64,000 nt of DNA from the sequence record MH992122.1; one strand, written 5' to 3'. How positions within the stretch are numbered: the first letter of the stretch is position 1; each line of letters opens with the position of its first letter. The position numbers and the translations under genes are program-made. The notes under the pieces were generated by a model. It was not told the origin of the DNA. It made no database searches and saw nothing but the letters and a program-made list of their open reading frames with translations. Below are positions 1 to 64,000 of the stretch, piece after piece. This DNA is from Escherichia phage OLB35.

Positions 1-12
1 TGATATGTTTTC
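1..12 (-). CDS. 5' end of an internal-protein-like gene (MKTY...), continues beyond window start
   Basis: RC of 1-12 reads ATG AAA ACA TAT; an early promoter lies just upstream at 46-75; only 4 codons are in the window. Confidence 0.3.
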
Positions 13-45
13 ATTTTTTGTTTCCTTGTTTGTTTTGATAGAGTA

Positions 46-75
46 ATTATACCATATTAATACTTAAGCGTAAAC
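46..75 (-). promoter_or_regulatory. T4-type early (sigma70-like) promoter
   Basis: minus strand reads GTTTAC (70-75), 18-nt spacer, TATAAT (46-51). Confidence 0.5.
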
Positions 76-81
76 AATTTA

Positions 82-339
82 AGCTTTACCGCCAGAAATA
101 ATTCCGAAGTTGTTAAAATCGTATCCAATATCGTCAACATCTACTTTAGGATTTACTACAACATAAGCAATTTCACTACGTTTTGCATAGGTGTTGATTT
201 CTTTACCATCGCCACCTAAGAAAGAATACCCATTACGTTTTAATGAGCCAAAGTCTTCGGCATCACCAATTTACTTCGATAGCAGCTTTCTGTTCCGCAG
301 ATAATGTACTTCAGTGATAAACTCTTGATATGTTTTCAT
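82..339 (-). pseudogene. internal-protein-like gene with capsid targeting sequence, interrupted
   Basis: starts MKTYQEFITE; in-frame TAA at 271-273; the downstream segment IGDAEDFGSLKRNGYSFLGGDGKEI...GIISGGKA continues in the same frame; the short segment before the stop reads sensibly in another frame (LSAEQKAAIEVN), suggesting paired indels. Confidence 0.45.
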
Positions 340-345
340 TTTTCC

Positions 346-759
346 TTAGTAAATTGATTTACCATAGTATTTGTACCAAGTCGGACGTTGAGCAATTTTT
401 TCATCTAAGCGTGCTTGACTTATCGCAATGGACGCTTCGGACGGGACATAATTATTACGAAATTCGGCAGGGATGTCGGAAATATCCTGGACTGTCGTGT
501 CCTTGATTTTGAAACCACGTTTCAAACATTCAGCGATTAGCTCGATTTGACGTAAACGTAAAAATTCGAGTTTGTCGTAAAAGAATGTTACGTGACCTGT
601 GCCTAAGATAAATGTTGGAGAGATTTTAAAATCCTTTACACATTTACCATTTTGAACATGTTTACGGACTGCACCAAATACGCGTGGTAATTCACGATAC
701 TCAGCCATAAGATGTTGGTCGGACAGTTCAGAAACAAGTGTTAAATTGATACGAGTCAT
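346..759 (-). CDS. denV: endonuclease V, pyrimidine-dimer DNA glycosylase
   Basis: [12 protein letters not shown]...[16 protein letters not shown]... closely matches remembered T4 DenV; about 138 aa. Confidence 0.9.
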
Positions 760-786
760 AATTTCCTCCAAGTAGTTGATGAATGT

Positions 787-816
787 ATAGTATCAAAACT
801 CTTGGAGGAAGTAAAC
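787..816 (-). promoter_or_regulatory. early promoter upstream of denV
   Basis: minus strand GTTTAC (811-816), 18-nt spacer, TACTAT (787-792). Confidence 0.45.
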
Positions 817-817
817 A

Positions 818-1099
818 CTATTTTTCTGAAGCGCCTGAAATATATTTTTCAAGACGTTGTTTCATCAGCGAGCCGTTCTTAGCGATTTCTTCCGGTTTAT
901 CGCACATACGCAACAAGGCTTCAAGCTTAGCGATATCACTGGTGCGCTCAAATTTGCGAGTATCTATCTTACTAGCAAGTTCAGAAATACGTGCTAATAG
1001 ACTTTCAGCTTCAACCAAAGCTGCACCTAGCTTAGTTGCAAATGTGTCAGTAGCTTCGTTAAGAATAGATTCTGATAAAAATTCACTATATGTTTTCAT
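818..1099 (-). CDS. internal protein (ipII/ipIII-like) with capsid targeting sequence
   Basis: starts [10 protein letters not shown] (CTS-like, L-x-E site); lies between denV and e as the ip genes do in T4; ATG overlaps the e stop. Confidence 0.55.
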
Positions 1100-1557
1100 A
1101 TATACGCTTTCCAAGTTCCTGTTTTAAATGTTGAGATTACGCGTTTCGCGCGATTAGGTGTCTGACGATACCATTTAGATTGGGCTAGATTTACTGCCGC
1201 TTCATCCCAACGTTTCTGTTGAAGCATACGAAGAGAATTAGTAAAACCAGCGACGCCTGCTACACCCATTTGGAAGACCATATTGACCAATGCACACCGA
1301 CGAACTGCATCTAAAGAATCATATACCGGTTTAAGTTTAGCATTAACGTCTTCATTAAATAGCTTTTCAGCCTCATCAAGGGTAATTGTACCGTTGCATT
1401 TACGACCGATCATTCTGTCAAGTTCAGCTTTAGCTACGGCTAAAGACGGGTTCTTTGTTACTAAATGGCCTATGCCAATCGTCCAAAAGCCTTCAGTGTC
1501 TTTGTATAAAGTCAGTCTAAGACCTTCGTCATTACGAAGCATTTCAAATATATTCAT
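1096..1557 (-). CDS. e: lysozyme (endolysin), T4 e family
   Basis: [15 protein letters not shown]...TIGIGHL...; T4 lysozyme homolog with a roughly 10-residue deletion relative to T4. Confidence 0.95.
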
Positions 1558-1591
1558 AATACCTCCCACGTTTATAGGAGGTATTTATTAC

Positions 1592-2050
1592 TTATATGAC
1601 GGTAGTGAGCACCTTATATAATGATTTGCCCATTACATATTCCCATTGAGAAGGTTTAATTAAAGCGTATGCATCAAATTCAGGAATCTGTCGTCCGTCT
1701 GGGAATGTATGATAGGAATTACAAACACTGTTTCTGAATTGCTCGTGCTCTACAGGGATGGTATATAGGAACAGATGAATATTCTTATTGTCTGAGTAAT
1801 GATGTTCACCTAGGTCTTTCAGGAAGGCAGGGTCATATTGTGTAAACCCAGTTTCTTCTTCGCATTCACGAATAGCGGCTTCAATAGGAGATTCGCCAGG
1901 TTCGACACGGCCTTTAGGAATATCCCACCGATGAGCTAAAGAACCTTTAGGACGAGAACCAGTTACACGGCCCATGAATAACTCTTTATCTTCGGTAAGG
2001 AAAATAATACCGGCTGATAGCTCTTTCACTTTATTTTTCTTACTCATCAT
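1592..2050 (-). CDS. nudE: Nudix hydrolase
   Basis: Nudix box GRVEPGESPIEAAIRECEEETG; 152 aa; position next to e as in T4. Confidence 0.85.
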   Translation of the reverse strand: MMSKKNKVKELSAGIIFLTEDKELFMGRVTGSRPKGSLAHRWDIPKGRVEPGESPIEAAIRECEEETGFTQYDPAFLKDLGEHHYSDNKNIHLFLYTIPVEHEQFRNSVCNSYHTFPDGRQIPEFDAYALIKPSQWEYVMGKSLYKVLTTVI

Positions 2051-2276
2051 CTCGGTCCCATGATTTGGCCATTAATTCGGACATAAATTCTTCAATGCGC
2101 GTTTCTTTAGATGGACTTTCACTATTAGAGACCGCAAGTTTGTAATCTGCAATAGGACAGAACATATCAAGGTCCATATTAAGATCGTCTTTGATTTTTT
2201 CTTCTGACACATCTTTATCATATGTGTACAGATAACTATCACATGATTCTGATTTAATGTAAATTGCTATACTCAT
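2040..2276 (-). CDS. hypothetical protein
   Basis: ORF with likely ATG at 2276 (MSIAIYIK); overlaps neighbours by a few nt. Confidence 0.4.
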   Translation of the reverse strand: MSIAIYIKSESCDSYLYTYDKDVSEEKIKDDLNMDLDMFCPIADYKLAVSNSESPSKETRIEEFMSELMAKSWDRDDE

Positions 2277-2764
2277 CTCAAATTCCTGCATTCGGTAATA
2301 AAACGTTCAACTTCATTATTCTTGGCCTTTATCTTGTCTTTACGTTCCTGTAAACTACTTTTAACAAGATTAATAATGATGCCTATAGTACCTCCACCAA
2401 TAATACCACCAATAATACTTACGATAGTAGATGCTAATAAGATAGCGATAATATCTAATATAGCAAAGGCACTTACTTTAGTACTAAAAAACCACACCGA
2501 TGGTACAAATATAATCCATCCTGTTATCCATTGGCACTTATTGAAAAACTTTTCAAGCTCAGCTTGAGTTGTTCGTATTACTTCATCGATAGGTTGATAT
2601 CCATTAATGTATCTGTTCACGATAATACCTGCTGGTTTGTCGATTTTAAATGCTTGACATTGGTGTTTCACTAAATAAGATGGACATCCTGTCCAATCTA
2701 CTGAATAGTATGAAATACCTTCGTTGCCATCGTCTATATTAGACCAATATGTTTTGTTAATCAT
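2273..2764 (-). CDS. hypothetical membrane protein
   Basis: 163 aa, long hydrophobic stretch (GWIIFVPSVWFF...IIGGIIGGGTIGIII); C-terminus FITECR is part of the junction motif. Confidence 0.5.
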   Translation of the reverse strand: MINKTYWSNIDDGNEGISYYSVDWTGCPSYLVKHQCQAFKIDKPAGIIVNRYINGYQPIDEVIRTTQAELEKFFNKCQWITGWIIFVPSVWFFSTKVSAFAILDIIAILLASTIVSIIGGIIGGGTIGIIINLVKSSLQERKDKIKAKNNEVERFITECRNLR

Positions 2765-3450
2765 TACCAGCCTTCCATAGGGAATTCCAGATAAACTTGG
2801 GCATTGACACGAATTTCATTGGTGATCTTTTTAACTCGGTCTGTATTACGAGATACACGTCCGAACCAACGCCATCCATTACTAATTGCACGAGAACCAG
2901 TGTGCCATGTTTGCCAATCGAACTGAAGAAGAGTACGGTCTGGAGCTTCCCATTTCTCTAGTTCGCCTTTTTCAATTTTTTCGAGGACTTCTTTGTGCCA
3001 TTGGCGATAGATAAGTTCGCCATCAGGAATCTGACTGAACTCTGCAGTTCCTGTTGCAAAATGAGTAGGACACACGTCAGCGTTAACAAGACCAAGAATA
3101 TGTTCAGACAAATAGCGAGGATTGTCATAGTCAGGTTGTCCTGCAGTAATAAAATGTTGACCAACCGGAATATCCCGGCGCGGTACATCATCATGGTGAT
3201 AACCTGGAATAGCAGGATACCAACCAGGCATCAGCATATGAACCCGAGAATCAAATACAACATGTTGATTAGTCCAATCAATTGGGAGATTGACAATAAA
3301 GCTACGAGTAATAGGACCGCCGTTATCCTAAGCAAATTTTAAACTACAGTTAAAGAACATAGGCTCGTTCTTGATTTGATCATTAGAAATACCGCCGGCA
3401 AAACCACCTACTGCACGAGCTTGACTATTAAACACTTTAGAACTATTCAT
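2764..3450 (-). pseudogene. hypothetical protein interrupted by in-frame amber codon
   Basis: ATG at 3450 with SD GAGGA; in-frame TAG at 3328-3330 after 40 codons; same frame continues to 2764 (the 157-aa ORF of the track). Confidence 0.4.
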
Positions 3451-3451
3451 A

Positions 3452-3757
3452 TTATTTTCCTCGACATTCTTTAATGAAATTTTCTAGATTGGTAGATTCA
3501 ATAGCTTTTTTACGAGCTTCTGCGTGTTCTTCTTCAGACAATTTACATTTATAATTAACCCAGACGTTATGGTCAAAACTAGTCGTGGCATATAATAACA
3601 AAGCCCCGACGAATAATAAAAATGGTGATAAGAATACAAAACCAGGAACACCATCCATATCGTAAGCCTTTTGTAATACTGCAACAGAAAGAGCTACGTA
3701 AAAAGGTGATACAAATATAGTTAAAAGACCAATTCGGTTGGTTTCGCCTAATTTCAT
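3452..3757 (-). CDS. hypothetical membrane protein
   Basis: 101 aa, two hydrophobic segments; C-terminus NFIKECRGK is part of the junction motif. Confidence 0.5.
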   Translation of the reverse strand: MKLGETNRIGLLTIFVSPFYVALSVAVLQKAYDMDGVPGFVFLSPFLLFVGALLLYATTSFDHNVWVNYKCKLSEEEHAEARKKAIESTNLENFIKECRGK

Positions 3758-3777
3758 AATATTCTCCTCATGTTTTA

Positions 3778-3815
3778 ATAGGACTACTATAACATAGTCC
3801 TATAATTGTGTAAAC
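3778..3815 (-). promoter_or_regulatory. early promoter in a stem-loop (PeSL-like)
   Basis: minus strand GTTTAC (3810-3815), 18-nt spacer, TATAGT (3786-3791); inverted repeat ATAGGACT/AGTCCTAT flanks the -10. Confidence 0.5.
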
Positions 3816-3827
3816 AGTTTTGCGAAA

Positions 3828-4784
3828 TTATTTGAAAGGTTTTACCATATGGAAATTTTGTTTAAAACGTTTTACATAATCGTCATGTCCTAAGCTTTGG
3901 TACATACTTACAACTTTGCTGTAGTTTTCCCAAGCGTATTCACGGAACCAGCCTGACGTGATTGAAGTACAGACTTTTTCTAATGCCATCATAAAACTAT
4001 CACGTGGATGGATTTCAAAGTTATTAGGAATCTGAGAACGTTCTAACGCTAGTACACATGATTCTTCGTATACGCCGGCTAATTTGACCATTTCTGGTAA
4101 TGATTCGAACTTCTCGCGTGAGGTCATGACTTCAGAACCATCTTTCATATAAAATGTATACGCTGGACGGTCTGTTAGTGCAATGGCTTCGTGAATAGTA
4201 TCATGGTCATACGTATAGATGTCATCTTTAAAGAATGCGCTTTTAGAAGTGTCAAGAACTGGGTGAGCATAGTTCAAGGTTTCTTTCTGGCGTTTCAGCA
4301 TAATTTCAGTAAGTTCATCGTTCAGTGTAACACCTTTACCACGAAGATACTGAATATGGTTCATAGTCTTTAAAAAGAATGGATTATTTTTCTTGAAACG
4401 ATGAGACATCTTAATTGCAAGACACATCTCAGGAGTTGCCCAGTAAAACCCGTTCAAACGGTCTTTAGTCAAATTTTTCTTGGCGTATTTTAAAAGGTCA
4501 TAAGAAGACGTGAAATCTTCAGGAGTGAGTTCACCGACTAATTCACGGACATTAGTGATTGCCGGAACAATATATGCTTCAAAATGAGTTTCGCGTCCAT
4601 TATGGAAGCATTTGAAAACTTGGACATCAGGGTTATCTTGGTGAACATATACACCCATCATTTGATTTTTGAATACATTCCAAGAACCTTGGTCCGCAAT
4701 AAAGTCCCAATCACTATTTTTGATAGCGCTAGAATCAATAAGGCCGTGATAGTGAAGTGCACGAGAACCAATAACTAACATCAT
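3828..4784 (-). CDS. hypothetical protein, possible minimal nucleotidyltransferase fold
   Basis: 318 aa; N-terminal GS...SDWD resembles the GS-x(n)-D-x-D NTase motif (spacing longer than typical); no confident homolog recalled. Confidence 0.55.
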   Translation of the reverse strand: MMLVIGSRALHYHGLIDSSAIKNSDWDFIADQGSWNVFKNQMMGVYVHQDNPDVQVFKCFHNGRETHFEAYIVPAITNVRELVGELTPEDFTSSYDLLKYAKKNLTKDRLNGFYWATPEMCLAIKMSHRFKKNNPFFLKTMNHIQYLRGKGVTLNDELTEIMLKRQKETLNYAHPVLDTSKSAFFKDDIYTYDHDTIHEAIALTDRPAYTFYMKDGSEVMTSREKFESLPEMVKLAGVYEESCVLALERSQIPNNFEIHPRDSFMMALEKVCTSITSGWFREYAWENYSKVVSMYQSLGHDDYVKRFKQNFHMVKPFK

Positions 4785-4812
4785 AATATTTTCCTCGGAT
4801 TAATTCATTAAC

Positions 4813-5064
4813 TTAAATTTCGCGACATGCGATATTATATTCATCCCAGAGGTCGTCATGTGAAGCCTCTACCAATGGAACGATTGTGCCGTTTATGTCT
4901 TCATTATAAGGGCAAATTGTACAGTGCGCATCTTCGAATCGGATGCCTTTGTGTTCAGATTTTTTATAACGCATATCGAATATCTTTGCAAACTTTTCAC
5001 GAGTAATAGTTTTAGCAACTACTTCTGTTCCTATACTTTCGTAATAAACCATTGTTGTCTCCAT
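4813..5064 (-). CDS. hypothetical protein
   Basis: 83 aa ORF downstream of the PeSL-like promoter at 5074-5110. Confidence 0.45.
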   Translation of the reverse strand: METTMVYYESIGTEVVAKTITREKFAKIFDMRYKKSEHKGIRFEDAHCTICPYNEDINGTIVPLVEASHDDLWDEYNIACREI

Positions 5065-5073
5065 TTAATTTGA

Positions 5074-5110
5074 TAGGACTACTATAACATAGCCCTATCT
5101 TGTTGTAAAC
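5074..5110 (-). promoter_or_regulatory. early promoter in a stem-loop (PeSL-like)
   Basis: minus strand GTTTAC (5105-5110), 18-nt spacer, TATAGT (5081-5086); GATAGGACT...AGCCCTATC inverted repeat. Confidence 0.5.
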
Positions 5111-5114
5111 TGTT

Positions 5115-5312
5115 TTAGCAAGAATAACTAGATGATACCCAGCCTTGAACAGTAATACTATTATTTGATAACGAGATTGCGTCCTGGAGATTCAGACCTG
5201 CATTATCTTCAATCCACAATGTAACTTCTTCACGCTCTTCGGTTGCAATCTGGAACAGGTTTTCTAGAGCAGCTACTGCCGTACGTACAGCACAATCTAA
5301 TTCACGAGACAT
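5115..5312 (-). CDS. small protein, paralog family member P3 (C-terminal GWVSSSYSC)
   Basis: 65 aa; conserved C-terminal tail shared with the ORFs at 5322-5595 and 5605-5910. Confidence 0.5.
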   Translation of the reverse strand: MSRELDCAVRTAVAALENLFQIATEEREEVTLWIEDNAGLNLQDAISLSNNSITVQGWVSSSYSC

Positions 5313-5321
5313 ATGATTTCC

Positions 5322-5595
5322 TTAACAAGTGTGAGAAGATGCAACCCAACCACCATCTTCAAGGCTCAAGTTGTAGTCGTATTGGTAAACGTCGGCCCAT
5401 TCAGCATAACCGTTTTTTTGTACAACGTTCAAGATCGGCTTTAAGATGTCCTGGTGAATGATAGGTTCCACCCATGCCATAAGCTGGATACAAGTTGAAT
5501 GTTGTGTTTTGTTTATTAGCAATTTCTTTGGCAGCCTCAATAGCTGCATAGATTTTTGCTACAGCTTCAGCCAGTTCGGTTTGTTCTTTAGACAT
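5322..5595 (-). pseudogene. paralog P2 with frameshift at a homopolymer
   Basis: N-terminal frame (5401-5595) and C-terminal frame (5322-5549, ending GGWVASSHTC) differ by one nt; the switch maps to a 7-nt homopolymer at plus 5413-5419. Confidence 0.45.
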
Positions 5596-5604
5596 AATGA
5601 TTCC

Positions 5605-5910
5605 TTAGCACAACGCAGAAGACGAAACCCAAGCACCTTCAGTAATAACGTAACCATTACCTTCACGCTTAACATCGCCACCATTATTTTCAATTTCATC
5701 TTTCATCCACTGGGATACGATTTCACCCTTAGGATAATAAGTACGACCGCTACCATAATCACCTACAGAAAATGATACTGCATATTGGTCTGCGATCTTT
5801 GTTGCTTCTTCTTCGATACGTTCAGCTTGATTCAGAAGTTTATAAATTGCATCTGAAGCGGATTTGGCATCATTAAACTCTGGTACTTTAATTTCAATAA
5901 TCTTACTCAT
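5605..5910 (-). CDS. small protein, paralog family member P1 (C-terminal AWVSSSALC)
   Basis: 101 aa; shares MSK start, YGxGxTY and NGY motifs and the C-terminal tail with P2. Confidence 0.55.
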   Translation of the reverse strand: MSKIIEIKVPEFNDAKSASDAIYKLLNQAERIEEEATKIADQYAVSFSVGDYGSGRTYYPKGEIVSQWMKDEIENNGGDVKREGNGYVITEGAWVSSSALC

Positions 5911-5942
5911 TTTCTACATTCCTTAATAAAGTTTTCGATTGT

Positions 5943-6332
5943 TTCATTTTCACGTTTAGCTAGGAGTTCATTATAACTAATCATTTGAGAAGCGTAAACA
6001 GCATAAATTCAGTTAAGGCTTTTGCATCTTATTTCCTTAACGAATTCCATAGCTTCTTCATATTCATACTTTTTAACAGCTTCGATTGTTTCATTTTCAC
6101 GTTTAGCTAGGAGTTCATTATAACTAATCATTTGAGAAGCGTAAACAACGCCGTCAATAAGAAATCCAACTAATCCAAAGGCAAATCCCATGCCAATACT
6201 CATAATAAAAATTAGAATGTTCTCACCAAGAGAAGGCCAGCATAAATTCAGTTAAGGCTTTTGCATCTTATTTCCTTAACGAATTCCATAGCTTCTTCAT
6301 ATTCATACTTTTTAACAGCTTCATCATACTGA
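5943..6332. repeat. nested direct repeats A (about 66 bp) and B (about 83 bp) in order A-B-A-(93 bp)-B
   Basis: A at 5943-6009 and 6090-6156; B at 6009-6091 and 6250-6332, near identical by eye. Confidence 0.8.
6009..6203 (-). CDS. small membrane protein (chimeric: unique N-term + repeat A + repeat B)
   Basis: 64 aa; C-terminal 22 aa identical to the C-terminus of the ORF at 6248-6640. Confidence 0.4.
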   Translation of the reverse strand: MSIGMGFAFGLVGFLIDGVVYASQMISYNELLAKRENETIEAVKKYEYEEAMEFVKEIRCKSLN

Positions 6333-6640
6333 GCTTGGGCTTTTGCGCACTGAACTTTCCATTCTCTTAATCGGGCTCTGTGATGACGTCCTTGGTACCA
6401 ATATCCCATCCAGTTAATAGGCATTAATAAAAACGGTACAATAAGTGGTGCGACGAACATTAATGAAAATGCTGCATCAGACGATATAACTTCACTAGAA
6501 TCTAAAACGGCTCCTATAATCATAAAGATTAAAAATGCTAAAGCTAAAATAGGGCCAAATAGTACTTCATTTGGGATTAATTTACGCTTGTATTCATACG
6601 CCCAGGGCTTACTTGGCATGTATAGGGTTGGCTTTGACAT
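6248..6640 (-). CDS. hypothetical membrane protein
   Basis: about 130 aa from ATG at 6640 (the track start at 6670 is TTG); two hydrophobic segments; C-terminus encoded by repeat B. Confidence 0.45.
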   Translation of the reverse strand: MSKPTLYMPSKPWAYEYKRKLIPNEVLFGPILALAFLIFMIIGAVLDSSEVISSDAAFSLMFVAPLIVPFLLMPINWMGYWYQGRHHRARLREWKVQCAKAQAQYDEAVKKYEYEEAMEFVKEIRCKSLN

Positions 6641-7211
6641 ATTCTCTACATTCCATAATAAATTGCTCAAGGATTAAATTGTTAGTGAAATTAGGACTAA
6701 CAACCATAGTTTCATAAAGCGCATCAATAGCACTTAAAGCATCAACTCTCTTAAGCAAAGGCTTGCCTTCATACATAGTTTCAGAATCGACGATTAACGT
6801 AAAGTAGTATTTTTTATTATCGACTAGAACTTCTGTATCGATATAAAACATATTAGTCCTCAGAAGCTTATCTCTAAAACCATAATAATCTTCAGAGCGT
6901 TCGCTGATATATTCCCATTCAGTGTTTAAACAACAAACAGACCACGTAGGAGCAACGAAATCAGTGAATCTAATATCATGGTCTGCAACTAGTTTAGCAA
7001 TAGCTCCGATATCATGAATCATAATACCTGGGGCTAATAAAGATTTTCTGCTATGGCTAGCCGTTTTCTCGGTGGTCTCATAAGAAGACGACCAGTACCA
7101 TTTACGTCCGGTTGCAACATATCGTAATGAATCAACTAAAGACGTAGGTGGATTTACCTTATCTCGGAACTCTTCGAACATTGAGTCAATATCATTATTT
7201 TGGTTTCGCAT
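6609..7211 (-). CDS. hypothetical protein
   Basis: about 200 aa from ATG at 7211 (MRNQNN) with SD AAGGAG; C-terminal region FIMECR is part of the junction motif. Confidence 0.5.
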   Translation of the reverse strand: MRNQNNDIDSMFEEFRDKVNPPTSLVDSLRYVATGRKWYWSSSYETTEKTASHSRKSLLAPGIMIHDIGAIAKLVADHDIRFTDFVAPTWSVCCLNTEWEYISERSEDYYGFRDKLLRTNMFYIDTEVLVDNKKYYFTLIVDSETMYEGKPLLKRVDALSAIDALYETMVVSPNFTNNLILEQFIMECREYVKANPIHAK

Positions 7212-7228
7212 GTTAACTCCTTTATTAT

Positions 7229-7252
7229 CCAAAAGGAGGACCGGAGTCCTCC
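7229..7252 (-). terminator. hairpin followed by T-run on minus strand
   Basis: stem GGAGGAC/GTCCTCC, loop CGGA, then TTTTGG on the minus strand; directly precedes the RBS of the next gene. Confidence 0.4.
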
Positions 7253-7260
7253 GTATTATT

Positions 7261-7854
7261 TTATTTCAAAGAGTTAATATATTCTTGTACATCAGCAGAA
7301 GTGGTTTCGACACCGGCTGGAGTGCCATTGAACGTTTCAACACGAGTCAGAGTGTCTTCGATATCAACCTTAGTCAGTGCAGCAATTTCAATCACATCAT
7401 CAGCCGTAGAGATACCAAGGGCATTGGCTGCTCGAGTTTCACGAATGTATTCGAGTTTGATTGCCAGATTCTGACGAGCATCATCAAGTTCAACCACCTT
7501 ACGAGCAATTTCAATTCGCATAGCGGCATAACCGTCAGCTTTTGTATTAAGTTGTTCGGCAGTTCGACGATACAGAAGACCAAGCTTAGCATGCATGGTA
7601 ACATCTTGTCCTTCAGCCAGGAGCTTACGAATTTCACGTTCCTTAGAAGCGGCTTGCTTGTTCTTTTCATTAACAAGTTCGCGAATACGTTTTTCTTCAT
7701 TAATAGATTTAACAGAAGCCGTTTTTAGTTCTTTGATTTGGGTAATCAACTTATCTGCAGCTGCGTTATACTGTTCTTCGACAGTCAGATTTTTAGCCAT
7801 AGCAGTACCCAGTTTAGTGCGGATGAATTCAACAAGTTTCTTCAGTGTGTTCAT
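7261..7854 (-). CDS. coiled-coil protein, PspA/IM30-like (tentative)
   Basis: about 197 aa, heptad-rich, charged; loose resemblance to E. coli PspA by eye; ATG at 7854 with SD AAAGG. Confidence 0.5.
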
Positions 7855-7924
7855 ATTATTACCTTTCAATTGGTGGTTTATTATCCAATGAGAGCATTAT
7901 ACTCTGCTCTCAAGAGTTTGTAAA

Positions 7925-8152
7925 TTATTTTTTAATCAAATTGACATAAAACTTGGCGTCTTCCGGGTGCATGCCTTCGCAGTATTCTTCAACCATGAAC
8001 TTCTTAACAGCTTCATAAGGACCACTCAGATTAAGCTCAGTTGTCCAAAACTTGGAATCTTGGGCTGAATCGATACGAACTTCAGGGTGTCGGTTGCGAA
8101 TAACTTCTTCGGTGTATTCATAATCAACGACATCAATACTAACTTTAGCCAT
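7925..8152 (-). CDS. hypothetical protein
   Basis: 75 aa; preceded by module M copy 1 (promoter plus conserved leader with GAGGAG). Confidence 0.45.
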   Translation of the reverse strand: MAKVSIDVVDYEYTEEVIRNRHPEVRIDSAQDSKFWTTELNLSGPYEAVKKFMVEEYCEGMHPEDAKFYVNLIKK

Positions 8153-8161
8153 TTTGTTTCT

Positions 8162-8635
8162 CCTCTGTAGTTGATAAGTCTTAACTATAGTATCACCATC
8201 ATTGGTGTTTGTACATCATTATTTTTAATTTTTCCAACTTAACAACCTTCAGCCAAGATACAACAGAGTTTTTATCTGAGGATTCAAATTCAGGCATTGG
8301 ACTTTCACCGCGAATAACTTCTTCGGTGTATTCATAATCAACGACATCAATACTAACTTTAGCCATTTTGTTTCTCCTCTGTAGTTGATAAGTCCTATAG
8401 TATCACCATCATTGGTGTTTGTACATCATTTATTTTTAATTTTTCCAACTTAACAACTTGTAGTGTCCTTCATTCATACGTGGTTTATCCCAAGAAATAC
8501 TAATATATGATTCGCCATCAATAGCTTTTTCTTCACCACCACCACTGATAGTCCTCTGTAGTTGATAAGTCCTATAGTATCACCATCATTGGTGTTTGTC
8601 AACTATTATTTTTAATTTTTCCAACTTAAAACTTG
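8162..8635. repeat. three tandem copies of a roughly 90-bp promoter/leader module (M) separated by partial gene duplicates
   Basis: module CCTCTGTAGTTGATAAGTC...TATAGTATCACCATCATTGGTGTTTG...TTTTTAATTTTTCCAACTTA at 8162-8255, 8376-8456, 8549-8635; 8300-8375 duplicates the 5' end of the 7925-8152 gene; 8457-8530 duplicates the 3' end of the 8626-8916 gene. Confidence 0.8.
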
Positions 8636-8916
8636 TAGTGTCCTTCATTCATACGTGGTTTATCCCAAGAAATACTAATATATGATTCGCCATCAATAGA
8701 AGTCGCCGGGTTTTTCTCTACCGTAAGACCTTCACTTTCCAGCCATTCAATAGTATTTGCGCATAAATCTGAAGAACACCTCATCGGAAACTGGCAAGAT
8801 TTTTCACCTTTAGATGCAGCGTTATACATCTTTTCTAAAATACGCTTTTGCACGTTTTTAAAAATGGTTTCAGCAGATTCTTCAGATTTTTTATTCAGTT
8901 CAGTATAAAGACTCAT
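8626..8916 (-). CDS. hypothetical protein
   Basis: about 96 aa from ATG at 8916 (MSLYTELNKK) with SD GAGGAG. Confidence 0.45.
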   Translation of the reverse strand: MSLYTELNKKSEESAETIFKNVQKRILEKMYNAASKGEKSCQFPMRCSSDLCANTIEWLESEGLTVEKNPATSIDGESYISISWDKPRMNEGHYKF

Positions 8917-9042
8917 AATATTCTCCTCATTAATAGGGCTCATAATATCTCAATCATTAGCTCATTTACGTATTTATAGTAACAGCATTCTCTGAGAGAT
9001 TCAAACTAAAAAGCCCCAACCTTTTGGCTAGGGTACAGAATG

Positions 9043-9507
9043 TTATTTGATTTGTTTAGCAGACCAAATGCGGTCTTTAATAAGTTTTTGGATATCTTCA
9101 ACATACTCAAGGCTATGAGCGTGAGGATTATCTTTGAAGCTATGTGCTCGTGCCAGTTTCTGGCCTTCAGTTTTGATTACCAAAAGTTCTTTAAGAATTG
9201 CTTCATACTTAGAAATAATTCCTTTGGCGATATTTTTTTCTTGAGCTGCTTTAGGGCCCGCTTTTGGTGCTGGTGCTTTACCTGTAGCTTTCTGGAACAA
9301 TTCACCTGATGCAGCTAGGCTTTTAAAAACTCGGCTAACAGTATTAGCATTAGTAAAACCTTCGGCTTTAAAATCTCTAATAAAACGGAAACGTTCTTCA
9401 TCAGAGGCGTCTTTGTAAGAATATTTACCTGCTTGAATTGCTGCAATCGCAGCGGCTTTTACATCTGAACTAGATTGTTCAGTCAAAAATTCTGCATATG
9501 ATTTCAT
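9043..9507 (-). CDS. internal-protein-like protein with CTS-like leader
   Basis: starts MKSYAEFLTE (compare T4 IP leader MKTYQEFIAE, L-x-E cleavage site); 154 aa, Lys/Ala-rich. Confidence 0.5.
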   Translation of the reverse strand: MKSYAEFLTEQSSSDVKAAAIAAIQAGKYSYKDASDEERFRFIRDFKAEGFTNANTVSRVFKSLAASGELFQKATGKAPAPKAGPKAAQEKNIAKGIISKYEAILKELLVIKTEGQKLARAHSFKDNPHAHSLEYVEDIQKLIKDRIWSAKQIK

Positions 9508-9551
9508 GTTACTTTTCCTAAGTTAATTAACTTATCTATTTATTATTATGC

Positions 9552-9580
9552 AAAAAAGCCCCAACCTTTCGGAAGGGGCT
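9552..9580 (-). terminator. rho-independent terminator (minus strand)
   Basis: stem AGCCCC/GGGGCT followed by a T-run on the minus strand; 3' of the tRNA / small-RNA region. Confidence 0.5.
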
Positions 9581-9631
9581 AAGCCTTGCGGTAACCTTGT
9601 CGGGGTTCCACCTGCTAAGGCAAGTGTTTGT

Positions 9632-9723
9632 ACGAAACGCCGGGATTCGAACCCGGTTATTAAGCAGTTGACGCTACTCAATATTTTTAAAAGGCCATAT
9701 CTCGACCATATCCGAACGTTCCG
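9632..9723 (-). ncRNA. tRNA-like element or small stable RNA (possible T4 RNA C/D analogue)
   Basis: minus strand has a canonical T-arm CCGGG-TTCGAAT-CCCGG followed by a 7-nt strand that pairs with CGGAACG about 85 nt upstream; no standard D or anticodon arm could be folded by hand. Confidence 0.25.
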
Positions 9724-9886
9724 TCAAAAACGCTACTCGGCTTACGGCAAAGATATTTCCTCGAATCGATAATTCGGTGCGCCGTTTCTGCTGTGATAGT
9801 AAAGAATCAGAACACAGTAAAACTGTGGGAGAAACTATACTCCAGGGAACATCAGTCCGACGACTTACCGGTAGCGACCCGGTTTC

Positions 9887-10231
9887 TCATTTTGGCATAT
9901 CATCAATTTGCTCTCGACGCCGACGCCATAGATTAATCGCTTCATTAACACATTCGGCGTTTGGTATATGACGGCAATAATATAATGATTCGCGTTTCTG
10001 GAACCGATGTTGCAACGGGATTTCGTTTAAAAGATCTTTACGATCAAAGTATTCAAAACTAGTTAACCCTGAACGGTTTTTAATGAACTTCCAATGTCCG
10101 AATTCGTTTTGAACATAGATGTAATCGGCATGCTGATACAGCGAATTAATCAACCGGTCGGAAATAACTGTATCCTGTTCGTTAAAATAAAACGTTAAAT
10201 CATGAACTACCAGATAAATATTACCTTTCAT
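9887..10231 (-). CDS. hypothetical protein
   Basis: about 114 aa from ATG at 10231 with SD GAGGAAA; the track start at 10279 would overlap tRNA-Arg. Confidence 0.45.
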   Translation of the reverse strand: MKGNIYLVVHDLTFYFNEQDTVISDRLINSLYQHADYIYVQNEFGHWKFIKNRSGLTSFEYFDRKDLLNEIPLQHRFQKRESLYYCRHIPNAECVNEAINLWRRRREQIDDMPK

Positions 10232-10249
10232 ATTTTCCTCACTTGAAGT

Positions 10250-10326
<77 letters not shown>

Positions 10327-10329
10327 AAT

Positions 10330-10404
10330 TGGTGACCCTGGCTGGTTTCGATCCAGCTACCTATCAGTTATGAGCTGACAGCTCTCCCATTGAGCTACAG
10401 GGCC
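10330..10404 (-). tRNA. tRNA with anticodon CAT (Met-type; likely the AUA-reading tRNA-Ile as in T4)
   Basis: hand-folded cloverleaf: acceptor GGCCCTG/CAGGGTC, D stem GCTC/GAGC, anticodon loop CTCATAA, T stem GCTGG/CCAGC; 75 nt, CCA encoded. Confidence 0.75.
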
Positions 10405-10466
10405 TAAATAACTTTCTATTATGAAAGGCACTTTAGAGCACCTTTGGTAATAGAGGGTATGAATTA

Positions 10467-10492
10467 ATAATAACACATAATTCTTAAAGCAA
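10467..10492 (-). promoter_or_regulatory. candidate MotA-dependent middle promoter upstream of the tRNA cluster
   Basis: minus strand TTGCTTTA (MotA-box-like) then 12 nt then TATTAT. Confidence 0.25.
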
Positions 10493-10999
10493 ATCAATCA
10501 TTTTAACGGTTGGCAAAACGATTTCTTCTTCAATATAAGCAAATTCGACACGTTCAACTACACGCAAGAAATCGTAATCATAGTATTCAGAAGCATAGCC
10601 AAGAATATCAATAAGTCCTTGAGATATCTCATCGCCTTTCACAAAGAACAGGTCGAATACGCGGGCTTCGTCTTCTTCAGATTTATCACCAAGGTCTACT
10701 TCGATGCCAAAGACCTTTTTAATAAATTCCGGTTGGAGTTGGTCTGAGAACAGTCCTTCAACCAGATATTCGTAGATAATAAGCGAGCAACGACCGAATG
10801 GTGTATTACCGCAATAACGTTCGGCTTTGGTGCTAGAATGACGGCTCTTAAATTTCTTCAAGAGATATTTAAACTGTTGGAGCTCATGCTCTTCCACTTC
10901 AAACAATGTTTTGGTTTTATAGTTGTCACCATCACTTTCATAGGTAGTGACATCAATTACGTAGCCCTTAGGAATTGTACTGCCTAATCGAATATTCAT
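10484..10999 (-). CDS. hypothetical protein
   Basis: 171 aa ORF, tightly packed with upstream ORFs. Confidence 0.5.
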   Translation of the reverse strand: MNIRLGSTIPKGYVIDVTTYESDGDNYKTKTLFEVEEHELQQFKYLLKKFKSRHSSTKAERYCGNTPFGRCSLIIYEYLVEGLFSDQLQPEFIKKVFGIEVDLGDKSEEDEARVFDLFFVKGDEISQGLIDILGYASEYYDYDFLRVVERVEFAYIEEEIVLPTVKMIDLL

Positions 11000-11003
11000 T
11001 TAA

Positions 11004-11294
11004 TCACCGTACCATATTAATGTAATTATATTCAATGCAACGTAATTTCAAAGGATTCTTGAAAATATCATATTCAAGAGGGCCTTTTTCTGTTTCAATA
11101 AAGAAATCAAAGTTAACTGTGTTAAATTTATCATCTTCACAGAGTAATTTAACCTGTGAAGACGAACGGTCAATGTAAACCTTTTCAACTTCAAAATATG
11201 TTAAAATGCCATAATCATCGATCAATGCTTTAGCTGCACGTTGATCGCTTTCGTATCCATTCTCGACAGATTTTACTTTAGCATAAAGAATCAT
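11004..11294 (-). CDS. hypothetical protein
   Basis: 96 aa ORF; start overlaps the stop of the upstream ORF. Confidence 0.45.
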   Translation of the reverse strand: MILYAKVKSVENGYESDQRAAKALIDDYGILTYFEVEKVYIDRSSSQVKLLCEDDKFNTVNFDFFIETEKGPLEYDIFKNPLKLRCIEYNYINMVR

Positions 11295-11653
11295 GAGTGT
11301 TCCACCGCTTCAAAAGTATGTGCATTTACAATCTGGTACCAGTCAAAATTTTCTTCAGCATTTTTGTAGATTTCACGAAGAGCTTCAACAGTTTTTCCTG
11401 TAGCAACAAGATCATCAATACCACCAAGAGGATAACAGTCATAACCAGCAAACAGAAGGAAATTAATAGTTTCTGTAGGTTCTGGATGCAGTGTACCATT
11501 GTCATCGACTACTTCAAAGAACATATAACCAGGCGATTTAGATTTAATCCAAGCCCATGCTTGAGCTGCTGAATCAAATGGTCTGCGTATCAAACGACAA
11601 TCAGGGTCTTTAGAAGGATTTGCTTCAAAATCTGCATATACATGATATTTCAT
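11291..11653 (-). CDS. hypothetical protein
   Basis: 120 aa ORF. Confidence 0.5.
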   Translation of the reverse strand: MKYHVYADFEANPSKDPDCRLIRRPFDSAAQAWAWIKSKSPGYMFFEVVDDNGTLHPEPTETINFLLFAGYDCYPLGGIDDLVATGKTVEALREIYKNAEENFDWYQIVNAHTFEAVEHS

Positions 11654-11839
11654 TTACTCACCTTTTGCAATTTTATCCATAACGATAGCGATTAAGCCGA
11701 TTAGAAATGCTACTACCAATGAGATAGAGTTTTCAGTTGTTGTCAGTAGTCCACAAATGAATCCTACAAACATCGAAAAGCTAAAAGCCATTGAAGCAAT
11801 TACTACAGCAACATTACGAATCAGTTCAGCGCGTTTCAT
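11654..11839 (-). CDS. small membrane protein
   Basis: 61 aa, mostly hydrophobic (MAFSFSMFVGFICGLL...LVVAFLIGLIAIV). Confidence 0.45.
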   Translation of the reverse strand: MKRAELIRNVAVVIASMAFSFSMFVGFICGLLTTTENSISLVVAFLIGLIAIVMDKIAKGE

Positions 11840-12270
11840 TTTATTTCTCCTTTACTCATTTTGTTTTGATAGGACTACTATAACATATCCATATAGGCTT
11901 GTATATCTTTATTTCAAATATATTGCGTATTTTTTATAGCCACCAGGCTCGTGTCGAAGACCTTTATCATTCGCAAAACGTTGAATGTTATTGAACTGGT
12001 TTTCATCGAATGATGATTTAATCTTAGCTTTAGATCCTTTAGTTATAGAAATAAACATCTCGGAAGACCCTTTCTTAAAGTCTGATGCAGATACTTCAAC
12101 ACCGTTCTTAGCAAGTGACCTCAGAATTGCATCTGCGTACACTTCATATGTGTCGAATATGAAAAAGTTTTGTTAGCTACCAAGCGTGATATATTGAGAA
12201 TCAGTTCAGCGCGTTTCATTTTATTTCTCCATTTACTCATTTTGTTTTGATAGGACTATTATAACATAGT
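11818..12270. repeat. direct repeat pair (about 70 bp each) carrying a PeSL-like promoter, leader and first 7 codons (MKRAELI)
   Basis: copies at 11818-11890 and 12198-12270 differ at a few positions. Confidence 0.75.
11909..12213 (-). pseudogene. hypothetical gene with probable frameshift
   Basis: ATG at 12213 (MKRAELI...) stops after 32 codons; the 77-aa track ORF (11909-12142, GTG start, no SD) is in another frame; frames merge at a 5-nt homopolymer near 12162-12166. Confidence 0.35.
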
Positions 12271-12287
12271 CCTATCGGCATGTAAAC
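12258..12287 (-). promoter_or_regulatory. early promoter in a stem-loop (PeSL-like)
   Basis: minus strand GTTTAC (12282-12287), 18-nt spacer, TATAAT (12258-12263); flanking inverted repeat GATAGGACT/AGTCCTATC. Confidence 0.5.
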
Positions 12288-12290
12288 TAC

Positions 12291-12578
12291 TTACAGAAGA
12301 GTTTTTGCAATAATTTTAAGCTGAGCTACAGAAATGTGCTTAGCTTTAAACAGTGCAGTCTCTTCAGCCGGAGAGATAACAATAGTAGCGCCATCTTTCT
12401 TAGCAGACCATCCATCCCCTAAGTAAACAGTACCTTTTACTTCTTCGCCGTCAGCCAGACTAATCATTGGTTTGCCCTCACGTCCTTTATTTGCTTTAAT
12501 AACTTCGGAAGTAAGGGTTGCTTCAGTCAGAGTAGAAACGTTAGCATCAGGTGATATAAATTCTTTATAGGTTTTCAT
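12291..12578 (-). CDS. internal protein I-like (CTS-bearing)
   Basis: 95 aa, starts MKTYKEFIS...; sits immediately next to 57B as ipI does in T4. Confidence 0.55.
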   Translation of the reverse strand: MKTYKEFISPDANVSTLTEATLTSEVIKANKGREGKPMISLADGEEVKGTVYLGDGWSAKKDGATIVISPAEETALFKAKHISVAQLKIIAKTLL

Positions 12579-12623
12579 TTTATTTCCTTGAGGCTGTTTA
12601 TTTGATAGGATGATAGTAACACA

Positions 12624-13395
<772 letters not shown>

Positions 13396-13399
13396 TTTA

Positions 13400-14134
13400 T
13401 TACCTTAAGATTTTTTCAATTTTATAATAAAGCTCTTCTAACGAGCCGTCGTTTGTAATAACTAAATCGCCTTCTTCAATAGGCAACCCAGCTTCTGTAA
13501 TATGTTTATCAGTGGATTCCGTACCAGAGCGAACCACATGAATAACTGTAGCACCCATCGCTCTAGCGGTTTCCATTTCATGGACTTGGCGTGTATCGGT
13601 TACAACATAGTAATCGAAATCACTTCCAATATAATCCATATAGTTTAATGCAAAAAGCTTAACCCAATACATACGGTCAAATAAATTAACGACAACATCC
13701 GTACCGAGGGCTTGCATAAGACGGCGGATCGACCATGTGTCGTTGATATTATTTATAGCTTCACGCAGGGCTTCATATGGTTTAATATCTAGATATGAAT
13801 ATCCACCTTCTAACGATGATAATACTTTAACATTATTAATTGGTAAATATTGACTTTGTAAATAAATTAGCGCTTCTTCCAATAATTCAATAACATCCAA
13901 CTTATTGAGATTTAATGGTGTTTCACGGTCGTATCCAATGCCTTCAAAGTATTCGTATTTCAACTCTGTGAATACATCAGGATTTTCAGCATGTCTACGT
14001 CCCCAGGCTATTGCTAGAGCGTCTTTAATTGGATATGCTAATTGGTATTTTACGGATTTAAAGTTTGAATTGATGTAATCAGCAGTAGTGTCTTTACCAC
14101 TACGTTTGATGCCACTTAAAAAGATTAGCTCCAT
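13400..14134 (-). CDS. 1: deoxynucleoside monophosphate kinase (gene 1)
   Basis: 244 aa, P-loop GIKRSGKDT; size and position match T4 gp1. Confidence 0.85.
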   Translation of the reverse strand: MELIFLSGIKRSGKDTTADYINSNFKSVKYQLAYPIKDALAIAWGRRHAENPDVFTELKYEYFEGIGYDRETPLNLNKLDVIELLEEALIYLQSQYLPINNVKVLSSLEGGYSYLDIKPYEALREAINNINDTWSIRRLMQALGTDVVVNLFDRMYWVKLFALNYMDYIGSDFDYYVVTDTRQVHEMETARAMGATVIHVVRSGTESTDKHITEAGLPIEEGDLVITNDGSLEELYYKIEKILR

Positions 14135-14161
14135 AGGTTTTCCTCATATAATTTATAAGTG

Positions 14162-14187
14162 ATTATAACATACGGAGCTAGAAGCGA
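14162..14187 (-). promoter_or_regulatory. candidate middle promoter upstream of gene 1
   Basis: minus strand CGCTTCTA (imperfect MotA box) then 12 nt then TATAAT. Confidence 0.25.
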
Positions 14188-14772
14188 TTAACGCAAGGAA
14201 GGGTGTCTAGAAATGGATTTAGATTCGGCTGCTTGACGAGGCTGTTGAGATACAATGACTTCGCCGTCTTTTTCTATCGTCATATACGCGTAGTGAATAG
14301 TTGCTACGCACGTAACGGCAGGGTCAGAATCTTCAGTGTAACTAAATTCAATTTCGCTCAAATCAGAAATCCATGGTTTATAGAAATTTGCCGTCAAAAC
14401 GACTTCAGTCTTATTGTTGTTTAAAATGTGCAAAGTAACAAACTCAGGACCATCAGCATGGGCCGTATTATGTCCGGTTATATAGTTATTAGTGCTGAGC
14501 ATCCATTTATACATGTTCATCCAGGACGTCATGTCTTCATCAACTATAAATCGTACAATAAAAGGGTCATATTCAAATGTTGTGCCTGCACGCATTGCAC
14601 GCCCTAGCCCCATTGTGCCTGTCACAGTTTCAACAACAGGAATTCTCACACCTGGCAGTGGAGCCGTTTGGGCATTGAGCACAAAACCTGAAGTTCGTGT
14701 ACTATCCGGGATATCCACAACAAAGTTTGTTATATTTGTTTGGTTAAAAATCTGTCTCGCTGGACGAGTCAT
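14188..14772 (-). CDS. 3: gp3 tail completion / sheath stabilizer (by position)
   Basis: 194 aa from ATG at 14772 with SD GAGGTG; gene order 1-3-2-4 as in T4. Confidence 0.55.
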   Translation of the reverse strand: MTRPARQIFNQTNITNFVVDIPDSTRTSGFVLNAQTAPLPGVRIPVVETVTGTMGLGRAMRAGTTFEYDPFIVRFIVDEDMTSWMNMYKWMLSTNNYITGHNTAHADGPEFVTLHILNNNKTEVVLTANFYKPWISDLSEIEFSYTEDSDPAVTCVATIHYAYMTIEKDGEVIVSQQPRQAAESKSISRHPSLR

Positions 14773-14874
14773 AAGCACCTCAAAAACGCTTTAATAAAAA
14801 TGCAGTATAATGGTTTTAGGTCTCTTCCATTAATCCGGTTCAACAGAATATCAGAAGAACGGAAGAGAATAGAA

Positions 14875-15696
14875 TTAAGATTTCCAAACAGTATTCGCAG
14901 AGAAACGTTTTCCTTTTGACATAAATTGCTGAGTAGGTAACATGATTATGTTAGCCCAGTCTTTAGGAGCGATTTCTGTTATTGTTCCTCTAATGTGTCC
15001 TGGTAGGTATGCTTTAATCATTTTGTCAGCACCTTGAAATCCTTTCACCTTGCTCCAGTCTATCTTCAACTTTGTGTTATTAGTAATAGTAGTTGTGCTA
15101 GCATATTGCTTCAGCAATTCTTCAAGAAACTGTTGACGTGCTTTAGGTGGGATATAGTGCAAGTTTAACCCGTACATCAAATTATGTTTACCTAATCCTA
15201 AATAAATAATCAAAGGATATCGGTCCCAATACGGCAGAGTATCTTTATGTTTGGCATCATACATGTAAGTATAAATTTTGCCTGGCGTAGGCTTGACTAC
15301 TTTATGACCTTTTACACTTTTCTTAATTGTTTCAACGAACCACTTAGATGATTTGTTGTTTACTGCTGCGCCTTCATTTCTAATCTTTTCTCGTATTGAA
15401 CTGCGAAACGAGTTTATCATCAGAAGTTGACGTTCTTGCTTATTTAGTTTATTTTTAGGTTTAGATTCAAGCGTTTCAATTTTCTGTGCAGTCTTAATAG
15501 ATGATGCATATCTAGACATTGCAGATGTAAACGATGAGTATTTTATTCCTTTTGATTCTGCAAATGCTTTTGCAGTGATTCCTTTCTCTTTAGCTTTCTT
15601 GTATTCTAATCCTATCTCAATCCATTTTCTTTCATTCATAGACTGAGCAATCTTAGGGGCTTGTACGCCTTCAGATATAATTTGGAATATGCTCAT
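14875..15696 (-). CDS. 2: gp2 DNA end protector
   Basis: 273 aa (T4 gp2 about 274 aa), Lys-rich, correct position. Confidence 0.7.
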
Positions 15697-15698
15697 AA

Positions 15699-16148
15699 TT
15701 ACCCCTTGTATCCGAGTTTCCTAAGTCCGTCTTCGGTTAAAACTCGAAATTTTATATTTCTCTTTTCTGCGACAGCAGAAGCAGCTTTCCATTTGTCACA
15801 GTTCACAGACCACACGTAGATCTCGTTCATATAACGTTTCTTTGCTGCGGTCGTAAGATTTACAGGCTTAATAGGTGGTTGAGTTTCTTTCTTTGGTTTT
15901 ATTTCTACAAAGAACTCTTGACCTGATGCATCTTTCATCCATATGTCCATATAGTATCGACGTTTCTTACCTTCAGCATTACAAAAATATGGAATTACGG
16001 CTGTTTCACTACCCCATGCAATAATTTCCGGATTTTTATCCAACCATTCGAAAAAGAATTTTTCCCAGTTTGAACGATACGTTATTTTGGTATGGTCTCC
16101 ACGGTATTTTTTTAAATTTTTTGGGACCCATTTACCAGAGTAGGCCAT
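15699..16148 (-). CDS. 4: gp4 head completion protein
   Basis: 149 aa (T4 gp4 about 150 aa), correct position. Confidence 0.7.
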
Positions 16149-16160
16149 GTTGTCCTCCTT

Positions 16161-16168
16161 ATAAATAG
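16161..16168 (+). promoter_or_regulatory. late promoter TATAAATA (for gene 53)
   Basis: exact TATAAATA 42 nt upstream of the gene 53 start. Confidence 0.5.
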
Positions 16169-16175
16169 TATTATT

Positions 16176-16183
16176 ATTTATAC
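16176..16183 (-). promoter_or_regulatory. late promoter TATAAATA on minus strand (for gene 4)
   Basis: plus-strand TATTTATA 28 nt upstream of the gp4 ATG; divergent with 16161-16168. Confidence 0.45.
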
Positions 16184-16209
16184 CAATTTAATATTGGAAG
16201 GAGACTATT

Positions 16210-16785
16210 TTGTTATTTACATTCTTCGACCCAATAGGATATAGTGCTAAAACAGTTGATAAGAATGCACCTACTATTCCTATGACAGACATATTTCGTA
16301 ACTATAAAGAGTACTTTAAACGTGTTGCTGCCAATTATAGATTACGTTCTTATTACATTAAAGGCTCTCCACGTCCTGAAGAACTAGCAAACATAATTTA
16401 TGGCAACCCTCAATTATACTGGGTCCTTTTGATGTGTAATGATAACTATGATCCGTATTATGGTTGGATTACATCTCAGGAAGCAGCGTATCAAGCGTCT
16501 ATTCAGAAATATGCAAATGCTGGCGGAGACCAAATTCTTTACCATATTAACGAGAACCGTGAGAAATTTTACAATTTAGTTTCATATCCAGACGAGCCTT
16601 TAGTATGGTATGATAAAGGTGATGAAGCTCGTAAGTATCCGCAATATAAAGGACCTTTGGCTGCAGTAGATACTTATGAAGCAGCTGTACTAGATAACGA
16701 AAAACTTCGTAAAATAAAAATTGTTGCAAAGGAAGATATAAACTCGTTTATCACTGATTTGATTCGTGAGATGGAGATTGCATAA
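16210..16785 (+). CDS. 53: gp53 baseplate wedge
   Basis: 191 aa MLFTFFDPIGY... matches remembered T4 gp53; start codon is TTG with SD GGAAGGAG. Confidence 0.8.
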   Translation: MLFTFFDPIGYSAKTVDKNAPTIPMTDIFRNYKEYFKRVAANYRLRSYYIKGSPRPEELANIIYGNPQLYWVLLMCNDNYDPYYGWITSQEAAYQASIQKYANAGGDQILYHINENREKFYNLVSYPDEPLVWYDKGDEARKYPQYKGPLAAVDTYEAAVLDNEKLRKIKIVAKEDINSFITDLIREMEIA

Positions 16786-18518
16786 TGGAAATGATTAGTA
16801 GTAGCCTTAATTGGTTCGTGGGTGTTGTCGAGGACAGAATGGACCCATTGAAACAAGGGCGTGTTCGAGTACGAGTCGTAGGACTTCATCCAGCGCAGAG
16901 AGCACAAGGTGACGTACAAGGTATTCCTACCGAAAAACTTCCATGGATGACTGTTATTCAACCTATTACATCGGCATCAATGTCGGGTATTGGTGGTTCT
17001 GTTACAGGCCCTGTCGAAGGAACTCGAGTATATGGTCATTTCTTAGACAAATGGAAAACAAACGGTATTGTACTCGGTACATATGGTGGAATTGTACGCG
17101 AAAAGCCTAATAGACTAGAAGGTTTTTCCGACCCTACAGGTCAATATCCACGACGTTTAGGTAATGATACGAACGTATTAAACCAAGGTGGTGAAGCTGG
17201 TTATTATTCGAATTCTAACGTAATTCAAGACAACAACTTGGATTATGGTATAAACCCAGATGATACAGATTTAGCAAATATTCCAGAAGATGATGACCCT
17301 AATTTTACAATAACAGAAATGTTACGTCGTGATGAAGGTCTTCGTGATAAAGTGTATTGGGACCATCTAGGGTATCCTACAGTAGGTATTGGACACCTTA
17401 TCGTAATGGAAAAGACCCGAGATATGTCTCGAATTAATAAATTATTATCTGATCAAGTAGGGCGTGAAGTAACAGGAAATCCCGGGACTATTACATTAGA
17501 AGAAGCAACAGCGTTATTTGAGAAAGACCTTGCTAAGATGCAGAAAGACATTCGTTCTAATTCTAAAGTAGGTCCTGTTTATGCTAAAATGAACAGGTCT
17601 CGTCAAATGGCATTAGAAAACATGTGCTTCCAAATGGGCGTTGGCGGTGTAGCAAAATTCAATACTATGCTTAAAGCAATGGCCACAGGTGATTGGAAAA
17701 CTGCATACAAATCTGGGCGTGATTCATTATGGTTCCAACAGACTAAAGGACGTGCTTCACGCGTAACAACAATTATTTTAACTGGTAACATGGAATCATA
17801 CGGTGTTCCTGTTAAAACACCACCTTCGCCTGGTGTTGGTGCCGATTTAGTTACTAGAAATACAGATCCAGAAGACCCGGCTGGTCCTCCTGTTCCATTA
17901 GATTCGCGTATCCTTTTTAAAGAACCTGAATCAAGTTATCGCGGTGAATACCCGTATGTTCATGCTATGGAAACAGAAAGCGGTCATATCCAAGAATTTG
18001 ATGACACTCCAGGTAACGAACGTTATCGCTTAGTTCATCCAACAGGGTCATATGAGGAAGTTTCTCCATCCGGGCGTCGTACTCGTAAAACTGTAGAAGA
18101 CCTTTTTGACATCACTAATGGTGATGGGAATTTCCTGGTTTCTGGTGATAAACTTGTTAACGTTGGTGCTAATGAAATATATTATAACATGGCAGACCGC
18201 CTCCATCAAATAGATGGCAGCGACACAATCTTTATTCGTGGTAACCAAACTAAAACTGTTGAAGGCGATGGAACTCTTTACGTTAAGGGCAATATCAAAA
18301 TAGTTGTTGACGGAAATGCAGATATTCTTGTTAAAGGTGATGCTAAGACTCAAGTTGAAGGGAATCATGACTATACTGTCAATGGTAATGTTAAATGGAC
18401 TGTCAATGGTAATGTTGATATGACTGTTGCTGGCAATTGGTCTGAGACAATGACTACAATGAGCTCAATAGCTTCAGGACAATATACTGTTGACGGATCT
18501 CGTATTGATATTGGGTAA
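16785..18518 (+). CDS. 5: gp5 baseplate hub with lysozyme domain
   Basis: 577 aa; internal lysozyme segment MLRRDEGLRDKVYWD...GIGHL; beta-helix repeats VxGNxx at the C-terminus. Confidence 0.9.
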   Translation: MEMISSSLNWFVGVVEDRMDPLKQGRVRVRVVGLHPAQRAQGDVQGIPTEKLPWMTVIQPITSASMSGIGGSVTGPVEGTRVYGHFLDKWKTNGIVLGTYGGIVREKPNRLEGFSDPTGQYPRRLGNDTNVLNQGGEAGYYSNSNVIQDNNLDYGINPDDTDLANIPEDDDPNFTITEMLRRDEGLRDKVYWDHLGYPTVGIGHLIVMEKTRDMSRINKLLSDQVGREVTGNPGTITLEEATALFEKDLAKMQKDIRSNSKVGPVYAKMNRSRQMALENMCFQMGVGGVAKFNTMLKAMATGDWKTAYKSGRDSLWFQQTKGRASRVTTIILTGNMESYGVPVKTPPSPGVGADLVTRNTDPEDPAGPPVPLDSRILFKEPESSYRGEYPYVHAMETESGHIQEFDDTPGNERYRLVHPTGSYEEVSPSGRRTRKTVEDLFDITNGDGNFLVSGDKLVNVGANEIYYNMADRLHQIDGSDTIFIRGNQTKTVEGDGTLYVKGNIKIVVDGNADILVKGDAKTQVEGNHDYTVNGNVKWTVNGNVDMTVAGNWSETMTTMSSIASGQYTVDGSRIDIG

Positions 18519-18521
18519 TAT

Positions 18522-19037
18522 ATGGCACAAATACTTCCTTTAAATACCGACTTAGGAGAAGACATGGAAGGGGCGTCTATTGACGTCCTTTTTACTCCTC
18601 AGCTAGAAACGTCCGAAACTTTAGTGTCAATAAATATAACAGATTATGAACCGACACAAGGCATTACGGTAGATGGTAATCGTTTATATGGAACATATGA
18701 AAGTGTGTTTAGCTTTTCTTCGGATGCATTGAAATATCGATTAAATGATGATTTTAAAACTGCATCTTCATGGGATGATTTACCGAAAGATGAATCCGCA
18801 CAGTTATATTTGTGGAGAGCTCCTCAGAATCTTCGTAAAGTGTTTAGTTATACGGTTGAAATGATTTATAACTACCAAGAAGAAAGTTCATCAGGCGGCA
18901 CAAGAAGTGACTCTGGTGCAGAACCTCCACCGGCTCCAGTACAAAAAACTCTTACTAAGGTTTATACAAAAACTATAGTAGGAAATTGGAGCAAATGGGC
19001 ACAACAATTACGAAACTATGTTTATATGAGGCCATAA
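18522..19037 (+). CDS. 5.1: gp5.1-like protein
   Basis: 171 aa ORF in the T4 5.1 position. Confidence 0.5.
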
Positions 19038-19039
19038 AA

Positions 19040-19333
19040 ATGTCTGGCTTAAGTTACGACCAGTGCGTTACAACAGGTCATGAAGCATGGCCTCCTACGG
19101 TAATTAACGCTTCTCAATCTAAAGTATTCACCGGTGGTATTCCTGTTCTTGTAGCAGGAGACCAAATAACACCTCATACAGAAATTAAAAAACCATACGA
19201 GACTCATGGAGGTGTTACTGAACCTCGTACATCTAAAGTATATGTCACCGGTAAAAAGGCCGTTCAAATGGCTGACCCAATTTCATGCGGGGACACTGTT
19301 TCTCAGGCCTCGTCAAAAGTCTTTATCAAATAG
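19040..19333 (+). CDS. 5.4: gp5.4 PAAR-repeat spike tip
   Basis: 97 aa from ATG at 19040 ([14 protein letters not shown]...); size and position match T4 gp5.4. Confidence 0.7.
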
Positions 19334-19341
19334 GAATTAAA

Positions 19342-21312
19342 ATGGCAAACACTCCTGTAAATTATCAATTAACCCGAACAGCGAATGCTATTCCCGAGAT
19401 TTTTATCGGGGGCACATTTGCCGAAATCAAACAAAACATTATCGAATGGCTCAATGGACAGAACGAATTTCTTGATTATGATTTTGAAGGTTCGCGTTTA
19501 AACGTATTGTGCGACCTTTTAGCATATAATACTCTTTATATCCAACAGTTCAGTAATAGTGCGGTGTATGAAAGCTTTATGCGCACTGCAAACTTGCGTA
19601 GCTCTGTTGTACAAGCGGCTCAAGATAACGGATACCTGCCTTCATCTAAATCGGCAGCACAAACAGAAATTATGCTCACATGTACGGATGCATTAAATAG
19701 AAACTATATCACTATTCCACGTGGTACTCGTTTCCTGGCGTATGCTAAAGGTACTTCTGTAAATCCATATAACTTTGTTTCCACAGAAGACGTCATTGTA
19801 GTTAAAGACAAAAATAATCAATATTTCCCACGTCTTAGGTTAGCTCAGGGACGTATTGTTCGTACTGAATTAACATTTGATAAATTAAAACCTATCATTA
19901 TTCGTGATAAGAACATTGACCGTAATTTGGTTAAATTGTATGTTGACGGAGCAGAATGGATTAACTGGACTCGCAAATCGATGGTTCATGCTGGTTCTAC
20001 TTCAACCATTTATTATATGCGAGAAACTGTTGACGGGAACACTGAATTTTATTTTGGTGAAGGTGAAATCTCTATTAACACATCAGAAGGTGCTTTAACA
20101 TCTAACTACGTTGGCGGCCTTAAACCTGTCCAGGGTTCTAAAATCGTAATTGAATATATTTCTACTAATGGTGCTGAAGCAAATGGTGCAGTAGGATTCT
20201 CTTATGCTGATACATTAGCTAATATCACAGTTATTGGAATTAATGAAAACCCAAGTAATAACCCTGACTTCGTTGGTGCGGATGGCGGTGGCGACCCTGA
20301 AGATATTGAACGTATCCGTGAATTAGGTACAATTAAACGCGAAACTCAACAACGATGTGTGACTGCGACAGATTACGACACATTCGTCTCTGAACGATTT
20401 GGTTCTATTATTCAAGCGGTTCAGACATTTACGGATTCATCTAAGCCTGGGTACGCATTTATTGCTGCTAAACCTAAGTCTGGGTTATATTTGACTTCCG
20501 TCCAACGAGACGATATTAAAAATTATCTTAATGAGTATAACTTAGGGACGATAACTCCTGTTGTTATTTCTCCTGATTATTTGTTTATTAAAATGAATAT
20601 TCGCGTTACGTATGCATTGAACAAATTACAGGAATCTGAACAATGGTTAGAAGGCCAAATTATTAATAAAATCGACCGGTATTATATTGAAGACGTGGAA
20701 ATTTTTAACTCGTCATTCGCAAAATCTAAAATGCTAACGTATGTCGATGACGCAGATATTTCTATCATTGGTTCGTCTGCGACTATTCAAATGGTTCGCG
20801 AGGTACAGAACTTCTACAAAACACCTGAAACAGGTATTAAATACAATAACCAGATTAAAGATAGAACATTAGAATCTAACGTGTTTTCATTTGATAGTTT
20901 ACGCGTTGACCCTGAAACGGAAGATACTATTAAATATGACGTTCGCATTGTAGGTTCAGATAGAAATGACCGTGGCATTGGACAAGTTATTATTGGCCCG
21001 TTTGCAGATGGCGACGTTATAGAAAATGCTTATATTCAACCATATACTGGTGACGATTTTAATAAACTTCATGTTACGGACGGAAGAAACAAATATTACT
21101 CTATAGGTGAAGTAAATTATCCGGCTGATTCAATTTATTGGAATATAGCTAAAATTGATTTAACTTCCGATAGATTTGAAGTTCAAACTATTGAACTCTA
21201 TTCAGACCCAGCTGATGATGTTATCTTTACTAAAGACGGGTCATTAATTGTATTTGAAAATGACTTACGTCCACAATATTTAACCATAGATTTGGAGCCT
21301 ATTTCACAATGA
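19342..21312 (+). CDS. 6: gp6 baseplate wedge
   Basis: starts MANTPVNYQLTRTANAIPEIF as T4 gp6; about 656 aa. Confidence 0.85.
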   Translation: MANTPVNYQLTRTANAIPEIFIGGTFAEIKQNIIEWLNGQNEFLDYDFEGSRLNVLCDLLAYNTLYIQQFSNSAVYESFMRTANLRSSVVQAAQDNGYLPSSKSAAQTEIMLTCTDALNRNYITIPRGTRFLAYAKGTSVNPYNFVSTEDVIVVKDKNNQYFPRLRLAQGRIVRTELTFDKLKPIIIRDKNIDRNLVKLYVDGAEWINWTRKSMVHAGSTSTIYYMRETVDGNTEFYFGEGEISINTSEGALTSNYVGGLKPVQGSKIVIEYISTNGAEANGAVGFSYADTLANITVIGINENPSNNPDFVGADGGGDPEDIERIRELGTIKRETQQRCVTATDYDTFVSERFGSIIQAVQTFTDSSKPGYAFIAAKPKSGLYLTSVQRDDIKNYLNEYNLGTITPVVISPDYLFIKMNIRVTYALNKLQESEQWLEGQIINKIDRYYIEDVEIFNSSFAKSKMLTYVDDADISIIGSSATIQMVREVQNFYKTPETGIKYNNQIKDRTLESNVFSFDSLRVDPETEDTIKYDVRIVGSDRNDRGIGQVIIGPFADGDVIENAYIQPYTGDDFNKLHVTDGRNKYYSIGEVNYPADSIYWNIAKIDLTSDRFEVQTIELYSDPADDVIFTKDGSLIVFENDLRPQYLTIDLEPISQ

Positions 21313-24300
21313 CAGTAAAAGCGCCAGCAGTCACGAGTCTCAGATTATCTAAATTGTCCGCAAACCAAGTTCAAATTCGCTGGGATGAGGTTGGCGCTAA
21401 TTTCTACTATTTTGTGGAAATAGCTGAGACCAAAACAGCTAATGGGGAAGCAATTCCCCGTAATAGCTATAGATGGACTAATTTAGGATATACCGCTGAT
21501 AACAATTTCTTTGAGTCTGGTTTAAATTCATTAACAACATATATGATGCGTGTGGCTACAGCAGCGGAGGGATTTGAGCAGTCTGATTGGAGATACACCG
21601 AAGAGTTTGAAACATTTGAAATAAACGCTTACACATTCCAACATATGATTGAAATGCAATTAGCTAACGAGTTTATTTCTGAAAAATTTACAAAAAATAA
21701 TACAAACTACGTTGATTTTAATAATGACACTATCATGGCAGCACTGATGAGCGAGTCGTTCCAATTTAGTCCTGCATACACCGATGTGTCATCGATTAGA
21801 AATTTTATAATTGGTGAAAATCGGTATCATGAAATCCAGGGGCATATCCAGGACGTATGTAAAGATATAAATCGAGTATATCTAATGGAATCTGAAGGAA
21901 TTCTTTACCTTTTTGAAAGATTCCAACCTATTGTAAAAGTGTCTAATGATAAAGGCCAAACATGGAAAGCGGTTAAATTGCTTAATGACCGTGTAGGATA
22001 TCCACTTTCACGAACTGTATATTACCAATCAGAATATACGACGTATTTGCTCGGCTATGATAAGATTTTTTACGGGCGTAAATCATCCGATATTCGTTGG
22101 TCTGCTGATGATGTTCGTTTCAGTTCACAAGATGTAACATTTGCTAAAATCGGGGACCGATTAAATTTAGGTTTTGATGTAGAGATTTTCGGTACATACG
22201 CATCATTACCAGGAAACGTATCACGTATTGCAGAAGCTATTACTTGTAATGATGACTATGTTTATATTGCGGCCAGAGATAAAGTTCGCTTCGTTAAAAC
22301 CAGTAACGCTCCTATTGATTCAGATCCATTATCTCCGACCTATTCCGAACGGTTGTTTGAACCTGAGACGTTTACAATAACAGGCAACCCTAAAGCAGTT
22401 TGTTATAAAATGGATTCTGTTGGTGGAAGAATATTCGCTCTTATTATTGGTGAAGTCGAAAACGTTAATGACGACCCAAGAACAAAGCCTATTTTAGATT
22501 CCGTTGATAAAGGTGTATACGTTTTAGACCATGACGCTGGAAAATTTAAAAGGATATTTGGTAATACCGAAGAAGAACGCCGTCGTATAGAACCGGCTTT
22601 CACCAATATGTCTACTGATGGTGTTGAGCTTTATATCTCTTCTAGTAATTTTAAATTTTTAGAATCTGATATTGTTGACGACCCAGAAACGCAATCTAAG
22701 TATGGACTTTTAGGAGCAGTTAAGTATGAATATCCTAGAGAATGGCTCGCAGATAAACATTACCATATGATGATTTTCGCATCAAACGAAGAAAGTAATT
22801 GGGAAACTTTTTCACCAACTCCTATGCAGTATTATGCAGAACCTTTCTTTAGTTATTCTAGAAAATCAGGCACACGTTCTTGGATTAATAACTCTGATAG
22901 AGCGGTAGTGATTTATTCTGATTTGCTTTACACAAAGGTAGTGGAAAGCCACCCTAGCACTTCACCTGATCGTAAAGTTCATGAATACTGGAATGATGGC
23001 GATTGTAAGATTGTTATGCCGAATATAGAATTCACTGGATTTAAAAAATACGCATCTGGTATGTTGTTTTATAAATCATCAGGTGAAATAATTTCATATT
23101 ACGATTTTAGTTATCGTGTTAGAGATAACGTTTCTATAATTTGGAAGCCCACTAACGTATTTTTGACCTCCTCATTACAAAACCAAGAAAAAGAAACTTC
23201 TTGGGTTCCTGTTGAAGAGACTGGTCTAGCTGACCCGGATTTACGCCCATTACTCACTACAATGATGCCAGAGTCTTATCTGTTGGATAATACAAACTTT
23301 GAAGCATTTTGTGAAGCGTATATTCAATATCTTTCTGATGGATACGGGACTCATTATAATAACTTATTGAATTTGATTAAAAATAAATACCCACGAGAAG
23401 AACACGCATGGGAATATCTTTGGTCTGAAATTTATAAACGGAACATTTATTTGAATGCTGAGAAACGTGATTTAGTTTCTAGGTTCTTTGAGTCCAGAAG
23501 TTATGATTTTTATTCTACTAAAGGAACTGAAGCGTCGTATAAGTTTTTGTTTAAAGTTCTTTATAACGAAGACGTTGAAGTGGAAATTGAGTCATCTGCT
23601 GGAACAGAGTACGATATCATAATTCAATCTGATTCTATAAGTGAAGATTTGGTTGGACAAACTATATACACCGCTACAGGTAGATGTAATGTTACATATT
23701 TAGAAAGAAGCTATTCTAAAGGTAAATTACAATGGACTGTGACTATTCATAACCTTTTAGGTAGGCTTTTAGTCGGTCAAGAAGTAAAAGCCGAAAGACT
23801 AGCAGATTTTGAAGGTGAAATAGTTCGCGGTATTAAAGGTAAAGAACTTGCCCAAAACACTATCGATTATTTTAATCGTGGTAGAGCTTATTACGTCATG
23901 AAAATAAAGTCAAATCTTCCATCCTCTCGTTGGAAATCTGACGTACTACGTTTTGTACATCCGGTAGGATTTGGATTTATTGCAATAACCTTATTAACAA
24001 TGTTTATTAATACAGGATTAACGCTTAAACATGTTGAAACTATTATTAATAAATATAAAAATTATAAGTGGGATTCCGGACTGCCTACGGAATATGCAGA
24101 CCGCGTCGCTCGTTTAGACCCTCAAGGTAATGTAGAATTCAATCCTGTTACAGGTGAAGTAATTTATGATGCTGGTCCTTATGCCGGTATCGAATACCCT
24201 TTACCTGCAAATTATAACGAAGAAAATGATAACTCTATTTTCCAAGGACAATTACCGTCCGAACGACGCAAGCCAATGAGCCCATTATTTGATGCATCAG

Positions 24301-24407
24301 GTACAACGTTCTCTAGATTTAGAGAGCTTGTTAATGAAAGATTGTTAGATAACGTGGGAAATCCTAGAGACCCGATTAATCCACCACAGGTTAAATTAGA
24401 TGAATGA
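21309..24407 (+). CDS. 7: gp7 baseplate wedge
   Basis: 1032 aa, same length as T4 gp7; position. Confidence 0.85.
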   Translation: MTVKAPAVTSLRLSKLSANQVQIRWDEVGANFYYFVEIAETKTANGEAIPRNSYRWTNLGYTADNNFFESGLNSLTTYMMRVATAAEGFEQSDWRYTEEFETFEINAYTFQHMIEMQLANEFISEKFTKNNTNYVDFNNDTIMAALMSESFQFSPAYTDVSSIRNFIIGENRYHEIQGHIQDVCKDINRVYLMESEGILYLFERFQPIVKVSNDKGQTWKAVKLLNDRVGYPLSRTVYYQSEYTTYLLGYDKIFYGRKSSDIRWSADDVRFSSQDVTFAKIGDRLNLGFDVEIFGTYASLPGNVSRIAEAITCNDDYVYIAARDKVRFVKTSNAPIDSDPLSPTYSERLFEPETFTITGNPKAVCYKMDSVGGRIFALIIGEVENVNDDPRTKPILDSVDKGVYVLDHDAGKFKRIFGNTEEERRRIEPAFTNMSTDGVELYISSSNFKFLESDIVDDPETQSKYGLLGAVKYEYPREWLADKHYHMMIFASNEESNWETFSPTPMQYYAEPFFSYSRKSGTRSWINNSDRAVVIYSDLLYTKVVESHPSTSPDRKVHEYWNDGDCKIVMPNIEFTGFKKYASGMLFYKSSGEIISYYDFSYRVRDNVSIIWKPTNVFLTSSLQNQEKETSWVPVEETGLADPDLRPLLTTMMPESYLLDNTNFEAFCEAYIQYLSDGYGTHYNNLLNLIKNKYPREEHAWEYLWSEIYKRNIYLNAEKRDLVSRFFESRSYDFYSTKGTEASYKFLFKVLYNEDVEVEIESSAGTEYDIIIQSDSISEDLVGQTIYTATGRCNVTYLERSYSKGKLQWTVTIHNLLGRLLVGQEVKAERLADFEGEIVRGIKGKELAQNTIDYFNRGRAYYVMKIKSNLPSSRWKSDVLRFVHPVGFGFIAITLLTMFINTGLTLKHVETIINKYKNYKWDSGLPTEYADRVARLDPQGNVEFNPVTGEVIYDAGPYAGIEYPLPANYNEENDNSIFQGQLPSERRKPMSPLFDASGTTFSRFRELVNERLLDNVGNPRDPINPPQVKLDE

Positions 24408-25404
24408 TTCAAGTGTTGTCTATCGTTCGATAGTTACTTCAAAATTTAGAACTGAAAAAATGTTGAATTTCTACAATTCAATAGGTGATGGTGATAATAA
24501 AAACACCATCTTTATAACGTTTGGTCGGTCTGAACCATGGGCTGCTAATGAAAATGAGGTGGGCTTCGCCCCACCGTATCCAACAGACTCGGTTTTAGGT
24601 GTAACAGATATGTGGACTAACATGATGGGTTTAGTTAAAGTTATCCCATCTATGTTAGACTCGGTTATTCCTAGACGTGACTGGGGAGATATTCGTTATC
24701 CGGACCCTTATACGTTCAAAATAAATGATATAGTCGTATGTAATACAGCCCCATATAACGCCACTGAAGTCGGAGCTGGATGGTTAGTATACCGTTGCGT
24801 AGATGTTCCTGATGTTGGGATGTGTTCTATTGAGTCTCTCGACAACAAAGAAGAATGTCTTAAATTAGGCGGTAAATGGACTCCATCTGTTAGGTCTTTA
24901 ACCCCTCCTGAAGGCCGTGGAGATGCTGAAGGGATTATCGAAGTTGGTGATGGATATATATGGGAGTATCTTTATGAGATTCCACCCGATGTGTCTATAA
25001 ACCGATGTACTAATGAATATATAGTCGTTCCATGGCCGGAAGAAGTTAAAGAAGATCCTGCTCGTTGGGGATATGAAAACAATCTAACCTGGCAACAAGA
25101 TGATTTTGACCTTGTGTATAGAGTTAAAGCAAACATAATTCGTTTTAAAGCCTATTTAGACTCAGTTTATTTCCCTAATGCAGCACTGCCTGGTAATAAA
25201 GGATTTAGACAAATTTCTATTATCACAAACCCCTTGGAAGCTAAACTCCGTCCTAATGACCCTAATATAAAAGCTGAAAAGGATTATTATGACCCCAGAG
25301 ATTTACAGCGTCATTCTGGTGAAATGATTTATATGGAAAACCGTCCACCTATTATTATGGCAATGGACCAAACCGAAGAGATCAATATTTTGTTTATGTT
25401 CTAA
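24400..25404 (+). CDS. 8: gp8 baseplate wedge
   Basis: 334 aa, same length as T4 gp8. Confidence 0.8.
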   Translation: MNDSSVVYRSIVTSKFRTEKMLNFYNSIGDGDNKNTIFITFGRSEPWAANENEVGFAPPYPTDSVLGVTDMWTNMMGLVKVIPSMLDSVIPRRDWGDIRYPDPYTFKINDIVVCNTAPYNATEVGAGWLVYRCVDVPDVGMCSIESLDNKEECLKLGGKWTPSVRSLTPPEGRGDAEGIIEVGDGYIWEYLYEIPPDVSINRCTNEYIVVPWPEEVKEDPARWGYENNLTWQQDDFDLVYRVKANIIRFKAYLDSVYFPNAALPGNKGFRQISIITNPLEAKLRPNDPNIKAEKDYYDPRDLQRHSGEMIYMENRPPIIMAMDQTEEINILFMF

Positions 25405-25408
25405 TTTA

Positions 25409-25430
25409 GGGAGACTTCGGTCTCCCTTTC
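25409..25430 (+). terminator. hairpin GGGAGAC-TTCG-GTCTCCC plus T-rich tail
   Basis: perfect 7-bp GC-rich stem with a UUCG loop directly after the gp8 stop. Confidence 0.5.
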
Positions 25431-25433
25431 GCG

Positions 25434-25441
25434 TATAAATA
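25434..25441 (+). promoter_or_regulatory. late promoter TATAAATA (gene 9)
   Basis: exact TATAAATA 26 nt upstream of the gp9 ATG. Confidence 0.55.
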
Positions 25442-25466
25442 GTATAAACTATTAAGGATTAGCCAC

Positions 25467-26330
25467 ATGTATATTCAAACTCCAAAACAATTGATTGACG
25501 TTGGCGAAATTGGTAACGCTTCTACAGGCGATATCCTTTTTGACGGCGGTGTTAAAATAAACAATGATATAAATGCTATTTACAATGCGTTTGGTGACCA
25601 ACGAAAAATGGCAACTGCTAATGGGACAGGACCAAATGGACAAATAATCCATGCTACTGGATACTACCAAAAAGGAGGTCCTACTGATTATTTCACCCCT
25701 GTTCCAGTAGGAAGTAGACACGACATAGATGCTTCTACCGGTGGTGTTATTGTTACTGTTGCTAGAGGTGAACTCGGCGATTCCGTGGAATTTATAAATT
25801 CAAACGGGTCAATTTCGGTAAACAACCCATTAAGTATCCAAGCATTAGATTCTATTAAAGGTGTTGCAGGTAATTTAGTTATAACTACACCTTATACTAA
25901 AGTTACTCTTCGTTGTATTTCTTCTGGTGCAGGCGGTTCAATATGGGATTATTCTACAGAAAGTATGTTTAGTCATACCGAAATTCCTGTAGACGGGACA
26001 TGGAATATTATTTCAGACTATGTCAATATTCCTCTATTTTATAAAACTGAATATAATGCTGCTAAACTTTTGGTTACATGCCAATCTGCCAATGGCAGAA
26101 AAATTAAATCATGCGAAATAAATATTCTAATAGATACAATTAATTCAAGAGTTATTTCAACCGAATACGCAGTGATGCGCGTTGGTAATGATAACGAAGA
26201 AGATGAAATTGCGAATATTAGTTTTTCGATAATTAACAATTTTGCCACTATGACAGTTTCTTCACGTATAAATGGTCTTCGAGTGGCAGCTAAAGTTATT
26301 TCAACTCAGAAAATTAGGGTCGCTCAATAA
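25467..26330 (+). CDS. 9: gp9 baseplate wedge / long tail fibre socket
   Basis: 287 aa; ...LIDVGEIGNASTGDILFDGG... matches remembered T4 gp9. Confidence 0.85.
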   Translation: MYIQTPKQLIDVGEIGNASTGDILFDGGVKINNDINAIYNAFGDQRKMATANGTGPNGQIIHATGYYQKGGPTDYFTPVPVGSRHDIDASTGGVIVTVARGELGDSVEFINSNGSISVNNPLSIQALDSIKGVAGNLVITTPYTKVTLRCISSGAGGSIWDYSTESMFSHTEIPVDGTWNIISDYVNIPLFYKTEYNAAKLLVTCQSANGRKIKSCEINILIDTINSRVISTEYAVMRVGNDNEEDEIANISFSIINNFATMTVSSRINGLRVAAKVISTQKIRVAQ

Positions 26331-28144
26331 TGAAACAAAATATTAAAATTGGGAACGTCGTTGATGACGGACAAGGCGATTACCTTCGTCGTGGTGGTGC
26401 AAAAATTAATGAAAACTTTGATGAGTTGTATTATGAATTAGGCGATGGCGAAGTTCCATATTCCGCTGGTGCCTGGAAAACATACCATTCTTCAGATGGA
26501 CTTAATTTAGCTGCTGAATGGGGTAAATCATACGCAATTGATACTTCAACAGGGCGTGTTTCTATAAATTTACCTAAAGGAACAGTGGAAGATTATAATA
26601 AAGTAATTAGAGCCCGTGATGTATTCGCCACATGGAATATTAACCCTGTAACATTAATTGCTGCCAGTGGTGATACTATTAAAGGTTCTTCTAGCCCAGT
26701 AGAAATCAATGTGCAGTTTTCAGACTTAGAATTAGTTTACTGTTCTCCTGGACGCTGGGAATACGTTAAAAATAAACAAATAGACAAAATTACTAGTTCT
26801 GATATTAGTAGTGTAGCTCGTAAAGAATTTTTAGTCGAAGTTCAAGGTCAAACTGATTTTCTTGATGTATTTGGGTCTGTTTCTTATAATGTGAATAATA
26901 TCCGTGTAAAACATCGTGGTAACGAATTATACTACGGTGATGCGTTCAGTGACAATAGCGACTTTGGTTCTCCAGGAGCTAATCCTGGAGAAATCGTTGC
27001 ATTAGATGGTAAAAACATCCGTTTAAGACAACCATGTAATATTGGCGACACCGTACAAATTGAAACCTTTTTGGATGGGATTACACAATTACGCAGTTCT
27101 TATTCTCGCCGCCAAATACGTATTTTAGATTCAAAATTAACAACCCGTCCTTCCTTAGAAGGAAGTGTATATGTCGCTGATTTGTCAACTTTGAAATCTA
27201 TTCCTTTTTCCGCATTTGGAGTTAATCCTTCAGAACCGGTCAATACCAATTCTTTAGAAGTTCGTTTTAACGGTATTCTTCAAGAATTAGCTGGTACTGT
27301 TGGTTTACCTATGTTCAGATGTGAAGGAGCTGACGCAGAAACTTCTACTGAGTGTTCAGCTTTAGGTGGGACTTGGGTTACATCTAACACAGATTATTCT
27401 ATTGAATATGATGATAACGATGCAACTATCGCACGTGCTTTAGTCTTTGACCGTAAGTTTGAAGACCAAGACATTATTGATATTACATGGTTTAATAACG
27501 ATTTAGGCACTTTATTAAGTATCGATGACATTTTAGATACAACTGATGAAAGGTATGTCGCACAAGGTGCAACCGTAAATGTGACAGGCGATGTGGCTTT
27601 GACCGATTTCAATAATATCGGATGGCCTAATGTAGAACCTGTTCCGACATATAGCAGGGAATTCTCGTCTATTGCAAATATTTTTAACACTATTTACCCT
27701 GTCGGTACTATTTACGAAAATGCAGTGAACCCTAATAACCCAGCCACATATTTAGGATTTGGCTCTTGGAAATTATGGGGACAAGGAAAAGTATTAGTTG
27801 GATGGAACGACGATATTAGCGATCCTAATTTTGCATTAAATAATAACGACCTTGATTCTAGCGGGAATCCTACACATACCGCCGGTGGAACAGTCGGAAC
27901 AACGTCTAACACACTAACTAATTCTGATTTACCTCCTACTCAAACTGACGAGAAAGTTCTTATTTCCGATGAGAACGGTACAATTATTATTGGTGGTTGT
28001 CAATATGACCCTGATGCGGAAGGTCCTATATACACCAAATACCGTGAAGGCCACGCCACAACGAATAGTACACACGTACCGCCTCAAGCTGTAAATAATA
28101 TTCAACCGTCAATTACCGTATACCGTTGGGTAAGGATTGCATAA
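26330..28144 (+). CDS. 10: gp10 baseplate wedge / short tail fibre attachment
   Basis: 604 aa (T4 about 602). Confidence 0.85.
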
Positions 28145-28803
28145 TGACCATACTTAATACTAAAGCGGGAGTAATATCCCGCGAAGCAGATTTTTTAGGA
28201 TTTAGAAAAAATCCTACTCAAATTGATATTTTAAACAACCAAGGCGTAGGTTCTGTAACTATTTCTCAATTGGCAAAAGGATTCTACGATGATAACGTGG
28301 AATCTGCAATAAACGATGTTCATAATATTGCTAGAGCAGATGTAGGAACAGTTACAATTAACACCTCAGGTGTATCTCCTGAAGGAACTTCACAGGTAGA
28401 TTATTGGTCCTTTAGTGGAAGTGTAACTGACCCTAGTTTGCCCGATGGAAGCCCTGTTATTGTAAAAGTTTACGGGCTTCCTGTTAACGCTACTGTAGGT
28501 ATGACAGCCGACGAATTTGTTGTACAATTACGTACTACTCTCCGGAATGCGATTTCCGACCAATTGGCTATTGCAGAGTATAAAGATGACCCTACTGTTG
28601 GGACTAAATTACAAATAACATATTTAGATAACCAAAGACACATACTCCCAACGTATTCCGCTTATGGTATCACGGTTTCTCAAGAAATAGTGTCTCAGGC
28701 TAAGTCCGGATACGGCACTTGGAATTTACTAGGTGCGCAAACCATTACTCTTGACAACCATACTTCACCTACAACCTTTTATTATTTTGTGAGAAGCGCA
28801 TGA
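28144..28803 (+). CDS. 11: gp11 baseplate wedge / short tail fibre connector
   Basis: 219 aa from the ATG overlapping the gp10 stop (TAATG). Confidence 0.8.
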
Positions 28804-30350
28804 GTAACAATACATATCAACACGTTTCGAATGAATCGGTATATGTTGAATTTGACCCTGCAGGGTCAAATTTTGATAGTTCAATAACCAATGTCCAGGC
28901 AGCCTTAGCCTCAATTAGCGCATATGGTGTTAAAGGTGTTCCGGACGCAAGCGAAGCAGAAAAAGGTGTAATTCAATTAGCGACAGAACAAGAAGTTCTT
29001 GATGGATTTAATAGTACTAAAGCCGTTACACCCGCCACATTAAATGCAAGACTTCAGTATCCGAACGCGTCAGAAACACAATACGGTGTAACTAAATATG
29101 CAACACAAGAGGAAGCCATTGCCGGCACTTTAGACACTGTTTCTATTACTCCACTTAAATTAAACCAAACTATTGATAACACGTTCTCTACTCGTTATTC
29201 CACCGAAACAACTAATGGTGTTATTAAAATTGCAACTCAAACCGCTGCACTTGCCGGGTCTGATGATACCACAGCAATGACACCGCTTAAAACTCAGCAA
29301 TTAGCAATAAAATTAATTTCTCAAATAGCTCCTAATAACGACCCGGCTTCAGAATCTATTACCGGTGTTGTGCGTTTAGCTACAGTGGCTCAAACACGTC
29401 AAGGAACTCTTCGCGAAGGATATGCAATTTCCCCGTATACCTTTATGAATTCTGTTGCAACACAAGAATATAAAGGTGTTATACGTCTAGGAACACAAGC
29501 AGAAATTAATAGTAATTTAGGAGATGTTGCTGTAACGGGTGAAACGCTAAATGGTAGAGGAGCTACCGGTTCTATGCGTGGAGTCGTAAAATTAACGTCA
29601 CAGGCCGGTGTTGCACCCGAAGGCGATAGCTCTGGAGCATTAGCATGGAACGCAGATGTAATTAATACACGCGGTGGGCAAACTATTAATGGTTCTTTAA
29701 ATTTAGACCATCTCACAGCAAATGGAATTTGGTCACGTGGCGGAATGTGGAAAAACGGTGACCAGCCGGTTGCAACAGAGCGATATGCATCTGAACGTGT
29801 TCCTGTTGGAACAATTCAAATGTTCGCAGGTGATAGCGCTCCTCCGGGTTGGGTTTTATGTTATGGCGGGACCATTTCTGGAGACCAATTTCCGGACTAT
29901 CGAAATGTGGTTGGAACGAGATTTGGCGGTGATTGGAATAATCCTGGAATTCCAGATATGCGCGGCCTTTTTGTTAGAGGAGCTGGTACAGGTAGCCATA
30001 TTTTAAATAATCGCGGACAAGACGGCTATGGAAAGGATAGATTAGGTGTAGGATGTGACGGCATGCATGTTGGCGGTGTCCAAGCGCAGCAAATGTCATA
30101 TCATAAACACGCTGGTGGATGGGGCGAATATCAACGTCACGAGGCACCATTCGGAGCATCCGTATATCAAGGTTATTTGGGTACTAGAAAATACTCTGAT
30201 TGGGATAATGCGTCGTATTTCACAAATGACGGCTTCGAATTAGGTGGTCACCGTGACGCAACAGGCACTCTTAACCGTGAAGGACTTATCGGATATGAGA
30301 CTCGTCCATGGAATATATCTTTAAATTATATTATTAAAGTCCATTACTAA
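28800..30350 (+). CDS. 12: gp12 short tail fibre
   Basis: 516 aa; repetitive G(V/T)(I/V)(K/R)LAT motifs typical of gp12. Confidence 0.85.
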
Positions 30351-30359
30351 GGGTAAAAA

Positions 30360-31802
30360 ATGATCGAATTAAAAAGTCTACCATACGTTGATGGCCCTCC
30401 TGATGAGGGTCAAAAACGTTTAAACTGGATTAAAAATTCAGAAGAAATAACTGGCGCTGATACGTTATACGGTTCTGAAGGAGTAATGAACCGTCCAATA
30501 ACAGAAGTTCAACGAAATGTAGAAACAATTAACGATAACGTTAAGACTATAGCAGAATCTTTAGATACCGCTAATGCTGATATTGACACAATTAAAAGTA
30601 TCTTGGATGTTTCTGGTGACGTAGATGCTTTAGCACAAATTGGACATAACACTGATGATATTGAAGTATTAAAACACACTGTAAATTCACACGGTGTTGA
30701 TATTTTAAACACTGAAGAAAAACTAGATGATACTATTGCTAATATCGGAGTAGTTAATCCAGAAACAGATTCGGTGTATCGTACGGTGCGTAACGACCTT
30801 CTTTGGATTAAAACCGAATTAGGGCAATATACTGGACAAGATATTAATGGTGTCCCAACCGAAGGTAATGAAAGCACCGGTATGAAACGACGTATTATTA
30901 CTAACAGTTCAGTGTTGGTTGACCAAGGCGTTCGTTTAACCGAGTTAGAAAATAAATTTGCCGATTCTGATGTTGGGGCTCTGACAACCGAAGTTGAAAA
31001 CCTCCGTCAAGAAATAGGTCCTAGACCATCGTTAACAGTACCGGTTTACACTCGTTTATCCGGTATTGATTCATCCATTTCTATCCAAACTAGAGATATT
31101 GCGGCATTAAAAGATTTTGTTGGATATCCTAATTCAACCGCTATTAAAACTCAAGTCGAGGCCAATAGTCTTTCTATATCAACAATAAATTCAGTCATTA
31201 ACTCGACTGGCGGTATTAAACCACGTTTGACAACGTTAGAAACTACTATAGGCTCTCCAGATTTACCAACTACTCTTCAGGGTAAGATCAAATTAAATAC
31301 CGATTCCATTTCAGGTATTAACACAGTTTTAGGTGTTGATTCTTCTAGTGGTTTACGTTTTAACGTAGCATGGCTTAATCAGGTGGTTGGAGTTGATTCA
31401 AACGGTGGACAACCTGAACCGGCTGGTTCACTTTTATATAGGACTCGTATTCTTGAAACTGGTGTTACCGACCTAGGCAATAACATTCAAAACGTTCAAA
31501 CCGAATTGGGAACTAATTCGTCTGGTATTAAAGGACAAGTAACTAGTTTAAATAAACTTATAAGCGGCACCAACCCAAACGGTCAAACCATAGAAGAACG
31601 TGGTATATTGCCAACAGTTAAAAACCACGACACGACAATTACGGATTTAACTACGCGTGTTACCACTTTAGAAACAGACCTTGCTGCAGCAGAAGCAGAA
31701 ATTCAGGCCCTTGAAGAGGCTGGATATATCGAAGATGCTCCTTCAGACGGTAAATTCTATGTTCGTAAAGATGGTGCTTGGGTTGAACTTCCTACAGCTT
31801 AA
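30360..31802 (+). CDS. wac: fibritin (whisker antigen control)
   Basis: 480 aa coiled coil; C-terminal foldon GYIEDAPSDGKFYVRKDGAWVEL. Confidence 0.9.
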   Translation: MIELKSLPYVDGPPDEGQKRLNWIKNSEEITGADTLYGSEGVMNRPITEVQRNVETINDNVKTIAESLDTANADIDTIKSILDVSGDVDALAQIGHNTDDIEVLKHTVNSHGVDILNTEEKLDDTIANIGVVNPETDSVYRTVRNDLLWIKTELGQYTGQDINGVPTEGNESTGMKRRIITNSSVLVDQGVRLTELENKFADSDVGALTTEVENLRQEIGPRPSLTVPVYTRLSGIDSSISIQTRDIAALKDFVGYPNSTAIKTQVEANSLSISTINSVINSTGGIKPRLTTLETTIGSPDLPTTLQGKIKLNTDSISGINTVLGVDSSSGLRFNVAWLNQVVGVDSNGGQPEPAGSLLYRTRILETGVTDLGNNIQNVQTELGTNSSGIKGQVTSLNKLISGTNPNGQTIEERGILPTVKNHDTTITDLTTRVTTLETDLAAAEAEIQALEEAGYIEDAPSDGKFYVRKDGAWVELPTA

Positions 31803-31808
31803 TGAAAA

Positions 31809-31822
31809 GGGCCTTCGGGCCC
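31809..31822 (+). other. stem-loop GGGCC-TTCG-GGCCC between wac and gene 13
   Basis: perfect hairpin with no following T-run; likely an RNA stability or processing element. Confidence 0.4.
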
Positions 31823-31834
31823 TAAAGGATTTAT

Positions 31835-32761
31835 ATGTCAGGTTATAATGCACAAAACCCTAAAGAATTAAAGGATGTAATATTACGTCGTTTAGGCGCT
31901 CCTATTGTAAATGTTGAATTAACTACAGACCAAATTTATGATTGTATTTCACGAGCGTTAGAACTTTACGGCGAATACCATTTTGACGGGTTGAATAAAG
32001 GTTTCCATGTATTTTTTGTTGATGACGAAGAAAAATACCGTCATGGCGTATTTGATATGCGTGGTTCTAATGTATTTGCTGTAACAAGAATTATAAGAAC
32101 AAACGTTGGCTCTATTACTTCAATGGATGGTAACGCAACTTATCCATGGTTCACCGATTTCCTTTTAGGAATGGCTGGTGTTTCAGGTGGTATGGGCAGT
32201 AATTGTGGTAAATTCTACGGCCCGAACGCTTTTGGCGCTGACCTCGGATATTATTCTCAATTAGTATCTTATATGGGTATGCTTCAAGATATGATTGCTC
32301 CTCTTCCGGATTTTTGGTTTAACTCTGCAAACGAGCAATTAAAAGTAATGGGTAACTTTAGACAGAAAGATGTCATTATCGTTGAATCGTATGTTCGCTC
32401 TTATATCGAGACCCATAAGATGGTAGGAAATACAGTAGGGTACGGTCAGGTCGGTCCTCGTGATTCATGGTCTATTTCTGAACGTTATGATAATCCAGAC
32501 CATAATTTGGTAGGACGTCGAGTTGGTGAAGATCCTGCAACTAAACAAGGCGCATATAACAACCGCTGGGTTAAAGATTATGCAACTGCATTAGCTAAAG
32601 AGCTTAATGGACAAATTCTTGCTAAACATCAAGGTATGATGTTACCTGGTGGTGTCACTGTTGATGGTGTTCGATTAATTGAAGAGGCTCGTTTAGAGAA
32701 AGAAGCTTTACGAGAAGAGTTATATTTACTGGACCCTCCTGCAGGTATTTTGGTAGGTTAA
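31835..32761 (+). CDS. 13: gp13 neck protein
   Basis: 308 aa (T4 309). Confidence 0.85.
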
Positions 32762-32762
32762 T

Positions 32763-33527
32763 ATGGCAACTTATGATAAAAATCTTTTCGCCAAACTAGA
32801 AAATCGTGGTGGCTATTCTAAAACTAATGAAACCGAGATTTTAAACAAATACGTGAACTTCAACAAATACGAAAATAGTCAAACCCTAGCTGATGTGTTA
32901 GTAGCAGAAAGCATACAGATGCGCGGTATTGAATGTTTTTATGTTCCACGTGAATATGTTGCCGTGGACCTTATCTTTGGTGAGGACCTTAAAAATAAAT
33001 TTACTAAAGCATGGAAATTTGCTGCATATCTGAACTCTTTTGAAGGTTATGAAGGAGCGAAATCATTCTTCAGTAACTTCGGAATGCAAGTTCAAGACGA
33101 AGTTACATTATCTATTAACCCAGGTCTTTTTAAACACCAGGTCAACAATCAGGAGCCTAAGGAAGGTGATTTAATATACTTCCCAATGGACAACAGTTTG
33201 TTTGAGATTAACTGGGTTGAACCATATGACCCGTTCTATCAAGTAGGTAAAAATGCGATTCGTAAAATTACTGCAGGCAAGTTTATTTACTCTGGCGAAG
33301 AAATCAATCCGGTGCTTCAGAAAAATGAAGGTATCAATATACCTGAATTTAGTGACTTGGAACTTAACCCTGTTAGAAATCTTGACGGTATCCATGACAT
33401 TAATATCGATGAATATTCTGAAGTTGAGCAAATCAATTCAGAGGCAAGTGAATACGTTGAACCATATGTAGTAGTTAACAACCGTGGTAGACAAAATTCA
33501 CCATTTGACGATGGGTTTATGAATTAA
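32763..33527 (+). CDS. 14: gp14 neck protein
   Basis: 254 aa (T4 256). Confidence 0.8.
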
Positions 33528-33550
33528 TAAATAGATAAGATAAAGCAAAC

Positions 33551-33568
33551 ACCGGTCGAAAGGCCGGT
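33551..33568 (+). other. stem-loop ACCGGTC-GAAA-GGCCGGT immediately upstream of the gp15 RBS
   Basis: 7-bp stem with GNRA-type loop. Confidence 0.35.
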
Positions 33569-33576
33569 TAGGAGAA

Positions 33577-34401
33577 ATGATGTTTGGTTATTTTTACAAC
33601 TCGTCGTTCAGGCGATATATCACAATGATGGGCGATTTGTTTTCAAATATCCAAGTTAACCGTCAATTGACTACAGGCAATAAATTAATTAGAGTTCCTA
33701 TTACGTATGCATCTAAAGAGCACTTTATGATGAAACTTAATAAATGGACCTCTATAAACTCACAAGAAGATGTGGCTAAAGTCGAAACTATTCTACCACG
33801 TATAAATCTCCAAATGGTAGATTTCGTTTATAACCCAACGTTTAAAACGAATATATTGAATAACTCTCTTTTGAGTAAATCGACTAAGGATATTGTAGAC
33901 CAATACAACCCATCACCAATTAAAATGATTTTTGAACTGAGCATCTTTACTCGTTATGAAGATGATATGTTCCAAATCGTTGAGCAAATTATTCCATATT
34001 TTCAGCCGCATTTTAATACGACTATGATTGAGCAGTATGGACAGGATATTCCATTTGAAAGGGATATTAAAGTCGTATGGATGGCAGCAGCAATGGATGA
34101 ACAAATAGACGGTGATAATTTATCCCGTCGACGTTTAGAGTGGTCATTAACATTTGAAGTAAATGGATGGATGTATCCTCCGGTAGGCGCAGCTGAAGGC
34201 CTTATTAAAACGACTTATCTTGATTTTCATGCTAATGAACGAGACCTTCAAACAGCCGCCAGCGTTTTTGAATCAGTTGATACAGAAATTAAACCGAGAG
34301 ACGTTGAAGCACAAGATTGGAATGGTGAAGTTGAACAAACTTATACTCATGATATTCCAATCCCGACTCCACCAACCCCTCCTGGTCCTAGAAAACAATA
34401 A
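33577..34401 (+). CDS. 15: gp15 tail sheath stabilizer / tail terminator
   Basis: MMFGYFYNSSFRRY... matches T4 gp15 (MFGYFYNSSFRRY); the start could be the second ATG at 33580. Confidence 0.85.
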   Translation: MMFGYFYNSSFRRYITMMGDLFSNIQVNRQLTTGNKLIRVPITYASKEHFMMKLNKWTSINSQEDVAKVETILPRINLQMVDFVYNPTFKTNILNNSLLSKSTKDIVDQYNPSPIKMIFELSIFTRYEDDMFQIVEQIIPYFQPHFNTTMIEQYGQDIPFERDIKVVWMAAAMDEQIDGDNLSRRRLEWSLTFEVNGWMYPPVGAAEGLIKTTYLDFHANERDLQTAASVFESVDTEIKPRDVEAQDWNGEVEQTYTHDIPIPTPPTPPGPRKQ

Positions 34402-36727
<2,326 letters not shown>

Positions 36728-36754
36728 AAATAAAGCAAATTAAGAGGAATTAAA

Positions 36755-38737
36755 ATGGCACTTCTCTCTCCGGGCGTTGAGCTCAAAGAAACTACCGTAC
36801 AGAGTACTGTAGTTAATAACTCCACTGGTACTGCTGCTCTGGCTGGAAAATTCCAATGGGGCCCTGCATTCCAGATTAAACAAATCACTGATGAAGTTGC
36901 ATTGGTTGATATGTTTGGTACTCCTAATACGGATACAGCAGATTATTTCATGTCTGCTATGAACTTCCTTCAATACGGTAATGACCTTCGTGTTGTACGC
37001 GCAGTTGATCGTGATACTGCTAAGAACTCATCTCCTGTAGCAGGCAATATCGAATTCACAATCTCAGCTGCAGGTAGTAACTATGCGGTTGGTGATAAAA
37101 TTATCGTTAAGTATTTGTCCGAAACTGTTGAAGCAGATGGTTATGTCACTTCAGTTGATGTCGATGGTAAAATCCTTAACATTTATATCCCAACCGGTAA
37201 AATTATTGCTCGTGCAAAAGAAATTAATGAATATCCGGCATTAGGTTCTAACTGGACCGCCGAAGTTGCCGGTTCTTCTTCTGGACTCTCTGGCGTTATT
37301 ACAATTGGTTCTATCGTAACCGATTCAGGTATTCTGTTGACTGAAGTTGAAACTTCAGAAGAAGCTATTACTTCTCTAACTTTCCAAGAATCTATTAAAA
37401 AATATGGTGTCCCAGGCGTAGTTGCTCTTTATCCTGGTGAACTTGGCGACCGGCTCGAAATTGAAATCGTATCTAAAGCAGACTATGACAAAGGTGCTTC
37501 AGCCCAGTTAAAAATTTATCCTGATGGTGGTACTCGCGCATCTACTGCTAAAGCAATCTTTGGGTATGGCCCACAAACTGATGACCAATATGCGATTATC
37601 GTTCGTCGTAACGATGCTGTAGTCCAGAGTGTAGTTCTTTCTACTAAACGCGGTGAACGCGATATTTATGGTAGTAATATCTTTATTGATGATTTCTTTG
37701 CTAAAGGCGCAAGCAATTATATTTTCGCTACTGCACAAGGTTGGCCAAAAGGTTTCTCTGGTGTAATCAAACTGAGTGGTGGCTTATCATCTAATGAAAC
37801 GGTTGACGCTGGTGATTTAATGGAAGCTTGGGATTTGTTTGCGGACCGCGAATCTGTTAATGCGCAGTTGTTTATTGCCGGTTCTTGTGCAGGTGAATCT
37901 TTAGAAGTTGCTTCTACAGTTCAGAAACATGTTGTAGCAATTGGTGATTCTCGACAAGATTGCTTGGTTCTTTGCTCACCACCACGTGCAACTATAGTCG
38001 GTATTCCTGTTAATCGTGCAGTTGATAATCTGGTTGATTGGCGTACTGCATCAGGATCTTACACTGATAATAACTTTAATGTAAGTTCTACTTATGCTGC
38101 TATTGACGGTAACTATAAATATCAATACGACAAATATAACGATGTGAATCGTTGGGTTCCGTTAGCTGCTGATATTGCCGGTCTTTGTGCTCGCACAGAC
38201 AATATTTCTCAGCCTTGGATGTCTCCGGCCGGTTATAACCGCGGACAAATTCTTAACGTTATTAAGCTTGCAATTGAAACTCGTCAACCACAACGTGATC
38301 GTTTGTATCAGGAAGCTATTAACCCTGTTACTGGTACCGGTGGTGACGGATATGTTCTGTACGGCGATAAAACTGCCACTTCCGTTCCTTCACCATTTGA
38401 CCGTATTAACGTTCGTCGTTTGTTCAATATGGTTAAAACGAACATTGGTTCAGCATCTAAATATCGCCTGTTTGAATTGAACAACGCATTTACCCGTTCT
38501 TCTTTCCGTACAGAGACTTCTCAATATCTACAGGGTATTAAAGCTCTCGGTGGTGTATATAACTTTAAAGTTGTTTGTGATACTACCAATAACACCCCAG
38601 CAGTTATCGACCGTAATGAATTTGTAGCTACTTTCTACTTACAACCTGCCCGCTCGATAAATTATATTACGTTGAACTTTGTAGCAACAGCAACTGGTGC
38701 CGATTTCGACGAACTGATTGGTGCTGTAGGTGGTTAA
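36755..38737 (+). CDS. 18: gp18 tail sheath
   Basis: 660 aa (T4 659); MALLSPGVELKE start. Confidence 0.9.
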   Translation: MALLSPGVELKETTVQSTVVNNSTGTAALAGKFQWGPAFQIKQITDEVALVDMFGTPNTDTADYFMSAMNFLQYGNDLRVVRAVDRDTAKNSSPVAGNIEFTISAAGSNYAVGDKIIVKYLSETVEADGYVTSVDVDGKILNIYIPTGKIIARAKEINEYPALGSNWTAEVAGSSSGLSGVITIGSIVTDSGILLTEVETSEEAITSLTFQESIKKYGVPGVVALYPGELGDRLEIEIVSKADYDKGASAQLKIYPDGGTRASTAKAIFGYGPQTDDQYAIIVRRNDAVVQSVVLSTKRGERDIYGSNIFIDDFFAKGASNYIFATAQGWPKGFSGVIKLSGGLSSNETVDAGDLMEAWDLFADRESVNAQLFIAGSCAGESLEVASTVQKHVVAIGDSRQDCLVLCSPPRATIVGIPVNRAVDNLVDWRTASGSYTDNNFNVSSTYAAIDGNYKYQYDKYNDVNRWVPLAADIAGLCARTDNISQPWMSPAGYNRGQILNVIKLAIETRQPQRDRLYQEAINPVTGTGGDGYVLYGDKTATSVPSPFDRINVRRLFNMVKTNIGSASKYRLFELNNAFTRSSFRTETSQYLQGIKALGGVYNFKVVCDTTNNTPAVIDRNEFVATFYLQPARSINYITLNFVATATGADFDELIGAVGG

Positions 38738-38748
38738 TAAGACGCCTG

Positions 38749-38832
38749 ATGGGCTATTTCGGTAGCCCATATAAATATACTATATCGTTTAAAAATTAAT
38801 TCTATGGGCATCTGGTTAATCCTAAGCCCATA
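38749..38832 (+). promoter_or_regulatory. gene 18-19 intergenic control region: hairpin, late promoter TATAAATA (38770-38777), second hairpin
   Basis: hairpin ATGGGCTA-TTTCGG-TAGCCCAT (38749-38770), then TATAAATA, then TATGGGC...GCCCATA (38803-38832). Confidence 0.5.
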
Positions 38833-38849
38833 TTACTACAGAGGCTAAT

Positions 38850-39341
38850 ATGTTTGTAGATGATGTAACTCGCGCCTTCGAATCTGGTGATTTCGCTCGC
38901 CCTAACCTGTTCGAAGTAGAAATCTCTTATCTTGGGCAAAACTTTAGCTTCCAGTGTCGTGCTACGGCTCTTCCTGCTGCAATTGTTGAAAAGGTTCCTG
39001 TTTCTTATATGAACCGTAAAATTAACGTGGCCGGTGATCGTACATTCGATGATTGGACTATTACAGTAATGAACGACGATGCTCATAGTATTCGTCAGAA
39101 ATTTGTTGATTGGCAAGGTATTGCAGCAGGTCAAGGTAATGAAATTACCGGTGGTAAACCTGCTGAATATAAAAAGACTGCTATCGTTCGTCAATTTGCT
39201 CGTGATGCTAAAACGGTCACTAAAGAAGTTGAAATTGTTGGCTTGTGGCCTACTAACGTTGGTGAAGTATCTCTTGACTGGGATTCGAATAACGAGATTG
39301 AAACGTTCGAAGTAACTCTTGCTCTTGATTGGTGGGAATAA
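38850..39341 (+). CDS. 19: gp19 tail tube
   Basis: 163 aa, same length as T4 gp19. Confidence 0.9.
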   Translation: MFVDDVTRAFESGDFARPNLFEVEISYLGQNFSFQCRATALPAAIVEKVPVSYMNRKINVAGDRTFDDWTITVMNDDAHSIRQKFVDWQGIAAGQGNEITGGKPAEYKKTAIVRQFARDAKTVTKEVEIVGLWPTNVGEVSLDWDSNNEIETFEVTLALDWWE

Positions 39342-39347
39342 TCTGGT

Positions 39348-39363
39348 TGGGGAGAAATCCCCA
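39348..39363 (+). other. stem-loop TGGGGA-GAAA-TCCCCA after gene 19
   Basis: 6-bp stem with GAAA loop. Confidence 0.35.
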
Positions 39364-39389
39364 GCTTCCCGTGATGACGGAGAAGTCCA

Positions 39390-39397
39390 TATAAATA
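39390..39397 (+). promoter_or_regulatory. late promoter TATAAATA (gene 20)
   Basis: exact TATAAATA 29 nt upstream of the gp20 ATG. Confidence 0.55.
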
Positions 39398-39425
39398 TAA
39401 CTATAATTCCCATTCGGAGAATACA

Positions 39426-40997
39426 ATGAAATTTAATATCTTAAGTTTGTTTGCTCCATGGGCAAAAATGGACGAACGTGATTACAAAGACCAAGAAAAA
39501 GAAAATTTAGAATCGATCACCACACCAAAATTGGACGACGGTGCGAAAGAATACGAAGTATCTGAAAATGAAGCACAGCAAACATATAATGCTATGTTTC
39601 AGAGAATGTTCGGTAGCCAAGAACCTGGGCTCAAATCAACCCGTGAATTAATCGATACGTATCGAAATTTGATGACGAACTATGAAGTGGATAATGCAGT
39701 CTCTGAAATAGTTTCCGATGCTATCGTATATGAAGATGATACAGAAGTCGTTTCTATAAATTTAGACAACACAAAATTTAGCCCAAATATCAAATCAATG
39801 ATGTTGGATGAATTTAACGAAGTGTTAAATCATTTATCTTTCCAACGTAAAGGTTCAGACCATTTTAGACGTTGGTATGTGGATTCTCGAATTTTCTTCC
39901 ATAAAATTATTGACCCTAAACGCCCTAAAGAAGGTATTAAAGAGCTTCGTCGTTTAGACCCACGTCAAGTTCAATATGTCCGTGAAGTTATTACAACCAC
40001 TGAAGCCGGTGTTAAAATAGTCAAGGGTTATAAAGAATATTTCATTTATGACACATCACACGAATCTTATGCTTGTGATGGTCGCATATATGAAGCTGGC
40101 ACAAAAATAAAAATCCCTAAAGCCGCGATTGTTTATGCCCATTCTGGTTTAGTTGATTGCTGTGGTAAAAATATCATTGGTTATTTGCATCGGGCTATTA
40201 AGCCGGCGAACCAATTAAAACTTCTTGAAGATGCCGTCGTAATTTATCGTATTACTCGTGCTCCAGATCGTCGTGTATGGTACGTTGATACAGGTAATAT
40301 GCCTTCAAGAAAAGCAGCAGAACATATGCAACATGTTATGAATACGATGAAAAACCGTATTGCATATGATGCTACTACAGGCAAGATTAAAAACCAGCAG
40401 CATATTATGTCGATGACCGAAGATTATTGGTTACAACGACGTGATGGTAAAGCAGTAACAGAAGTTGATACATTACCGGGTGCAGATAATACCGGAAATA
40501 TGGAAGATGTACGTTGGTTCCGTAATGCGCTTTATATGGCTTTACGTATTCCTATTACCCGTATTCCAAGCGACCAAGGTGGTATACAGTTTGATGCTGG
40601 TACTTCTATTACACGAGATGAATTGTCATTTGGTAAATTTATTCGTGAGCTGCAACATAAATTTGAAGAGATATTCCTAGACCCGCTTAAAACTAATTTA
40701 ATTCTTAAAGGAATTATTACAGAAGATGAGTGGAATGATGAAATAAATAATATTAAGATAAAATTTCATCGGGATAGTTATTTCTCGGAATTAAAGGATG
40801 CTGAGATTCTGGAGCGTCGCATTAATATGCTTCAGATGGCCGAACCATTTATTGGTAAATATATTTCTCACAGAACAGCTATGAAAGATATTCTTCAGAT
40901 GTCTGACGAGGAAATTGAACAAGAGGCTAAGCAAATTGAAGAAGAGTCGAAAGAGGCTCGTTTCCAAGACCCCGACCAAGAACAAGAGGATTTTTAA
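39426..40997 (+). CDS. 20: gp20 portal vertex protein
   Basis: 523 aa (T4 524). Confidence 0.9.
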
Positions 40998-41236
40998 TGG
41001 ACGATTTAATTCAAGCTATTAAATCAAACGACCTCGTTGCTACTCGAAAGTTTTTTGAAAGTGCAATGGCAGAAAAAACGGTTCGTTTGATTGAAGCACG
41101 CAAAGCAGAAATCGCTTCTCAATTTTTGATTGAAGGCGAAGAACCTGAAGAAGAAGAAAAGAAAGCTAAAGCTTCGGAAGACGACGCTGATGAAGGCGAT
41201 GACGACGAAGACGAAGATGATGAGGACGATGAATAA
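40997..41236 (+). CDS. 67: gp67 prohead core protein
   Basis: 79 aa with poly-acidic C-terminus; position. Confidence 0.7.
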
Positions 41237-41661
41237 TGTATCTTATCCCTGAATCTTATGAATTGGTACTCGAAAATGTCGAAGCACTTATTCCTGAAGC
41301 ACAGGGCCGAATCGATGCATTGTCTTCTGCTCTCGATATTGACGATATAAATACTATTATCGAGAACATGCTTGAAACTGAAACGGATTTAGCTGTTGCA
41401 ATGGCTTCCATTATTAATGAAGAGCAGTTAAATGAGTTTATCGTTAAACATGTTTCTTCTCGTGGTGAAGTCACCCGCACTAAAGACCGTAAAACTCGTG
41501 AACGTAACGCGTTCCAAACAACCGGTCTTTCTAAAGCAAAACGTAGACAAATCGCTCGTAAGGTCGTTAAAGCTAAAAAAGCTAACCCTTCAGGCCAAGT
41601 TAAAGGCATGCGTAAGCGTAAAAAAGCTCTTAAACGTCGTAAAGCATTAGGATTAAGCTAA
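41236..41661 (+). CDS. 68: gp68 prohead core protein
   Basis: 141 aa, same length as T4 gp68. Confidence 0.7.
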
Positions 41662-42302
41662 TGAATAAACCCGAGTTACTTATTGAAACTTGGGGTCAAC
41701 CCGGTGAGATTATTGATGGCGTTCCAATGTTGGAATCTCATGATGGAAAAGATTCTGGCTTAAAACCAGGGCTTTATATAGAAGGTATTTTTCTTCAGGC
41801 AGAGGTTGTTAACCGAAATAAACGTTTATATCCTAAACGTGTTTTGGAAAAAGCCGTAAGCGACTATATTAAAGAACAAGTCGCAACCAAACAAGCCCTT
41901 GGAGAATTAAATCATCCACCTCGTGCAAATGTTGACCCTATGCAAGCCGCTATCATTATTGAAGATATGTGGTGGAAAGGAAACGATGTATATGGACGTG
42001 CTAGAATTATTGAAGGTGACCATGGTCCCGGCGATAAATTAGCTGCTAATATACGAGCTGGTTGGATTCCAGGTGTTTCCTCTCGTGGTCTTGGTTCTTT
42101 AACCGACACCAATAAAGGGTACCATATCGTGAACGAAGGATTTAAATTAACCGTCGGTGTAGATGCCGTATGGGGTCCTTCTGCTCCAGATGCTTGGGTT
42201 ACTCCTAAACAAATATCAGAATCAGAAAATTCGGTGGAAATCACCAAAAACAGTGCTGATGAAGCATTTAAAGCTCTCGCAGAGAGTTTAAAAGCATTAT
42301 AA
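41661..42302 (+). CDS. 21: gp21 prohead core protease
   Basis: 213 aa (T4 212); position. Confidence 0.85.
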   Translation: MNKPELLIETWGQPGEIIDGVPMLESHDGKDSGLKPGLYIEGIFLQAEVVNRNKRLYPKRVLEKAVSDYIKEQVATKQALGELNHPPRANVDPMQAAIIIEDMWWKGNDVYGRARIIEGDHGPGDKLAANIRAGWIPGVSSRGLGSLTDTNKGYHIVNEGFKLTVGVDAVWGPSAPDAWVTPKQISESENSVEITKNSADEAFKALAESLKAL

Positions 42303-42305
42303 ATA
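42298..42305 (+). promoter_or_regulatory. late promoter TATAAATA (gene 22)
   Basis: exact TATAAATA overlapping the gp21 stop. Confidence 0.5.
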
Positions 42306-42335
42306 ATAATGTAATCTAAACCACAGGACACTAAA

Positions 42336-43148
42336 ATGATCAAAGAACAACTTTTGAAAGAAGCTCAGAATATCGAGACTTCAGTTGCTCTTAATAGTGT
42401 TTTCGAATCAGTAGAACTGTCTCCGGACGTTAAAGCTAATTTCAGCACTGTATTCGAAGCCACCGTTAAGCAGGAAGCAGTCAAACTAGCTGAATCTCAT
42501 ATCAAAGCTATCGCCGAAAAAGCCGAAGAAGAAGTTGAAAAGGCTAAAGAAGATGCTGAAGAGAAAGCTGATAAAAAATTGGCTGAACAAGCTTCTAAAT
42601 TCCTGGACCATCTTGCAAAAGAATGGCTCGCAGAAAACCAAATCGCAGTTGATAAAGGCATTAAAGCTGATTTGTTCGAATCCATGCTTGGTGGTCTGAA
42701 AGAACTGTTTGTTGAACATAACGTTGTTGTTCCAGAAGAATCTGTAGATGTTGTAGCAGAAATGGAAGAAGAGCTGGCCGAACATAAAGAAGAAACCGCT
42801 CGTTTGTTCGAAGAAGTTACCAAACGTGATGCATATATCAATTACGTTCAGCGTGAAACCGCTATTAATGAAAGCGTAAAAGACCTGACTGAATCTCAGA
42901 AAGAAAAAGTTATTGGCCTGGTTGAAGGTATGGATTATTCTGACGCATTTGGTACTAAGTTAACTGCTATTGTAGAAATGGTTAAAGGTTCTACTAAAGA
43001 AGAAGCCGCTATTACCGAAAGTATAAATACAGTTGACAATGACGCTGCCGGTCTTAATTTTGTTGCCGAAGCAGTTGACACTACCACAACTCAGGTAGAA
43101 CAGAATTCTAATGTAAGTTTATATGCGAAAGTCGCATCTCGTTTCTAA
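42336..43148 (+). CDS. 22: gp22 prohead core scaffold
   Basis: 270 aa, Glu/Lys/Ala-rich helical protein (T4 269). Confidence 0.8.
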   Translation: MIKEQLLKEAQNIETSVALNSVFESVELSPDVKANFSTVFEATVKQEAVKLAESHIKAIAEKAEEEVEKAKEDAEEKADKKLAEQASKFLDHLAKEWLAENQIAVDKGIKADLFESMLGGLKELFVEHNVVVPEESVDVVAEMEEELAEHKEETARLFEEVTKRDAYINYVQRETAINESVKDLTESQKEKVIGLVEGMDYSDAFGTKLTAIVEMVKGSTKEEAAITESINTVDNDAAGLNFVAEAVDTTTTQVEQNSNVSLYAKVASRF

Positions 43149-43165
43149 TTTAAAGGTTAACACAA

Positions 43166-44734
43166 ATGACTACTATCAAAACTAAAGCTCAGCTCGTAGA
43201 CAAATGGAAAGAACTGCTGGAAGGTGAAGGCCTGCCGGAAATCGCTAATAGCAAGCAGGCTATTATCGCTAAAATCTTCGAAAACCAGGAAAAAGATTTC
43301 GAAGTATCCCCTGAATATAAAGACGAGAAAATCGCTCAGGCATTTGGTTCTTTCTTGACCGAAGCTGAAATTGGTGGTGACCATGGTTATAATGCTCAGA
43401 ACATCGCAGCAGGTCAAACCTCTGGTGCAGTAACCCAAATTGGGCCGGCAGTTATGGGTATGGTTCGTCGTGCTATTCCTAATCTGATCGCTTTTGATAT
43501 TTGTGGTGTTCAGCCTATGAACAGCCCGACCGGTCAGGTATTTGCTCTCCGTGCAGTATATGGTAAAGACCCTATCGCTGCTGGCGCTAAAGAAGCTTTC
43601 CATCCGATGTATGCCCCAGACGCGATGTTCTCTGGTCAGGGTGCTGCTAAGAAATTCCCAGCTCTGGCTGCTGACACTACTACTGTTGTAGGTGATATCT
43701 ATACTCACTTCTTCCAAGAAACTGGTACTGTATATCTGCAAGCTTCTGCTGTCGTAACACTTGATTCTGGTGCAACTGATGCAGCTAAATTAGATGCAGA
43801 AGTTAAGAAACAAATGGAAGCTGGTGCACTGGTAGAAATCGCTGAAGGTATGGCTACTTCTATCGCTGAACTCCAGGAAGGTTTCAACGGTTCTACCGAT
43901 AACCCATGGAATGAAATGGGCTTCCGTATCGATAAACAAGTTATCGAAGCTAAATCTCGCCAGCTGAAAGCTGCTTACTCTATCGAATTAGCACAAGACC
44001 TCCGTGCAGTACACGGTATGGATGCTGATGCTGAACTGAGCGGTATTCTGGCTACAGAAATTATGCTAGAAATCAACCGTGAAGTTGTTGATTGGATTAA
44101 CTACTCAGCACAGGTCGGTAAATCTGGTATGACCCTGACTCCTGGTTCTAAAGCTGGTGTATTTGACTTCCAGGACCCGATTGATATCCGTGGTGCTCGT
44201 TGGGCCGGTGAAAGCTTTAAATCTCTGTTGTTCCAGATTGATAAAGAAGCAGTTGAAATTGCTCGTCAAACCGGTCGTGGTGAAGGTAACTTCATTATCG
44301 CTTCCCGTAACGTAGTTAACGTACTGGCTTCAGTTGATACTGGTATTTCTTACGCTGCACAGGGTCTGGCTTCTGGTTTTAATACCGACACTACTAAGTC
44401 TGTATTTGCCGGTGTACTTGGTGGTAAATACCGCGTATACATCGACCAGTATGCTAAACAGGATTACTTCACCGTTGGTTACAAAGGCGCTAACGAAATG
44501 GATGCAGGTATCTACTATGCTCCTTACGTTGCACTTACCCCACTGCGTGGTTCCGATCCTAAGAACTTCCAGCCGGTAATGGGCTTTAAAACTCGTTACG
44601 GTATCGGTGTTAACCCGTTTGCTGAAAGTTCCCTGCAGGCTCCAGGTGCTCGCATCCAGTCCGGTATGCCGTCTATCCTGAACAGCCTTGGTAAGAACGC
44701 TTACTTCCGCCGTGTATATGTAAAAGGCATCTAA
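43166..44734 (+). CDS. 23: gp23 major capsid protein
   Basis: 522 aa; ...LLEGEGLPEIANSKQAIIAKIFENQEKDF... near identical to remembered T4 gp23. Confidence 0.95.
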   Translation: MTTIKTKAQLVDKWKELLEGEGLPEIANSKQAIIAKIFENQEKDFEVSPEYKDEKIAQAFGSFLTEAEIGGDHGYNAQNIAAGQTSGAVTQIGPAVMGMVRRAIPNLIAFDICGVQPMNSPTGQVFALRAVYGKDPIAAGAKEAFHPMYAPDAMFSGQGAAKKFPALAADTTTVVGDIYTHFFQETGTVYLQASAVVTLDSGATDAAKLDAEVKKQMEAGALVEIAEGMATSIAELQEGFNGSTDNPWNEMGFRIDKQVIEAKSRQLKAAYSIELAQDLRAVHGMDADAELSGILATEIMLEINREVVDWINYSAQVGKSGMTLTPGSKAGVFDFQDPIDIRGARWAGESFKSLLFQIDKEAVEIARQTGRGEGNFIIASRNVVNVLASVDTGISYAAQGLASGFNTDTTKSVFAGVLGGKYRVYIDQYAKQDYFTVGYKGANEMDAGIYYAPYVALTPLRGSDPKNFQPVMGFKTRYGIGVNPFAESSLQAPGARIQSGMPSILNSLGKNAYFRRVYVKGI

Positions 44735-44758
44735 TCTTAATTGATTAAATCTTATTTT

Positions 44759-44788
44759 GGGAGACTTCGGTCTCCCATTTTTGGTTTT
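44759..44788 (+). terminator. rho-independent terminator after gene 23
   Basis: GGGAGAC-TTCG-GTCTCCC followed by ATTTTTGGTTTT; identical stem-loop to the one at 25409. Confidence 0.6.
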
Positions 44789-45056
44789 ATTTCTGTGCAA
44801 TTTCGATGTAAGTTTTCAAAATATTTTGCCAATTAGGCATACCTTCTTGGACATATGCTGGAGAACCGTCTTTGTTTTTGAATGATGCAAGTTTATCAGT
44901 GGCCCAATAGCCTTTAGCTCGAGCTTCAGAATCAACTTTCATCCATACTTTGTTGAAGGCATTACCATTAACTTTTGCACCATATTTTTCTACTAACTTA
45001 ACTGCTTCAGCTTCCAGAACTTTTAAAGTATCTCGTAAGAAACGTGCTTTAGTCAT
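44787..45056 (-). CDS. hypothetical protein on an early-promoter cassette, antisense to the late cluster
   Basis: 89 aa; preceded by the module M leader GACTTATCAACTACAGAGGAG and a promoter. Confidence 0.5.
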   Translation of the reverse strand: MTKARFLRDTLKVLEAEAVKLVEKYGAKVNGNAFNKVWMKVDSEARAKGYWATDKLASFKNKDGSPAYVQEGMPNWQNILKTYIEIAQK

Positions 45057-45086
45057 TTTGTTTACTCCTCTGTAGTTGATAAGTCT

Positions 45087-45116
45087 ATAGTATCACATAC
45101 CAAATACGTTGTAAAC
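45087..45116 (-). promoter_or_regulatory. early promoter plus conserved leader (module M copy)
   Basis: minus strand GTTTAC (45111-45116), 18-nt spacer, TACTAT (45087-45092); the leader matches the modules at 8162-8635. Confidence 0.5.
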
Positions 45117-45122
45117 AATCTT

Positions 45123-45130
45123 TATAAATA
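45123..45130 (+). promoter_or_regulatory. late promoter TATAAATA (gene 24)
   Basis: exact TATAAATA 27 nt upstream of the gp24 ATG. Confidence 0.55.
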
Positions 45131-45156
45131 ATCTATATCACATAAGGAAAAATGCA

Positions 45157-46440
45157 ATGAGTAAAATCCAAAAATTATTGCGTGAATCTACAACGTCTAC
45201 TAGCAACTCAATTGGTCGCCCAAATCTCGTTGCTTTGACTCGCGCTACGACTAAATTAATATATTCTGACATTGTAGCAACACAAAGAACTAATCAACCT
45301 GTTGCTGCTTTTTATGGTATTAAATATCTTAACCCAGACAACGAATTAACGTTTAAAACTGGTGCTACTTATGCAGGTGAAGCTGGATATGTAGACCGAG
45401 AAAAAATTACCGAGCTCACAGAAGAATCAAAAGCCACACTAAATAAAGGTGATTTTTTCAAATATAATAATATCGTTTATAAAGTGTTAGAAGATACACC
45501 ATTTGCAGATATTCAGGAAAGTGATCTAGAATTAGCTCTTCAGATTGCGGTCGTTCATTTAAAGGTACGGCTATTTTCAGATGCAGCGGTAACAAGCAAA
45601 TTTGAAAGCTCTGGTAGCGAAATTTCTGATGCAAGATTCCAGATTAATAAATGGCAAACTTCAGTCAAATCTCGTAAACTTAAAACTGGCCTCACGGTTG
45701 AATTAGCGCAAGATTTAGAAGCGAATGGATTTGATGCCCCTAACTTCTTAGAAGATTTGCTTGCTACTGAAATGGCTGATGAAATTAATAAAGATATTCT
45801 TCAGTCTTTAATTACTGTATCGAAACGTTATAAAGTTACTGGAATTACTGACACCGGATTTATTGACTTGAGCTATGCTTCCGCTCCAGAAGCAGGTCGT
45901 TCGTTATATCGAATGGTGTGTGAAATGGTATCACACATTCAAAAAGAGTCAACTTATACTGCAACGTTTTGCGTAGCTTCAGCTCGTGCAGCTGCTATTC
46001 TTGCTGCTTCAGGTTGGTTAAAACATAAACCAGAAGATGATAAGTATCTTTCACAAAATGCTTATGGATTCTTGGCAAATGGATTACCTCTTTACTGCGA
46101 TACTAACAGTCCATTAGATTATGTGATCGTTGGCGTAGTAGAAAATATCGGCGAAAAAGAGATTGTAGGGTCCATCTTTTATGCTCCATACACTGAAGGA
46201 ATGGATTTAGACGACCCGGAACATGTCGGTGCATTTAAAGTTGTAGTTGATCCGGAAAGCTTACAACCGTCTATAGGTTTATTGGTTAGATATGCTTTAT
46301 CAGCAAATCCTTACACAGTAGCAAAAGATGAAAAAGAAGCGAGAGTAATTGATGGCGGGGACATGGATAAAATGGCAGGACGTTCAGACTTGTCTGTTTT
46401 ACTCGGTGTTAAATTGCCTAAAATTATTATAGATGAATAA
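45157..46440 (+). CDS. 24: gp24 head vertex protein
   Basis: 427 aa, same length as T4 gp24. Confidence 0.9.
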   Translation: MSKIQKLLRESTTSTSNSIGRPNLVALTRATTKLIYSDIVATQRTNQPVAAFYGIKYLNPDNELTFKTGATYAGEAGYVDREKITELTEESKATLNKGDFFKYNNIVYKVLEDTPFADIQESDLELALQIAVVHLKVRLFSDAAVTSKFESSGSEISDARFQINKWQTSVKSRKLKTGLTVELAQDLEANGFDAPNFLEDLLATEMADEINKDILQSLITVSKRYKVTGITDTGFIDLSYASAPEAGRSLYRMVCEMVSHIQKESTYTATFCVASARAAAILAASGWLKHKPEDDKYLSQNAYGFLANGLPLYCDTNSPLDYVIVGVVENIGEKEIVGSIFYAPYTEGMDLDDPEHVGAFKVVVDPESLQPSIGLLVRYALSANPYTVAKDEKEARVIDGGDMDKMAGRSDLSVLLGVKLPKIIIDE

Positions 46441-46442
46441 AC

Positions 46443-46470
46443 GAAAAAGGGACCTTACGGTCCCTTTTTC
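46443..46470. terminator. bidirectional rho-independent terminator
   Basis: AAAAAGGGACC-TTAC-GGTCCCTTTTT between convergent genes 24 and rnlB. Confidence 0.55.
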
Positions 46471-46471
46471 G

Positions 46472-47479
46472 TTATGATACTAATTCAATCCATGCAGGAC
46501 GCAGAACATCTTGCACCATTCGGACTAATTCTTTCTTAACAAGATTCGGATTATCAGATGATGTTAATACAATACCTTCACGAGAAGTTTCTTCCAGAAT
46601 ATCTTGAACAGTCAATCCCATCACTTTGCCAAAATCTTTTGGCGTTACAGCCCCAATCTTAGAAATCACATTGTTAACACGATTTAATGTAACATAACAA
46701 GCTAGAACATCAAGCAAGTTTTTGTCAATTTCGGTTAATGGAACCTGAGTTTTAATAGGCTTATCAGACTTTTTCTTTTCACTGAATTTAGAGTTCTTGC
46801 ACTTAATAGCTACACGAGTACCGTTTGGCAGCCATTTAGGGAAACAAGGCTTCAGAACATAACCTTCTGCAGTATTATCACCAATAACATTAGCATCAAA
46901 TACACAATTATTTGCTTCGACAAGGTCTTCCGATGCCGTAGTGTTATAAGCGGCTAAGACGGAATCAAGGTCATTTGGAATCATGATAAGAGAATCAAAT
47001 GTTCCACGACCAAGCATTGGTGCCATTTTAAAACCGAATTCATTACAGAAATCTTGCATTTCGTAATCACTCATGTAATAAGTATCACCGCTTTCCGTGT
47101 TTATGATGATATCGAATACATAGAAATCTTTTTCACCGTAGTCAACACCTTTCTGAATTCCACCACCAGCGAATTCACCAAAGATTTGATATGTCACTGG
47201 CACTGAAGTTGAAATACTGCCCATGACTTCTTGAACACCTTTAATAGCCTTATCATACTTCTTGAGTACGATTTCATAACCATAAAAATCTTCTGCTGGA
47301 AGAATAGGGCCTGTGCGCTTGGCGCATGTGACGTTGTCACGTTCAATTATTAACGAGAAGTTAGTCCCATGGATTTTCTCACGTGCTACCCAAACACCAG
47401 TAGTCAAACCATTAGTGTAGAGTTTTTCAATAAACTTAGAGTTGTAGTGGTTTTCAAGACTGCTGTATTTCTTAAACAT
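46472..47479 (-). CDS. rnlB: RNA ligase 2
   Basis: 335 aa; [20 protein letters not shown]...KIHGTNFS (KxHG ligase motif) closely matches remembered T4 Rnl2. Confidence 0.9.
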
Positions 47480-47570
47480 AAATCACCATTATAAATAATA
47501 ATATCAAAATAATTAGCAGAGACTCTATCTCCGACCCGATGTTTAATTTGAATGGATAGAACCTAGATTC

Positions 47571-47597
47571 ATTATACCATCAAAAAATGTAAAGCAT
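47571..47597 (-). promoter_or_regulatory. candidate MotA-dependent middle promoter for rnlB
   Basis: minus strand ATGCTTTA then 13 nt then TATAAT. Confidence 0.3.
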
Positions 47598-47598
47598 A

Positions 47599-47850
47599 TT
47601 AGAACTTGATTTCTATCCAATGTCCATCACGTTGGTCATGATTAATTTTGTACTGAAAGCCGTTATCACGAAGCCATTGACCGACTTGCTCGGTGATAGT
47701 TAAATCATTCTTTGATGGATAGTACGTGAATTGTGTCTGGCCTTTGTCAGCGGCTTTCTCTGCCATCACAGAGAAGTTAGTAATAAAATCACTCAACAAA
47801 TTGGCTTTAGTGGCCAGAGCCCTTTCTCTTAATTCCTGTGCAAAACTCAT
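47599..47850 (-). CDS. hypothetical protein (T4 24.2 position)
   Basis: 83 aa ORF. Confidence 0.5.
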   Translation of the reverse strand: MSFAQELRERALATKANLLSDFITNFSVMAEKAADKGQTQFTYYPSKNDLTITEQVGQWLRDNGFQYKINHDQRDGHWIEIKF

Positions 47851-48047
47851 TTCTTCACCTTTTTGTTAATCAAACGTTTACGGTATACAACTTTTTCTTT
47901 TGCTTTAAACTTTGACCGAGCTGTCTCGGCTTTAGTCCATAGTAATCCAACTTCTTTAGGTTGTAAACCAATTTTTTGAGAAATTTCTACGAATGAAAAT
48001 CCCGCCTCATGTAATGTATAAACTTCAACTTCAGCTCTCATAATCAA
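47847..48047 (-). CDS. hypothetical small basic protein, possible HTH (T4 24.3 position)
   Basis: 66 aa, Lys-rich C-terminus. Confidence 0.45.
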   Translation of the reverse strand: MIMRAEVEVYTLHEAGFSFVEISQKIGLQPKEVGLLWTKAETARSKFKAKEKVVYRKRLINKKVKK

Positions 48048-48121
48048 TCCCGTATTATTTGGTTTGTGCCATTATATACATCAATCTCAAGTTGTGTTTT
48101 GTATGCTTTAAAAACGAAGAA

Positions 48122-48137
48122 AGGGGCCGAAGCCCCT
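48122..48137 (-). terminator. hairpin AGGGGC-CGAA-GCCCCT downstream of hoc
   Basis: 6-bp GC stem with tetraloop; T-rich on the minus strand. Confidence 0.4.
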
Positions 48138-48142
48138 TACGA

Positions 48143-49273
48143 TTATGGATATGTATAGATGATACCAGTTTCCAAAGCAGTTTTATGGATGATGTATCCA
48201 TTACGTGATTCTTGAACATCAACTTCTGGATAGTCTTTCATCATCTTCTGAAGAGTGTAACGATCCAGGTAGTATTTACTATCTGGATCTTCAGTTTTCC
48301 AATCTTTACCTTCTTCAGTCATTTTTTGGATTTCATCCATAACCCACCAACCGCACCAGATGTAAGCTGAAGTACGATGTGGAAGAGGATGAACATAAGG
48401 TAATTCACCTTCTGGTTCAATTGGAGTCCGTTCAGCAATAACAACTTCAGCGGTTGAACTAATTGTCTTTGAAGTATAATTATCTTTAGTTAATACTGCT
48501 TCAACTTTAATTGTATGAGTACCCGCTGAGGAGGTATCAATACTGTAAGTATCGGTAGAATTACTTTCTGCTACGTTGTCTTTCTTCCAAGTATAAACAA
48601 TAGCAGTACCACTAGGTTGACTGCTTACAGATGCTGTTAAAGTTGTTGCTGTTCAATAATGTTGCCGCCGGAGAAGCCGGAGTAACAGCGATGGTAGAAT
48701 TATTGTCTTCTTATTAACAGTGATAGTTGTTGACGCTTCAGCTATTTCTGGATTTCCTGCGGAAAGTGCCGTAATTTGGGCAACACATTTAATTTTTTTA
48801 ACTCCGCTTGTGGTAGGAGTGTAATTGAATGTAGCAGAAGTTGCTTCGCTCACAGGAGAACCGTCAACGTGCCATTGATACGTAGCAGATGCGCCTGACG
48901 GTTGAGAAGCTAAAGCCGCAGTAAATTTAACAGCTGTTCCGATTACTCCAGCAGCAGGGCTATCAGGAGTTATAGCCAGAGTAGTTGTCTGAGTTTTATT
49001 TTTAACTGTGATAGTTGCAGTAGTTTCTGCTGTTTCAGCTTCAGCTTCTGGAACTGTATTTGTTGCAACTACTTTAATAGTCTTTTGACCGGCAGGTCCT
49101 TTTAGAGTATAATCCATTGTAGCAGCCGTAGAATCCTGCGCTATACCATCCAAAGTCCAGACGTTAGTAATAGTACCATCTGGAGTTTCACCTGCAGGTG
49201 TAGCAGTGAATGTTTGTGAACCTCCAATAACCCCTGTAGGAGTTAAAGGAGATAACGTGACAGTGAACGCCAT
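48143..49273 (-). pseudogene. hoc: hoc (Ig-like outer capsid decoration protein), disrupted
   Basis: N-terminal Ig-like repeats and the C-terminal capsid-binding domain (MDEIQKMTEEGKDWK...) are in one frame, interrupted by TGA at 48653-48655; about 17 codons before the stop read as an Ig-like segment only in another frame, implying a -1/+1 indel pair; total span 1131 nt as I remember T4 hoc. Confidence 0.7.
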
Positions 49274-49282
49274 AAGTTATCC

Positions 49283-49951
49283 TTATTTTAATGTTACGAA
49301 AGAAGAATTACGAGTTTCACGAATTAGAACTGATCCATCGCGATTAATATAATAAATTAAGCTAAATAATGTTTGGTGGGCAGAAGCGTGCACAAAACTA
49401 GTTGGGCGAGATTTCCAATCTGGGGTTTCGGCTATCCATTGATAAATCCACCAAGGAACAGTAACATACCCTGGGCCTTTGCCTAATTTAATGAGTGTAG
49501 GACTAAAATTTTCAGGCAGAACAAATTTTACTTCTTTATTTACCTCTGACTCAGGCTCTTTTTCAGATTCAACAACCTGAGTAATTGCTTCTTCGAATTT
49601 ATCATGGTCGAATTCTTTTTCTTGTTCGACAACTTCTAATACTTCAACTTGGTCTGTTGGAGAATCAAACAACAGAATAGCTTCTTCTTTAACTTCTTCG
49701 TTGGTGAAATTAACACCGTCCACATCATCTGCGGCAGTAATTAAATCGGTGATAGATAATCCATCAGTTTCAGGTAACGGTTCATCAGCCAGTGCGTTAA
49801 GAGCTTCTTCGATATCAATAACAATATTATCGAATGATTTTGTTTTCTTAACACTAATGCCAAATTGTTCCGCATATTCAAACAGTTTAGCTTTGGCTTC
49901 CTTTTTATCAGAAAGAGCACGTAACTCTTCAATATAGTCTTTATCGATCAT
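49283..49951 (-). CDS. inh: inh-like protein (by position)
   Basis: 222 aa acidic protein between hoc and uvsW, as inh is in T4. Confidence 0.45.
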   Translation of the reverse strand: MIDKDYIEELRALSDKKEAKAKLFEYAEQFGISVKKTKSFDNIVIDIEEALNALADEPLPETDGLSITDLITAADDVDGVNFTNEEVKEEAILLFDSPTDQVEVLEVVEQEKEFDHDKFEEAITQVVESEKEPESEVNKEVKFVLPENFSPTLIKLGKGPGYVTVPWWIYQWIAETPDWKSRPTSFVHASAHQTLFSLIYYINRDGSVLIRETRNSSFVTLK

Positions 49952-49964
49952 GGTATTTCCTCAT

Positions 49965-49972
49965 TATAAATA
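49965..49972 (+). promoter_or_regulatory. late promoter TATAAATA (uvsW)
   Basis: exact TATAAATA 30 nt upstream of the uvsW ATG. Confidence 0.5.
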
Positions 49973-50001
49973 TAACTATATTTATTACATGGTAATTTGA
50001 C

Positions 50002-51516
50002 ATGACTGACATTAAAGTACATTTTTATGATTTTAGTCACGTGCGCATTGAATGCGACGAAAGCGTGTTCTATGAATTACGCGACTTTTTTAGCTTTGAA
50101 GCCGATGGGTACAAATTCAACCCGCGTTACAAATATGGGAACTGGGATGGTAGAATTCGACTTTTAGATTACAATCGTTTGTTACCATATGGACTTGTAG
50201 GACAAATAAAAAAGTTCTGTAACAATATGAGTTATTCTGTATGGATTGACCCTAAAATCTTTGAGACCGAAGACCTTACCAGGGAAGATTTTGACGCATG
50301 GCTTTCTAAACAAGAAATTTATTCAGGCAACGCCAAAATCGAACCACATTGGTATCAAAAAGATGCAGTATATGAAGGTCTAGTTAATCGTCGTCGAATT
50401 TTAAACCTTCCGACATCAGCAGGTAAATCACTAATCCAAGCACTTTTAGCTCGATATTATCTAGAGAACTATGAAGGTAAAATTCTCATTATCGTCCCTA
50501 CAACAGCATTGACAACCCAGATGGCTAATGATTTTGTTGATTATCGCTTGTTTAGTCATTCGATGATTAAGAAAATTGGCGGTGGTGCCGATAAAGCGGA
50601 CAAATCTAAAAACGACGCTCCAATTATTGTTGGCACATGGCAAACGGTAGTTAAGCAGCCTAAAGAATGGTTCTCTCAGTTCGGTATGATGATGAACGAT
50701 GAATGCCACTTAGCAACAGGCAAAAGTATTTCTTCAATCATCTCAGGATTAAATAATTGTATGTTTAAATTCGGTTTATCCGGCTCATTAAGAGACGGAA
50801 AAGCCAATGTAATGCAGTACGTAGGTATGTTCGGCGAAATCTTCCGTCCTGTTAGCACGTCTAAATTAATGGAAGACGGACAGGTAACTGAGCTTAAGAT
50901 TAATAGTATTTTCCTTCGTTATCCGGACGAATTCGCCACTAAATTAAAAGGTAAAACATACCAAGAAGAAGTTAAAATTATTACCGGACTAAAACGACGT
51001 ACAAAGTGGATTGCCCAACTTTCAGTCAAATTGGCCAAGAAAGACGAGAACGCCTTTGTAATGTTTAAACACGTTACACACGGTAAAGAAATATTTGAAG
51101 CTATTAAAGAGCTTGGATACGAAAAAGTTTATTACGTATCAGGTGAAGTTGATACTGAAACACGTAACGCGCTTAAAGTCATGGCAGAAAATGGTAAAGG
51201 CATTATTATTGTCGCATCATATGGAGTATTCTCTACTGGTATTTCAGTCAAGAATCTTCATCATGTTATTTTTGCCCATGGTGTTAAATCAAAAATTATC
51301 GTACTTCAAACAGTAGGTCGTGTGCTTCGTAAGCATGGTTCTAAAGCTGTTGCTACAGTTTGGGATCTCATCGATGACGCAGGTGTAAAACCTAAATCAT
51401 TAAATACTAAAAAGAAGTATACTCATCTTAATTACTTGTTAAAACACGGTATTGATCGTATCCAACGTTACGCTGATGAGAAATTTAACTATGTAATGAA
51501 AACAATTAATTTATAA
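50002..51516 (+). CDS. uvsW: UvsW DNA/RNA helicase
   Basis: 504 aa; MTDIKVHFYDFSHVRIECDE... matches T4 UvsW; helicase motifs. Confidence 0.9.
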   Translation: MTDIKVHFYDFSHVRIECDESVFYELRDFFSFEADGYKFNPRYKYGNWDGRIRLLDYNRLLPYGLVGQIKKFCNNMSYSVWIDPKIFETEDLTREDFDAWLSKQEIYSGNAKIEPHWYQKDAVYEGLVNRRRILNLPTSAGKSLIQALLARYYLENYEGKILIIVPTTALTTQMANDFVDYRLFSHSMIKKIGGGADKADKSKNDAPIIVGTWQTVVKQPKEWFSQFGMMMNDECHLATGKSISSIISGLNNCMFKFGLSGSLRDGKANVMQYVGMFGEIFRPVSTSKLMEDGQVTELKINSIFLRYPDEFATKLKGKTYQEEVKIITGLKRRTKWIAQLSVKLAKKDENAFVMFKHVTHGKEIFEAIKELGYEKVYYVSGEVDTETRNALKVMAENGKGIIIVASYGVFSTGISVKNLHHVIFAHGVKSKIIVLQTVGRVLRKHGSKAVATVWDLIDDAGVKPKSLNTKKKYTHLNYLLKHGIDRIQRYADEKFNYVMKTINL

Positions 51517-51524
51517 GGGCTTCG

Positions 51525-51540
51525 GCCCTTAGGAGATAAA
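51525..51540 (+). other. stem-loop AAGGGC-TTCG-GCCCTT upstream of the uvsW.1 RBS
   Basis: perfect hairpin with UUCG loop. Confidence 0.35.
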
Positions 51541-51541
51541 A

Positions 51542-51775
51542 ATGGTACTTGAATTTAAACAATTTTTATACGAAGCATCTATTGACGAATTCATGGGTAA
51601 AATTGCTAGTTGTCATACCTTAGAAGGGCTTGAAGAATTGGAAGCTTATTATAAGAAACGTATAAAAGAAACGGAATTAAAAGATACAGACGATATTTCT
51701 GTCAGGGATGCCTTAGCAGGTAAGCGTGTCGAACTTGAAGGCGACAATGATGAGGATGAGGAAGAAGACTTCTAA
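51542..51775 (+). CDS. uvsW.1-like small acidic protein
   Basis: 77 aa; position after uvsW. Confidence 0.55.
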   Translation: MVLEFKQFLYEASIDEFMGKIASCHTLEGLEELEAYYKKRIKETELKDTDDISVRDALAGKRVELEGDNDEDEEEDF

Positions 51776-51784
51776 TTAAAAAAA

Positions 51785-51806
51785 GGCCCGACCTTTTTGG
51801 AAGGGC
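51785..51806 (-). terminator. hairpin GGCCC...GGGCC with a T-run on the minus strand
   Basis: flanked by an A7 run on the plus strand; 3' of the minus-strand small ORF. Confidence 0.35.
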
Positions 51807-51833
51807 CAAAAACCATAGGCAAAAAAGGTAACA

Positions 51834-52001
51834 CTATAGTAAAAGTTGGGTTTCGTTCAATTGCTCTTCTGAACTTTCTGAAACCGGCAATTGTTGTACA
51901 TAATTATAACAAGGACCAGGATGTGCTGGACCTTTGTCTGTTTCAACAACCAATGCAGAATCGATTGGAGTTTTACAGACAACACAAATCTTATCTGACA
52001 T
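51834..52001 (-). CDS. small Cys-containing protein (uvsY.-2-like)
   Basis: 55 aa MSDKICVVCKTPIDS...PGPCYNY; late promoter just upstream; not in the ORF track (under 60 aa). Confidence 0.4.
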   Translation of the reverse strand: MSDKICVVCKTPIDSALVVETDKGPAHPGPCYNYVQQLPVSESSEEQLNETQLLL

Positions 52002-52030
52002 GATTGCCTCCTAAGTTGAAATTACATATC

Positions 52031-52038
52031 TATTTATA
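52031..52038 (-). promoter_or_regulatory. late promoter TATAAATA on minus strand
   Basis: plus-strand TATTTATA 30 nt upstream of the ATG at 52001. Confidence 0.4.
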
Positions 52039-52258
52039 CTACTCGCATGCACATATCAATACCCATATCTTTTGTATAAAAATACTCGTCGATGTACCCG
52101 GCAAACTTCCCTTTAATATAAAGGACGTCTTCACCACAAGGGTGGTCTGCCAGGATACGAATATCCTGACGTCGTAGACGATACTTTTCCATTAAGAATT
52201 TAATTTCTGTTTCAAATTCTTCATCATTATTAAAGGCATCTTCAATTGAATAACGCAT
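52034..52258 (-). CDS. uvsY.-1-like protein
   Basis: 74 aa ORF immediately downstream of uvsY. Confidence 0.5.
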   Translation of the reverse strand: MRYSIEDAFNNDEEFETEIKFLMEKYRLRRQDIRILADHPCGEDVLYIKGKFAGYIDEYFYTKDMGIDMCMRVV

Positions 52259-52671
52259 TATTGCCCCGCTTCAAATTCTCGCATATCTTGGATATGTTTA
52301 AGTGCAAAACTACGAGACTTGACTGCATCAAGTGCACCACTACAGAACTCAAGTAAAATTCCCCAGTATTGTAAAGTAGTCTCTATTTTAAGCACATCTT
52401 TATCTGCAGCCAGGACAGTTTTCATTTCAGATTTCTCATATCGGTCCATACTGAATTCATCACCGTCACCTCGTCCCGAGTAGTAGTCTAATCTTGCTTT
52501 TAGAGCAGTTTTCTTCTGAGTCTCTATACGCAACATTTCTTTACGAATAAATGAGTGTTTACGCAGCCATTTGCTGTATAACTTAACATTATTCGCCGTC
52601 TCATATTGCAACTTTGTCGTATCAATAGCTAAGTCTGCGTCTAACTCTTCCTGTAAATCTTCCAGCTTCAT
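52258..52671 (-). CDS. uvsY: UvsY recombination mediator
   Basis: 137 aa from MKLEDLQEEL; ...EMLRIETQKKTALKARLDYYSGRGDGDEFSMDRYEKSEMK... matches T4 UvsY. Confidence 0.85.
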   Translation of the reverse strand: MKLEDLQEELDADLAIDTTKLQYETANNVKLYSKWLRKHSFIRKEMLRIETQKKTALKARLDYYSGRGDGDEFSMDRYEKSEMKTVLAADKDVLKIETTLQYWGILLEFCSGALDAVKSRSFALKHIQDMREFEAGQ

Positions 52672-52726
52672 AATGTTCTCTCTTTTAACTAATAATCTCC
52701 CGGCTGTATCGGAAGGACCTAAAACC

Positions 52727-52752
52727 ATTATACATAGGTTGCCTTGAAGCAT
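52727..52752 (-). promoter_or_regulatory. MotA-dependent middle promoter for uvsY
   Basis: minus strand ATGCTTCA (MotA box) then 12 nt then TATAAT, inside the 3' end of gene 25. Confidence 0.55.
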
Positions 52753-53150
52753 TACACTCTATTGCTTGATGCTAACTGAAGTTTGATTTGTTCGATATCA
52801 TCAGGGTTATCTACGACCGAAAATCTAATCTCTACTATAACCGTATAGTCATCATATACTGGCGTTACACTTACAGAAAGTTTGTCGATGCGTGGCTCAT
52901 AGTTACGGACGGCTGCTTGGATATTACGCTCAATAGTATCGGCTGTAAGTGGTGTCATGTTCTCGAAAAGTTCATCAACCAAATCGCATCCAAATTCAGG
53001 GTCGAAGGGGCGTGAGCCTTTTCTAGTTGTCACTATGCCAAGAAGACTATTTTTAATAGAACGAAGTCCTACAGAACGAGCAACGTCCTTGTTCCAATCC
53101 ATACGCATTTCTGGGTCGATATCTGAATAAAGTTTATTGATATTAGACAT
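52752..53150 (-). CDS. 25: gp25 baseplate wedge
   Basis: 132 aa, same length as T4 gp25. Confidence 0.85.
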   Translation of the reverse strand: MSNINKLYSDIDPEMRMDWNKDVARSVGLRSIKNSLLGIVTTRKGSRPFDPEFGCDLVDELFENMTPLTADTIERNIQAAVRNYEPRIDKLSVSVTPVYDDYTVIVEIRFSVVDNPDDIEQIKLQLASSNRV

Positions 53151-53776
53151 TATAGTAACTCAAAGAATTCTTTGAGGCCTCGTATTGTGTGAACGTGTGA
53201 CGCCCCACATTTGGGACATTTAATAGGGGTTGCCAGATAAATTGATGGCGACACCAAAAGATTTTTAATATTGATCATGTCATCTTCTGTTATAAGGCCG
53301 TAAAGGTCGTTTATTTCTGCTTCAGTTAAATCTTCAACAGGGATGGACTCTCCATTGACAAAAACAGCCTCAATACATGAAGCAATCATTAATGCGATAT
53401 TTTTATCATCAAATAATTTAGGTTGACGGAACTTAATTTTAATACCGCTGAACGAATACCAGGGATCGGCCTGTTCATCTAATTGAGTGTGCAATAAATT
53501 CATATAGACTTGAAATGAATGCCCACAGGAACAATTCCAGGTGTGTTCTTGATTCACTTCACCTAATGAATGCGCCCAAAGATTTACCAACAATAGCTCG
53601 GCTTCTTGTTTAGACAAGTTTTTAGCATTAGAGCAATTAGTGATAATATTGTTCACTGCTGATTCAATAGTACCAGTAGCCCGAGCACCTATGAGCCCTA
53701 AATATTCTTTTAAAGTAAAGGCCCTACAATTCACTTCTTTATCACCTAAACGTACGGTAAACGTATATTTGTACAT
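53150..53776 (-). CDS. 26: gp26 baseplate hub
   Basis: 208 aa, same length as T4 gp26. Confidence 0.8.
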   Translation of the reverse strand: MYKYTFTVRLGDKEVNCRAFTLKEYLGLIGARATGTIESAVNNIITNCSNAKNLSKQEAELLLVNLWAHSLGEVNQEHTWNCSCGHSFQVYMNLLHTQLDEQADPWYSFSGIKIKFRQPKLFDDKNIALMIASCIEAVFVNGESIPVEDLTEAEINDLYGLITEDDMINIKNLLVSPSIYLATPIKCPKCGASHVHTIRGLKEFFELL

Positions 53777-53794
53777 GTTAACTCCTTTATTGTG

Positions 53795-53806
53795 TATTTA
53801 TAAATA
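53795..53806. promoter_or_regulatory. overlapping divergent late promoters (TATTTATAAATA)
   Basis: plus-strand TATAAATA (53799-53806) for gene 51 and minus-strand TATAAATA (53795-53802) for gene 26 share 4 nt. Confidence 0.5.
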
Positions 53807-53823
53807 ATAGAAAAGGAGTAATT

Positions 53824-54576
53824 ATGGCTAATATAATTCGTTGTAAATTACCGGATGGTGTTCATCGTTTTAAGCCGTTCACTGTGGCGGATTATAGAGA
53901 CTTTTTACTAGTTAGAAATGATATCGAACATCGTTCGCCGCAAGAACAAAAAGAAATAATTGCCGATCTGATTGATGATTATTTTGGCGAGTACCCTAAA
54001 ACATGGCAACCATTTATATTCCTGCAAGTTTTTGCAGGATCTATAGGCAAAACAAAAGTTCCCGTTATTTTCACTTGCCCTAAATGCTCTAAAGAAAAAA
54101 CTGCACCATTTGAGATATATCAAAAAGAACTAGTCGAACCTGAACTTGATGTTGCTGGTATAAAAATACGTTTTTCTTTCCCTGAAAAGTTTTATGACAA
54201 TAAAGCATTAATGATAAGTGAAAACATAAAAGAAATATATTATAATGATGAATGGTACCCATGGAATGATTTGACTGAAGAGAACCAAATCCAAGTAATA
54301 GAAGCAATAGACATTGACTCTCTCGAGAAGGTTATTGCTTCTATGAACCCTATTAATTTGACCCTTAGATTAGGTTGTTGTGAACGCCATGTTAAAACAT
54401 ATACTGATATCTTAGAGGTTTTTAAATTGTTAGTTAACCCTGATGAGATTTTTACATTCTATCAGATAAACCATTCACTAGTAAAGAGTCAATACACATT
54501 GGATTCTATTATGCAAATGATTCCTGTTGAACGTGGTATTGCTTTAACATTAGTAGAAAAGGACCATAAAAAATGA
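53824..54576 (+). CDS. 51: gp51 baseplate hub assembly catalyst
   Basis: 250 aa (T4 249); position. Confidence 0.8.
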
Positions 54577-55745
54577 CAGTATTCCAACGTCCAGGATATC
54601 CTAACTTAAGCGTTAAATTATATCAAGATTATTCGGCTTGGCAAGAAAATAGATACGTTGAACTCGCGGCAACAATAACAACTTTAACCATGCGAGATTC
54701 ACTATATGGAAGAAATGAAGGGATTCTTCAATTTTATGACACTAAAAACATCCACACTAAAATGGATGGTAGACAGATAGTCCAAATCTCTGTTTCAAAT
54801 TCAAACACACCTCTCCAAGTTAGAACTCGAATTTACGGATGTAGACATTATTCTGTGTCTGTGGACTCAAAAGGTGACAATATTATTGCAATTGAGCTTG
54901 GAACAATACATTCTATAGAGAACCTTAAATTTGGGCGACCATTCTTCCCAGACGCAGGCGAATCTATACGTGAAATGCTAGGTGTCATATACAAAGACCG
55001 TACGTTAATTACTCCGCCAATAAACACTATTAATGCTTATGTTCCTGATATTCCTTGGACAAGCACATTTGATGATTATTTGGCATATGTCAGAGAATTA
55101 GGACTTGCTACAGCGAGTGATAAGTTCGTATTCGTATGGCAAGATATTTTAGGCGTAAACATGATTGACTATGATACTCTTATTGGTCAGGAAGGCATTA
55201 AGATGATTGTAGGTGAGCCAAATACCGTAGGTCAGTATATTCAAGAGCTTGAGTATCCATTAGTATGGGATTTTACCTGGATGACTAAAGCCAACCAATT
55301 TACAAGAGACCCTATTAAAAACGCCACAATATTCGCCCATTCATTTTTAGATACATCTATTCCGGTTATTGTTACAGGTGATGGTGATAATGCTATTCTT
55401 GTGTCAAGATCTGGTGGATATTCTGAAATGACCTATCGTAATGGATTTGAAGAAGCAAGTCGTCTTCAGACAATGGCTCAATACGACGGTTATGCTAAAT
55501 GCACTACTACAGGCAATTTTAACATAACGCCTGCTACTAAAATTATATTTGTTGACCAAAAGAACCAATTCAAATCCGAATTTTACGTGGATGAAGTTAT
55601 TCATGAGTTATCAAATAACAACTCACAAACTCATCTGTACATGTTTACCAACTCAATGGTGTTAGAACCTGTTAACCCAGTTAAGGTTAAAAATGAACTT
55701 AAATCTGATTCTACCTCTAAAGAAAATAATTCTACCACAGTCTAA
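54573..55745 (+). CDS. 27: gp27 baseplate hub
   Basis: 390 aa (T4 391). Confidence 0.85.
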
Positions 55746-56226
55746 TAAAAAGGTAATGATTCCCAAATTAGGGCTCAAACATTATAATCTTTTAAAGGAC
55801 GTTAAAGGCCCTGATGAAAACATGAAAATCTTAGCTGATTCTATTTGTAAAAATATGAGTCCTGCTGATTTTGATTTTGCATGTCTACATATATTGGAAT
55901 TTAATAACAAACTTAAGTCTGAAGTTGAAAAAGACGGATTCATATATAAGCTAGATGACGTCTATGTATGCCAACGAACAGAATTCCAATTCCAAGGCAA
56001 TACTTTTTATTTTAGACCTCCAGGCAAATTTGAACAATTCGCTACAATCAGTGAAATGTTATCAAATTGCTTAATAAAAGTTAATGACGAAGAGAAAGAA
56101 ATTTCTTTCCTTGAGATGCCTGCTTTTGTAATCAAATGGGCAGAAGACCTTTCGACAACTATTGCTATTCCAGGCCCTAATGGTCCTATTAAGGGTATAG
56201 CAGAAATTATTGGATTGCTTGAATGA
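55693..56226 (+). CDS. 28: gp28 baseplate distal hub
   Basis: 177 aa from ATG at 55693 (53-nt overlap with gp27); alternative start at 55756. Confidence 0.7.
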
Positions 56227-57998
56227 AACCTGAAGAAATGAAATCCATGCGTAGAAATAAGGTCATTGCCGATAATAAACCACAAAAAGTAGCTGCATCA
56301 GCAGCTACCGATTCATTAGAAGCATTGAATGACATTTCATCAAAACTAGACGATGTCCAAGCCGCGTCTGAACTCACATCACAAAGTGTAGAAGATAAAG
56401 GCAATGGAATTATTGAATCAATTGGAGACTTAAAGAATTCGACAGATAATACTGCTGAAGGCACAGAGCTTATCGCAGAAGTTATTGAAAAACAAACTGA
56501 AGTCACTAAAAGTATAAACGAAGTTTCTAGTGCAATAAGCTCTAAGTTAGACCGATTAGCTACATTATTAGAGCAAAAATTACAAACATCTACCGCTATT
56601 CAAAATACAGGAGGCACCTCTCTTGAAGTAATTGAGAACGCAATACCTGTTAAAGTGGTTGAGAATGAAACTTCTGATGAGTTGTTTAAAGCATTCCCTA
56701 CACCTGAAAAGATTGATAATAAGCCAGACGAAGATTTCTTCCCGGCTCCGGTTCAAGAAAGTGCTAATTCTACTTCTTCTGATTCTAAAGGTGGAATTAG
56801 CTTTAAATTGAGCGATAAAATTGCAATGCTCACCAAAACAGTTCAAACCGGGTTTAATAAATCAATATCAATTTCAGACAGAATTGCTGGAATGCTTTTC
56901 AAATACACTATAACGGCTGCTATTGAAGCAGCAAAAATGGCCGCACTTATTCTTGGTATTGTTATCGGTATTGATTTATTGATAGTCCATTTCAAATATT
57001 GGACAGACAAATTCACTTCTGCCTGGGATTTATTTGATGAAAACTTTACTAAATTCTCCGATGAAGCTAAAGAGTGGGGTAAATTCTTAAGTGATATATT
57101 CACTTCTATTGACTCGATAAAACAATTGTGGGAAGCTGGAGACTGGGGTGGTTTAACCGTTGCTATTGTCAAAGGTGTAGGAACAGCATTAATGAACTTA
57201 GGTGAACTAATTCAATTAGGAATGGCTAAACTCTCCGCGTCTATATTGCGTGCTATAGGTTTTGGTGATACCGCGGACGAAATAGAAGGACGTGCTTTGG
57301 AAGGATTCCAAGAAACTACTGGGAACAAATTAAAGAAAGAAGACCAAGAGAAAGTCGCTAAATATCAAATGAAGCGTGACGATGGGGAATTAGGAACCGT
57401 TTCTAAAGGTCTTGATATGTTACAACGCGGCAAAACATTCGTTACTAACTGGGTTCGTGGTAATGACAATAAAGAAGAGTTTAGTACAAGCGATGAGCGT
57501 GCTGCGGAATCAGCAAAATTAAAAGAGCTACCTGAAGAGGAGCGTAAAGAGGCATATATAAAAGCTAATGAAACTCGTGCGGCACTGGTTAGATTTGAGG
57601 ATTATATCGATAAAATCGATATGACTAATCCAGAAAATGCTAAAAACGTCGAGAAGTCTTATGCTGATTTAAGTAAACTTATTAAAGACCCTGAACTTAA
57701 TAAAACTCCTGTTGTTAAAAAGGAAATAGATGCTAGATTTGAAAAGCTAAATAATAAAATGGCTGAAGCCAAAAAGGCTCAGACAACAGTTAAGCCTGAA
57801 TCTTCAACTAAATCTCCGGAAGCAAAACAAGTTCAGTCAATAGAGAAAGGACGTGCTTCTGAATCTAAACAACAGCAACCGGTAGCGGCTATTAGTAACA
57901 CAAATAATGTCGTCAAAAAGAATACCGTAGTCCAGAATATGACCCCTGTAACAAGTACAACGGCTCCTGGAATTTTCCATGCCACCGGTGTTAATTAA
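56223..57998 (+). CDS. 29: gp29 baseplate hub / tail length determinant
   Basis: 591 aa (T4 590). Confidence 0.85.
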   Translation: MKPEEMKSMRRNKVIADNKPQKVAASAATDSLEALNDISSKLDDVQAASELTSQSVEDKGNGIIESIGDLKNSTDNTAEGTELIAEVIEKQTEVTKSINEVSSAISSKLDRLATLLEQKLQTSTAIQNTGGTSLEVIENAIPVKVVENETSDELFKAFPTPEKIDNKPDEDFFPAPVQESANSTSSDSKGGISFKLSDKIAMLTKTVQTGFNKSISISDRIAGMLFKYTITAAIEAAKMAALILGIVIGIDLLIVHFKYWTDKFTSAWDLFDENFTKFSDEAKEWGKFLSDIFTSIDSIKQLWEAGDWGGLTVAIVKGVGTALMNLGELIQLGMAKLSASILRAIGFGDTADEIEGRALEGFQETTGNKLKKEDQEKVAKYQMKRDDGELGTVSKGLDMLQRGKTFVTNWVRGNDNKEEFSTSDERAAESAKLKELPEEERKEAYIKANETRAALVRFEDYIDKIDMTNPENAKNVEKSYADLSKLIKDPELNKTPVVKKEIDARFEKLNNKMAEAKKAQTTVKPESSTKSPEAKQVQSIEKGRASESKQQQPVAAISNTNNVVKKNTVVQNMTPVTSTTAPGIFHATGVN

Positions 57999-58006
57999 GG
58001 ATTATT

Positions 58007-59116
58007 ATGATTAGTGTAAAAGAAATAGTAGTAGATGCAAAGGATTTAAATAAAGCAATCCCAGTCTCAGAAAGTGCTGGGCAAAGCACTAAAACCGAAA
58101 CAACTACTAAAACTTATGTTGCTCAATTTCCTACAGGAAGAGCAGCCGGAAATGACTCCACAGGAGACTTCCAGGTAACAGACCTTTATAAGAATGGATT
58201 ATTATTTACCGCGTACAATATGTCTGCACGCGATTCAGGATCCCTCAGGAATTTACGTCCGGCATACGCTGGTACTTCATCTAATGGTATCATATCAGAT
58301 TTAACTGATAATGTGAAAGATGCAGTGACTAAATTCTCTAATGGGTTGCTTCCTGCCGGAGCTAATAAATCTACTATAAATAAAACTCCTGTTGCTAATA
58401 TACTTTTGCCACGTTCCAAATCTGACGTTGATACAACTTCACATCGTTTTAATGATATCGGTGATAGCCTTATTACTAAAGGTGGAGGTACTGCTACAGG
58501 TGTTTTAAGTAACATTGCTTCTACTGCAGTTTTTGGTGCATTAGATTCTATTACTCAAGGGCTTATGGCTGATAATAACGAGCAGATTTATACGACTTCT
58601 CGTAGTATGTATGGTGGTGCCGAGAACCGTACTAAAGTCTTTACATGGGATTTAACTCCACGTTCAACTGAAGACCTTATGGCTATTATAAACATTTACC
58701 AGTATTTTAACTATTTCTCATATGGTGAGACCGGTAAATCACAGTACGCCCAAGAGATTAAAAGTTATTTAGACGAATGGTATCGTTCAACGTTTATTGA
58801 GCCTATGACGCCAGATGATGCAGTAAAAAATAAGACATTGTTTGAAAAGATTACTGCGTCATTAACAAATGTATTAGTTGTAAGCAACCCTACAATTTGG
58901 ATGGTTAAAAACTTTGGTTATACGTCTAAATTTGATGGATTAACTGACGTATTTGGCCCGTGTCAAATTCAAAGCGTACGTTTTGATAAAACTCCAAATG
59001 GACAATTTAATGGTCTCGCTGTTGCTCCTAACTTACCATCAACATTTACGTTAGAGATAACAATGCGAGAAATTATTACATTAAACCGTTCTTCACTTTA
59101 TGCGGGGACTTTCTAA
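58007..59116 (+). CDS. 48: gp48 baseplate tail tube cap
   Basis: 369 aa (T4 about 364). Confidence 0.85.
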   Translation: MISVKEIVVDAKDLNKAIPVSESAGQSTKTETTTKTYVAQFPTGRAAGNDSTGDFQVTDLYKNGLLFTAYNMSARDSGSLRNLRPAYAGTSSNGIISDLTDNVKDAVTKFSNGLLPAGANKSTINKTPVANILLPRSKSDVDTTSHRFNDIGDSLITKGGGTATGVLSNIASTAVFGALDSITQGLMADNNEQIYTTSRSMYGGAENRTKVFTWDLTPRSTEDLMAIINIYQYFNYFSYGETGKSQYAQEIKSYLDEWYRSTFIEPMTPDDAVKNKTLFEKITASLTNVLVVSNPTIWMVKNFGYTSKFDGLTDVFGPCQIQSVRFDKTPNGQFNGLAVAPNLPSTFTLEITMREIITLNRSSLYAGTF

Positions 59117-60078
59117 TGTACTCTTTAGAAGAATTTAATAACCAAGCTATAAATGCAGATTTCCAACGAAACAATATGTTTAGTTGTGTATTTGCTACTA
59201 CGCCATCGACCAAATCGTCTTCACTAATTTCGTCAATTGGTAGTTTTGCTTATAATAACTTAGGGTTGGATTCCGATTGGCTAGGATTGTCTCAAGGTGA
59301 TATCAATCAGGGCGTAACAACCCTGATTACAGCAGGAACACAGAAATTAATTCGAAAATCAGGTATAAGTAAATATCTGATTGGAGCAATGAGTCAACGT
59401 ACGGTACAAAGCTTGTTAGGTGAGTTCACAGTAGGAGCTTATCTGATAGACTTCTTCAATATGGCATATAATAATACAGGTTTAATGATTTATTCTGTAA
59501 AAATGCCTGAGAACCGATTATCTTATGAAACGGATTTCAACTATAACTCCCCGAACATCAGAATTACCGGCCGTGAAATGGACCCGTTAGTAATAAGCTT
59601 TAGAATGGATTCCGAAGCATCTAACTTTAGAGCAATGCAAGACTGGGTAAACTCGGTCCAAGACCCTGTAACAGGTCTTCGCGCTTTACCACAAGACGTC
59701 GAAGCAGATATTCAGGTTAATTTACATGCACGAAATGGTTTACCACATACCGCCGTCATGTTCACTGGATGTATTCCTGTTAGTGTCTCTTCTCCTGAGT
59801 TAACGTATGATGGTGATAATCAGATAACAGTTTTTGACGTAACATTTGCTTATCGCGTTATGCAATCAGGTGCTGTAAATAGACAGGCTGCTTTAGAATG
59901 GCTGGAATCAGGACTTATTAGTAGTGTTTCAGGAATGTTTGGAAATAATCAAAATGATTCTGGGCTAGGAAGTGCAGTATCAAGACTTTCTAGATTAGGT
60001 GGGACTGCTGGAGGTGTGTCTAATATAAACACATTGACAGGTGTGGTGAATTCTGCATCAAGAGTTTTAGGTCTATAA
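59116..60078 (+). CDS. 54: gp54 baseplate tail tube initiator
   Basis: 320 aa, same length as T4 gp54. Confidence 0.85.
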   Translation: MYSLEEFNNQAINADFQRNNMFSCVFATTPSTKSSSLISSIGSFAYNNLGLDSDWLGLSQGDINQGVTTLITAGTQKLIRKSGISKYLIGAMSQRTVQSLLGEFTVGAYLIDFFNMAYNNTGLMIYSVKMPENRLSYETDFNYNSPNIRITGREMDPLVISFRMDSEASNFRAMQDWVNSVQDPVTGLRALPQDVEADIQVNLHARNGLPHTAVMFTGCIPVSVSSPELTYDGDNQITVFDVTFAYRVMQSGAVNRQAALEWLESGLISSVSGMFGNNQNDSGLGSAVSRLSRLGGTAGGVSNINTLTGVVNSASRVLGL

Positions 60079-60079
60079 G

Positions 60080-60106
60080 AAAAAAAGGGAGACGTTGTCT
60101 CCCTTT
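60080..60106. terminator. bidirectional terminator-like hairpin
   Basis: A7 run, GGGAGAC-GTT-GTCTCCC, then TTT; between convergent genes 54 and the 60113-60406 ORF. Confidence 0.45.
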
Positions 60107-60112
60107 AGGGGT

Positions 60113-60406
60113 TTATTTACGGAATGAAAGGAATGCTGGTGCTCGGAATGGAGTATCATCTTTAGAGTATTTAACTAATACGACCATTGGTACCTCTGTT
60201 TCTAAATGACCTGTCAGTACACCGATAAAAATTTGATCAGTGTGCTCAGGGTCACGAAAGTTTTTAAGAGGTTCCATAGCAATATGGAATGCACCTGGGA
60301 ATACTCGATTCAATTCGTCAATCACAGCTTCGTTAAAAACATCATCCGCTGGGATAGCATCTTCAACTACTAGTTCTTGACCATTAAAGCGAAGCATAGA
60401 TTTCAT
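60113..60406 (-). CDS. hypothetical protein (alt-adjacent)
   Basis: about 97 aa from ATG at 60406 with SD GAGGAA. Confidence 0.45.
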   Translation of the reverse strand: MKSMLRFNGQELVVEDAIPADDVFNEAVIDELNRVFPGAFHIAMEPLKNFRDPEHTDQIFIGVLTGHLETEVPMVVLVKYSKDDTPFRAPAFLSFRK

Positions 60407-60435
60407 AACGTTTTCCTCATGTTGTTGATGGGATG

Positions 60436-60465
60436 ATAGTATCACACATCCATGTGCTTGTAAAC
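60436..60465 (-). promoter_or_regulatory. early promoter
   Basis: minus strand GTTTAC (60460-60465), 18-nt spacer, TACTAT (60436-60441); overlaps the alt stop. Confidence 0.45.
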
Positions 60466-62552
60466 TATCCTTGAACAAATTTAAATGGAACCGATTCCAA
60501 ATCCATTAAAGATGCTAACAGTTTCAATCCTTTAGGAGCACTAGTTTTTTCTACAAATGTGGAGAACGATACCGGCTCATCTGATTCGATTTCACCAGTC
60601 ATAGCAACCACCTCGCCTGTTTCCATGAGAACATCGCCATCGTAAATGACTGCTTCATCCAACTGGTCCGAGGACATGACTTCAGCTTGAATAAATTTAA
60701 GGTTGGATTCTAAACCTGCACCGGTGTCAGATGACGCATCTGTAATTTTATTTATCTGCAAGAGAATGCCTCTAGGCAAAATAATTTCTTGCTCATTAGG
60801 GTGATTACTCAACTGTCCTGGATAAATCACGTTAACTTTATGAGCGCCATCAATAGCCCATCCAACGTTAACACGGATTTGTTCTGGTGCATGCATAGCT
60901 GTTCTTACTTGACTAGGAGAAATAGTAACACCTTCGTCATTATTGTCAATGCTAAGCTCTTTGCGAACTTCTTCAGGAGCAAGTCCAAGGGCAACGTTCT
61001 CTTTAAACCCGCCGAAAATAATAGGAGCTAGTGAAGTAGAAACATAGTTTCTGAAGTAGAATACCTTATTTTTAACCATTGCTTCGTAAATAGGCATTCT
61101 GATAGACTGAGCTCTATACAACGTTAGTCCTTCAGGTAAACGGTCTCCATTTAAAAACGCCGAATCAAGACCATCAATAGCGCGTTTAACTTCATCTTCA
61201 TCTGCAACATCATAAAAATCCGGTTTATAACGTCCTAACAACATATTATTGATATCGGTATACGCAGAAGAGGCATATTCACGAATAGCTCGTTTTTCAG
61301 CAACAGAGTATTGTTTAGGGTCACGATTCATTGTTATATTAAAGGTGCCTCTAGCCGATTCTCGTGCATAAGTATACATCACATTAGACAAGAACGCTGA
61401 TTTACGTTGTTTCCAAGTTTTTTCAGATACTTCAGCTAAAACGTCGTCAGCCAGTTGGAAATTATCTCGTCTAAAATCTTCAAACCATTCGTCTCTAATA
61501 GAGTCTGCAATTTCGTTTGCAGCTTCAACAAAAGCAGCTAATGCTTTAACAGATGTTGTTTTTTCAGTTTTAATTTTCTTAGCAAACTTTTCTAAAGTCG
61601 GCTTAATAACACTACCATAAGAAACTTCATCAGCAAATCTAAAGGATTCATCAATACGATTATAAATCTTATTTTCGATATCAGCAACTAAAGTGCCTTT
61701 TGCTGTAGACGATGCTTGGGCTAGTACGATTTCATATGCTTCAGGAAGTAATTCAGCTGTAGCTGGGCCACTAACTTCTTTAGCAGAATTTTCGTATTTC
61801 TGGAATAGCTCACCTTCTTGGCGGTCAGCTTCTAAAGATTGACTTGCTGCAATAGCGCGACGAGAAATTTTAGTACGAGCAATAACAGGCTTATCTTTAC
61901 GTTTTTCTTCTACAGCAGCAATAGAACCAGCGATAGCCGTTTCTTTGGTGACTTTTTCGCCAGTCTTTTTACTCACATAAACTTCACCAACATCAGAATC
62001 TACTTTCGTGTACAACTCTGTGTTAATGTTAGGGATGCCTTTAATATCTTCAATGTTGGCATTTTTACGAACCATCATCACATATGTGTGTTTACCTGTG
62101 AATTGATACATTGCAGACAATACTTTAAAACGACCACCGGTTTTAGTAGAAACTAAACGAGCAAGAAGAGTTTGAAGTTGTTGTCCACGTCCTTTCAATT
62201 TCTTGGTAGGGAATCGGAACAAAACTGCATCCATACGAAGAGCTTTAACCTGTTCATACACTGTATTGAAAATGGTGTTGATTGCATCAATAGGAGCAGG
62301 ACCAAGACCATTTTTCAATTCAGCGAGATTACCCTTTTCAGAAAGACTCATAATAACGACATGAGCGTATTTGTCACCAAGTTTAACTTGTTTTACAGCA
62401 TCGCCTTCGGAAAGGTAAGAGAATAAACGAACTACGATGTTTGTATCGATATCACCAATTTTCCAGACTTGTGGAACTTTGGCTTTAGGGTTCAAATTGA
62501 CGACAGGAAGACTGCCTTCAGATTCAAACACTTCATTTAATTGTTCAGACAT
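60465..62552 (-). CDS. alt: Alt ADP-ribosyltransferase (virion-packaged)
   Basis: 695 aa (T4 about 682); position between gene 54 and DNA ligase. Confidence 0.75.
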   Translation of the reverse strand: MSEQLNEVFESEGSLPVVNLNPKAKVPQVWKIGDIDTNIVVRLFSYLSEGDAVKQVKLGDKYAHVVIMSLSEKGNLAELKNGLGPAPIDAINTIFNTVYEQVKALRMDAVLFRFPTKKLKGRGQQLQTLLARLVSTKTGGRFKVLSAMYQFTGKHTYVMMVRKNANIEDIKGIPNINTELYTKVDSDVGEVYVSKKTGEKVTKETAIAGSIAAVEEKRKDKPVIARTKISRRAIAASQSLEADRQEGELFQKYENSAKEVSGPATAELLPEAYEIVLAQASSTAKGTLVADIENKIYNRIDESFRFADEVSYGSVIKPTLEKFAKKIKTEKTTSVKALAAFVEAANEIADSIRDEWFEDFRRDNFQLADDVLAEVSEKTWKQRKSAFLSNVMYTYARESARGTFNITMNRDPKQYSVAEKRAIREYASSAYTDINNMLLGRYKPDFYDVADEDEVKRAIDGLDSAFLNGDRLPEGLTLYRAQSIRMPIYEAMVKNKVFYFRNYVSTSLAPIIFGGFKENVALGLAPEEVRKELSIDNNDEGVTISPSQVRTAMHAPEQIRVNVGWAIDGAHKVNVIYPGQLSNHPNEQEIILPRGILLQINKITDASSDTGAGLESNLKFIQAEVMSSDQLDEAVIYDGDVLMETGEVVAMTGEIESDEPVSFSTFVEKTSAPKGLKLLASLMDLESVPFKFVQG

Positions 62553-62587
62553 AGTGTTTTCCTTTTAGTAATAATTTATATTTATGC

Positions 62588-62608
62588 CAAAAAGAGCCCG
62601 AAGGCTCT
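62588..62608 (-). terminator. hairpin AGAGCC-CGAA-GGCTCT with T-run on the minus strand
   Basis: between the 62608-62817 ORF and the alt start. Confidence 0.45.
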
Positions 62609-62817
62609 TAATCCACAATCGGAAGCAAAGTACGATAAACTTCAAAATTAGGGCCTTTTTCGTACTTATCAAAATTGTCCATAAAAATATTATAGGAATC
62701 GTTATTAGGAAAATCTAATACAATTTGGGAACAAGAGGTGGAAACATCACCACCATCTTTATTAGCGACAACTACTGTTTCTAAATAAGCTTTCATTATA
62801 AACCTGTCTGGGACCAA
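62608..62817 (-). CDS. hypothetical small protein
   Basis: 69 aa ORF between ligase and alt. Confidence 0.4.
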   Translation of the reverse strand: MVPDRFIMKAYLETVVVANKDGGDVSTSCSQIVLDFPNNDSYNIFMDNFDKYEKGPNFEVYRTLLPIVD

Positions 62818-64000
62818 GGTCCAAATACGTCTTCAAATGAATCCGCTTCTGTTTTATCAAAACGGAACCCTTTAATAATTGGAAGGAAAATACCTACAGT
62901 ACCTTCACGGCCTTTAGAATGAACCCAACCATTACATTCGCAATCAGCAATACGTCCAATCAATTTACCTTCACGAGCTTCAGCCATTAATCGTTCACGG
63001 TCTAAATCATGACGCTCATCTAAAGGAATAAGAACCTTTACACCGTCAACTGTTTTATGAGTTGTATCTTTAAACCCTGAACCACAATCGGTTGTAATAC
63101 GACGACAACGTGATACAAGTTCGACACCACCTAATTTGTTAGGGTCTTTAGAGTGTTCATAGTATCCTACAACTTCTAAAGCGATATCAATAACTTCTTT
63201 AAATTTAATTAGGTTCTTAGAGCGTTTGTTTTCCCAATATGAATCACGGTTTTTAAGGATAATACCTTCAAGACCTTGGTCAACATATTTTTTATAAACC
63301 ACTTTAGCTTCGTCAAGATTACGAACTAACTGATTTTCAATTGGCTCAATTCGCTTAAAGCCTTCAGCCATATTTTCAAGAGCAGCAAAACGAACATCGT
63401 ATTTCTGACCTTTAATTTTGCCATCAGAATAGACTTCATCTAAAGGAACATAGTCCCAGGCTTGAAGAACCATACCTTCAGCTTCTTTAGGAGAAATAGT
63501 CCCTTGAAGAGATTTATTTGCTAAACCGTTTGAAGTGCTACGGTCTGCAACTTGTACTTCTTCGGATTCTTCATTATCGCCAAATAAGAACGACAGGTCA
63601 TTTCCTGAGCTCACAGCCTTTTTAATATCAAATGAATGATAAACTAATTCGCCGTCGATTAAAACCCCATTAGGGTGTCTTTCACGGGCTTCTTTAGTCA
63701 TTTCCATTAGTTCATCTGCTAATAGGGTAAGACCATGGTATTCGTTACCGGCACGAGAAAAGAATTGAACACCGTCATCACGAACTTCAGCGAAACAACG
63801 AGCACCATCTGCTTTTAATTGAGCAAATGCAGGCCATTTAATATTTTTAGTAATCAATTTCTCGTCATATGCAGATGCTAACATCTGCGGTTGCAATTGA
63901 ATAAGTCCAGGCCATACCTTATTCGCGATAGACACTGAAGCACCTACTTCAAGGTCTCGCATCATTACACGGCGTAGTACTTCAACATCATCAGGTTTAC
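62796..64000 (-). CDS. 30: ATP-dependent DNA ligase, 5'-truncated by window end
   Basis: KADG adenylation motif (AQLKADGARC); ...VMMRDLE(V)GASVSIANKVWPG... matches the interior of T4 gp30; frame stays open to position 64000. Confidence 0.85.
   Translation of the reverse strand, partial: KPDDVEVLRRVMMRDLEVGASVSIANKVWPGLIQLQPQMLASAYDEKLITKNIKWPAFAQLKADGARCFAEVRDDGVQFFSRAGNEYHGLTLLADELMEMTKEARERHPNGVLIDGELVYHSFDIKKAVSSGNDLSFLFGDNEESEEVQVADRSTSNGLANKSLQGTISPKEAEGMVLQAWDYVPLDEVYSDGKIKGQKYDVRFAALENMAEGFKRIEPIENQLVRNLDEAKVVYKKYVDQGLEGIILKNRDSYWENKRSKNLIKFKEVIDIALEVVGYYEHSKDPNKLGGVELVSRCRRITTDCGSGFKDTTHKTVDGVKVLIPLDERHDLDRERLMAEAREGKLIGRIADCECNGWVHSKGREGTVGIFLPIIKGFRFDKTEADSFEDVFGPWSQTGL

Follow-up and report, generated by a model that had tools for sequence, protein, structure and literature searches.

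Nested direct repeats at the e.3 locus of Escherichia phage OLB35 and their probable origin

Introduction

The locus described here raises the question of how two pairs of perfect direct repeats came to be nested in the order A-B-A-X-B among the small membrane-protein genes of Escherichia phage OLB35, and whether the rearrangement created a new gene, scrambled an old one, or belongs to the assembly rather than to the phage. The window, referring to the whole stretch of DNA that was analysed, covers 64,000 nucleotides of sequence record MH992122.1. The plasticity of the hyperplastic regions of T4-type phages is established (PMC2839356, PMC4122927), and complex multi-switch events with 2-5-nt microhomology have been described as the signature of MMBIR (PMC2621351).

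OLB35 is classified in the species Mosigvirus utam, and in the phage collection CCU7 comes closest to it (98.2% over 25 kb). The locus was identified as e.4/e.3 of an RB69-like Mosigvirus (T4-type), being collinear with e.5, e.4, e.3 and ORF139c of RB69, and all genes of this region are encoded on the minus strand. In RB69, the e.3 product is predicted to be a membrane protein of 119 aa and is a homologue of T4 e.3 (120 aa); the ATG of RB69 e.3 lies within the last e.4 codons, and its stop overlaps the ATG of the next gene.

Repeat anatomy

Two direct repeats, A of 67 nt and B of 85 nt, are each present in two 100% identical copies in the order A-B-A-X-B, where X is a unique 90-nt spacer between A2 and B2 (Table 1). 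The adjoining units overlap by CA (2 nt) at A1/B1 and by TTC (3 nt) at B1/A2. Read in gene orientation, the order is e.4 (ending in B2), X, A2, B1, A1 and the next gene. In a repeat scan of the whole 64-kb window, the A and B pairs were the sole 100%-identical long direct repeats, and perfect repeats of such length cannot have originated by chance in 64 kb.

Repeat A is kept in e.3-intact and e.3-deleted relatives alike. B1 carries, in addition to the e.4 tail, the native e.3 ribosome-binding site and start as well as a 10-nt block, GCATAAATTC (6001-6010); the same block at 6240-6249 stands where RB69 has TACGGTTAAG. X shows 100% identity to RB69, SA79RD and MM02 and is missing from the e.3-deleted relatives.

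An earlier note on this DNA, made from the letters alone, had described repeats of about 66 and 83 bp with a 93-bp spacer, two ORFs with an identical 22-aa C-terminus, one A copy stranded after a stop codon, and chimeric membrane-protein genes as the outcome. The repeats are indeed present, with the lengths refined to 67, 85 and 90 nt, and the shared C-terminus extends to 24 residues (EAVKKYEYEEAMEFVKEIRCKSLN). The stranded copy is A1, which follows the stop of the 64-aa ORF and precedes the ATG of the next gene at 5910. The description as chimeric genes holds for the 64-aa ORF and had to be given up for the 130-aa ORF, which is a normal full-length e.4 with its native tail.

Table 1. Features of the e.4/e.3 locus, with positions counted from the first letter of the window
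Feature	Position	Strand	Description
Downstream gene	5605..5910	-	101 aa; homologue of RB69 ORF139c/138c
Repeat A, copy 1 (A1)	5934..6000		3' end of e.3, minus-strand codons for VYASQMISYNELLAKRENETIE; non-coding here
Promoter-like site in repeat A	5970..5998; second copy 6117-6145	-	TTTACG, 17-nt spacer, TATAAT, with GCTT between
Repeat B, copy 1 (B1)	5999..6083		Copied 3' end of e.4, last 24 codons and stop
Chimeric 64-aa ORF	6009..6203	-	e.3 residues 22-41, e.3 residues 91-111, then the last 23 residues of e.4
Repeat A, copy 2 (A2)	6081..6147		Inside the 64-aa ORF
X	6148..6237	-	90-nt true e.3 coding island; first hydrophobic helix, ...ILIFIMSIGMGFAFGLVGFLIDGVV
Repeat B, copy 2 (B2)	6238..6322		Genuine 3' end of e.4
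e.4, intact	6248..6640	-	130 aa from the homologous ATG; predicted membrane protein
Native e.3 start	6252..6266	-	Shine-Dalgarno AAGGA and ATG, then MQKP-stop

Genes of the locus

The intact state of e.4 was certified by its match to PHROG 2604, which spans profile positions 1-130 of 130 (E=3.8e-64) and places the protein in the e.4 family. The protein is 100% identical to that of CCU7 and syntenic with RB69 and T4, between e.5 and e.3; its open frame could be extended upstream to a TTG at 6670. Since e.4 of both RB69 and T4 has the tail, the shared C-terminus is native to e.4 and was copied into the 64-aa ORF.

The native e.3 start is found twice, as an identical second copy occupies 6013-6027 in B1. 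The good e.3 ribosome-binding site (AAGGAAATAAG-ATG) is thus present at both 6266 and 6027, and each copy opens just MQKP-stop. Both effects at this boundary come with the GCATAAATTC block, by which e.4 ends in CKSLN-stop and a TAA stands at e.3 codon 5. Downstream, the start of the 101-aa gene overlaps the end of intact e.3 in the relatives.

Several features of the neighbouring small genes were recorded alongside. The e.3, e.4 and e.5 products, those of T4 too, end alike (..EFIKECRK, ..EFVKEIRCK and ..QFIMECRE; 5909-5930, 6641-6662 and 6266-6290), and the codons of this tail motif form the Shine-Dalgarno sequence (AAGGAA or similar) with the overlapping next start, so that the shared tails are the coding face of a repeated translational-coupling module. 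Three successive small minus-strand genes (5115-5312, 5322-5594 and 5605-5910) share the C-terminal motif G-x-W-V-(S/A)-S-S-x-x-C, in the instances ..GWVSSSYSC, ..GWVASSHTC and ..AWVSSSALC, and constitute a tandem paralogue family. RB69 alone has an extra A at the equivalent of window position 5706, which accounts for the split of its annotation into ORF139c (71 aa) and ORF138c, while the window, CCU7 and the other relatives have one 101-aa gene. Between e.6 and e.5, at 7235-7252, there is a strong hairpin that resembles a bidirectional terminator (GGAGGACCGGAGTCCTCC).

The 64-aa ORF retains 41 of the 119 e.3 codons, having lost the N-terminal 21 aa and the central 48 aa of e.3 as well as the C-terminal ...FIKECRK tail. 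Only ORF residues 1-21 match PHROG 2330 (e.3), at profile positions 22-42 with E=2.8e-5, the remainder being assigned to 2604/37104; the ORF is therefore not a member of the e.3 family. A single hydrophobic segment is present, and neither ATG 6203 nor ATG 6191 is preceded by a Shine-Dalgarno sequence. The OLB35 annotation calls the chimera as a CDS (AYR04047.1, 60 aa from a later start, 100% identical), and this entry was the sole whole-length match in a homology search with the chimeric protein. An exact-protein look-up in assemblies returned no match, Pfam gave sub-threshold matches only, Rfam gave nothing relevant, and no paper naming OLB35 was found in the literature. Judging from sequence, the 64-aa ORF is probably an e.3 pseudogene remnant, poorly translated, and a by-product rather than a new gene.

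Repeat A also contains a promoter-like site with 10 of 12 consensus matches, although such sites are no more frequent in the region than in shuffles. The equivalent site in phage SA79RD is annotated as T4-middle-like. Such a promoter, if real, would explain the retention of A in every e.3-deleted genome.

Allele states among relatives

Comparison with related genomes, which the earlier note had proposed, uncovered a presence/absence polymorphism of e.3 and three states of the locus. In the first, A-M-X-B, e.3 is intact (119 aa) and M denotes 147 unique nt; about 110 records belong here. In the second, found in 29 records, A is joined straight to B, e.3 is gone and the locus is 239 nt shorter. 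The carriers include 14 LF82 phages (LF82-1..41), p000v, TH12, CCU7, phiE142, phiC120, moha, moskry, G2469 and ESh15, and the A/B junction gave a single contiguous match with 96-100% identity among the 29 carriers. The third state, A-B-A-X-B, is that of the window only, among about 146 related genomes.

Megablast returned 99% coverage in ~137 records, as if A-B-A-X-B were a conserved Mosigvirus feature, but the coverage consists of separate pieces joined, and the junction queries refuted it. No database record gave a contiguous match to the queries spanning B1/A2, A2/X and X/B2; exact 28-mers of the three junctions were absent from IMG/VR, and those of B1/A2 and X/B2 were also absent from the JGI metagenomes and from GTDB (one genome per species).

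The distribution of the 10-nt block is equally restricted. In the database, GCATAAATTC is found solely at the A/B junction of the e.3-deleted phages, and no e.3-intact allele with the block at the e.4/e.3 boundary was found in the 110 e.3-intact records, IMG/VR, the metagenomes or GTDB. A search for a template elsewhere in the window gave chance-level near matches only.

Junctions and collinearity

Over 5900-6340, the window and RB69 are 441 versus 441 nt long with no indel, and they differ in two blocks and in scattered single-base differences. In the block 6000-~6143, B1+A2 takes the place of M, and B1+A2 measures exactly 147 nt, the same as the M that it replaced. The equal length suggested a diverged M homologue introduced by in-register conversion, in the way that accounts for the frd.3/ORF145c locus, but this was rejected: in register, 6001-6147 and M share 29% identity versus a shuffle mean of 28%, and other offsets were no better.

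The junction sequences were resolved to the base. The A1/B1 context is GTAAACA/GCATAAATTC, with CA shared with the end of X; the B1/A2 context is CAGCTTC/GATTG, with TTC shared; and the A2/X context is GTAAACA/ACGCC, with AC(A) shared with the end of M. Three novel junctions with overlaps of CA, TTC and AC(A) within 250 nt constitute a breakpoint pattern of the MMBIR/FoSTeS type, and the same rearrangement mixes duplications (67 and 85 nt) with the loss of the 147-nt M. Unequal homologous recombination does not account for it, as in the relatives the duplication endpoints have no more than TTC in common. PeSL shuffling, which exchanges at repeated promoter-early/stem-loop cassettes with tens of nt of homology, does not fit the e.3 locus either, given the junction homology of 2-3 nt, no stem-loop or terminator-like site at the junctions, and a family of early-promoter repeats whose members are all located elsewhere in the window.

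X adjoins the GCATAAATTC block in perfect register with RB69. This register would be natural if the block were an allele of the RB69 sequence, but no e.3-intact genome has that allele.

Recombination between the repeats was also followed in silico. Removal of 6084-6322 (239 nt), as by B x B recombination, leaves a sequence without any difference from LF82-31 across a 240-nt core that contains the junction. Removal of 6001-6147 (147 nt) by A x A recombination yields A-X-B, an in-frame e.3 without M, an arrangement that was found nowhere among the sequences searched.

Flanks and age

The right flank shows 2 mismatches to CCU7 in ~1,580 nt, and the left flank seven differences, all private to CCU7. 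CCU7 has a private cluster of six substitutions within 50 nt (equivalent to window 5578-5628) and a private 1-nt deletion in repeat A (equivalent to 5954), neither of which is shared by the window or by any other relative in the comparison. As both flanks are CCU7-like, a switch of parent across the locus by an inter-lineage crossover was discarded.

The duplicated copies in the window are identical, and the probability of no difference in 152 nt is ~0.05 at 2% divergence. The A/B junction itself is old, since 0-4% differences have accumulated among its 29 carriers, whereas the rearrangement is probably recent, since the window copies are identical and X is identical to three e.3-bearing genomes.

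The neighbouring scrambled locus and other repeats

A second scrambled locus is located 2 kb away at 8096-8700, with minus-strand genes at 7925-8152, 8199-8366 and 8626-8943. At this place CCU7 has ORF146c-promoter-frd.3, to which RB69 and ST2 add a 54-aa ORF145c. The window bears three early-promoter modules and a 55-aa chimera, which consists of the N-terminal 19 aa of frd.3, the middle of ORF145c, and a read-through into a copied ORF146c 3' end and promoter. The locus is 1051 nt long in the window; its counterpart measures 661 nt in CCU7, and in RB69 and ST2 it reaches about 850-872 nt. This arrangement was found in no other record. The exchanged modules are paralogous, the N-termini of frd.3 and ORF145c being ~50% identical (nt). 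With copies 88-99% identical, the locus looks like promoter-cassette shuffling of the kind known from T4-type hyperplastic regions (PMC2839356, PMC4122927), and its repeated early-promoter modules agree in part with PeSL.

Early-promoter-like repeats (GTTTACA...TATAGT...GATAGGACTA...) were also noticed upstream of small genes at 3764-3831, 5059-5126, 11855-11922, 12236-12303 and 12591-12658. A duplication of ~381 nt, containing a promoter and a gene start (11813-11853 versus 12193-12233), is absent from CCU7 at that place.

Origin of the arrangement

Based on the sequence comparison, the locus is best read, with fair though incomplete confidence, as a scrambled, non-functional e.3 remnant that arose recently by microhomology-guided template switching or end joining and not by homologous exchange. 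The earlier note had suspected a recent duplication or illegitimate recombination, which agrees with the perfect copies, the 2-3-nt junction homology and the arrangement being in no other genome. Its further suggestion that new genes were generated does not follow, so that it was partly right: illegitimate recombination, yes; gene creation, no.

The anatomy, the junction sequences, the distribution of alleles among relatives and the identity of the flanks are read directly from the sequences; from these we infer the succession of steps, the mixed infection and the enzymology as follows. The starting point would be a phage that had already lost e.3 and carried the A/B fusion seen in CCU7, p000v, moha and the LF82 phages. 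From there, 147 nt across the deletion junction would have been duplicated via the 3-nt TTC overlap, and a 90-nt piece of e.3 from an e.3-bearing Mosigvirus would have been copied into one of the junction copies via the ACA and CA overlaps. Such a product would be expected from MMBIR/FoSTeS-like repair during replication, with multiple template switches in one event or in several successive ones, in a cell infected by both phage types; a heterology loop between the two alleles may have set it off. The scrambled locus 2 kb away, shuffled in a similar manner, lends some support to this reading.

Several points weigh against this explanation. Any history of the locus needs three rare junctions or an unobserved intermediate. 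No nameable biological step enforces the equality of B1+A2 and M in length, the chance of which is estimated at ~1 in 150-300. Finally, no independent genome or assembly carries the structure.

These points lead to the possibility of an assembly, consensus or mixed-stock artefact, in which an e.3-deleted phage, possibly together with an e.3-bearing one, was merged into a chimera in an RB69-type reference frame. Such an artefact is considered unlikely, yet far from negligible. In its favour are the exact RB69 collinearity (441 versus 441 nt), with the differences confined to two blocks, and the uniqueness of the structure, which has no counterpart in ~146 related genomes or in the scans of IMG/VR, the JGI metagenomes and GTDB. 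The second unique locus (8096-8700) likewise coincides with an indel between CCU7-type and RB69-type sequence, and there an RB69-type island is retained between copies of CCU7-type sequence. Perfect direct repeats make the locus unstable; repeats of 67 and 85 nt are expected to be lost quickly under T4-type recombination, and their persistence counts in favour of an artefact. A homopolymer points in the same direction: 5407-5413 is T7 in the window versus T6 in eight of the eight relatives compared, which splits the 90-aa ORF137c homologue into the overlapping minus-strand ORFs 5322-5549 and 5401-5595, and removal of one T restores the protein. The extra T may be a genuine frameshift or a sequencing error in the homopolymer.

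Simple artefact models nevertheless fail on the particulars of the structure. By reasoning, e.3-deleted reads overlaid on an RB69-type reference put A directly left of B2 and overwrite X; the overlay neither sets A 90 nt further left nor creates B1/A2, and a mixture of the two types would give a de Bruijn graph no edge leading from B to A. The reference-overlay and mixed-graph models were rejected on this ground, as none of them yields A2 left of X or the B1/A2 junction. In addition, 34 kb of structural genes align to CCU7 without a gap, and the repeats of the second locus are 88-99% identical and not perfect, as real evolution predicts.

A narrower form of the template-switching account would have everything happen in one recent repair event, in which the template was switched several times between a phage lacking e.3 and one bearing it, in a mixed infection and starting at a heterology loop, with the frd.3/ORF145c locus as a second product of the same cross; taken in this full form, it is regarded as improbable.

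Alternatively, A-B-A-X-B may be an ancient intermediate that arose once from an e.3-bearing ancestor already possessing GCATAAATTC (MQKP-stop) and served as the precursor of all deleted alleles via B x B recombination, in which case the window would be a surviving relic with repeats kept identical by gene conversion. The B x B product is exactly the deleted allele, and X adjoins GCATAAATTC in the RB69 register, which is expected of an old allele rather than of junction filler; the nonsense codon at e.3 codon 5 would also give a plausible order, in which the gene died first and decayed later. However, the A/B junction has diverged by 0-4% among its carriers while the window copies are identical, and flanks near-identical to one deleted phage, CCU7, would require many independent deletions or gene flow. 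X also lacks private substitutions despite its unconstrained pseudogene status, and the postulated allele occurs in no e.3-intact genome. This alternative is accordingly judged quite improbable.

It is very improbable that the arrangement was selected as a functional innovation, be it a new expressed 60-64-aa single-pass membrane protein with an e.4-type tail and/or a doubled repeat-A promoter: the ORF is open, has one hydrophobic segment and is a CDS in the OLB35 annotation, and the promoter-like site is now present in two copies, but neither candidate ATG has a Shine-Dalgarno sequence, the native e.3 start is closed by a stop, promoter-like matches in the region are no commoner than in shuffles, a structure in a single genome offers no conservation, and e.3 itself is dispensable in 29 relatives.

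Significance

The locus adds one case, from one genome, to a familiar class of events in which a dispensable gene decays and is shuffled within a T4-type hyperplastic region, and it carries little weight for biology at large. Its value lies in one non-essential gene being seen in three allele states (intact, scrambled and deleted) with every junction resolved to the base. For annotation, the 60-64-aa "hypothetical protein" of OLB35 is to be read as an e.3 pseudogene fragment and not as a new membrane-protein family. For the T4-type hyperplastic regions, gene loss and shuffling may proceed via microhomology events besides promoter-cassette (PeSL) recombination. The exact length match with the intact allele is at the same time a warning on using the deposited sequence as evidence for any mechanism. 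If a single repair event did produce the arrangement, the locus would be a natural record of how T4-type phages handle indel heterologies, in which a lost gene was partly re-acquired between duplications of its own deletion junction, and it would show the birth of chimeric small ORFs.

Comparison with known systems

The locus of the window occupies the genomic position of e.3 in T4 and RB69, with e.4 on one side and the ORF139c homologue on the other. Both X and A consist of e.3 sequence, with 98.5-100% identity to RB69, and the native start overlapping the e.4 stop has been kept. Different from intact e.3, a copied e.4 tail breaks up the order, codon 5 is a stop and one portion of the gene occurs in two copies.

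The e.3-deleted allele shares with the window the identical A/GCATAAATTC/B junction, the same e.4 allele (CKSLN-stop) and near-identical flanks, and the window is distinguished from it by an extra 239 nt (B-A-X).

Among recombination systems, the MMBIR/FoSTeS model (Hastings et al. 2009, PMC2621351) resembles the window in combining duplication and deletion with a short templated island and 2-3-nt microhomology, all within ~400 nt. The model was defined in cellular genomes, whereas the window belongs to a phage with T4-type recombination-dependent replication, for which a replicative origin of the junctions is what we infer. The AV110 Emp preprint was considered as a further parallel and set aside, as it concerns another locus, near motA.

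PeSL shuffling (Arbiol et al. 2010, PMC2839356; Comeau et al. 2014, PMC4122927) takes place in the same kind of region, among non-essential early genes, and has a common outcome with the window, including the insertion, deletion or replacement of small ORFs, chimeric ORFs, and segments excisable between direct repeats. In contrast to PeSL shuffling, the junctions at the e.3 locus are located away from promoter/stem-loop cassettes, and since they share only 2-3 nt, the exchange at this locus is illegitimate and not homologous.

Follow-up and report, generated by a model that had tools for sequence, protein, structure and literature searches.

Does the gene at positions 7261..7854 of the DNA analysed here encode a phage relative of the bacterial membrane-stress protein PspA, or a coiled coil that resembles PspA in composition? 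The window, by which we mean the whole 64,000-nucleotide stretch from Escherichia phage OLB35 (MH992122.1), had received an initial annotation in which a roughly 197-residue product of this gene, placed in an early region, was judged by eye to be loosely similar to PspA.

The e.6 gene and its locus

The predicted product corresponds to a real open reading frame on the minus strand, with 197 codons and a stop (7261..7854; ATG at 7854–7852, stop codon at 7263–7261). Direct reading of the sequence places a ribosome-binding site, GAAAGG (7862..7867, minus strand), 7 nt 5' of the ATG. The TTG at 7869 given by the ORF finder was rejected as the start codon because the homologs begin with MNTLKK or M(A/S)ILKK. 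The phrog_1203 profile matches the protein over residues 1–197 (E=4.6e-87), and this full-length match, together with the orthologous position in T-even genomes, identifies the gene as the ortholog of T4 e.6, to whose product the window protein is 88% identical. The annotation of the Mosigvirus PhAPEC2 likens the corresponding gene to T4 e.6 (NP_049742.1), and e.5 and a frd.3-like gene flank it. The window gene differs from T4 e.6 at 22, 11, and 84 first, second, and third codon positions, respectively, a pattern indicating that the e.6 frame is under purifying selection. Since selection acts on this minus-strand frame, the overlapping plus-strand ORF at 7210..7728 (172 residues) was dismissed as spurious.

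The gene is preceded by a sigma-70-type promoter of the T4 early type (TTTACA-17 nt-TATAAT; 7924..7896, minus strand), which matches 11 of 12 consensus positions. T4 e.6 is preceded at this place by TTTACA-17-TATTAT, despite a different upstream gene, and the T4 e.6 RNA belongs to the early class and its protein to the middle class (PMC9697503 supplement). The placement in an early region thus agrees with both the near-consensus promoter and the RNA class. The terminator-like hairpin that the initial annotation had noticed at 7229–7252 was also recovered: starting 8 nt past the stop codon, a 7-bp stem containing 5 G-C pairs and closed by a 4-nt loop (GGAGGAC-TCCG-GTCCTCC, 7252..7235) is followed by TTTT, the whole resembling an intrinsic terminator (7231..7252, minus strand). 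Its folding energy is -14.4 kcal/mol (z=-3.07), and none of 200 shuffled sequences folded as well. In the records of phages PhAPEC2 and fPS-90, a terminator is annotated at the corresponding hairpin; T4 also has a G+C-rich hairpin here, but one of another sequence (GGGGC-TTCG-GCCCC). The ribosome-binding site and ATG (7211) of e.5 come directly after the hairpin and leave no space for a promoter, so e.5 must depend on read-through from upstream.

In both phages, e.6 is bracketed by an early promoter and a G+C-rich hairpin (about 2430–2470 and 3097–3115 in the T4 locus, L088), and the two hairpin sequences are unrelated. This bracketing resembles the "promoter-early stem-loop" cassettes that have been proposed to mediate gene shuffling in the hyperplastic regions of T4-type phages. 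The e.6 gene lies in the hyperplastic region that extends from the lysozyme gene e to the tRNA genes. T4 has e.7 upstream of e.6 instead of the frd.3-like gene, and the surroundings of the e.6 cassette therefore differ between phages. In the window, the frd.3-like gene (7925..8152, minus strand; 75 residues, PF05798 E=3e-38) is accompanied by a truncated copy (8199..8366, minus strand; 55 residues, PF05798 E=7e-9). Both copies share an 88-nt repeat of 99% identity spanning the N-terminus and the ribosome-binding site (8096–8183 and 8310–8397), and a 49-nt repeat lies upstream (region 7925–8443). On the other side of e.6, perfect direct repeats of 85 nt (5999–6083 and 6238–6322) and 67 nt (5934–6000 and 6081–6147) cause the e.3-like ORF (6009..6203, minus strand) and the e.4-like ORF (6248..6670, minus strand) to end alike, with an identical last 22 residues (...AVKKYEYEEAMEFVKEIRCKSLN). 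The repeats at 5934–6322 look as if genes for small membrane proteins had recently undergone local partial duplication or recombination; possibly they are an assembly artefact. Genes for tRNA-Arg(tct) (10250–10326) and tRNA-Met(cat) (10330–10404) lie on the minus strand, where PhAPEC2 has three annotated tRNA genes at the corresponding place.

The window belongs to a T-even-type coliphage genome. Its positions 6000–9000 share 99.3% identity with Escherichia phage CCU7 and 94–97.5% with further coliphages, including PhAPEC2 (95.8%). Proteins 100% identical to the window protein occur in phages mobillu, ESh15, NHEP29, and Mizar, with Mosigvirus-type coliphages among the identical matches. Of 50,697 phage records searched by tblastn, 1101 contain the protein, with the identity falling to 31–37% in Serratia, Enterobacter, and RB43-type phages. 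A HMMER profile built from 26 sequences retrieved 45 proteins from 1.84 billion representatives, consisting of full-length proteins of about 200 residues and shorter fragments. The e.6 family is a small, compact one, and phages encode all of its members for which the genomic context was examined. Purifying selection has kept the gene in T4-like phages of enterobacteria and Aeromonas. PHROG 1203, as the family is catalogued, includes gp163 of Klebsiella phage Metamorpho and Gp_125 of the Salmonella Kuttervirus SeF3a. A Foldseek search of BFVD also found PHROG-1203-type proteins in Erwinia phage phiEa2809 (E=2.5e-7) and Klebsiella phage UPM 2146 (E=3.2e-5), two phages that we take to lie outside the Straboviridae. 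Among Kuttervirus genomes, 4 of 15 encode such a protein (PMC9409062). The patchy distribution of PHROG 1203 suggests horizontal transfer between lineages of large myoviruses.

The canonical Psp system is organised as pspF-pspABCDE, whereas no relative of pspF or pspBCDE was detected near e.6, and the neighbours e.5, e.4, e.3, and the frd.3-like gene gave no Psp-related matches in Pfam or NCBIfam. The "sulfurtransferase" label carried by T4 e.3/e.4, which would echo PspE, was set aside since neither Pfam nor NCBIfam supports it. A conserved partner gene was sought across distant loci, and none was found: on two metagenomic contigs of distant T4-like phages, the genes that lie downstream of the e.6-like gene do not resemble e.5, and membrane proteins lie near e.6-type genes in only three of five loci. 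The e.6 protein is encoded outside any Psp operon and would act as a stand-alone PspA-like effector.

Relationship to PspA, Vipp1, and ESCRT-III proteins

The link between e.6 and PspA is already in print. Metamorpho gp163 was called a T4 e.6 homolog and gave an HHpred probability of 99.9% to E. coli PspA (4WHE_A) in a 2021 genome announcement (PMC7862958), and a 2022 study described phrog_1203 as a PspA homolog found in some Kuttervirus phages and proposed that phage PspA could serve against abortive infection by keeping the proton-motive force from being lost (PMC9409062). The assignments in both papers rest on HHpred or HHsearch. Our literature search on e.6 and phage-encoded PspA returned these two bioinformatic mentions and two omics or fitness tables, and no experimental study was found.

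Searched as a single protein, the window protein gave nothing significant in Pfam, NCBIfam, or the PDB sequences; PF04012 (PspA_IM30) was not matched at E<=10, and the Pfam search yielded only weak coiled-coil noise. Diverse members of the family, 41 in all, were scanned one by one against Pfam. Five of the 41 members matched PF04012, with a best E-value of 8.9e-10, and the next-best E-value was 0.0015 among the 25 most-matched of the 184 Pfam families touched by these members. Two proteins, P0183 (39.0 bits, E=8.9e-10) and P0177 (35.1 bits, E=1.4e-8), exceed the PF04012 gathering score of 33.9 bits, aligning residues 6–146 with profile positions 2–143, and P0181, P0180, and P0172 gave matches below the threshold in the same register. 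Both P0183 and P0177 belong to PHROG 1203 (E=3.5e-65 and 1e-52, respectively), and they are encoded on T4-like phage contigs beside UvsX, the DnaB-type gp41 helicase, DNA ligase, and thymidylate synthase (td). They are related to the window protein by BLASTP (E=5e-13 and 1e-14) and by profile comparison (E=7e-17 and 5e-20), with alignments that cover nearly the full length, including the non-coiled C-terminal part. Membership in PF04012 may accordingly be extended to the window protein transitively, at the level of the family, the window sequence alone giving no PF04012 match.

Alignment of the 41-sequence e.6 family with a PspA/Vipp1 alignment by hhalign gave a probability of 90.6% (P=1.3e-6) over 168 columns, pairing e.6 1–176 with PspA 1–172 from residue 1 of both. 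The PspA/Vipp1 profile used here is shallow, consisting of E. coli-type PspA and one Vipp1 fragment; attempts to assemble a diverse PspA set, by searching proteins with the E. coli sequence and by scanning genome contigs, gave only Enterobacterales sequences of at least 82% identity. The real score of 45.5 may be compared with 17.7–18.3 when either alignment was reversed, and with maxima of 23.8, 28.9, and 36.9 for block shuffles of 7, 14, and 28 columns, respectively (60 each, n=180). A greedier alignment extended the match to e.6 1–197 and PspA 1–214, with a single gap of about 21 residues between α4 and α5; in this low-confidence extension, a 13-letter stretch of e.6 faces PspA "ADDAISEQLAQLK". 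In e.6, TLTRVETFN is aligned with AMARFESFE of PspA. The HMMER profile of e.6 gave non-significant matches to PDB sequences (E of about 1–2), three of the six being Vipp1; these align 5–139 with 5–141 and have the EEKR motif in common, likewise at a non-significant level.

The long amphipathic coiled coil described in the initial annotation appears in the AlphaFold2 model (mean pLDDT 77) as a long antiparallel hairpin preceded by an N-terminal helix. The N-terminal helix (residues 2–22; 7789..7851, minus strand) is modelled at low pLDDT and would be the equivalent of PspA/Vipp1 α0, with hhalign pairing it residue for residue with PspA 1–22. The first hairpin arm (residues 25–80; 7615..7782, minus strand; pLDDT 84–96), the candidate α1, contains the motif I-N-EEKR at residues 51–56, which aligns with IAEEKR of Vipp1. 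The second arm (residues 86–145; 7420..7599, minus strand; pLDDT 73–92), probably α2 and α3, aligns with PspA residues of about 88–145. The remainder (residues 146–197; 7264..7419, minus strand; pLDDT 50–88) is predicted to be a flexible linker with short helices at 166–174 and 186–196, tentatively α4 and α5. The modelled helix layout is that of PspA: α0, α1, α2/3, α4, and α5. In a Foldseek search against 350,542 PDB chains, ranks 1–8 were all Vipp1 (E=1e-3 to 2e-2, TM 0.45–0.55), followed by the archaeal ESCRT-III protein CdvB2. In BFVD, the hits ranked after the family members were to a Snf7-family protein and to a phage protein annotated as PspA/IM30. The model has the helical-hairpin core of ESCRT-III proteins (Snf7/CHMP/CdvB).

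The putative α0 (residues 2–19) has a hydrophobic moment of 0.43, compared with 0.42 in PspA and a family mean of 0.41, and a net charge of +4 in the window protein and +1 to +5 over all 41 members. It is an amphipathic, cationic helix, probably of the membrane-binding type found in PspA. The e.6 protein has no transmembrane segment, signal peptide, or lipobox.

The divergence from each of the known proteins is considerable. E. coli PspA (PDB 4WHE, PF04012) shares about 11–12% identity with e.6 and has 222 residues compared with 197, e.6 being short of about 21 residues between α4 and α5. The AEDP junction that follows α0 in PspA is replaced with KN(L/T)(T/S)VE(E/D) in e.6, and the charge of α0 is +4 in e.6 and 0 in PspA. 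Expression also differs, PspA being driven by sigma-54 and e.6 by a sigma-70 promoter of the phage early type. The best PDB structure matches to e.6 come from Vipp1/IM30 of cyanobacteria and chloroplasts (7O3W, 6ZVR, and 8QBW, among others); taken alone, the match in sequence lacks significance (E of about 1). The additional C-terminal helix of Vipp1 (H7/α6) is missing from e.6, and assembly of e.6 into rings or filaments would be putative. The "PspA/IM30 family protein" of Acinetobacter phage ME3, with 229 residues, is closer to canonical PspA and is a distant structural match to e.6 (Foldseek E=0.036). ESCRT-III proteins (Snf7/CHMP and archaeal CdvB) match e.6 more weakly than Vipp1 does, and, unlike e.6, they lack a PspA-type N-terminal helix α0.

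Could such divergent similarity arise from heptad composition in a generic coiled coil that shares no ancestry with PspA? We consider this very improbable. The matches of the family members to PF04012 pass a curated threshold in a common register, and PspA_IM30 stands far ahead of the other Pfam families among those compared. Reversal and all 180 block shuffles left the hhalign score well short of the real one, and the first eight structural matches are all to one family. Furthermore, the alignment starts at residue 1 and remains colinear through the non-coiled C-terminal part. Both the profile and the structure comparison favour a relationship with PspA/Vipp1, and what was found is neither a lack of profile matches nor a likeness of composition only. 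From the PF04012 matches above the threshold, the hhalign controls, and the Vipp1 structure matches, we therefore conclude, with a probability of about 0.9, that the similarity first noted by eye reflects homology, and that e.6 represents a phage lineage far diverged within the PspA/IM30 (Vipp1)/ESCRT-III superfamily.

Possible roles of the e.6 protein

PspA and Vipp1 bind membranes through α0, polymerise through the hairpin, and reduce the leakage of protons and ions. By analogy with these proteins, we slightly favour the view that e.6 acts as a PspA-family protein that stabilises the inner membrane and the proton-motive force, in line with the suggestion of the initial annotation that such a protein could stabilise or remodel the host membrane. 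Transcription of the gene starts at its own sigma-70-type promoter and yields a near-monocistronic early unit, whose mRNA the terminator hairpin attenuates. With its cationic amphipathic α0, the soluble protein would attach to the inner membrane from the cytoplasmic side, and its hairpin may polymerise into a membrane-bound assembly, as in the family. Such an assembly would limit the leakage of protons and ions, and the infected cell would stay energised while DNA injection, superinfection, phage membrane proteins, accumulating holin, and depolarising abortive-infection effectors place its membrane under stress. T-even phages shut off host transcription early. A T-even phage may need its own copy of PspA because this shutoff would leave the sigma-54/PspF-dependent induction of psp unavailable.

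A bolder and more tentative suggestion is that T-even phages and some Ackermannviridae phages carry an ESCRT-III-like membrane-repair protein, made immediately after infection, which replaces the silenced Psp response of the host and serves as a counter-defence that upholds the proton-motive force against depolarising abortive-infection effectors or superinfection damage. The anti-abortive-infection part of this idea has, as described above, been published. In T4, where e.6 is listed as a gene of unknown function, knock-down of e.6 by dCas13d had no fitness effect ("Not Fit", 7 guides; PMC11879866 supplement). T4 e.6 is thus dispensable under laboratory conditions, which fits a conditional, accessory role, and a counter-defence function would explain why the gene is dispensable on defenceless laboratory strains.

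Homology to PspA is also compatible with other functions. E. coli PspA is in addition an anti-activator that binds PspF, and e.6 might be a regulator or decoy that binds host PspF, PspB/C, or PspA to block or hijack the Psp response; the hairpin region, which would make the protein contacts, is indeed the best-conserved and best-modelled part of e.6. We nevertheless think this rather unlikely. A phage that shuts off host transcription early would gain little from blocking a host sigma-54 activator, the cationic α0 of the membrane-binding type is kept across the whole phage family, and an identity of about 11% to host PspA makes co-polymerisation or mimicry toward PspF less likely. Holins are triggered by membrane depolarisation, which raises the further possibility that e.6 is a factor in lysis timing, whereby a stable proton-motive force would prevent premature triggering of holin T and support lysis inhibition instead of counteracting defences. 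The location of e.6 between e (lysozyme) and the tRNA genes, together with the small membrane proteins e.2, e.3, and e.4, and weak matches to Rz-like spanin profiles (phrog_1267, E=0.042; TIGR03495, E=0.014) would be in line with such a role. However, e.6 is expressed early and not late, its knock-down produced no fitness phenotype in liquid culture, and its neighbour genes are not conserved in distant phages, and we regard a function in lysis timing as unlikely. The spanin- or LysB-like reading of e.6 (E=0.014–0.042) was rejected because the matches are non-significant coiled-coil noise; the protein, moreover, lacks a signal peptide, lipobox, or transmembrane segment.

Some GenBank and UniProt records of e.6 homologs carry the labels "host specificity protein" and "tail completion protein", and these labels are all that speaks for e.6 being a virion or host-range protein. 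Neither is backed by profile or structure matches, and the early promoter, the early RNA class, and the position in an early hyperplastic region and not in a structural module point elsewhere, as does the fact that PHROG 1203 is recorded as "unknown function"; we find this reading hardly credible. Together with "sulfurtransferase" for T4 e.3/e.4, these record labels look wrong or unsupported, having no Pfam, NCBIfam, or PHROG backing. We suggest that PHROG 1203 and T4 e.6 are better labelled "PspA/IM30-like protein" than "hypothetical", "host specificity protein", or "tail completion protein".

If the assignment of e.6 to the PspA family and its role at the membrane are true, the best-studied lytic phage has a member of the ancient, membrane-remodelling PspA/Vipp1/ESCRT-III superfamily among its early genes. 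The phage would then offer a simple and genetically tractable system for studying how such proteins protect energised membranes, and e.6 would allow one to ask whether phages defeat suicide defences that kill by depolarisation through repair of the membrane.

Follow-up and report, generated by a model that had tools for sequence, protein, structure and literature searches.

The window analyzed here is a 64,000-nt stretch of the genome of Escherichia phage OLB35 (MH992122.1). Around the promoter array described below, its identity to many Mosigviruses (RB69-like T-even phages) of Escherichia and Shigella is 93-99%, with phage CCU7 being the closest at 99%. The locus is the e-to-tRNA hyperplastic region of Mosigvirus, and the minus strand is the strand of every local gene as well as of all three promoter/leader cassettes, termed casA, casB and casC (Table 1). 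The gene that the array actually serves is frd.3, an intact FRD3-family gene whose product scores 130.5 bits against PF05798 (gathering cut-off 28.1) and covers positions 1-75 of the 75-position profile. The gene on the other side of the array, referred to as gene A, ends with HYKF* rather than HYKLLSWKN* through a private 1-nt deletion and has an alternative upstream ATG at 8943. Gene A of most Mosigviruses has the ...HYKLLSWKN* ending, and for this reason its last codons overlap the A/T-rich tract of the cassette in these phages. The unit located 5' of gene A is the sole unit in the stretch that has the full stem-loop plus promoter layout of the promoter-early stem-loop (PeSL) type.

Table 1. 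Positions of genes, promoter/leader cassettes and mosaic pieces in the window, with a dispersed partial copy of the cassette.
Feature	Position	Strand	Remarks
tRNA-Arg and tRNA-Met	10250-10404		
154-aa gene	9507-9043	-	First in transcription order
Terminator hairpin, then TTGAAT-N17-TACTAT	8960-9033	-	5' of gene A; hairpin 9033-9014
Gene A	8626-8916	-	96 aa; short allele of RB69ORF146c (phrog_18312)
casA	8552-8625	-	A/T-rich tract 8625-8603; -35 TTGACA 8602-8597; -10 TACTAT 8579-8574
casA leader, SD GAGGA	8556-8552	-	Leader cut off at the SD; next base is C
casB	8367-8460	-	-35 TGTACA 8425-8420; -10 TACTAT 8402-8397; SD GAGGAG 8379-8374
casB start codon (ATG)	8366-8364	-	7 nt past the SD
Chimeric 55-aa ORF	8199-8366	-	frd.3 codons 1-19, ORF145c middle, then read-through into casC DNA
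casC	8153-8244	-	-35 TGTACA 8215-8210; -10 TACTAT 8192-8187; SD GAGGAG 8165-8160
frd.3	7925-8152	-	75 aa; intact; PF05798 full length, E=3e-38
e.6	7854-7261	-	e.5 is next in transcription order
Piece 1	8916-8552	-	Gene A and casA through GAGGA; CCU7 nt 1-366
Piece 2	8551-8525	-	27 nt from a long gene A allele (putative source); found in neither CCU7 nor TP3
Piece 3	8524-8310	-	Gene A 3' end, casB and frd.3 nt 1-57; CCU7 nt 218-431, 99.07%
Gene A stub in piece 3	8436-8524	-	Gene A nt 218-306; ancestral ...HYKLLSWKN* reading; no in-frame start
frd.3 5' stub	8366-8310	-	57 nt
Piece 4	8309-8247	-	ORF145c nt 58-124; 63 nt, 1-nt deletion; 98.5% to TP3
Piece 5	8246-7925	-	Gene A last 22 nt, casC and whole frd.3; CCU7 nt 285-602
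Gene A tail in piece 5	8246-8225	-	Gene A nt 285-306
Dispersed partial copy	45054-45135	-	-10, leader, SD, ATGnCTAAAG; 94% to casB over 51 nt
89-aa ORF 3' of the dispersed copy	44787-45056		Between the gp23 and gp24 genes

Between gene A and frd.3 an early promoter plus leader of ~85 nt is present three times in a head-to-tail array (8153-8628), with a start-to-start spacing of 177 and 210-214 nt. A preliminary description of this DNA had reported three tandem copies of a ~90-bp module, and these are borne out as ~85-nt direct copies by both self-BLAST and profile searches. Specifically, self-BLAST of the window aligns 8310-8699 with 8096-8524 (E=3.7e-112), which is a 433-nt overlapping unit, and aligns casA with casC (8552-8629 vs 8161-8242, E=2e-26), so the copies are significantly similar in the kind of self-alignment which that description had proposed as a check. 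A profile built from the copies also matches all three sites at E ~1e-22. The cores from the -35 to the Shine-Dalgarno sequence (SD) are 89-96% identical among the copies as compared to 62-77% vs the window's other promoters of this design, and the coding flanks of the copies are 100% identical. The hexamers are as claimed, with a -35 that is TTGACA in casA or TGTACA in casB and casC and a -10 that is TACTAT. The conserved leader had been described as ending in GAGGAG, which holds for casB and casC but not for casA, where GAGGAC is present.

All copies have an A/T-rich tract (sequence of the module, GGAAAAATTAAAAATAA), a 17-nt spacer, TGn ahead of the -10 and a leader of ~25 nt, and in casC the ATG follows the SD by 7 nt as it does in casB. 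Each copy also has a private change, namely a TTGACA -35 patch together with a 1-nt deletion in casA, one additional A in the A/T-rich tract of casB, and a TTAA insertion at 8184-8181 in casC. Neither the casA TTGACA patch nor the 1-nt deletion shortening gene A is present in any of 117 homologous records, and no donor promoter for the patch was found in the window or in CCU7. The sole structure found in the copies is a 5-bp hairpin within the promoter spacer, which in casA is CACCAatgaTGGTG. No known RNA family matched the array at E<=0.1. Note that the ATK47 record has no independent promoter annotation at this site and marks the e.6 promoter alone.

CCU7, PhAPEC2, AV118 and other phages have exactly one copy of the module, located between gene A and frd.3. 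The module is the intergenic early promoter between the RB69ORF146c homolog and the FRD3-family gene. Comparison of the locus across related T-even genomes had been proposed as a check for cassette-bounded gene swaps; the closest relative CCU7 has one cassette with no gene fragments. Searching the complete CCU7 genome with a profile recovered ~20 modules of the same design (A/T tract, GTTTAC or TGTACA, N17, TGnTACTATAG, ACnTATCAAC(T/A)AC, GAGGAG, ATG), all of which are on the early-gene strand, and there are ~3 close module copies per Mosigvirus genome. The three copies noted previously left out a fourth, partial copy in the window, consisting of the -10, leader and start, that is located 5' of an 89-aa ORF between the gp23 and gp24 genes. 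The TGTACA-N17-TAYTAT promoter is kept in >100 Mosigviruses, and RB14/T2-type Tequatroviruses share this promoter and its spacer hairpin, which in them precede the ORF145c homolog. About 15-20 early genes that are unrelated to one another have a conserved ATCAAC(T/A)AC block at their transcription start. The cassette is an ordinary conserved early promoter with a short leader, and its local triplication alone is unusual.

Relatives vary considerably between gene A and frd.3, with at least five arrangement classes in 146 Mosigvirus records. The ~600-nt class contains short gene A, the cassette and frd.3, and the ~813-nt class contains short gene A, the cassette, ORF145c, a second promoter and frd.3. 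Long gene A, the cassette and frd.3 make up the ~790-nt class, and long gene A, the cassette, ORF145c and frd.3 the ~1002-nt class. EP32a has a private deletion that joins gene A nt ~261 to the A/T-rich tract, and AV109-type records are without frd.3. ORF145c is a conserved gene of 54-58 aa (phrog_5461) that is located between the cassette and frd.3 in RB69, JS09, typing phage 3 (TP3), JN02 and others, with a homolog in RB14 between e.8 and e.6. Its presence/absence polymorphism involves a crossover within the shared SD-ATG leader GAGGAG(T)AAACAAAATG. A neighbouring indel of ORF149c and e.8, which are in CCU7 and not in the window, has the -10 of one promoter joined to the start of the next promoter region. 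In the population as a whole, promoter cassettes are thus where exchanges cluster, in agreement with the PeSL literature (PMC2839356; PMC4122927).

The array itself is present in 0 of 50,697 phage genomes, among which the best covering matches have one or two promoters. Its exact joints were found in none of the IMG/VR or JGI metagenomes, and exact protein look-ups for the chimeric ORF and for truncated gene A were empty. The array is therefore private to this genome among the public sequences searched.

We next mapped the 992 nt from the gene A start to the frd.3 stop by alignment to CCU7 and TP3. All 992 nt are resolved as a five-piece mosaic (Table 1) in which CCU7-like short sequence alternates with patches of other locus variants, first long gene A and then ORF145c. 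Each return to the short template falls upstream of the exit point, which is why the cassette is triplicated and why gene stubs are present between the copies. The frd.3 stub corresponds to the first 19 codons and is 100% identical to the full gene, and the gene A 3' stub of 70 nt corresponds to the last 23 codons, again with 100% identity, and extends to 89 nt when counted to the ancestral stop. Thus the duplicated gene fragments noted previously are real, although they are shorter than the 25 and 25 codons given for them. The gene A stub also carries the window-specific base at gene A nt 260. Since the duplicated stubs bear the window's own alleles, the copying took place inside this lineage.

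Besides these duplicates of the frd.3 start and the gene A end, the inter-cassette DNA contains two pieces that had been missed, namely the 63 nt of ORF145c and the 27-nt piece. Similarly, what had been read as a plain duplicated gene start after casB is actually the frd.3 5' end fused to the middle of ORF145c. This fusion produces the chimeric 55-aa ORF, which reads through into casC DNA because of the 1-nt deletion in its ORF145c part. The chimeric ORF matches PF05798 at profile positions 1-34 only (36.5 bits), and matches the ORF145c/RB14ncORF134c family (phrog_5461; 58-position profile) at residues 10-46 only (E=1.3e-10). In comparison, the intact TP3 and RB14 proteins match the phrog_5461 profile end to end with E ~1e-36. 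The partial match indicates that this ORF contains an ORF145c fragment and is not a member of the family. Two paralogy relationships were considered and rejected, one of which is that ORF145c and frd.3 are old paralogs, which would have accounted for their in-register joint, as intact ORF145c has no Pfam FRD3 match and no BLASTP alignment to frd.3, with the other being paralogy of gene A and e.8.

A source for the 27-nt piece emerged only once the ~790-nt and ~1002-nt locus classes had been sampled. Some Mosigviruses have a long gene A allele of 167 aa that contains ACAAAGGACTTGGGGTTGGGGTGGTGAAGAAAAAGAAATTG, for which the window reads ACAGAGGACTATCAGTGGTGGTGGTGAAGAAAAAGCTATTG, and the piece corresponds to about nt 362-393 of this allele. 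The alignment has 32/41 identity with a 16-nt exact core, or 18 nt with the allele of phage 55 and AV116, and its score was reached by 0 of 2000 shuffles. The 16-mer core is absent across the whole CCU7 genome. A long gene A allele is the best source found and the piece appears to be derived from it, with a match that is short and only 78% identical to the sampled alleles. This level of identity indicates that the exact donor lies outside the sampled alleles, and the putative donor would be a long gene A allele reading ...AGGACTATCAGTGGTGGTGGTGAAGAAAAAG... at this position. The odd GAGGAC of casA is explained by its C being the first base of the long-allele patch. Other candidate sources were rejected. 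A diverged 3' allele of short gene A gave nothing past the shared IDGES... part in tblastn and blastn searches, none of 5,426 E. coli genomes had a match that would point to a host origin, and for an origin from elsewhere in the phage nothing was found in the window or in CCU7.

The joints between the pieces are also informative. Joint 1, between the cassette SD and the long allele, has a microhomology of 7/8 (ACAGAGGA vs ACAAAGGA), and joint 2, between the long allele and short gene A nt 218, has a microhomology of 4/4 (ATTG). Joint 3, between frd.3 nt 57 and ORF145c nt 58, has no microhomology; here both partners break in register, exactly 57 nt past the ATG that follows the shared cassette. 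Joint 4, between ORF145c nt 124 and gene A nt 285, has a microhomology of 9/12 (GAAGGTTATAAAG vs CAAG-TTGTTAAG). Overall, imperfect microhomology of 4-9 nt is present at three of the four joints. Coding DNA also holds 3/4 joints, with a single joint end, in the casA SD, located within a cassette. As the joints are mostly in coding DNA, the cassettes rode along inside the duplicated pieces.

Regarding expected function, no terminator-like site was found within 7925-8916, so the three co-directional sigma70-type early promoters would be expected to feed frd.3, e.6 and e.5. By consensus casA is predicted to be the strongest copy (TTGACA, 17 nt, TGn-TACTAT), and a simple promoter scan detects this copy but not the other two. 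With its intact SD and ATG, casB should drive the 55-aa FRD3/ORF145c chimera. The SD of casA is broken, and this copy would head an untranslated or nearly untranslated leader; downstream of it the gene A stub has no in-frame start and there is only a 23-codon GTG ORF past the residual SD.

The GGAG of the leader had also been proposed as a target motif of the RegB endoribonuclease. The full RegB/S1 site is a single-stranded 11-nt sequence, GGAGRAYARAA (PMC1702504). In casB and casC the core is GGAG (8377-8374 and 8163-8160) and GGAGAAACAAA agrees with the full site at 9/11 positions (mismatches at positions 7 and 8), which would make these two copies candidate targets. In casA, GGACTATCAGT has a C at position 4, giving GGAC, and is without the A-rich tail. 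casA is thus predicted to be a poor RegB substrate and an unlikely target. A RegB homolog is annotated in CCU7, outside the region covered by the window.

Taken together, we consider it probable that the array is a private and likely recent complex duplication of one intergenic early promoter/leader that arose by template switching or illegitimate recombination, with the cassettes as passengers. The pieces were most likely joined by microhomology-guided template switching, or by successive rounds of illegitimate or short-homology recombination, during recombination-dependent replication in a mixed infection by locus variants. A possible partner is an APCEc01-type phage, as this type of genome has both donor pieces. 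The cassettes would in either case have been carried within duplicated blocks and would not have been the crossover sites. The array is accounted for equally well by a single event with multiple switches and by three or four separate events.

Two further observations bear on this duplication. The absence of microhomology at the frd.3/ORF145c joint counts against it. In addition, the presence of a private change in each cassette implies some age or error-prone repair, which fits uneasily with an array that is both recent and unstable. Instability is expected since the direct repeats in the array are 70-215 nt in length with 99-100% identity and T4 recombination needs ~50 bp (Singer, 1982, as cited in PMC2839356). 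Repeats exceeding this length should allow the array to collapse readily by homologous recombination unless it is held by selection.

The preliminary description had instead interpreted the array as the footprint of shuffling at PeSLs, a type of cassette described in T4-type phages (Arbiol et al., 2010, PMC2839356; Comeau et al., 2014, PMC4122927). By this mechanism, homologous exchange or mini-circle excision/integration would have occurred between cassettes, with the cassettes being the crossover sites. Part of that interpretation is supported, with regard to the locus in general. The copies have the early promoter and A/T-rich tract of a PeSL at the sequence level, where TACTAT fits the TAYWAT of the T-even early promoter form TTTACW-N17-TAYWAT (PMC4122927). 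They also have an SD and start codon at the 3' end (GAGGAG-N7-ATG in casB and casC, with casA stopping at GAGGA), and they belong to a repeated family, with the ~20 dispersed copies in CCU7 and ~3 close copies per Mosigvirus genome described above, that is located in hyperplastic regions beside variable ORFs. The locus is a hypervariable hotspot with its at least five classes, and crossover inside the element is seen for the ORF145c polymorphism, which crosses over in the shared leader. The nearby indel (ORF149c and e.8) unites two promoter regions. However, for the array itself crossover inside the element is limited to one end of one joint, in the casA SD, with 3/4 joints located outside the cassettes in gene A, frd.3 or ORF145c coding sequence. 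The stem-loop expected 5' of the promoter is absent in 3/3 copies (fold z = +0.64, +0.15 and -1.16, upstream flank included). Furthermore, stubs and not whole ORFs are present between the cassettes, and a mini-circle donor would already have to hold these stubs. We thus view PeSL-mediated shuffling as an unlikely, if conceivable, origin of the array.

It is quite unlikely that the array is a regulatory or protein innovation that is kept by selection, or that the ATCAAC(T/A)AC block is an undescribed regulatory site, as opposed to a by-product of cassette exchange. If selection were involved, triplication, including the newly perfected TTGACA, would boost early FRD3/e.6/e.5 expression. Alternatively, selection could act on a newborn chimera with a C-terminus from promoter DNA, for example against host defence. 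Adaptive promoter amplification or gene birth of this kind, in which the array is kept by selection for frd.3, e.6 and e.5 expression or for the chimeric protein, is compatible with our explanation of how the array originated and differs only on why it persists. It would account for the gain by casA of a perfect TTGACA -35 that is present in 0/117 homologous records, for the intact -10 and spacer in all three copies, for the perfect SD and ATG retained by casB, and for per-copy private changes that suggest persistence for some time. There is also a precedent in the tifA amplifications of T4 (PMC9391042). Nevertheless we regard it as distinctly improbable, as the promoter alone is amplified with no complete gene, the array is in one genome only, FRD3, e.6 and e.5 are without an assigned function, and the chimeric ORF terminates by frameshift in promoter DNA. 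Finally, an assembly or sequencing artefact, such as a contig that chimerically joins the locus variants of a mixed population, would explain why pieces of three locus variants are together, why no second instance was found and why one private change is a homopolymer-length difference, but is highly improbable given that any k-mers shared at the joints are too short to mislead an assembler (0-9 nt of overlap, with imperfect microhomology), that the flanks of the array are 99.7% identical to CCU7 with no sign of raised error, and that the duplicated stubs are exact.

A private duplication with the cassettes as passengers would have several implications. The array is a natural example of hyperplastic-region remodelling in which each base of the 992 nt is assignable to one of three co-circulating locus variants. 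It also qualifies the PeSL model, as conserved cassettes can be passengers of microhomology/template-switch events besides being substrates of homologous exchange. The tandem promoters and small chimeric ORFs that such events yield provide raw material from which changes in regulation and new ORFans can arise.

How does the array compare with known systems? Like PeSLs, the cassettes have an A/T tract, an early promoter, an SD and a start codon, form a repeated family in hyperplastic regions, are linked to indels, and adjoin small ORFs that differ between close relatives. Unlike PeSLs, they have no stem-loop or terminator upstream, the array joints are mostly outside the cassette, and gene fragments rather than whole ORFs are in between. 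A second relevant system is the microhomology-mediated segmental amplifications and deletions of T4 (Srikant et al., 2022, PMC9391042, which cites the earlier T4 work of Wu, 1991, Kumagai, 1993 and Mosig, 1987), where duplications and deletions arise at 6-10-bp microhomologies. The array resembles these in being a head-to-tail local duplication that includes a promoter, in an accessory region, with three of its four joints at very short homologies and with instability expected. It differs in that its units are only 177-214 nt with no whole gene, its copies are non-identical, patches of other alleles are present at the joints, which a simple amplification would lack, and no selective agent is known for it.

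The 57 early promoters predicted in RB69, many of which are 5' of novel small ORFs (Nolan et al., 2006, PMC1524935), share the A-rich tract, a GTTTAC-like -35 and the -10 with the cassettes. The RB69 promoters are single, and a tandem triplication with gene stubs is not described there. Lastly, in the internal-protein (IP) locus of T-evens (Repoila et al., 1994, as discussed in PMC4122927 and PMC2839356), related phages likewise exchange small accessory genes, with the conserved regulatory sequences on either side as the sites. From these accounts the IP exchanges swap whole genes, whereas the pieces that make up the scar described here are partial. The array does not represent a new type of element; remodelling by recombination around the early promoter cassettes of T-even hyperplastic regions is a known kind of event, and it is the instance that is new.

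In the window and genome-wide in its closest relative CCU7 (sequences L008-L011), roughly 15-20 unrelated early genes share the block (T)ATCAAC(T/A)AC, which is located upstream of GAGGAG and the ATG. The block lies 7-9 nt past the -10 hexamer, which puts it at the transcription start and 5' UTR predicted from the sequence. A conserved transcribed leader of this kind is not accounted for by promoter function alone. Its conservation could reflect homogenisation of the cassettes via recombination, or the block could be a site for a factor.

The leader of an 89-aa phrog_6003 ORF, which is inserted between the late genes gp23 (43166-44734) and gp24 (45157-46440), is 94% identical from -10 to ATG with casB, one of the three tandem early promoter/leader copies. 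This insert is polymorphic, being found in ~120 of 153 Mosigvirus records, with other records having a homing endonuclease or different sequence at the site instead. The ORF is antisense to both flanking genes.

Table. Promoter, leader and hairpin features in the window
Feature	Coordinates	Strand or location
(T)ATCAAC(T/A)AC block instance	757-815	minus
(T)ATCAAC(T/A)AC block instance	8364-8425	minus
(T)ATCAAC(T/A)AC block instance	45054-45115	minus
(T)ATCAAC(T/A)AC block instance	60405-60466	minus
89-aa phrog_6003 ORF, including its own early promoter	44787-45135	minus
Strong e.6 promoter, TTTACA-N17-TATAAT (11/12)	7881-7924	minus
Hairpin GGAGGACCGGAGTCCTCC, perfect palindrome, T-runs on both strands	7235-7252	between e.6 and e.5
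5-bp hairpin CACCAatgaTGGTG within 17-nt promoter spacers	8579-8597, 8402-8420, 8192-8210

The hairpins in the promoter spacers have counterparts in related promoters of RB14 (CACCAaggaCGGTG) and CCU7 (11132; CACCAaggaTGGTG), and an 8-bp hairpin (GAGAGCAG...GCTCTC) overlaps the e.6 promoter and covers its -10 (fold z = -3.8; none of 200 shuffles equally stable). Judged by its sequence, the palindrome between e.6 and e.5 looks like a bidirectional terminator, and a terminator is annotated at this position in PhAPEC2 and ATK47.

Gene A, the RB69ORF146c homolog upstream of the array, has a private 1-nt deletion (CAAGTT-TTAAG; window 8626-8640) that gives it the C-terminus HYKF* (96 aa) rather than HYKLLSWKN* (101 aa); the ancestral reading is retained in the duplicated stub at 8436-8524. 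Phage EP32a (L018 676-978) exhibits its own private, independent rearrangement at the same spot as the array. There gene A is truncated at ~nt 261 and joined to the A/T-rich tract of the cassette. Promoter DNA thus encodes the C-terminus of this gene A (...TKLKIMMYKHQGW*), in the same frame as the tail of the chimeric ORF in the window.

Upstream of gene A, ORF149c and e.8, which in CCU7 separate it from a 154-aa gene, are missing from the window (8900-9050 versus L001 1800-3085). At the joint, the promoter of ORF149c is cut in its -10 region (TGTTACT|) and continues with the bases immediately past the e.8 stop, producing the hybrid promoter TTGAAT-N17-TACTAT. TP3 and AV118 have a very different intergenic region at this position, with a full hairpin and GTTTAC-N17-TACTAT cassette. 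As the 154-aa gene (9043-9507) and CCU7 ORF149c (L001 2389-2952) both belong to phrog_2280, paralogs lie side by side in this region. The FRD3-family gene downstream of the array lies in the e region of the window, whereas frd.3 of T4 lies in the frd region.

Follow-up and report, generated by a model that had tools for sequence, protein, structure and literature searches.

Three proteins encoded in a 64,000-nucleotide stretch of Escherichia phage OLB35 (record MH992122.1; hereafter, the window) end in acidic runs: the portal protein gp20, the prohead core protein gp67 and UvsW.1. The window belongs to an RB69-like (Mosigvirus) T4-type phage, and the question raised by the locus is whether these tails represent one kind of surface, as implied by a first-pass annotation that had listed them together as possible interaction or DNA-mimic surfaces, or features with separate roles. 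They are mutually unrelated and conserved, and we think it somewhat more probable than the contrary that each has a role of its own. The acidic tails are long-sequenced features of well-studied proteins and largely an ordinary finding, of low novelty because T4 sequences already carry all three. What goes beyond the earlier account is that the last acidic codons of genes 20 and 67 contain GAGGA, which is the ribosome-binding site for the overlapping gene downstream. The three genes and their tails are:

39426..40997, plus strand: gene 20, portal protein gp20, 523 aa (Pfam Portal_T4, PF07230, 1.3e-195)
40968..40994, plus strand: gp20 C-terminal tail DPDQEQEDF, residues 515-523 (sequence)
40997..41236, plus strand: gene 67, prohead core protein gp67, 79 aa (Pfam GP67, PF17634, 6.5e-20)
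41135..41233, plus strand: gp67 poly-acidic tail, residues 47-79 (sequence, orthologs)
51542..51775, plus strand: uvsW.1, small helical protein, 77 aa (PDB 2JPN, 3.2e-38; Pfam UvsW-1, 3e-26)
51743..51772, plus strand: UvsW.1 acidic tail DNDEDEEEDF, residues 68-77, terminal Phe77 (sequence, alignment)

Checked in the translated sequence, the three C-termini read exactly as the first-pass annotation had given them, and they rank as the three most acidic among the 84 putative genes of the window; only gp20 and UvsW.1 combine an acidic run with a C-terminal phenylalanine. With the Asp/Glu share of the window proteome (13.5%) as background, binomial arithmetic yields a p-value of about 1e-12 for the end of the gp67 chain (16 of 18 residues acidic), about 4e-6 for UvsW.1 (8 of the last 10) and about 6e-3 for gp20 (5 of 10). 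Since some 0.5 cases of the last kind would be expected over 84 genes, the composition of the gp20 tail is unremarkable in itself, and only conservation sets this tail apart.

The assignment of gp67 rests on a Pfam GP67 match that covers residues 1-79 of 79 (71.8 bits, cut-off 27), a match to PHROG 1064 (1.1e-25), and gene order: portal gene 20, then gene 67, then gene 68, with protease gene 21 farther downstream, as in nine other T4-type phages. The RB69 annotation describes the protein as a 'precursor to internal peptides'. AlphaFold2 places helices at residues 2-9 and 13-43 (pLDDT 87-90), within the first of the two parts into which the chain divides:

40997..41134, plus strand: conserved N-terminal part of gp67, residues 1-46, predicted helical, ending L-I-E (Pfam, AlphaFold2)

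This 46-residue part would build into the prohead scaffolding core. It contains two L/I-x-E motifs, LIE and LIE|G, whose glutamates are residues 33 and 46, and around the second of these I45, E46, G47, E48, E49 and P50 are invariant in 13 enterobacterial-type sequences. In T4, gp67 is cleaved into fragments (PMC9026906; PMC9958956), and the head protease gp21 cuts after L/I-x-E (PMC9026906). The invariant junction, [L/M/I]-I-E|G-E-E-P, fits that motif, which marks residue 46 as a candidate gp21 cleavage site, cleavage itself being known from T4 only.

The 33 residues that follow the junction have a mass of 3,729 Da, include 26 Asp or Glu and carry a net charge of -23; they are modeled with a pLDDT of about 48-60, and non-regular coil is predicted. 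The tails of 120 orthologs contain on average 74% Asp/Glu and 0.4% hydrophobic residues, bear 14-25 net negative charges and extend about 20-46 residues past the junction, and poly-acidic tails of this type are found in enterobacterial, Pseudomonas, Acinetobacter and Aeromonas T4-type phages. The Mosigvirus set includes 42 distinct tails and 8 distinct heads. Of 47 Mosigvirus-type sequences, 46 have tails of 27-33 residues and one, a truncated cluster member, has a tail of 14; T4-type tails have 27-36. To judge from these comparisons, the composition of the tail is conserved while its sequence and length are hypervariable, and the tail would be a structureless polyanion under selection for charge, not sequence.

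Such variability could also come from neutral low-complexity expansion, whereby slippage in GAN-GAN triplet runs makes and resizes tails that are tolerated as disordered. The tail DNA is an imperfect GAC/GAT/GAA repeat, near-identical phages differ in tail length to the extent documented by the head and tail counts above, and the KVP40-like phage ValKK3 lacks the long tail, its 55-aa gp67 ending ...DGEINQED. Drift of this kind is nevertheless difficult to reconcile with a net charge and near absence of hydrophobic residues that persist in 120 sequences across genera, with the invariant IEGEEP junction, or with the UvsW.1 tail, which is 14-16 residues long and retains its phenylalanine in all 62 intact stand-alone orthologs and four more; we regard neutral expansion as very improbable. 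A generic role as 'entropic bristles', by which helix-forming subunits that are small and abundant would stay soluble until assembly, with no need of a specific partner, agrees with disordered, highly charged tails on small helical proteins and with the conservation of composition rather than sequence in gp67. It leaves unexplained the protease-site junction of gp67, the fact that heads retain a gp67 fragment and the invariant phenylalanine of UvsW.1, and seems to us improbable.

The net charges of the core proteins are -28 for gp22, -21 for gp67 and +9 for gp68, the last encoded immediately downstream:

41236..41661, plus strand: gene 68, prohead core protein (PHROG 1049, 3.6e-68)

The charge of gp68 is unevenly distributed, with an acidic N-terminal half (net -14) and 66 poly-basic C-terminal residues (net +23; nt 41461..41658). 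This basic tail is conserved across Straboviridae, and an Ackermannviridae phage also has a basic tail. The gp67 tail would add charge to a strongly negative prohead core, and basic partners with which it may pair include the C-tail of gp68, internal proteins and the shell. A gp67-gp68 pairing is not obligatory, because ValKK3 has the basic gp68 tail without a long gp67 tail.

A gp67 fragment of 3.9 kDa is present at about 139 copies in T4 heads, as compared with 341 copies of gp67 in the prohead (PMC9026906, Table 1). Calculated masses of the tail fragments are 3.6-4.1 kDa; mass alone cannot assign the fragment, since an alternative N-terminal fragment, residues 1-33/34, has a calculated mass of 3.73-3.78 kDa. 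In our view the tail is probably a released peptide, namely the fragment of roughly 3.9 kDa found in mature T4 heads: gp21 would cut it off, and it would then partly stay in the mature head. Hershey's acid-soluble peptide from T2 was reportedly rich in Asp, Glu and Lys. A peptide retained at this copy number could enter the cell with the DNA, which is compatible with the proposal that polyanionic tails act as DNA mimics by filling the sites at which host or phage proteins bind DNA; host defence proteins that bind DNA could be titrated by the injected gp67 peptide, and the single-stranded DNA (ssDNA) site of UvsW could be filled by the UvsW.1 tail. The retained fragment may, however, be the N-terminal part instead, and the established mimics Ocr and ArdA are folded proteins with carboxylates at DNA-like spacing, whereas disorder is predicted for the tails of gp67 and UvsW.1. 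We therefore consider DNA mimicry unlikely, including for UvsW.1, the protein for which it has a precedent (see below).

The gp20 tail is of a different kind. The OLB35 portal aligns end to end with T4 gp20 (PDB 6UZC, 3JA7), in whose cryo-EM model residues 517-524 are disordered and whose crown domain is on the inside of the capsid (PMC4493910; PMC9958956). By this comparison, the tail would extend the crown domain by a short, acidic, disordered segment with an end phenylalanine, facing the prohead interior where the core nucleates. The acidic run and terminal Phe are kept in Dhakavirus, Jiangsuvirus, 44RR, RB49-like, KP15 and KVP40-like phages, down to 46% portal identity, and 18 of 47 portal representatives of at most 530 aa end in F, W or Y (background 9.4%, p about 1e-7). 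More distant portals have a very variable, even basic, C-terminal extension.

The conservation of the gp20 tail may be largely due to a ribosome-binding site embedded in it, one of two such sites:

40986..40990, plus strand: GAGGA Shine-Dalgarno sequence of gene 67, in Glu-Asp codons of the gp20 tail (sequence)
41222..41226, plus strand: GAGGA Shine-Dalgarno sequence of gene 68, in the last four codons of gene 67 (GAG GAC GAT GAA)

At both junctions the stop codon and the next start overlap as TAATG. Of 10 sequences examined, 9 have GAGG or AGGA in the final codons of gene 20, 10-16 nt ahead of the start of gene 67; the 20/67 junction of ValKK3 has a 13-nt spacer, in which the Shine-Dalgarno sequence is located. 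At the 67/68 junction, the GAG in question is the only one among the 12 Glu codons of the gp67 tail; nine genes of this region use GAG for 14% of their Glu codons. The fourth-from-last codon of gene 67 is GAG in all five lineages examined in which the gene 68 start overlaps or directly abuts the gene 67 stop, and in three of them the tail has no other GAG. Whisky and KP15, with the Shine-Dalgarno in an intergenic spacer, have a different codon at this place, as does Acj133, where the sequence is AAGGA instead. Because the last codons double as a GAGGA ribosome-binding site, it appears fairly likely that the conservation of ...E-D-F in gp20 and ...E-D-D-E in gp67 reflects in part a constraint at the nucleotide level.

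In a stronger form of this argument, the extreme C-termini of gp20 and gp67 would be kept mainly as Shine-Dalgarno sequences for a coupled 20->67->68->21 series, with little function at the protein level. The regular placement of GAGGA inside the last codons, 10-16 nt before the next start, in every examined lineage whose start and stop overlap or abut (Acj133 67/68, with AAGGA, excepted), its shift into the spacer where there is one, the use of the rare GAG codon in five lineages and the DDE end of 109 of the 120 gp67 sequences all accord with it. Yet the constraint covers only the last 2-4 residues, not the 30-residue gp67 polyanion or the end phenylalanine of gp20; the gp20 of ValKK3 still ends ...DDHGF though its Shine-Dalgarno sits in the spacer; and the argument is inapplicable to UvsW.1, behind which a terminator-like hairpin and a convergent gene follow. 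We hold this stronger form to be possible but doubtful, and prefer to see the ribosome-binding sites as superimposed on tails that have roles of their own.

The surroundings of uvsW.1 are as follows:

50002..51516, plus strand: uvsW, SF2 helicase (Pfam UvsW_N, ResIII, DEAD, Helicase_C; RB69 annotation)
51776..51812, no strand assigned: A-run, GGCCC...GGGCC inverted repeat and T-run 3' of uvsW.1 (sequence)
51834..52001, strand opposite to uvsW.1: uvsY.-2, the next gene, convergent (sequence)

The helicase gene lies directly upstream, ending at 51516, and uvsW.1 starts at 51542. Six T4-type genomes have a conserved bidirectional terminator at the same place after uvsW.1 (PMC1524935); a simple terminator scan made no call at 51776..51812, probably because of its loop limit of 8 nt. 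As no same-strand gene follows, the UvsW.1 tail is under no ribosome-binding-site constraint. The AlphaFold2 model of the protein superimposes on 2JPN with a TM-score of 0.72, and residues 70-76, with pLDDT below 50, are predicted to be disordered, non-regular coil. All 62 intact orthologs and four more distant phages end in F, and the F77 column is invariant across 30 aligned sequences, among them RB49, a 44RR-like phage, RB43 and an Aeh1-like phage. In the 62 intact orthologs, position -3 is always D or E and position -4 is so in 61, no K or R occurs among the last 12 residues, and the tail length is nearly fixed. In Vibrio phage EniLVp02, the UvsW.1 domain is fused to a larger protein and is without the acidic-Phe tail.

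These features suggest, by analogy with the tails of T7 gp2.5, T7 gp4 and bacterial SSB, a disordered acidic linker with a C-terminal phenylalanine that would serve as a docking peptide or an ssDNA-like peptide. The tail probably docks on a partner, most likely UvsW, and a basic or aromatic site on that partner would receive it. Nelson and Benkovic reportedly found in 2007 that UvsW.1 complexes with UvsW and inhibits its strand annealing. An acceptor for an acidic tail on UvsW would be consistent with the finding, as far as it is summarised in PMC5314882, that UvsW binds gp32 via the acidic C-tail of gp32 (Perumal et al. 2013), a site that could also be read in favor of DNA mimicry. The precedent for mimicry mentioned above is the tail of T7 gp2.5, which the UvsW.1 tail resembles in composition; it is a precedent for UvsW.1-like tails only.

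Ortholog comparison thus found all three tails to be conserved, and not absent in all orthologs, the finding that would have spoken against the first-pass proposal; since they are conserved, an interaction surface is a reasonable reading, plausible in general and best supported for UvsW.1. The tails, listed there as one group, are unrelated to each other. The single span assigned to them, 40997-51775, begins where gene 67 starts and stops where uvsW.1 ends, and the gp20 tail (40968..40994) is just outside it; it encloses many unrelated genes (68, 21, 22, 23, 24, rnlB, hoc, inh and uvsW). The protease-site motif before the gp67 tail, the invariant phenylalanine, which is what is informative about UvsW.1, and the embedded ribosome-binding sites did not figure in that annotation. 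As an overall explanation, we lean towards three separate tails with their own roles, combined with dual-coded ribosome-binding sites.

Compared with known systems, the gp67 and UvsW.1 tails, as low-confidence coil, lack the folded carboxylate scaffold with DNA-backbone spacing that characterizes Ocr and ArdA. UvsW.1 is similar to T7 gp2.5, T7 gp4 and bacterial SSB (SSB-Ct) in that a protein of DNA replication or recombination ends in a disordered acidic run with a C-terminal Phe. The T7 gp2.5 tail ends ...DEDGDF (...EEADEDGDF) and competes with ssDNA for the gp2.5 cleft. Membership of UvsW.1 in the SSB-Ct/T7 gp2.5 type was considered and rejected, the protein being a three- or four-helix bundle without an OB fold; it also differs from SSB in having no D-D-D-I-P-F (I-P-F) tip and no known ssDNA binding. 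The resemblance would lie in a possible way of working, not in family membership. The closest counterparts are those of T4. T4 gp67 has the same helical head (59-65% identity between the window and T4-type heads), IEGEEP junction, poly-Asp/Glu tail ending DDE and place between genes 20 and 68, and only tail sequence and length differ, the tail in the window having 33 residues and a KKAKAS insert, and T4-type tails having DSDDKDDKK motifs. T4 UvsW.1 (PDB 2JPN; Pfam PF11637), likewise encoded after uvsW, is 89% identical over the structure-aligned region and ends DSDDEVEESF as compared with GDNDEDEEEDF, the window protein being slightly more acidic with no functional difference seen. In T4 gp20 (PDB 3JA7, 6UZC), the tail is a disordered 8-residue extension on the crown domain; the last 14 residues are identical to those of the OLB35 portal, and nothing relevant differs.

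A sequence search with the 12.6 kb around the acidic C-termini considered here gives 97–98% identity with the Escherichia phages CCU7 and phiC120 and 96.7% with RB69, which places the window in a Mosigvirus, an RB69-like T4-type phage. By the RB69 annotation, the gene order is 20, 67, 68, 21, 22, 23, 24, rnlB, 24.2, 24.3, hoc, inh, uvsW, uvsW.1, uvsY.-2. Family assignments of the three proteins that carry the tails, based on Pfam and PDB searches, are unambiguous, and the features relevant to their C-termini are as follows.

39426..40997, + strand: gp20, the portal protein (Pfam Portal_T4; PDB 6UZC/3JA7)
40986..40990, + strand: GAGGA of gene 67, within Glu-Asp codons of the gp20 tail
40997..41236, + strand: gp67, a head-core protein (Pfam GP67)
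41222..41226, + strand: GAGGA of gene 68, within the final four codons of gene 67
51532..51535, + strand: GGAG, ribosome-binding site of uvsW.1, read from the sequence
51542..51775, + strand: UvsW.1, a small helical protein (Pfam UvsW-1; PDB 2JPN)

The first-pass annotation had described acidic tails on gp67, the UvsW.1-like protein and gp20, and had suggested that they may be interaction or DNA-mimic surfaces. Translation gives exactly the three C-termini that it had read; all three tails are conserved among orthologs, contrary to the absence that would have counted against the suggestion. Of 84 ORFs called in the window by a crude procedure, gp20, gp67 and UvsW.1 have the three most acidic C-termini, and only gp20 and UvsW.1 end with an acidic run followed by Phe. 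Relative to a 13.5% share of Asp plus Glu in the proteome of the window, the tails of gp67 (16 of 18 residues) and UvsW.1 (8 of 10) are acidic far above chance; this does not hold for gp20 (5 of 10), whose tail is notable through its conservation only, not its composition. The three tails are mutually unrelated. These are long-known, well-studied T4 proteins whose acidic ends are already visible in T4 sequences and structures, and the significance of the acidic tails as a finding is modest.

For gp67, 120 orthologs were compared, together with eight further lineages retrieved via their portal genes. One layout is common to all T4-type phages from enterobacteria, Pseudomonas, Acinetobacter and Aeromonas: ~46 head residues that terminate in [L/M/I]-I-E-G-E-E (V-T-E-G-E-E in 44RR), followed by an acidic tail of ~20–46 residues with a mean Asp/Glu content of 74%, a net charge of −14 to −25 and hardly any hydrophobic residues. 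Residues 2–43 are modeled by AlphaFold2 as a confident helical hairpin, and the tail as unstructured (pLDDT ~50). The alignment shows no variation from I45 to P50 among enterobacterial-type sequences, with G47 and E48 invariant in 21 of 21 aligned sequences, and nearly all variation falls in the tail: 47 Mosigvirus-type sequences contain 8 distinct heads versus 42 distinct tails, the tail being 27–33 residues long in 46 of the 47, and the T4-type set contains 6 heads versus 44 tails. Such variation fits slippage in GAN-triplet DNA with selection on charge only. A 40-aa Lys-rich ORF at 41130..41252 (+) was rejected as a gene, as it is the +1 frame of the GAA/GAT repeat that encodes this tail.

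The head/tail junction of gp67 matches the motif of the gp21 head protease, L/I-x-E, and cleavage of gp67 into fragments is known (PMC9026906; PMC9958956). In T4, gp67 is present at 341 copies in the prohead, and ~139 copies of a 3.9 kDa fragment remain in the mature head (PMC9026906, Table 1). The computed mass of the tail after a cut past E46 is 3.7 kDa here, with 3,729 Da for GEEP...DDE, and 3.6–4.1 kDa in T2- and T4-type sequences, in agreement with that fragment; but since the N-terminal fragment 1–33/34 has a computed mass of 3.73–3.78 kDa, with 3,784 Da for residues 1–33, the retained fragment is not assignable by mass alone. The RB69 annotation of gp67 as 'precursor to internal peptides' points to the tail, as does the acid-soluble peptide of T-even heads, which is rich in Asp, Glu and Lys. 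Overall, the data point to a gp67 tail that follows a conserved protease-site motif and in which only charge is under selection, consistent with its being the acidic internal peptide of T-even heads.

Two phages, the KVP40-like ValKK3 and one of the Ackermannviridae, have no long acidic tail on the protein at the gp67 position, and cyanophages carry other acidic sequence at this position instead of a gp67-type tail. In Synechococcus phage S-ShM2, a 109-aa protein with a net charge of −25 and an acidic, Pro/Thr/Gln-rich C-terminal half is encoded at the gene 67 position (4017..4346); its sequence is unrelated to gp67, of which it may be an analogue. Cyanophages are usually described as being without gp67 and gp68 (PMC1079782).

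The next prohead core protein, gp68, combines an acidic N-terminal half (net −14) with a strongly basic C-terminal stretch of 66 residues (41461..41658, +; net +23), which is kept across the Straboviridae and has a similar counterpart in the Ackermannviridae phage. The conservation of this basic tail is wider than that of the acidic tail of gp67. With T4 copy numbers (PMC9026906; PMC9958956), per-copy charges of −28 for gp22 (~576 copies) and −21 for gp67 (~341 copies) make the core overwhelmingly negative, with gp68 and the basic internal proteins as its positive components. That the gp67 tail pairs electrostatically with gp68 is an appealing but unproven idea, and ValKK3, which carries the gp68 tail and lacks a long gp67 tail, shows that such pairing is not obligatory. 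Strict co-occurrence of the two tails was rejected, being broken in both the KVP40-like phage and the Ackermannviridae phage. The most basic C-terminus in the window, ending in YRKRLINKKVKK, belongs to the counterpart of RB69 gp24.3 (47847..48047, −).

The last 14 residues of gp20 are identical in T4 and in the window. In the cryo-EM structure of T4 gp20, residues 517–524 are disordered (PMC4493910), and the crown domain that bears the tail faces the capsid interior (PMC9958956; PMC4493910). The acidic run and Phe are retained in the portals of Dhakavirus, Jiangsuvirus, 44RR, RB49-like, KP15 and KVP40-like phages; among Acinetobacter phages, Leu takes the place of Phe in one, and a second lacks any hydrophobic residue at the end. 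A survey of 150 portal representatives clustered at 50% identity includes 47 of up to 530 aa, of which 18 terminate in F/W/Y, versus a background of 9.4% (p ~1e-7), and the longer portals have quite different C-terminal extensions, some of them basic.

One point not in the first-pass annotation is dual coding in the final codons of genes 20 and 67, which double as ribosome-binding sites for the following genes. Both the 20/67 and the 67/68 gene pairs overlap as TAATG, and the embedded GAGGA, a Shine-Dalgarno sequence, is kept in every examined lineage whose downstream start overlaps or abuts the stop, with the sole exception of Acj133, which has AAGGA in the last codons at its 67/68 junction. 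Where an intergenic spacer is present, the Shine-Dalgarno sequence is located in the spacer. GAG accounts for only 14% of Glu codons across nine genes of the region, yet in five lineages gene 67 has it as the fourth-from-last codon, and in three of these no other GAG occurs in the tail. As these codons carry embedded Shine-Dalgarno sequences, nucleotide-level constraints account in part for two conserved ends, ...DDE in gp67, found in 109 of 120 sequences, and ...E-[D/E]-F in gp20. This weakens a purely protein-level reading, in particular for the gp20 tail, and engineering of the gp20 and gp67 C-termini, as in portal fusions or head display, must allow for the embedded ribosome-binding sites.

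Among the 62 returned UvsW.1 sequences with an intact C-terminal region, the terminal Phe is present in all, position −3 is Asp/Glu in all and position −4 in 61, Lys and Arg are absent from the last 12 residues, and the tail length is nearly fixed at 14–16 residues. The same pattern is found in RB49, a 44RR-like phage, RB43 and an Aeh1-like phage, at identities to the window protein down to 47%, and in the alignment that includes them only 20 columns are invariant, F77 among them. The tail is predicted to be disordered, and the body of the model agrees with the NMR structure (2JPN), the only match in a Foldseek search with the model, which gave no informative remote fold. Downstream of uvsW.1 lie a hairpin and then the convergent uvsY.-2; since nothing is encoded there on the same strand, the conservation of the tail must act on the protein. 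A simple terminator scan made no call in this interval, though the hairpin is visible and a conserved bidirectional terminator has been described at this position (PMC1524935). The strict invariance of the terminal Phe provides a precise, testable handle and is the one modest lead remaining.

Several other features of this gene and its neighborhood were observed. A GGGC-TTCG-GCCC hairpin with a UUCG-type tetraloop (51517..51528, +) follows the uvsW stop and precedes the uvsW.1 ribosome-binding site, and RB69 has a similar GGGGCTTCGGCCCC hairpin 3' of hoc. The 96-aa UvsW.1 of Enterobacteria phage vB_EcoM_IME339 contains an internal tandem duplication of ~20 residues, with CQTLEGLEELEAYYKKRVK present twice; it is otherwise T4-type and keeps the acidic tail and terminal Phe. 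In Vibrio phage EniLVp02 (PP209424.1, 350..953), the UvsW.1 domain makes up the N-terminal portion of a far larger polypeptide with the annotation 'DNA helicase', in which a Lys/Glu/Ala linker of mixed charge and then another domain stand in place of the acidic-Phe tail; PHROG 14207 (274 positions) seemingly represents this fused form. The reading frame of hoc, which encodes the head outer capsid protein (48143..49273, −), is seemingly disrupted: the ORF from 49273 halts after 206 aa, versus 471 aa in RB69, with ~285 nt missing relative to RB69 hoc, roughly one Ig-like repeat, and at least two frame changes near 48650–48700; the C-terminal region, which binds the capsid, is read in a different frame as far as 48143. 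The gene may be a true pseudogene, given that Hoc is not essential, or the repeated Ig-domain DNA may have been misassembled.

Of the two roles initially suggested for the tails, an interaction surface is a reasonable reading, best supported for UvsW.1, and DNA mimicry is conjectural and does not fit the paradigm of folded mimics. A gp45 clamp-binding motif was rejected for the acidic-Phe tails; such motifs, for example the RB69 polymerase C-terminus, require paired hydrophobic residues, which are absent here. A disordered acidic tail with an invariant Phe is the signature of T7 gp2.5 and gp4 and of bacterial SSB tails, which dock into basic or hydrophobic partner pockets, the gp2.5 tail competing with ssDNA. 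UvsW.1 is reported to form a complex with UvsW, the SF2 helicase encoded directly upstream, and to inhibit its annealing activity. UvsW contacts gp32 via the acidic tail of gp32 (PMC5314882). Taken together, this complex, the gp32 contact and the resemblance to gp2.5 and SSB tails suggest that the UvsW.1 tail most likely acts on UvsW, as a docking peptide or an ssDNA-like one. A bolder and rather doubtful extension, by analogy, is that the tail might plug the ssDNA/gp32-tail site of UvsW as an annealing/unwinding switch, or might serve as a decoy for host SSB-tail binders, and that the acidic-Phe tail of the portal might similarly recruit a basic core component (e.g. the gp68 tail) and so nucleate the prohead core. 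Since UvsW.1 itself does not belong to the SSBs, its likeness to SSB and gp2.5 is an analogy of mechanism, not family membership.

Follow-up and report, generated by a model that had tools for sequence, protein, structure and literature searches.

Within the late capsid operon of this phage, between capsid genes 23 and 24, lies what is probably an early-gene islet that is conserved and yet exchangeable; it is built around a minus-strand ORF of 89 codons. The original prediction had placed such an ORF in this gap, and it is indeed present in the window (the whole stretch of 64,000 nt that was analysed), where it is situated between the terminator of gene 23 and the late promoter of gene 24. The locus comprises the following elements:

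44734, plus strand: end of gene 23 (major capsid protein)
44758-44787, plus strand: intrinsic terminator of gene 23, with a hairpin at 44758-44777 (8-bp stem, cUUCGg loop) followed by TTTTTGGTTT, a T-run
44787-45056, minus strand: 89-aa ORF with an ATG start
45057-45080, minus strand: short 5' leader, counted from the presumed transcription start, with the Shine-Dalgarno sequence GAGGAG at 45070-45065
45087-45116, minus strand: T4-type early (sigma-70) promoter
45123-45130, plus strand: late (gp55) promoter box TATAAATA of gene 24, back to back with the early -35 hexamer
45157, plus strand: start of gene 24 (vertex protein)

Read along the minus strand, the sequence upstream of the ORF runs tatttataaagatt-GTTTAC-aacgtatttggtatgtga-TACTAT-agacttatcaactacagaGGAGtaaacaaa-ATG, with GAGGAG located 8 nt ahead of the ATG. 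The window around the ORF is 99-100% identical to Mosigvirus (RB69-like) coliphages, the nearest matches being Escherichia phages CCU7 and FP43 (99.8% over 44700-45170), and on this comparison we assign the source phage to Mosigvirus. Because longer spurious antisense ORFs occur within genes 22 and 23, the 89-codon ORF is unremarkable by length, and sigma-70-like hexamer pairs occur locally at chance density (2 found, 2.9 expected). What argues for the reality of both promoter and ORF is their positional conservation across phage genera together with the coding-type divergence of the ORF.

The ORF call draws on the program-made ORF list, a match to phrog_6003 over residues 1-89 (E 2.1e-45), the annotation of the identical locus in PhAPEC2 as 'similar to RB69ORF188c', its pattern of divergence and a structural model. 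It is the same gene at the same locus as RB69ORF188c/RB69ORF189c (NP_861878, NP_861879), with 97% DNA identity to RB69. Unlike the RB69 reference, in which the gene is split into two pieces, the window carries the intact 89-aa form, as do most isolates. Using tblastn, we retrieved 239 phage records, about 120 of them at 80% identity or above and 119 below 60%; database searches added intermediate homologs (61-71% identity) and a second subfamily (30-37%); identities overall fall into two ranges, 61-99% and 30-38%. Comparison of the window with the forms of 70% and 61% identity (type-A pairs) gave pN values of 0.21-0.24 against pS values of 0.70-0.83, the latter saturated. The homologs keep their length (87-93 aa) and their charge (pI of about 9.6, net charge about +5), the window's own protein being basic, with a pI of 9.6 and a mass of about 10.1 kDa. 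Among 14 aligned sequences, 12 positions are invariant and cluster in the N30-G31-N32-A33-x-N35 loop.

AlphaFold2 (AF2), run on the 14-sequence alignment, returned a confident model (pLDDT 91.3, pTM 0.75) composed of a helix (residues 3-25), a second helix (31-48), a β hairpin (52-60/66-70) and a C-terminal helix (76-88). A BFVD homolog with 31% identity has the same fold (TM 0.84). The original prediction had made the ORF hinge on its conservation as coding sequence in relatives, and had proposed protein homology and structure prediction as checks; the former revealed a family, phrog_6003, and the latter the model just described. Since pN lies far below a saturated pS, length and charge are retained and the AF2 model is confident, sequence divergence and modeling together indicate that the ORF is coding and a genuine gene. 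The predicted α-α-β-β-α fold appears to be new.

Searches for function returned little. Pfam gave only a sub-threshold hit of the 89-aa protein to DUF4859 (17.9 bits against a gathering cut-off of 22.6), which we rejected as chance, with only 2 of the 14 family members matching; the same search found no GIY-YIG domain. PADLOC gave no match, the PDB profile search nothing below an E-value of 0.026, and Foldseek no match of the AF2 model in the PDB; known defence and anti-defence proteins, searched as PADLOC models and solved anti-defence structures, were likewise without a match. Of the clusters matched in an exhaustive HMM search over 1.84 billion representatives, only about seven were genuine. 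A pair of giant Big_2/LRR repeat proteins was discarded, as their scores arose from summed weak repeats, and a match to one 160-aa chimera was rejected as a misassembly artefact. These searches point to a small family that is apparently confined to phages. In JGI, the homolog P0006 from the metagenomic phage L007 is named 'NADPH-dependent curcumin reductase CurA', evidently a mis-annotation. The homologs are already annotated, as hypothetical proteins, in more than 100 genomes; as an ORFan module with an early promoter, the element is of a known kind. The protein may act as a host-takeover or counter-defence accessory factor that binds a host macromolecule, and a small, confidently folded basic family without structural relatives is a reasonable candidate for host-takeover and counter-defence screens.

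The promoter predicted ahead of the ORF was confirmed in the sequence. It consists of GTTTAC (45116-45111), an 18-nt spacer and TACTAT (45092-45087), and a consensus scan reads it as TTTACA-17-TACTAT with a TG upstream of the -10 box. A GTTTAC-like -35 element, a TAnnnT -10 element, a spacing of 17-18 nt and an upstream TG are thus all present, and the site is conserved in position in RB69, L009 (a Mosigvirus-like contig), L007, WG01, VR20 and T4; in an alignment of seven phages, the early promoter keeps its place upstream of the same gene. GTTTAC is the -35 consensus of T4 early promoters, for which an A-rich region at -40 to -44 has also been described (PMC1524935). The early promoters of RB69 (Nolan et al. 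2006, PMC1524935) share the GTTTAC -35 element, the TAnnnT -10 element with upstream TG and the A/T-rich upstream region; that study predicts 57 early promoters in RB69, 13 of them before novel ORFs. The promoter of the 89-aa ORF differs from these in that its upstream A/T tract is itself the late promoter of gene 24. Neither the late box TATAAATA nor the MotA/middle box TGCTT was found on the minus strand upstream of the ORF, and a late or a middle promoter for it was rejected on this basis.

The gap between the early -35 hexamer and the late box, given as 7 nt in the original prediction, measured 6 nt (45116 against 45123-45130). Viewed from the minus strand, the late box covers about -43 to -50 relative to the early promoter, which is the A/T-rich zone of UP elements, and may therefore double as the A/T-rich upstream element of the early promoter and so serve both promoters. 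This back-to-back junction, composed of TATTTATAAA, 3-4 nt and GTTTACA, is kept in all seven aligned phages. The site had also been proposed as a point of interference between early and late transcription; this does not hold for the transcripts, since the two promoters diverge and their products cannot collide. The polymerase footprints of the two promoters must nevertheless overlap, although the holoenzymes and the timing differ, and any competition between early and late promoter would concern overlapping polymerase binding. The sole convergent pair at the locus is the ORF transcript and gene 23, with the hairpin separating them.

Folding of that hairpin gave -16.8 kcal/mol on the plus strand and -13.5 kcal/mol on the minus strand, and on each strand none of 200 shuffles folded as well. 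Its sequence, GGGAGACC-GAAG-TCTCCC, is identical in four phages, with compensatory stem changes in VR20 and T4, and the gene 23 terminator is present in all six genomes compared by Nolan et al. 2006 (PMC1524935). A terminator scan called a single terminator, on the plus strand only. On the minus strand, the hairpin lies 9 nt past the ORF stop codon and is followed by AAAAUAAG instead of a U-run, so that of the two components of an intrinsic terminator the ORF's own transcript has the hairpin but not the U-run. Termination of the ORF transcript at this hairpin is doubtful on this sequence, and because the U-run is missing, read-through antisense to gene 23 is possible.

This arrangement invites a reading in which the RNA, or the promoter itself, is what matters and the peptide is secondary: read-through would produce a classical 'anti-late' RNA, antisense to the 3' end of gene 23, or the early promoter would block the late promoter of gene 24. 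The missing U-run and the overlapping footprints fit such a role, as does the retention of the arrangement regardless of cargo, including segD in T4. On the other hand, the ORF is under purifying selection and its fold is conserved, phages T2 and RB14 manage without the unit, and the divergence of the promoters precludes a collision between them. We consider an RNA-level role unlikely.

The leader had been predicted to recur in a group of modules at 8162-8635, and this was confirmed. The window contains exactly four copies of the 20-mer GACTTATCAACTACAGAGGA, at 8161, 8375, 8552 and 45066, always on the minus strand, whereas 100 shuffles contained it 0 times. The three additional copies form the following feature:

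8161-8620, minus strand: three further copies of the -10 box and leader, in a tandemly duplicated ORFan cluster beside an internal-protein-like gene

Similarity between the 45-kb site and the modules at 8.1-8.6 kb extends over about 50 nt: it begins at the -10 box, reaches the first codons and includes two indels and one mismatch; the shared stretch runs from GTGATACTATAG through the Shine-Dalgarno sequence to ATG-nCT-AAA-G. The leader does not, as the original prediction implied, mark one particular cassette. A 55-nt leader query matched 1163 places in 492 phage records, and the unit GTTTAC...TG-TACTATAGACYTATCAACTACAG(A)GGAG...AAAATG could be aligned before denV of T4 (beside ipII), regB of Mosigvirus and alc of Dhakavirus. 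By these matches it is best described as a generic T-even early promoter-leader. An exact scan of IMG/VR viral contigs with the 20-mer gave 0 matches. The leader RNA has a minimum free energy of only -1.4 kcal/mol, and 190 of 200 shuffles folded equally well or better; a structured leader or riboregulator was ruled out, the leader being less structured than shuffled sequence, and Rfam returned nothing close to any gathering score over 44600-45300. The leader contains GGAG followed by an A-rich tract. RegB cleaves GGAG-type sites of this sort in early mRNAs (PMC3014915), and by analogy the leader GGAG is a candidate RegB cleavage site.

We compared the intergenic region between genes 23 and 24 across T-even phages, a check that had been suggested for this locus, and found the slot to be homologous and its cargo to vary. 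In Gaprivervirus VR20 (38% identity) and Dhakavirus WG01 (33%), the slot is filled by a member of the same protein family, likewise antisense. It is also found in this slot in L007, a 173-kb metagenomic phage (ENA ERZ27245996 k123_278436; 61%), and in L009 (70%). In four phages of the Dhakavirus/Gaprivervirus type (VR20, WG01, L007 and IME08), gene 24 is present as two tandem paralogs of 426-427 aa each; Mosigvirus and T4 have one.

These comparisons bear on the term 'inserted', which the original prediction had used in the sense of a recent or phage-specific event, and which does not fit. A recent, lineage-specific insertion of a mobile early-promoter module between genes 23 and 24 would account for the leader shared with the 8.1-8.6 kb modules, for the empty slot of RB14 and T2, and for the different gene in T4, but the same family, orientation and TATAAATA/GTTTAC junction recur in three genera, Mosigvirus, Dhakavirus and Gaprivervirus, at 30-38% identity. 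The close form is moreover present in about 120 phage records, and the shell of the unit persists in T4. Synteny has already largely refuted this reading, and we hold it to be improbable.

That T4 holds a different gene at this position proved correct. The T4 slot contains segD, a gene for a 223-aa GIY-YIG endonuclease, antisense between genes 23 and 24. The two loci agree in slot, orientation, TATAAATA/-35 junction and UUCG terminator hairpin; they differ in that the T4 product is an endonuclease unrelated to the 89-aa protein, and certain phages carry both genes in tandem. Upstream of segD, we found TTTACA-17-TATTAT with a TG, which scored 10 of 12 and was the best site in the region. On the strength of its positional homology to the early promoters of the 89-aa genes, it is listed as:

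NC_000866, about 107,253-107,281 (5254-5282 of the T4 segment L004), minus strand: promoter-like site of segD

A 2010 review reported that a segD-specific promoter was not found and expected vanishingly low transcript levels (PMC2988022). According to the supplements of a time-resolved study from 2022, segD belongs to the early class by its RNA and to the middle class by its protein, and intensities for SegD are listed there (PMC9697503). The promoter homology fits the early RNA class and contrasts with the review. A testable explanation is that expression of segD in T4 stems from an inherited early promoter homologous to that of the displaced gene. Extending the T4 class to the homologous slot, we infer that the promoter position of the 89-aa ORF would also be active early in infection. 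A literature search for a Mosigvirus transcriptome found none.

The slot is modular and exchangeable. Phages RB14 and T2 have a gap of only 82-83 nt between genes 23 and 24, in which the UUCG hairpin is followed directly by TATAAATA, with no early promoter. Among 502 Tequatrovirus-type records, 56 continue the T4 match past the end of gene 23. One case of exchange is phage LF82-1. From gene 24 through promoter and leader as far as GAGGAG, it matches the window at 97-100% identity. Beyond this point it is 88-98% identical to Dhakavirus IME08, with a type-B ORF and a segD-like gene that begins 3 nt past the ORF stop and shares 57% identity with T4 SegD, and in gene 23 it returns to 100% identity with the window. 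This natural recombinant is a clean example of modular exchange within a conserved capsid module. Its left crossover lies at the Shine-Dalgarno sequence and its right crossover near the gene 23 stop and terminator (L012, 1930-3033). The LF82-1-type nuclease was found at 95% identity or above in about 31 records. L007 has Dhakavirus-like gene 23/24 flanks around a type-A ORF (Mosigvirus-type allele). What drives such transfers may be either the nuclease or common recombination in the conserved flanks. A family member also occurs in Acinetobacter phage ABPH49 (Vequintavirinae; L013, 2501-2767) among unrelated hypothetical genes, which points to horizontal transfer of the gene across phage families.

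The description of the gene as a cassette-borne accessory gene therefore stands in part: the module is exchangeable, the gene accessory and the T4 slot different; its presence is not recent, and its leader is generic. In a Klebsiella T4-like phage, segD sits at the same 23/24 position and is absent from a close relative (PMC8778798).

The tandem arrangement raises another reading, in which ORF and segD-type nuclease are linked in function, the ORF carrying or protecting the target site of the nuclease or acting as its partner. In LF82-1, IME08 and others, the nuclease gene follows 3-4 nt past the ORF stop as a two-gene unit, and both genes have moved jointly into a Mosigvirus backbone. Against such a tie, the window, WG01 and VR20 carry the ORF without a nuclease gene, the space between ORF and hairpin in the window containing none, and T4 carries the nuclease gene without the ORF. 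T4 SegD, moreover, reportedly does not home its own gene, to go by the title of a 2018 report by Sokolov. We regard a functional tie as quite improbable.

The 89-aa gene is dispensable. In the RB69 reference (NC_004928; L006, 5292-5532), a +1 and a -1 indel, together with a cluster of substitutions lying between the two, have broken it into ORF189c (30 aa) and ORF188c (42 aa), and truncated copies are found in phage mogra and a few others. Because the gene is broken in RB69 and mogra, it is non-essential, and since several isolates have lost it, any benefit is conditional. The split gene of RB69 is either a real pseudogene of the laboratory strain or the product of old sequencing errors. Very improbable, and the least probable of the readings weighed here, is a role of the protein in capsid biology, for instance as a helper of assembly or as an internal protein packaged in the head, a role that would account for the location of the gene within the head-gene cluster. 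The site between genes 23 and 24, the basic character of the protein and a weak PHROG match to 'internal virion protein' (E 0.09) point that way, but the gene lies on the opposite strand behind an early-type promoter with no late box, lacks the MKxYxEF-type N-terminus found in the 9043-9507 gene, is disrupted in phages that are viable, is missing from T2, RB14 and T4, and has its ABPH49 homolog outside any capsid context.

We thus return to the reading favored at the outset, an early-gene islet within the late capsid operon, which would operate as follows. Right after infection, host sigma-70 polymerase would start at the minus-strand early promoter and produce a short, unstructured mRNA with a strong Shine-Dalgarno sequence for the 89-aa basic protein. 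This transcript would then meet the hairpin that serves gene 23 on the plus strand as a terminator. Later, gp55-polymerase would start from TATAAATA and read gene 24 the other way; early and late promoter would thus make up one compact divergent node used at different times. The flanks, with the promoter and leader on one side and the hairpin and the end of gene 23 on the other, would act as joints for homologous recombination, at which the cargo may be swapped between phage lineages, deleted, or replaced or accompanied by a segD-type nuclease gene.

A more far-reaching version of this proposal is possible, although on balance we doubt it. It takes the islet to be an ancient divergent early/late node whose early arm is a landing pad on which the cargo can change. 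The two deeply diverged alleles of the basic, new-fold protein (about 30% identical within capsid flanks of about 84% identity) would reflect an arms race against the defences of the host, and the segD-type nuclease would have arrived behind this gene as a promoter-less passenger that displaced it in T4. If true, it would explain why segD is the sole homing-endonuclease gene of T4 oriented against its neighbours, as well as the origin of its promoter.

Among described systems, a further close comparison is with the PeSL (promoter-early stem-loop) cassettes known from phages of the RB49/phi1 type (Arbiol et al. 2010, PMC2839356). As in PeSL, an early promoter module is repeated before ORFans, and the repeats serve as joints for insertion, deletion and replacement. 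The counterparts here are the crossover that LF82-1 shows within the leader and, at 8.1-8.6 kb, the tandem duplications bounded by promoters, so that a repeated motif flanking ORFans is present in four copies together with signs of recombination. In contrast, the PeSL composite, in which a strong early promoter stands next to a stem-loop terminator, is absent: no stem-loop is fused upstream of the promoter of the 89-aa ORF, where the late box of gene 24 stands instead, and the lone hairpin lies at the 3' end of the ORF and belongs to gene 23. The unit also differs in its location, which is the conserved capsid module and not a hyperplastic region, and in that its conserved part runs on through the leader and Shine-Dalgarno sequence. 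PeSL-like elements on T4 early promoters are reported at T-even internal-protein loci in the same paper, which cites Repoila et al. 1994 (PMC2839356); the generic leader corresponds to these, its T4 copy at denV being a neighbour of ipII.

In the ORFan cluster itself (7925-8943, minus strand), the three promoter-leader copies mark the boundaries of partial duplications in tandem. One repeat of 88 nt, with 99% identity, comprises the leader and the first 19 codons (MAKVSIDVVDYEYTEEVIR) and yields a 75-aa ORF (7925-8152) and a truncated 55-aa duplicate (8199-8366), while a 91-nt repeat copies the 3' end of a 105-aa ORF (8626-8943). Judged by their boundaries, these duplications look like the outcome of unequal recombination between promoter modules. 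Adjoining the three leader copies is a 154-aa ORF (9043-9507, minus strand) with the N-terminus MKSYAEFLTEQ, which we take to resemble the capsid-targeting N-terminus of T-even internal proteins, and the modules at 8.1-8.6 kb appear to sit in an internal-protein locus.
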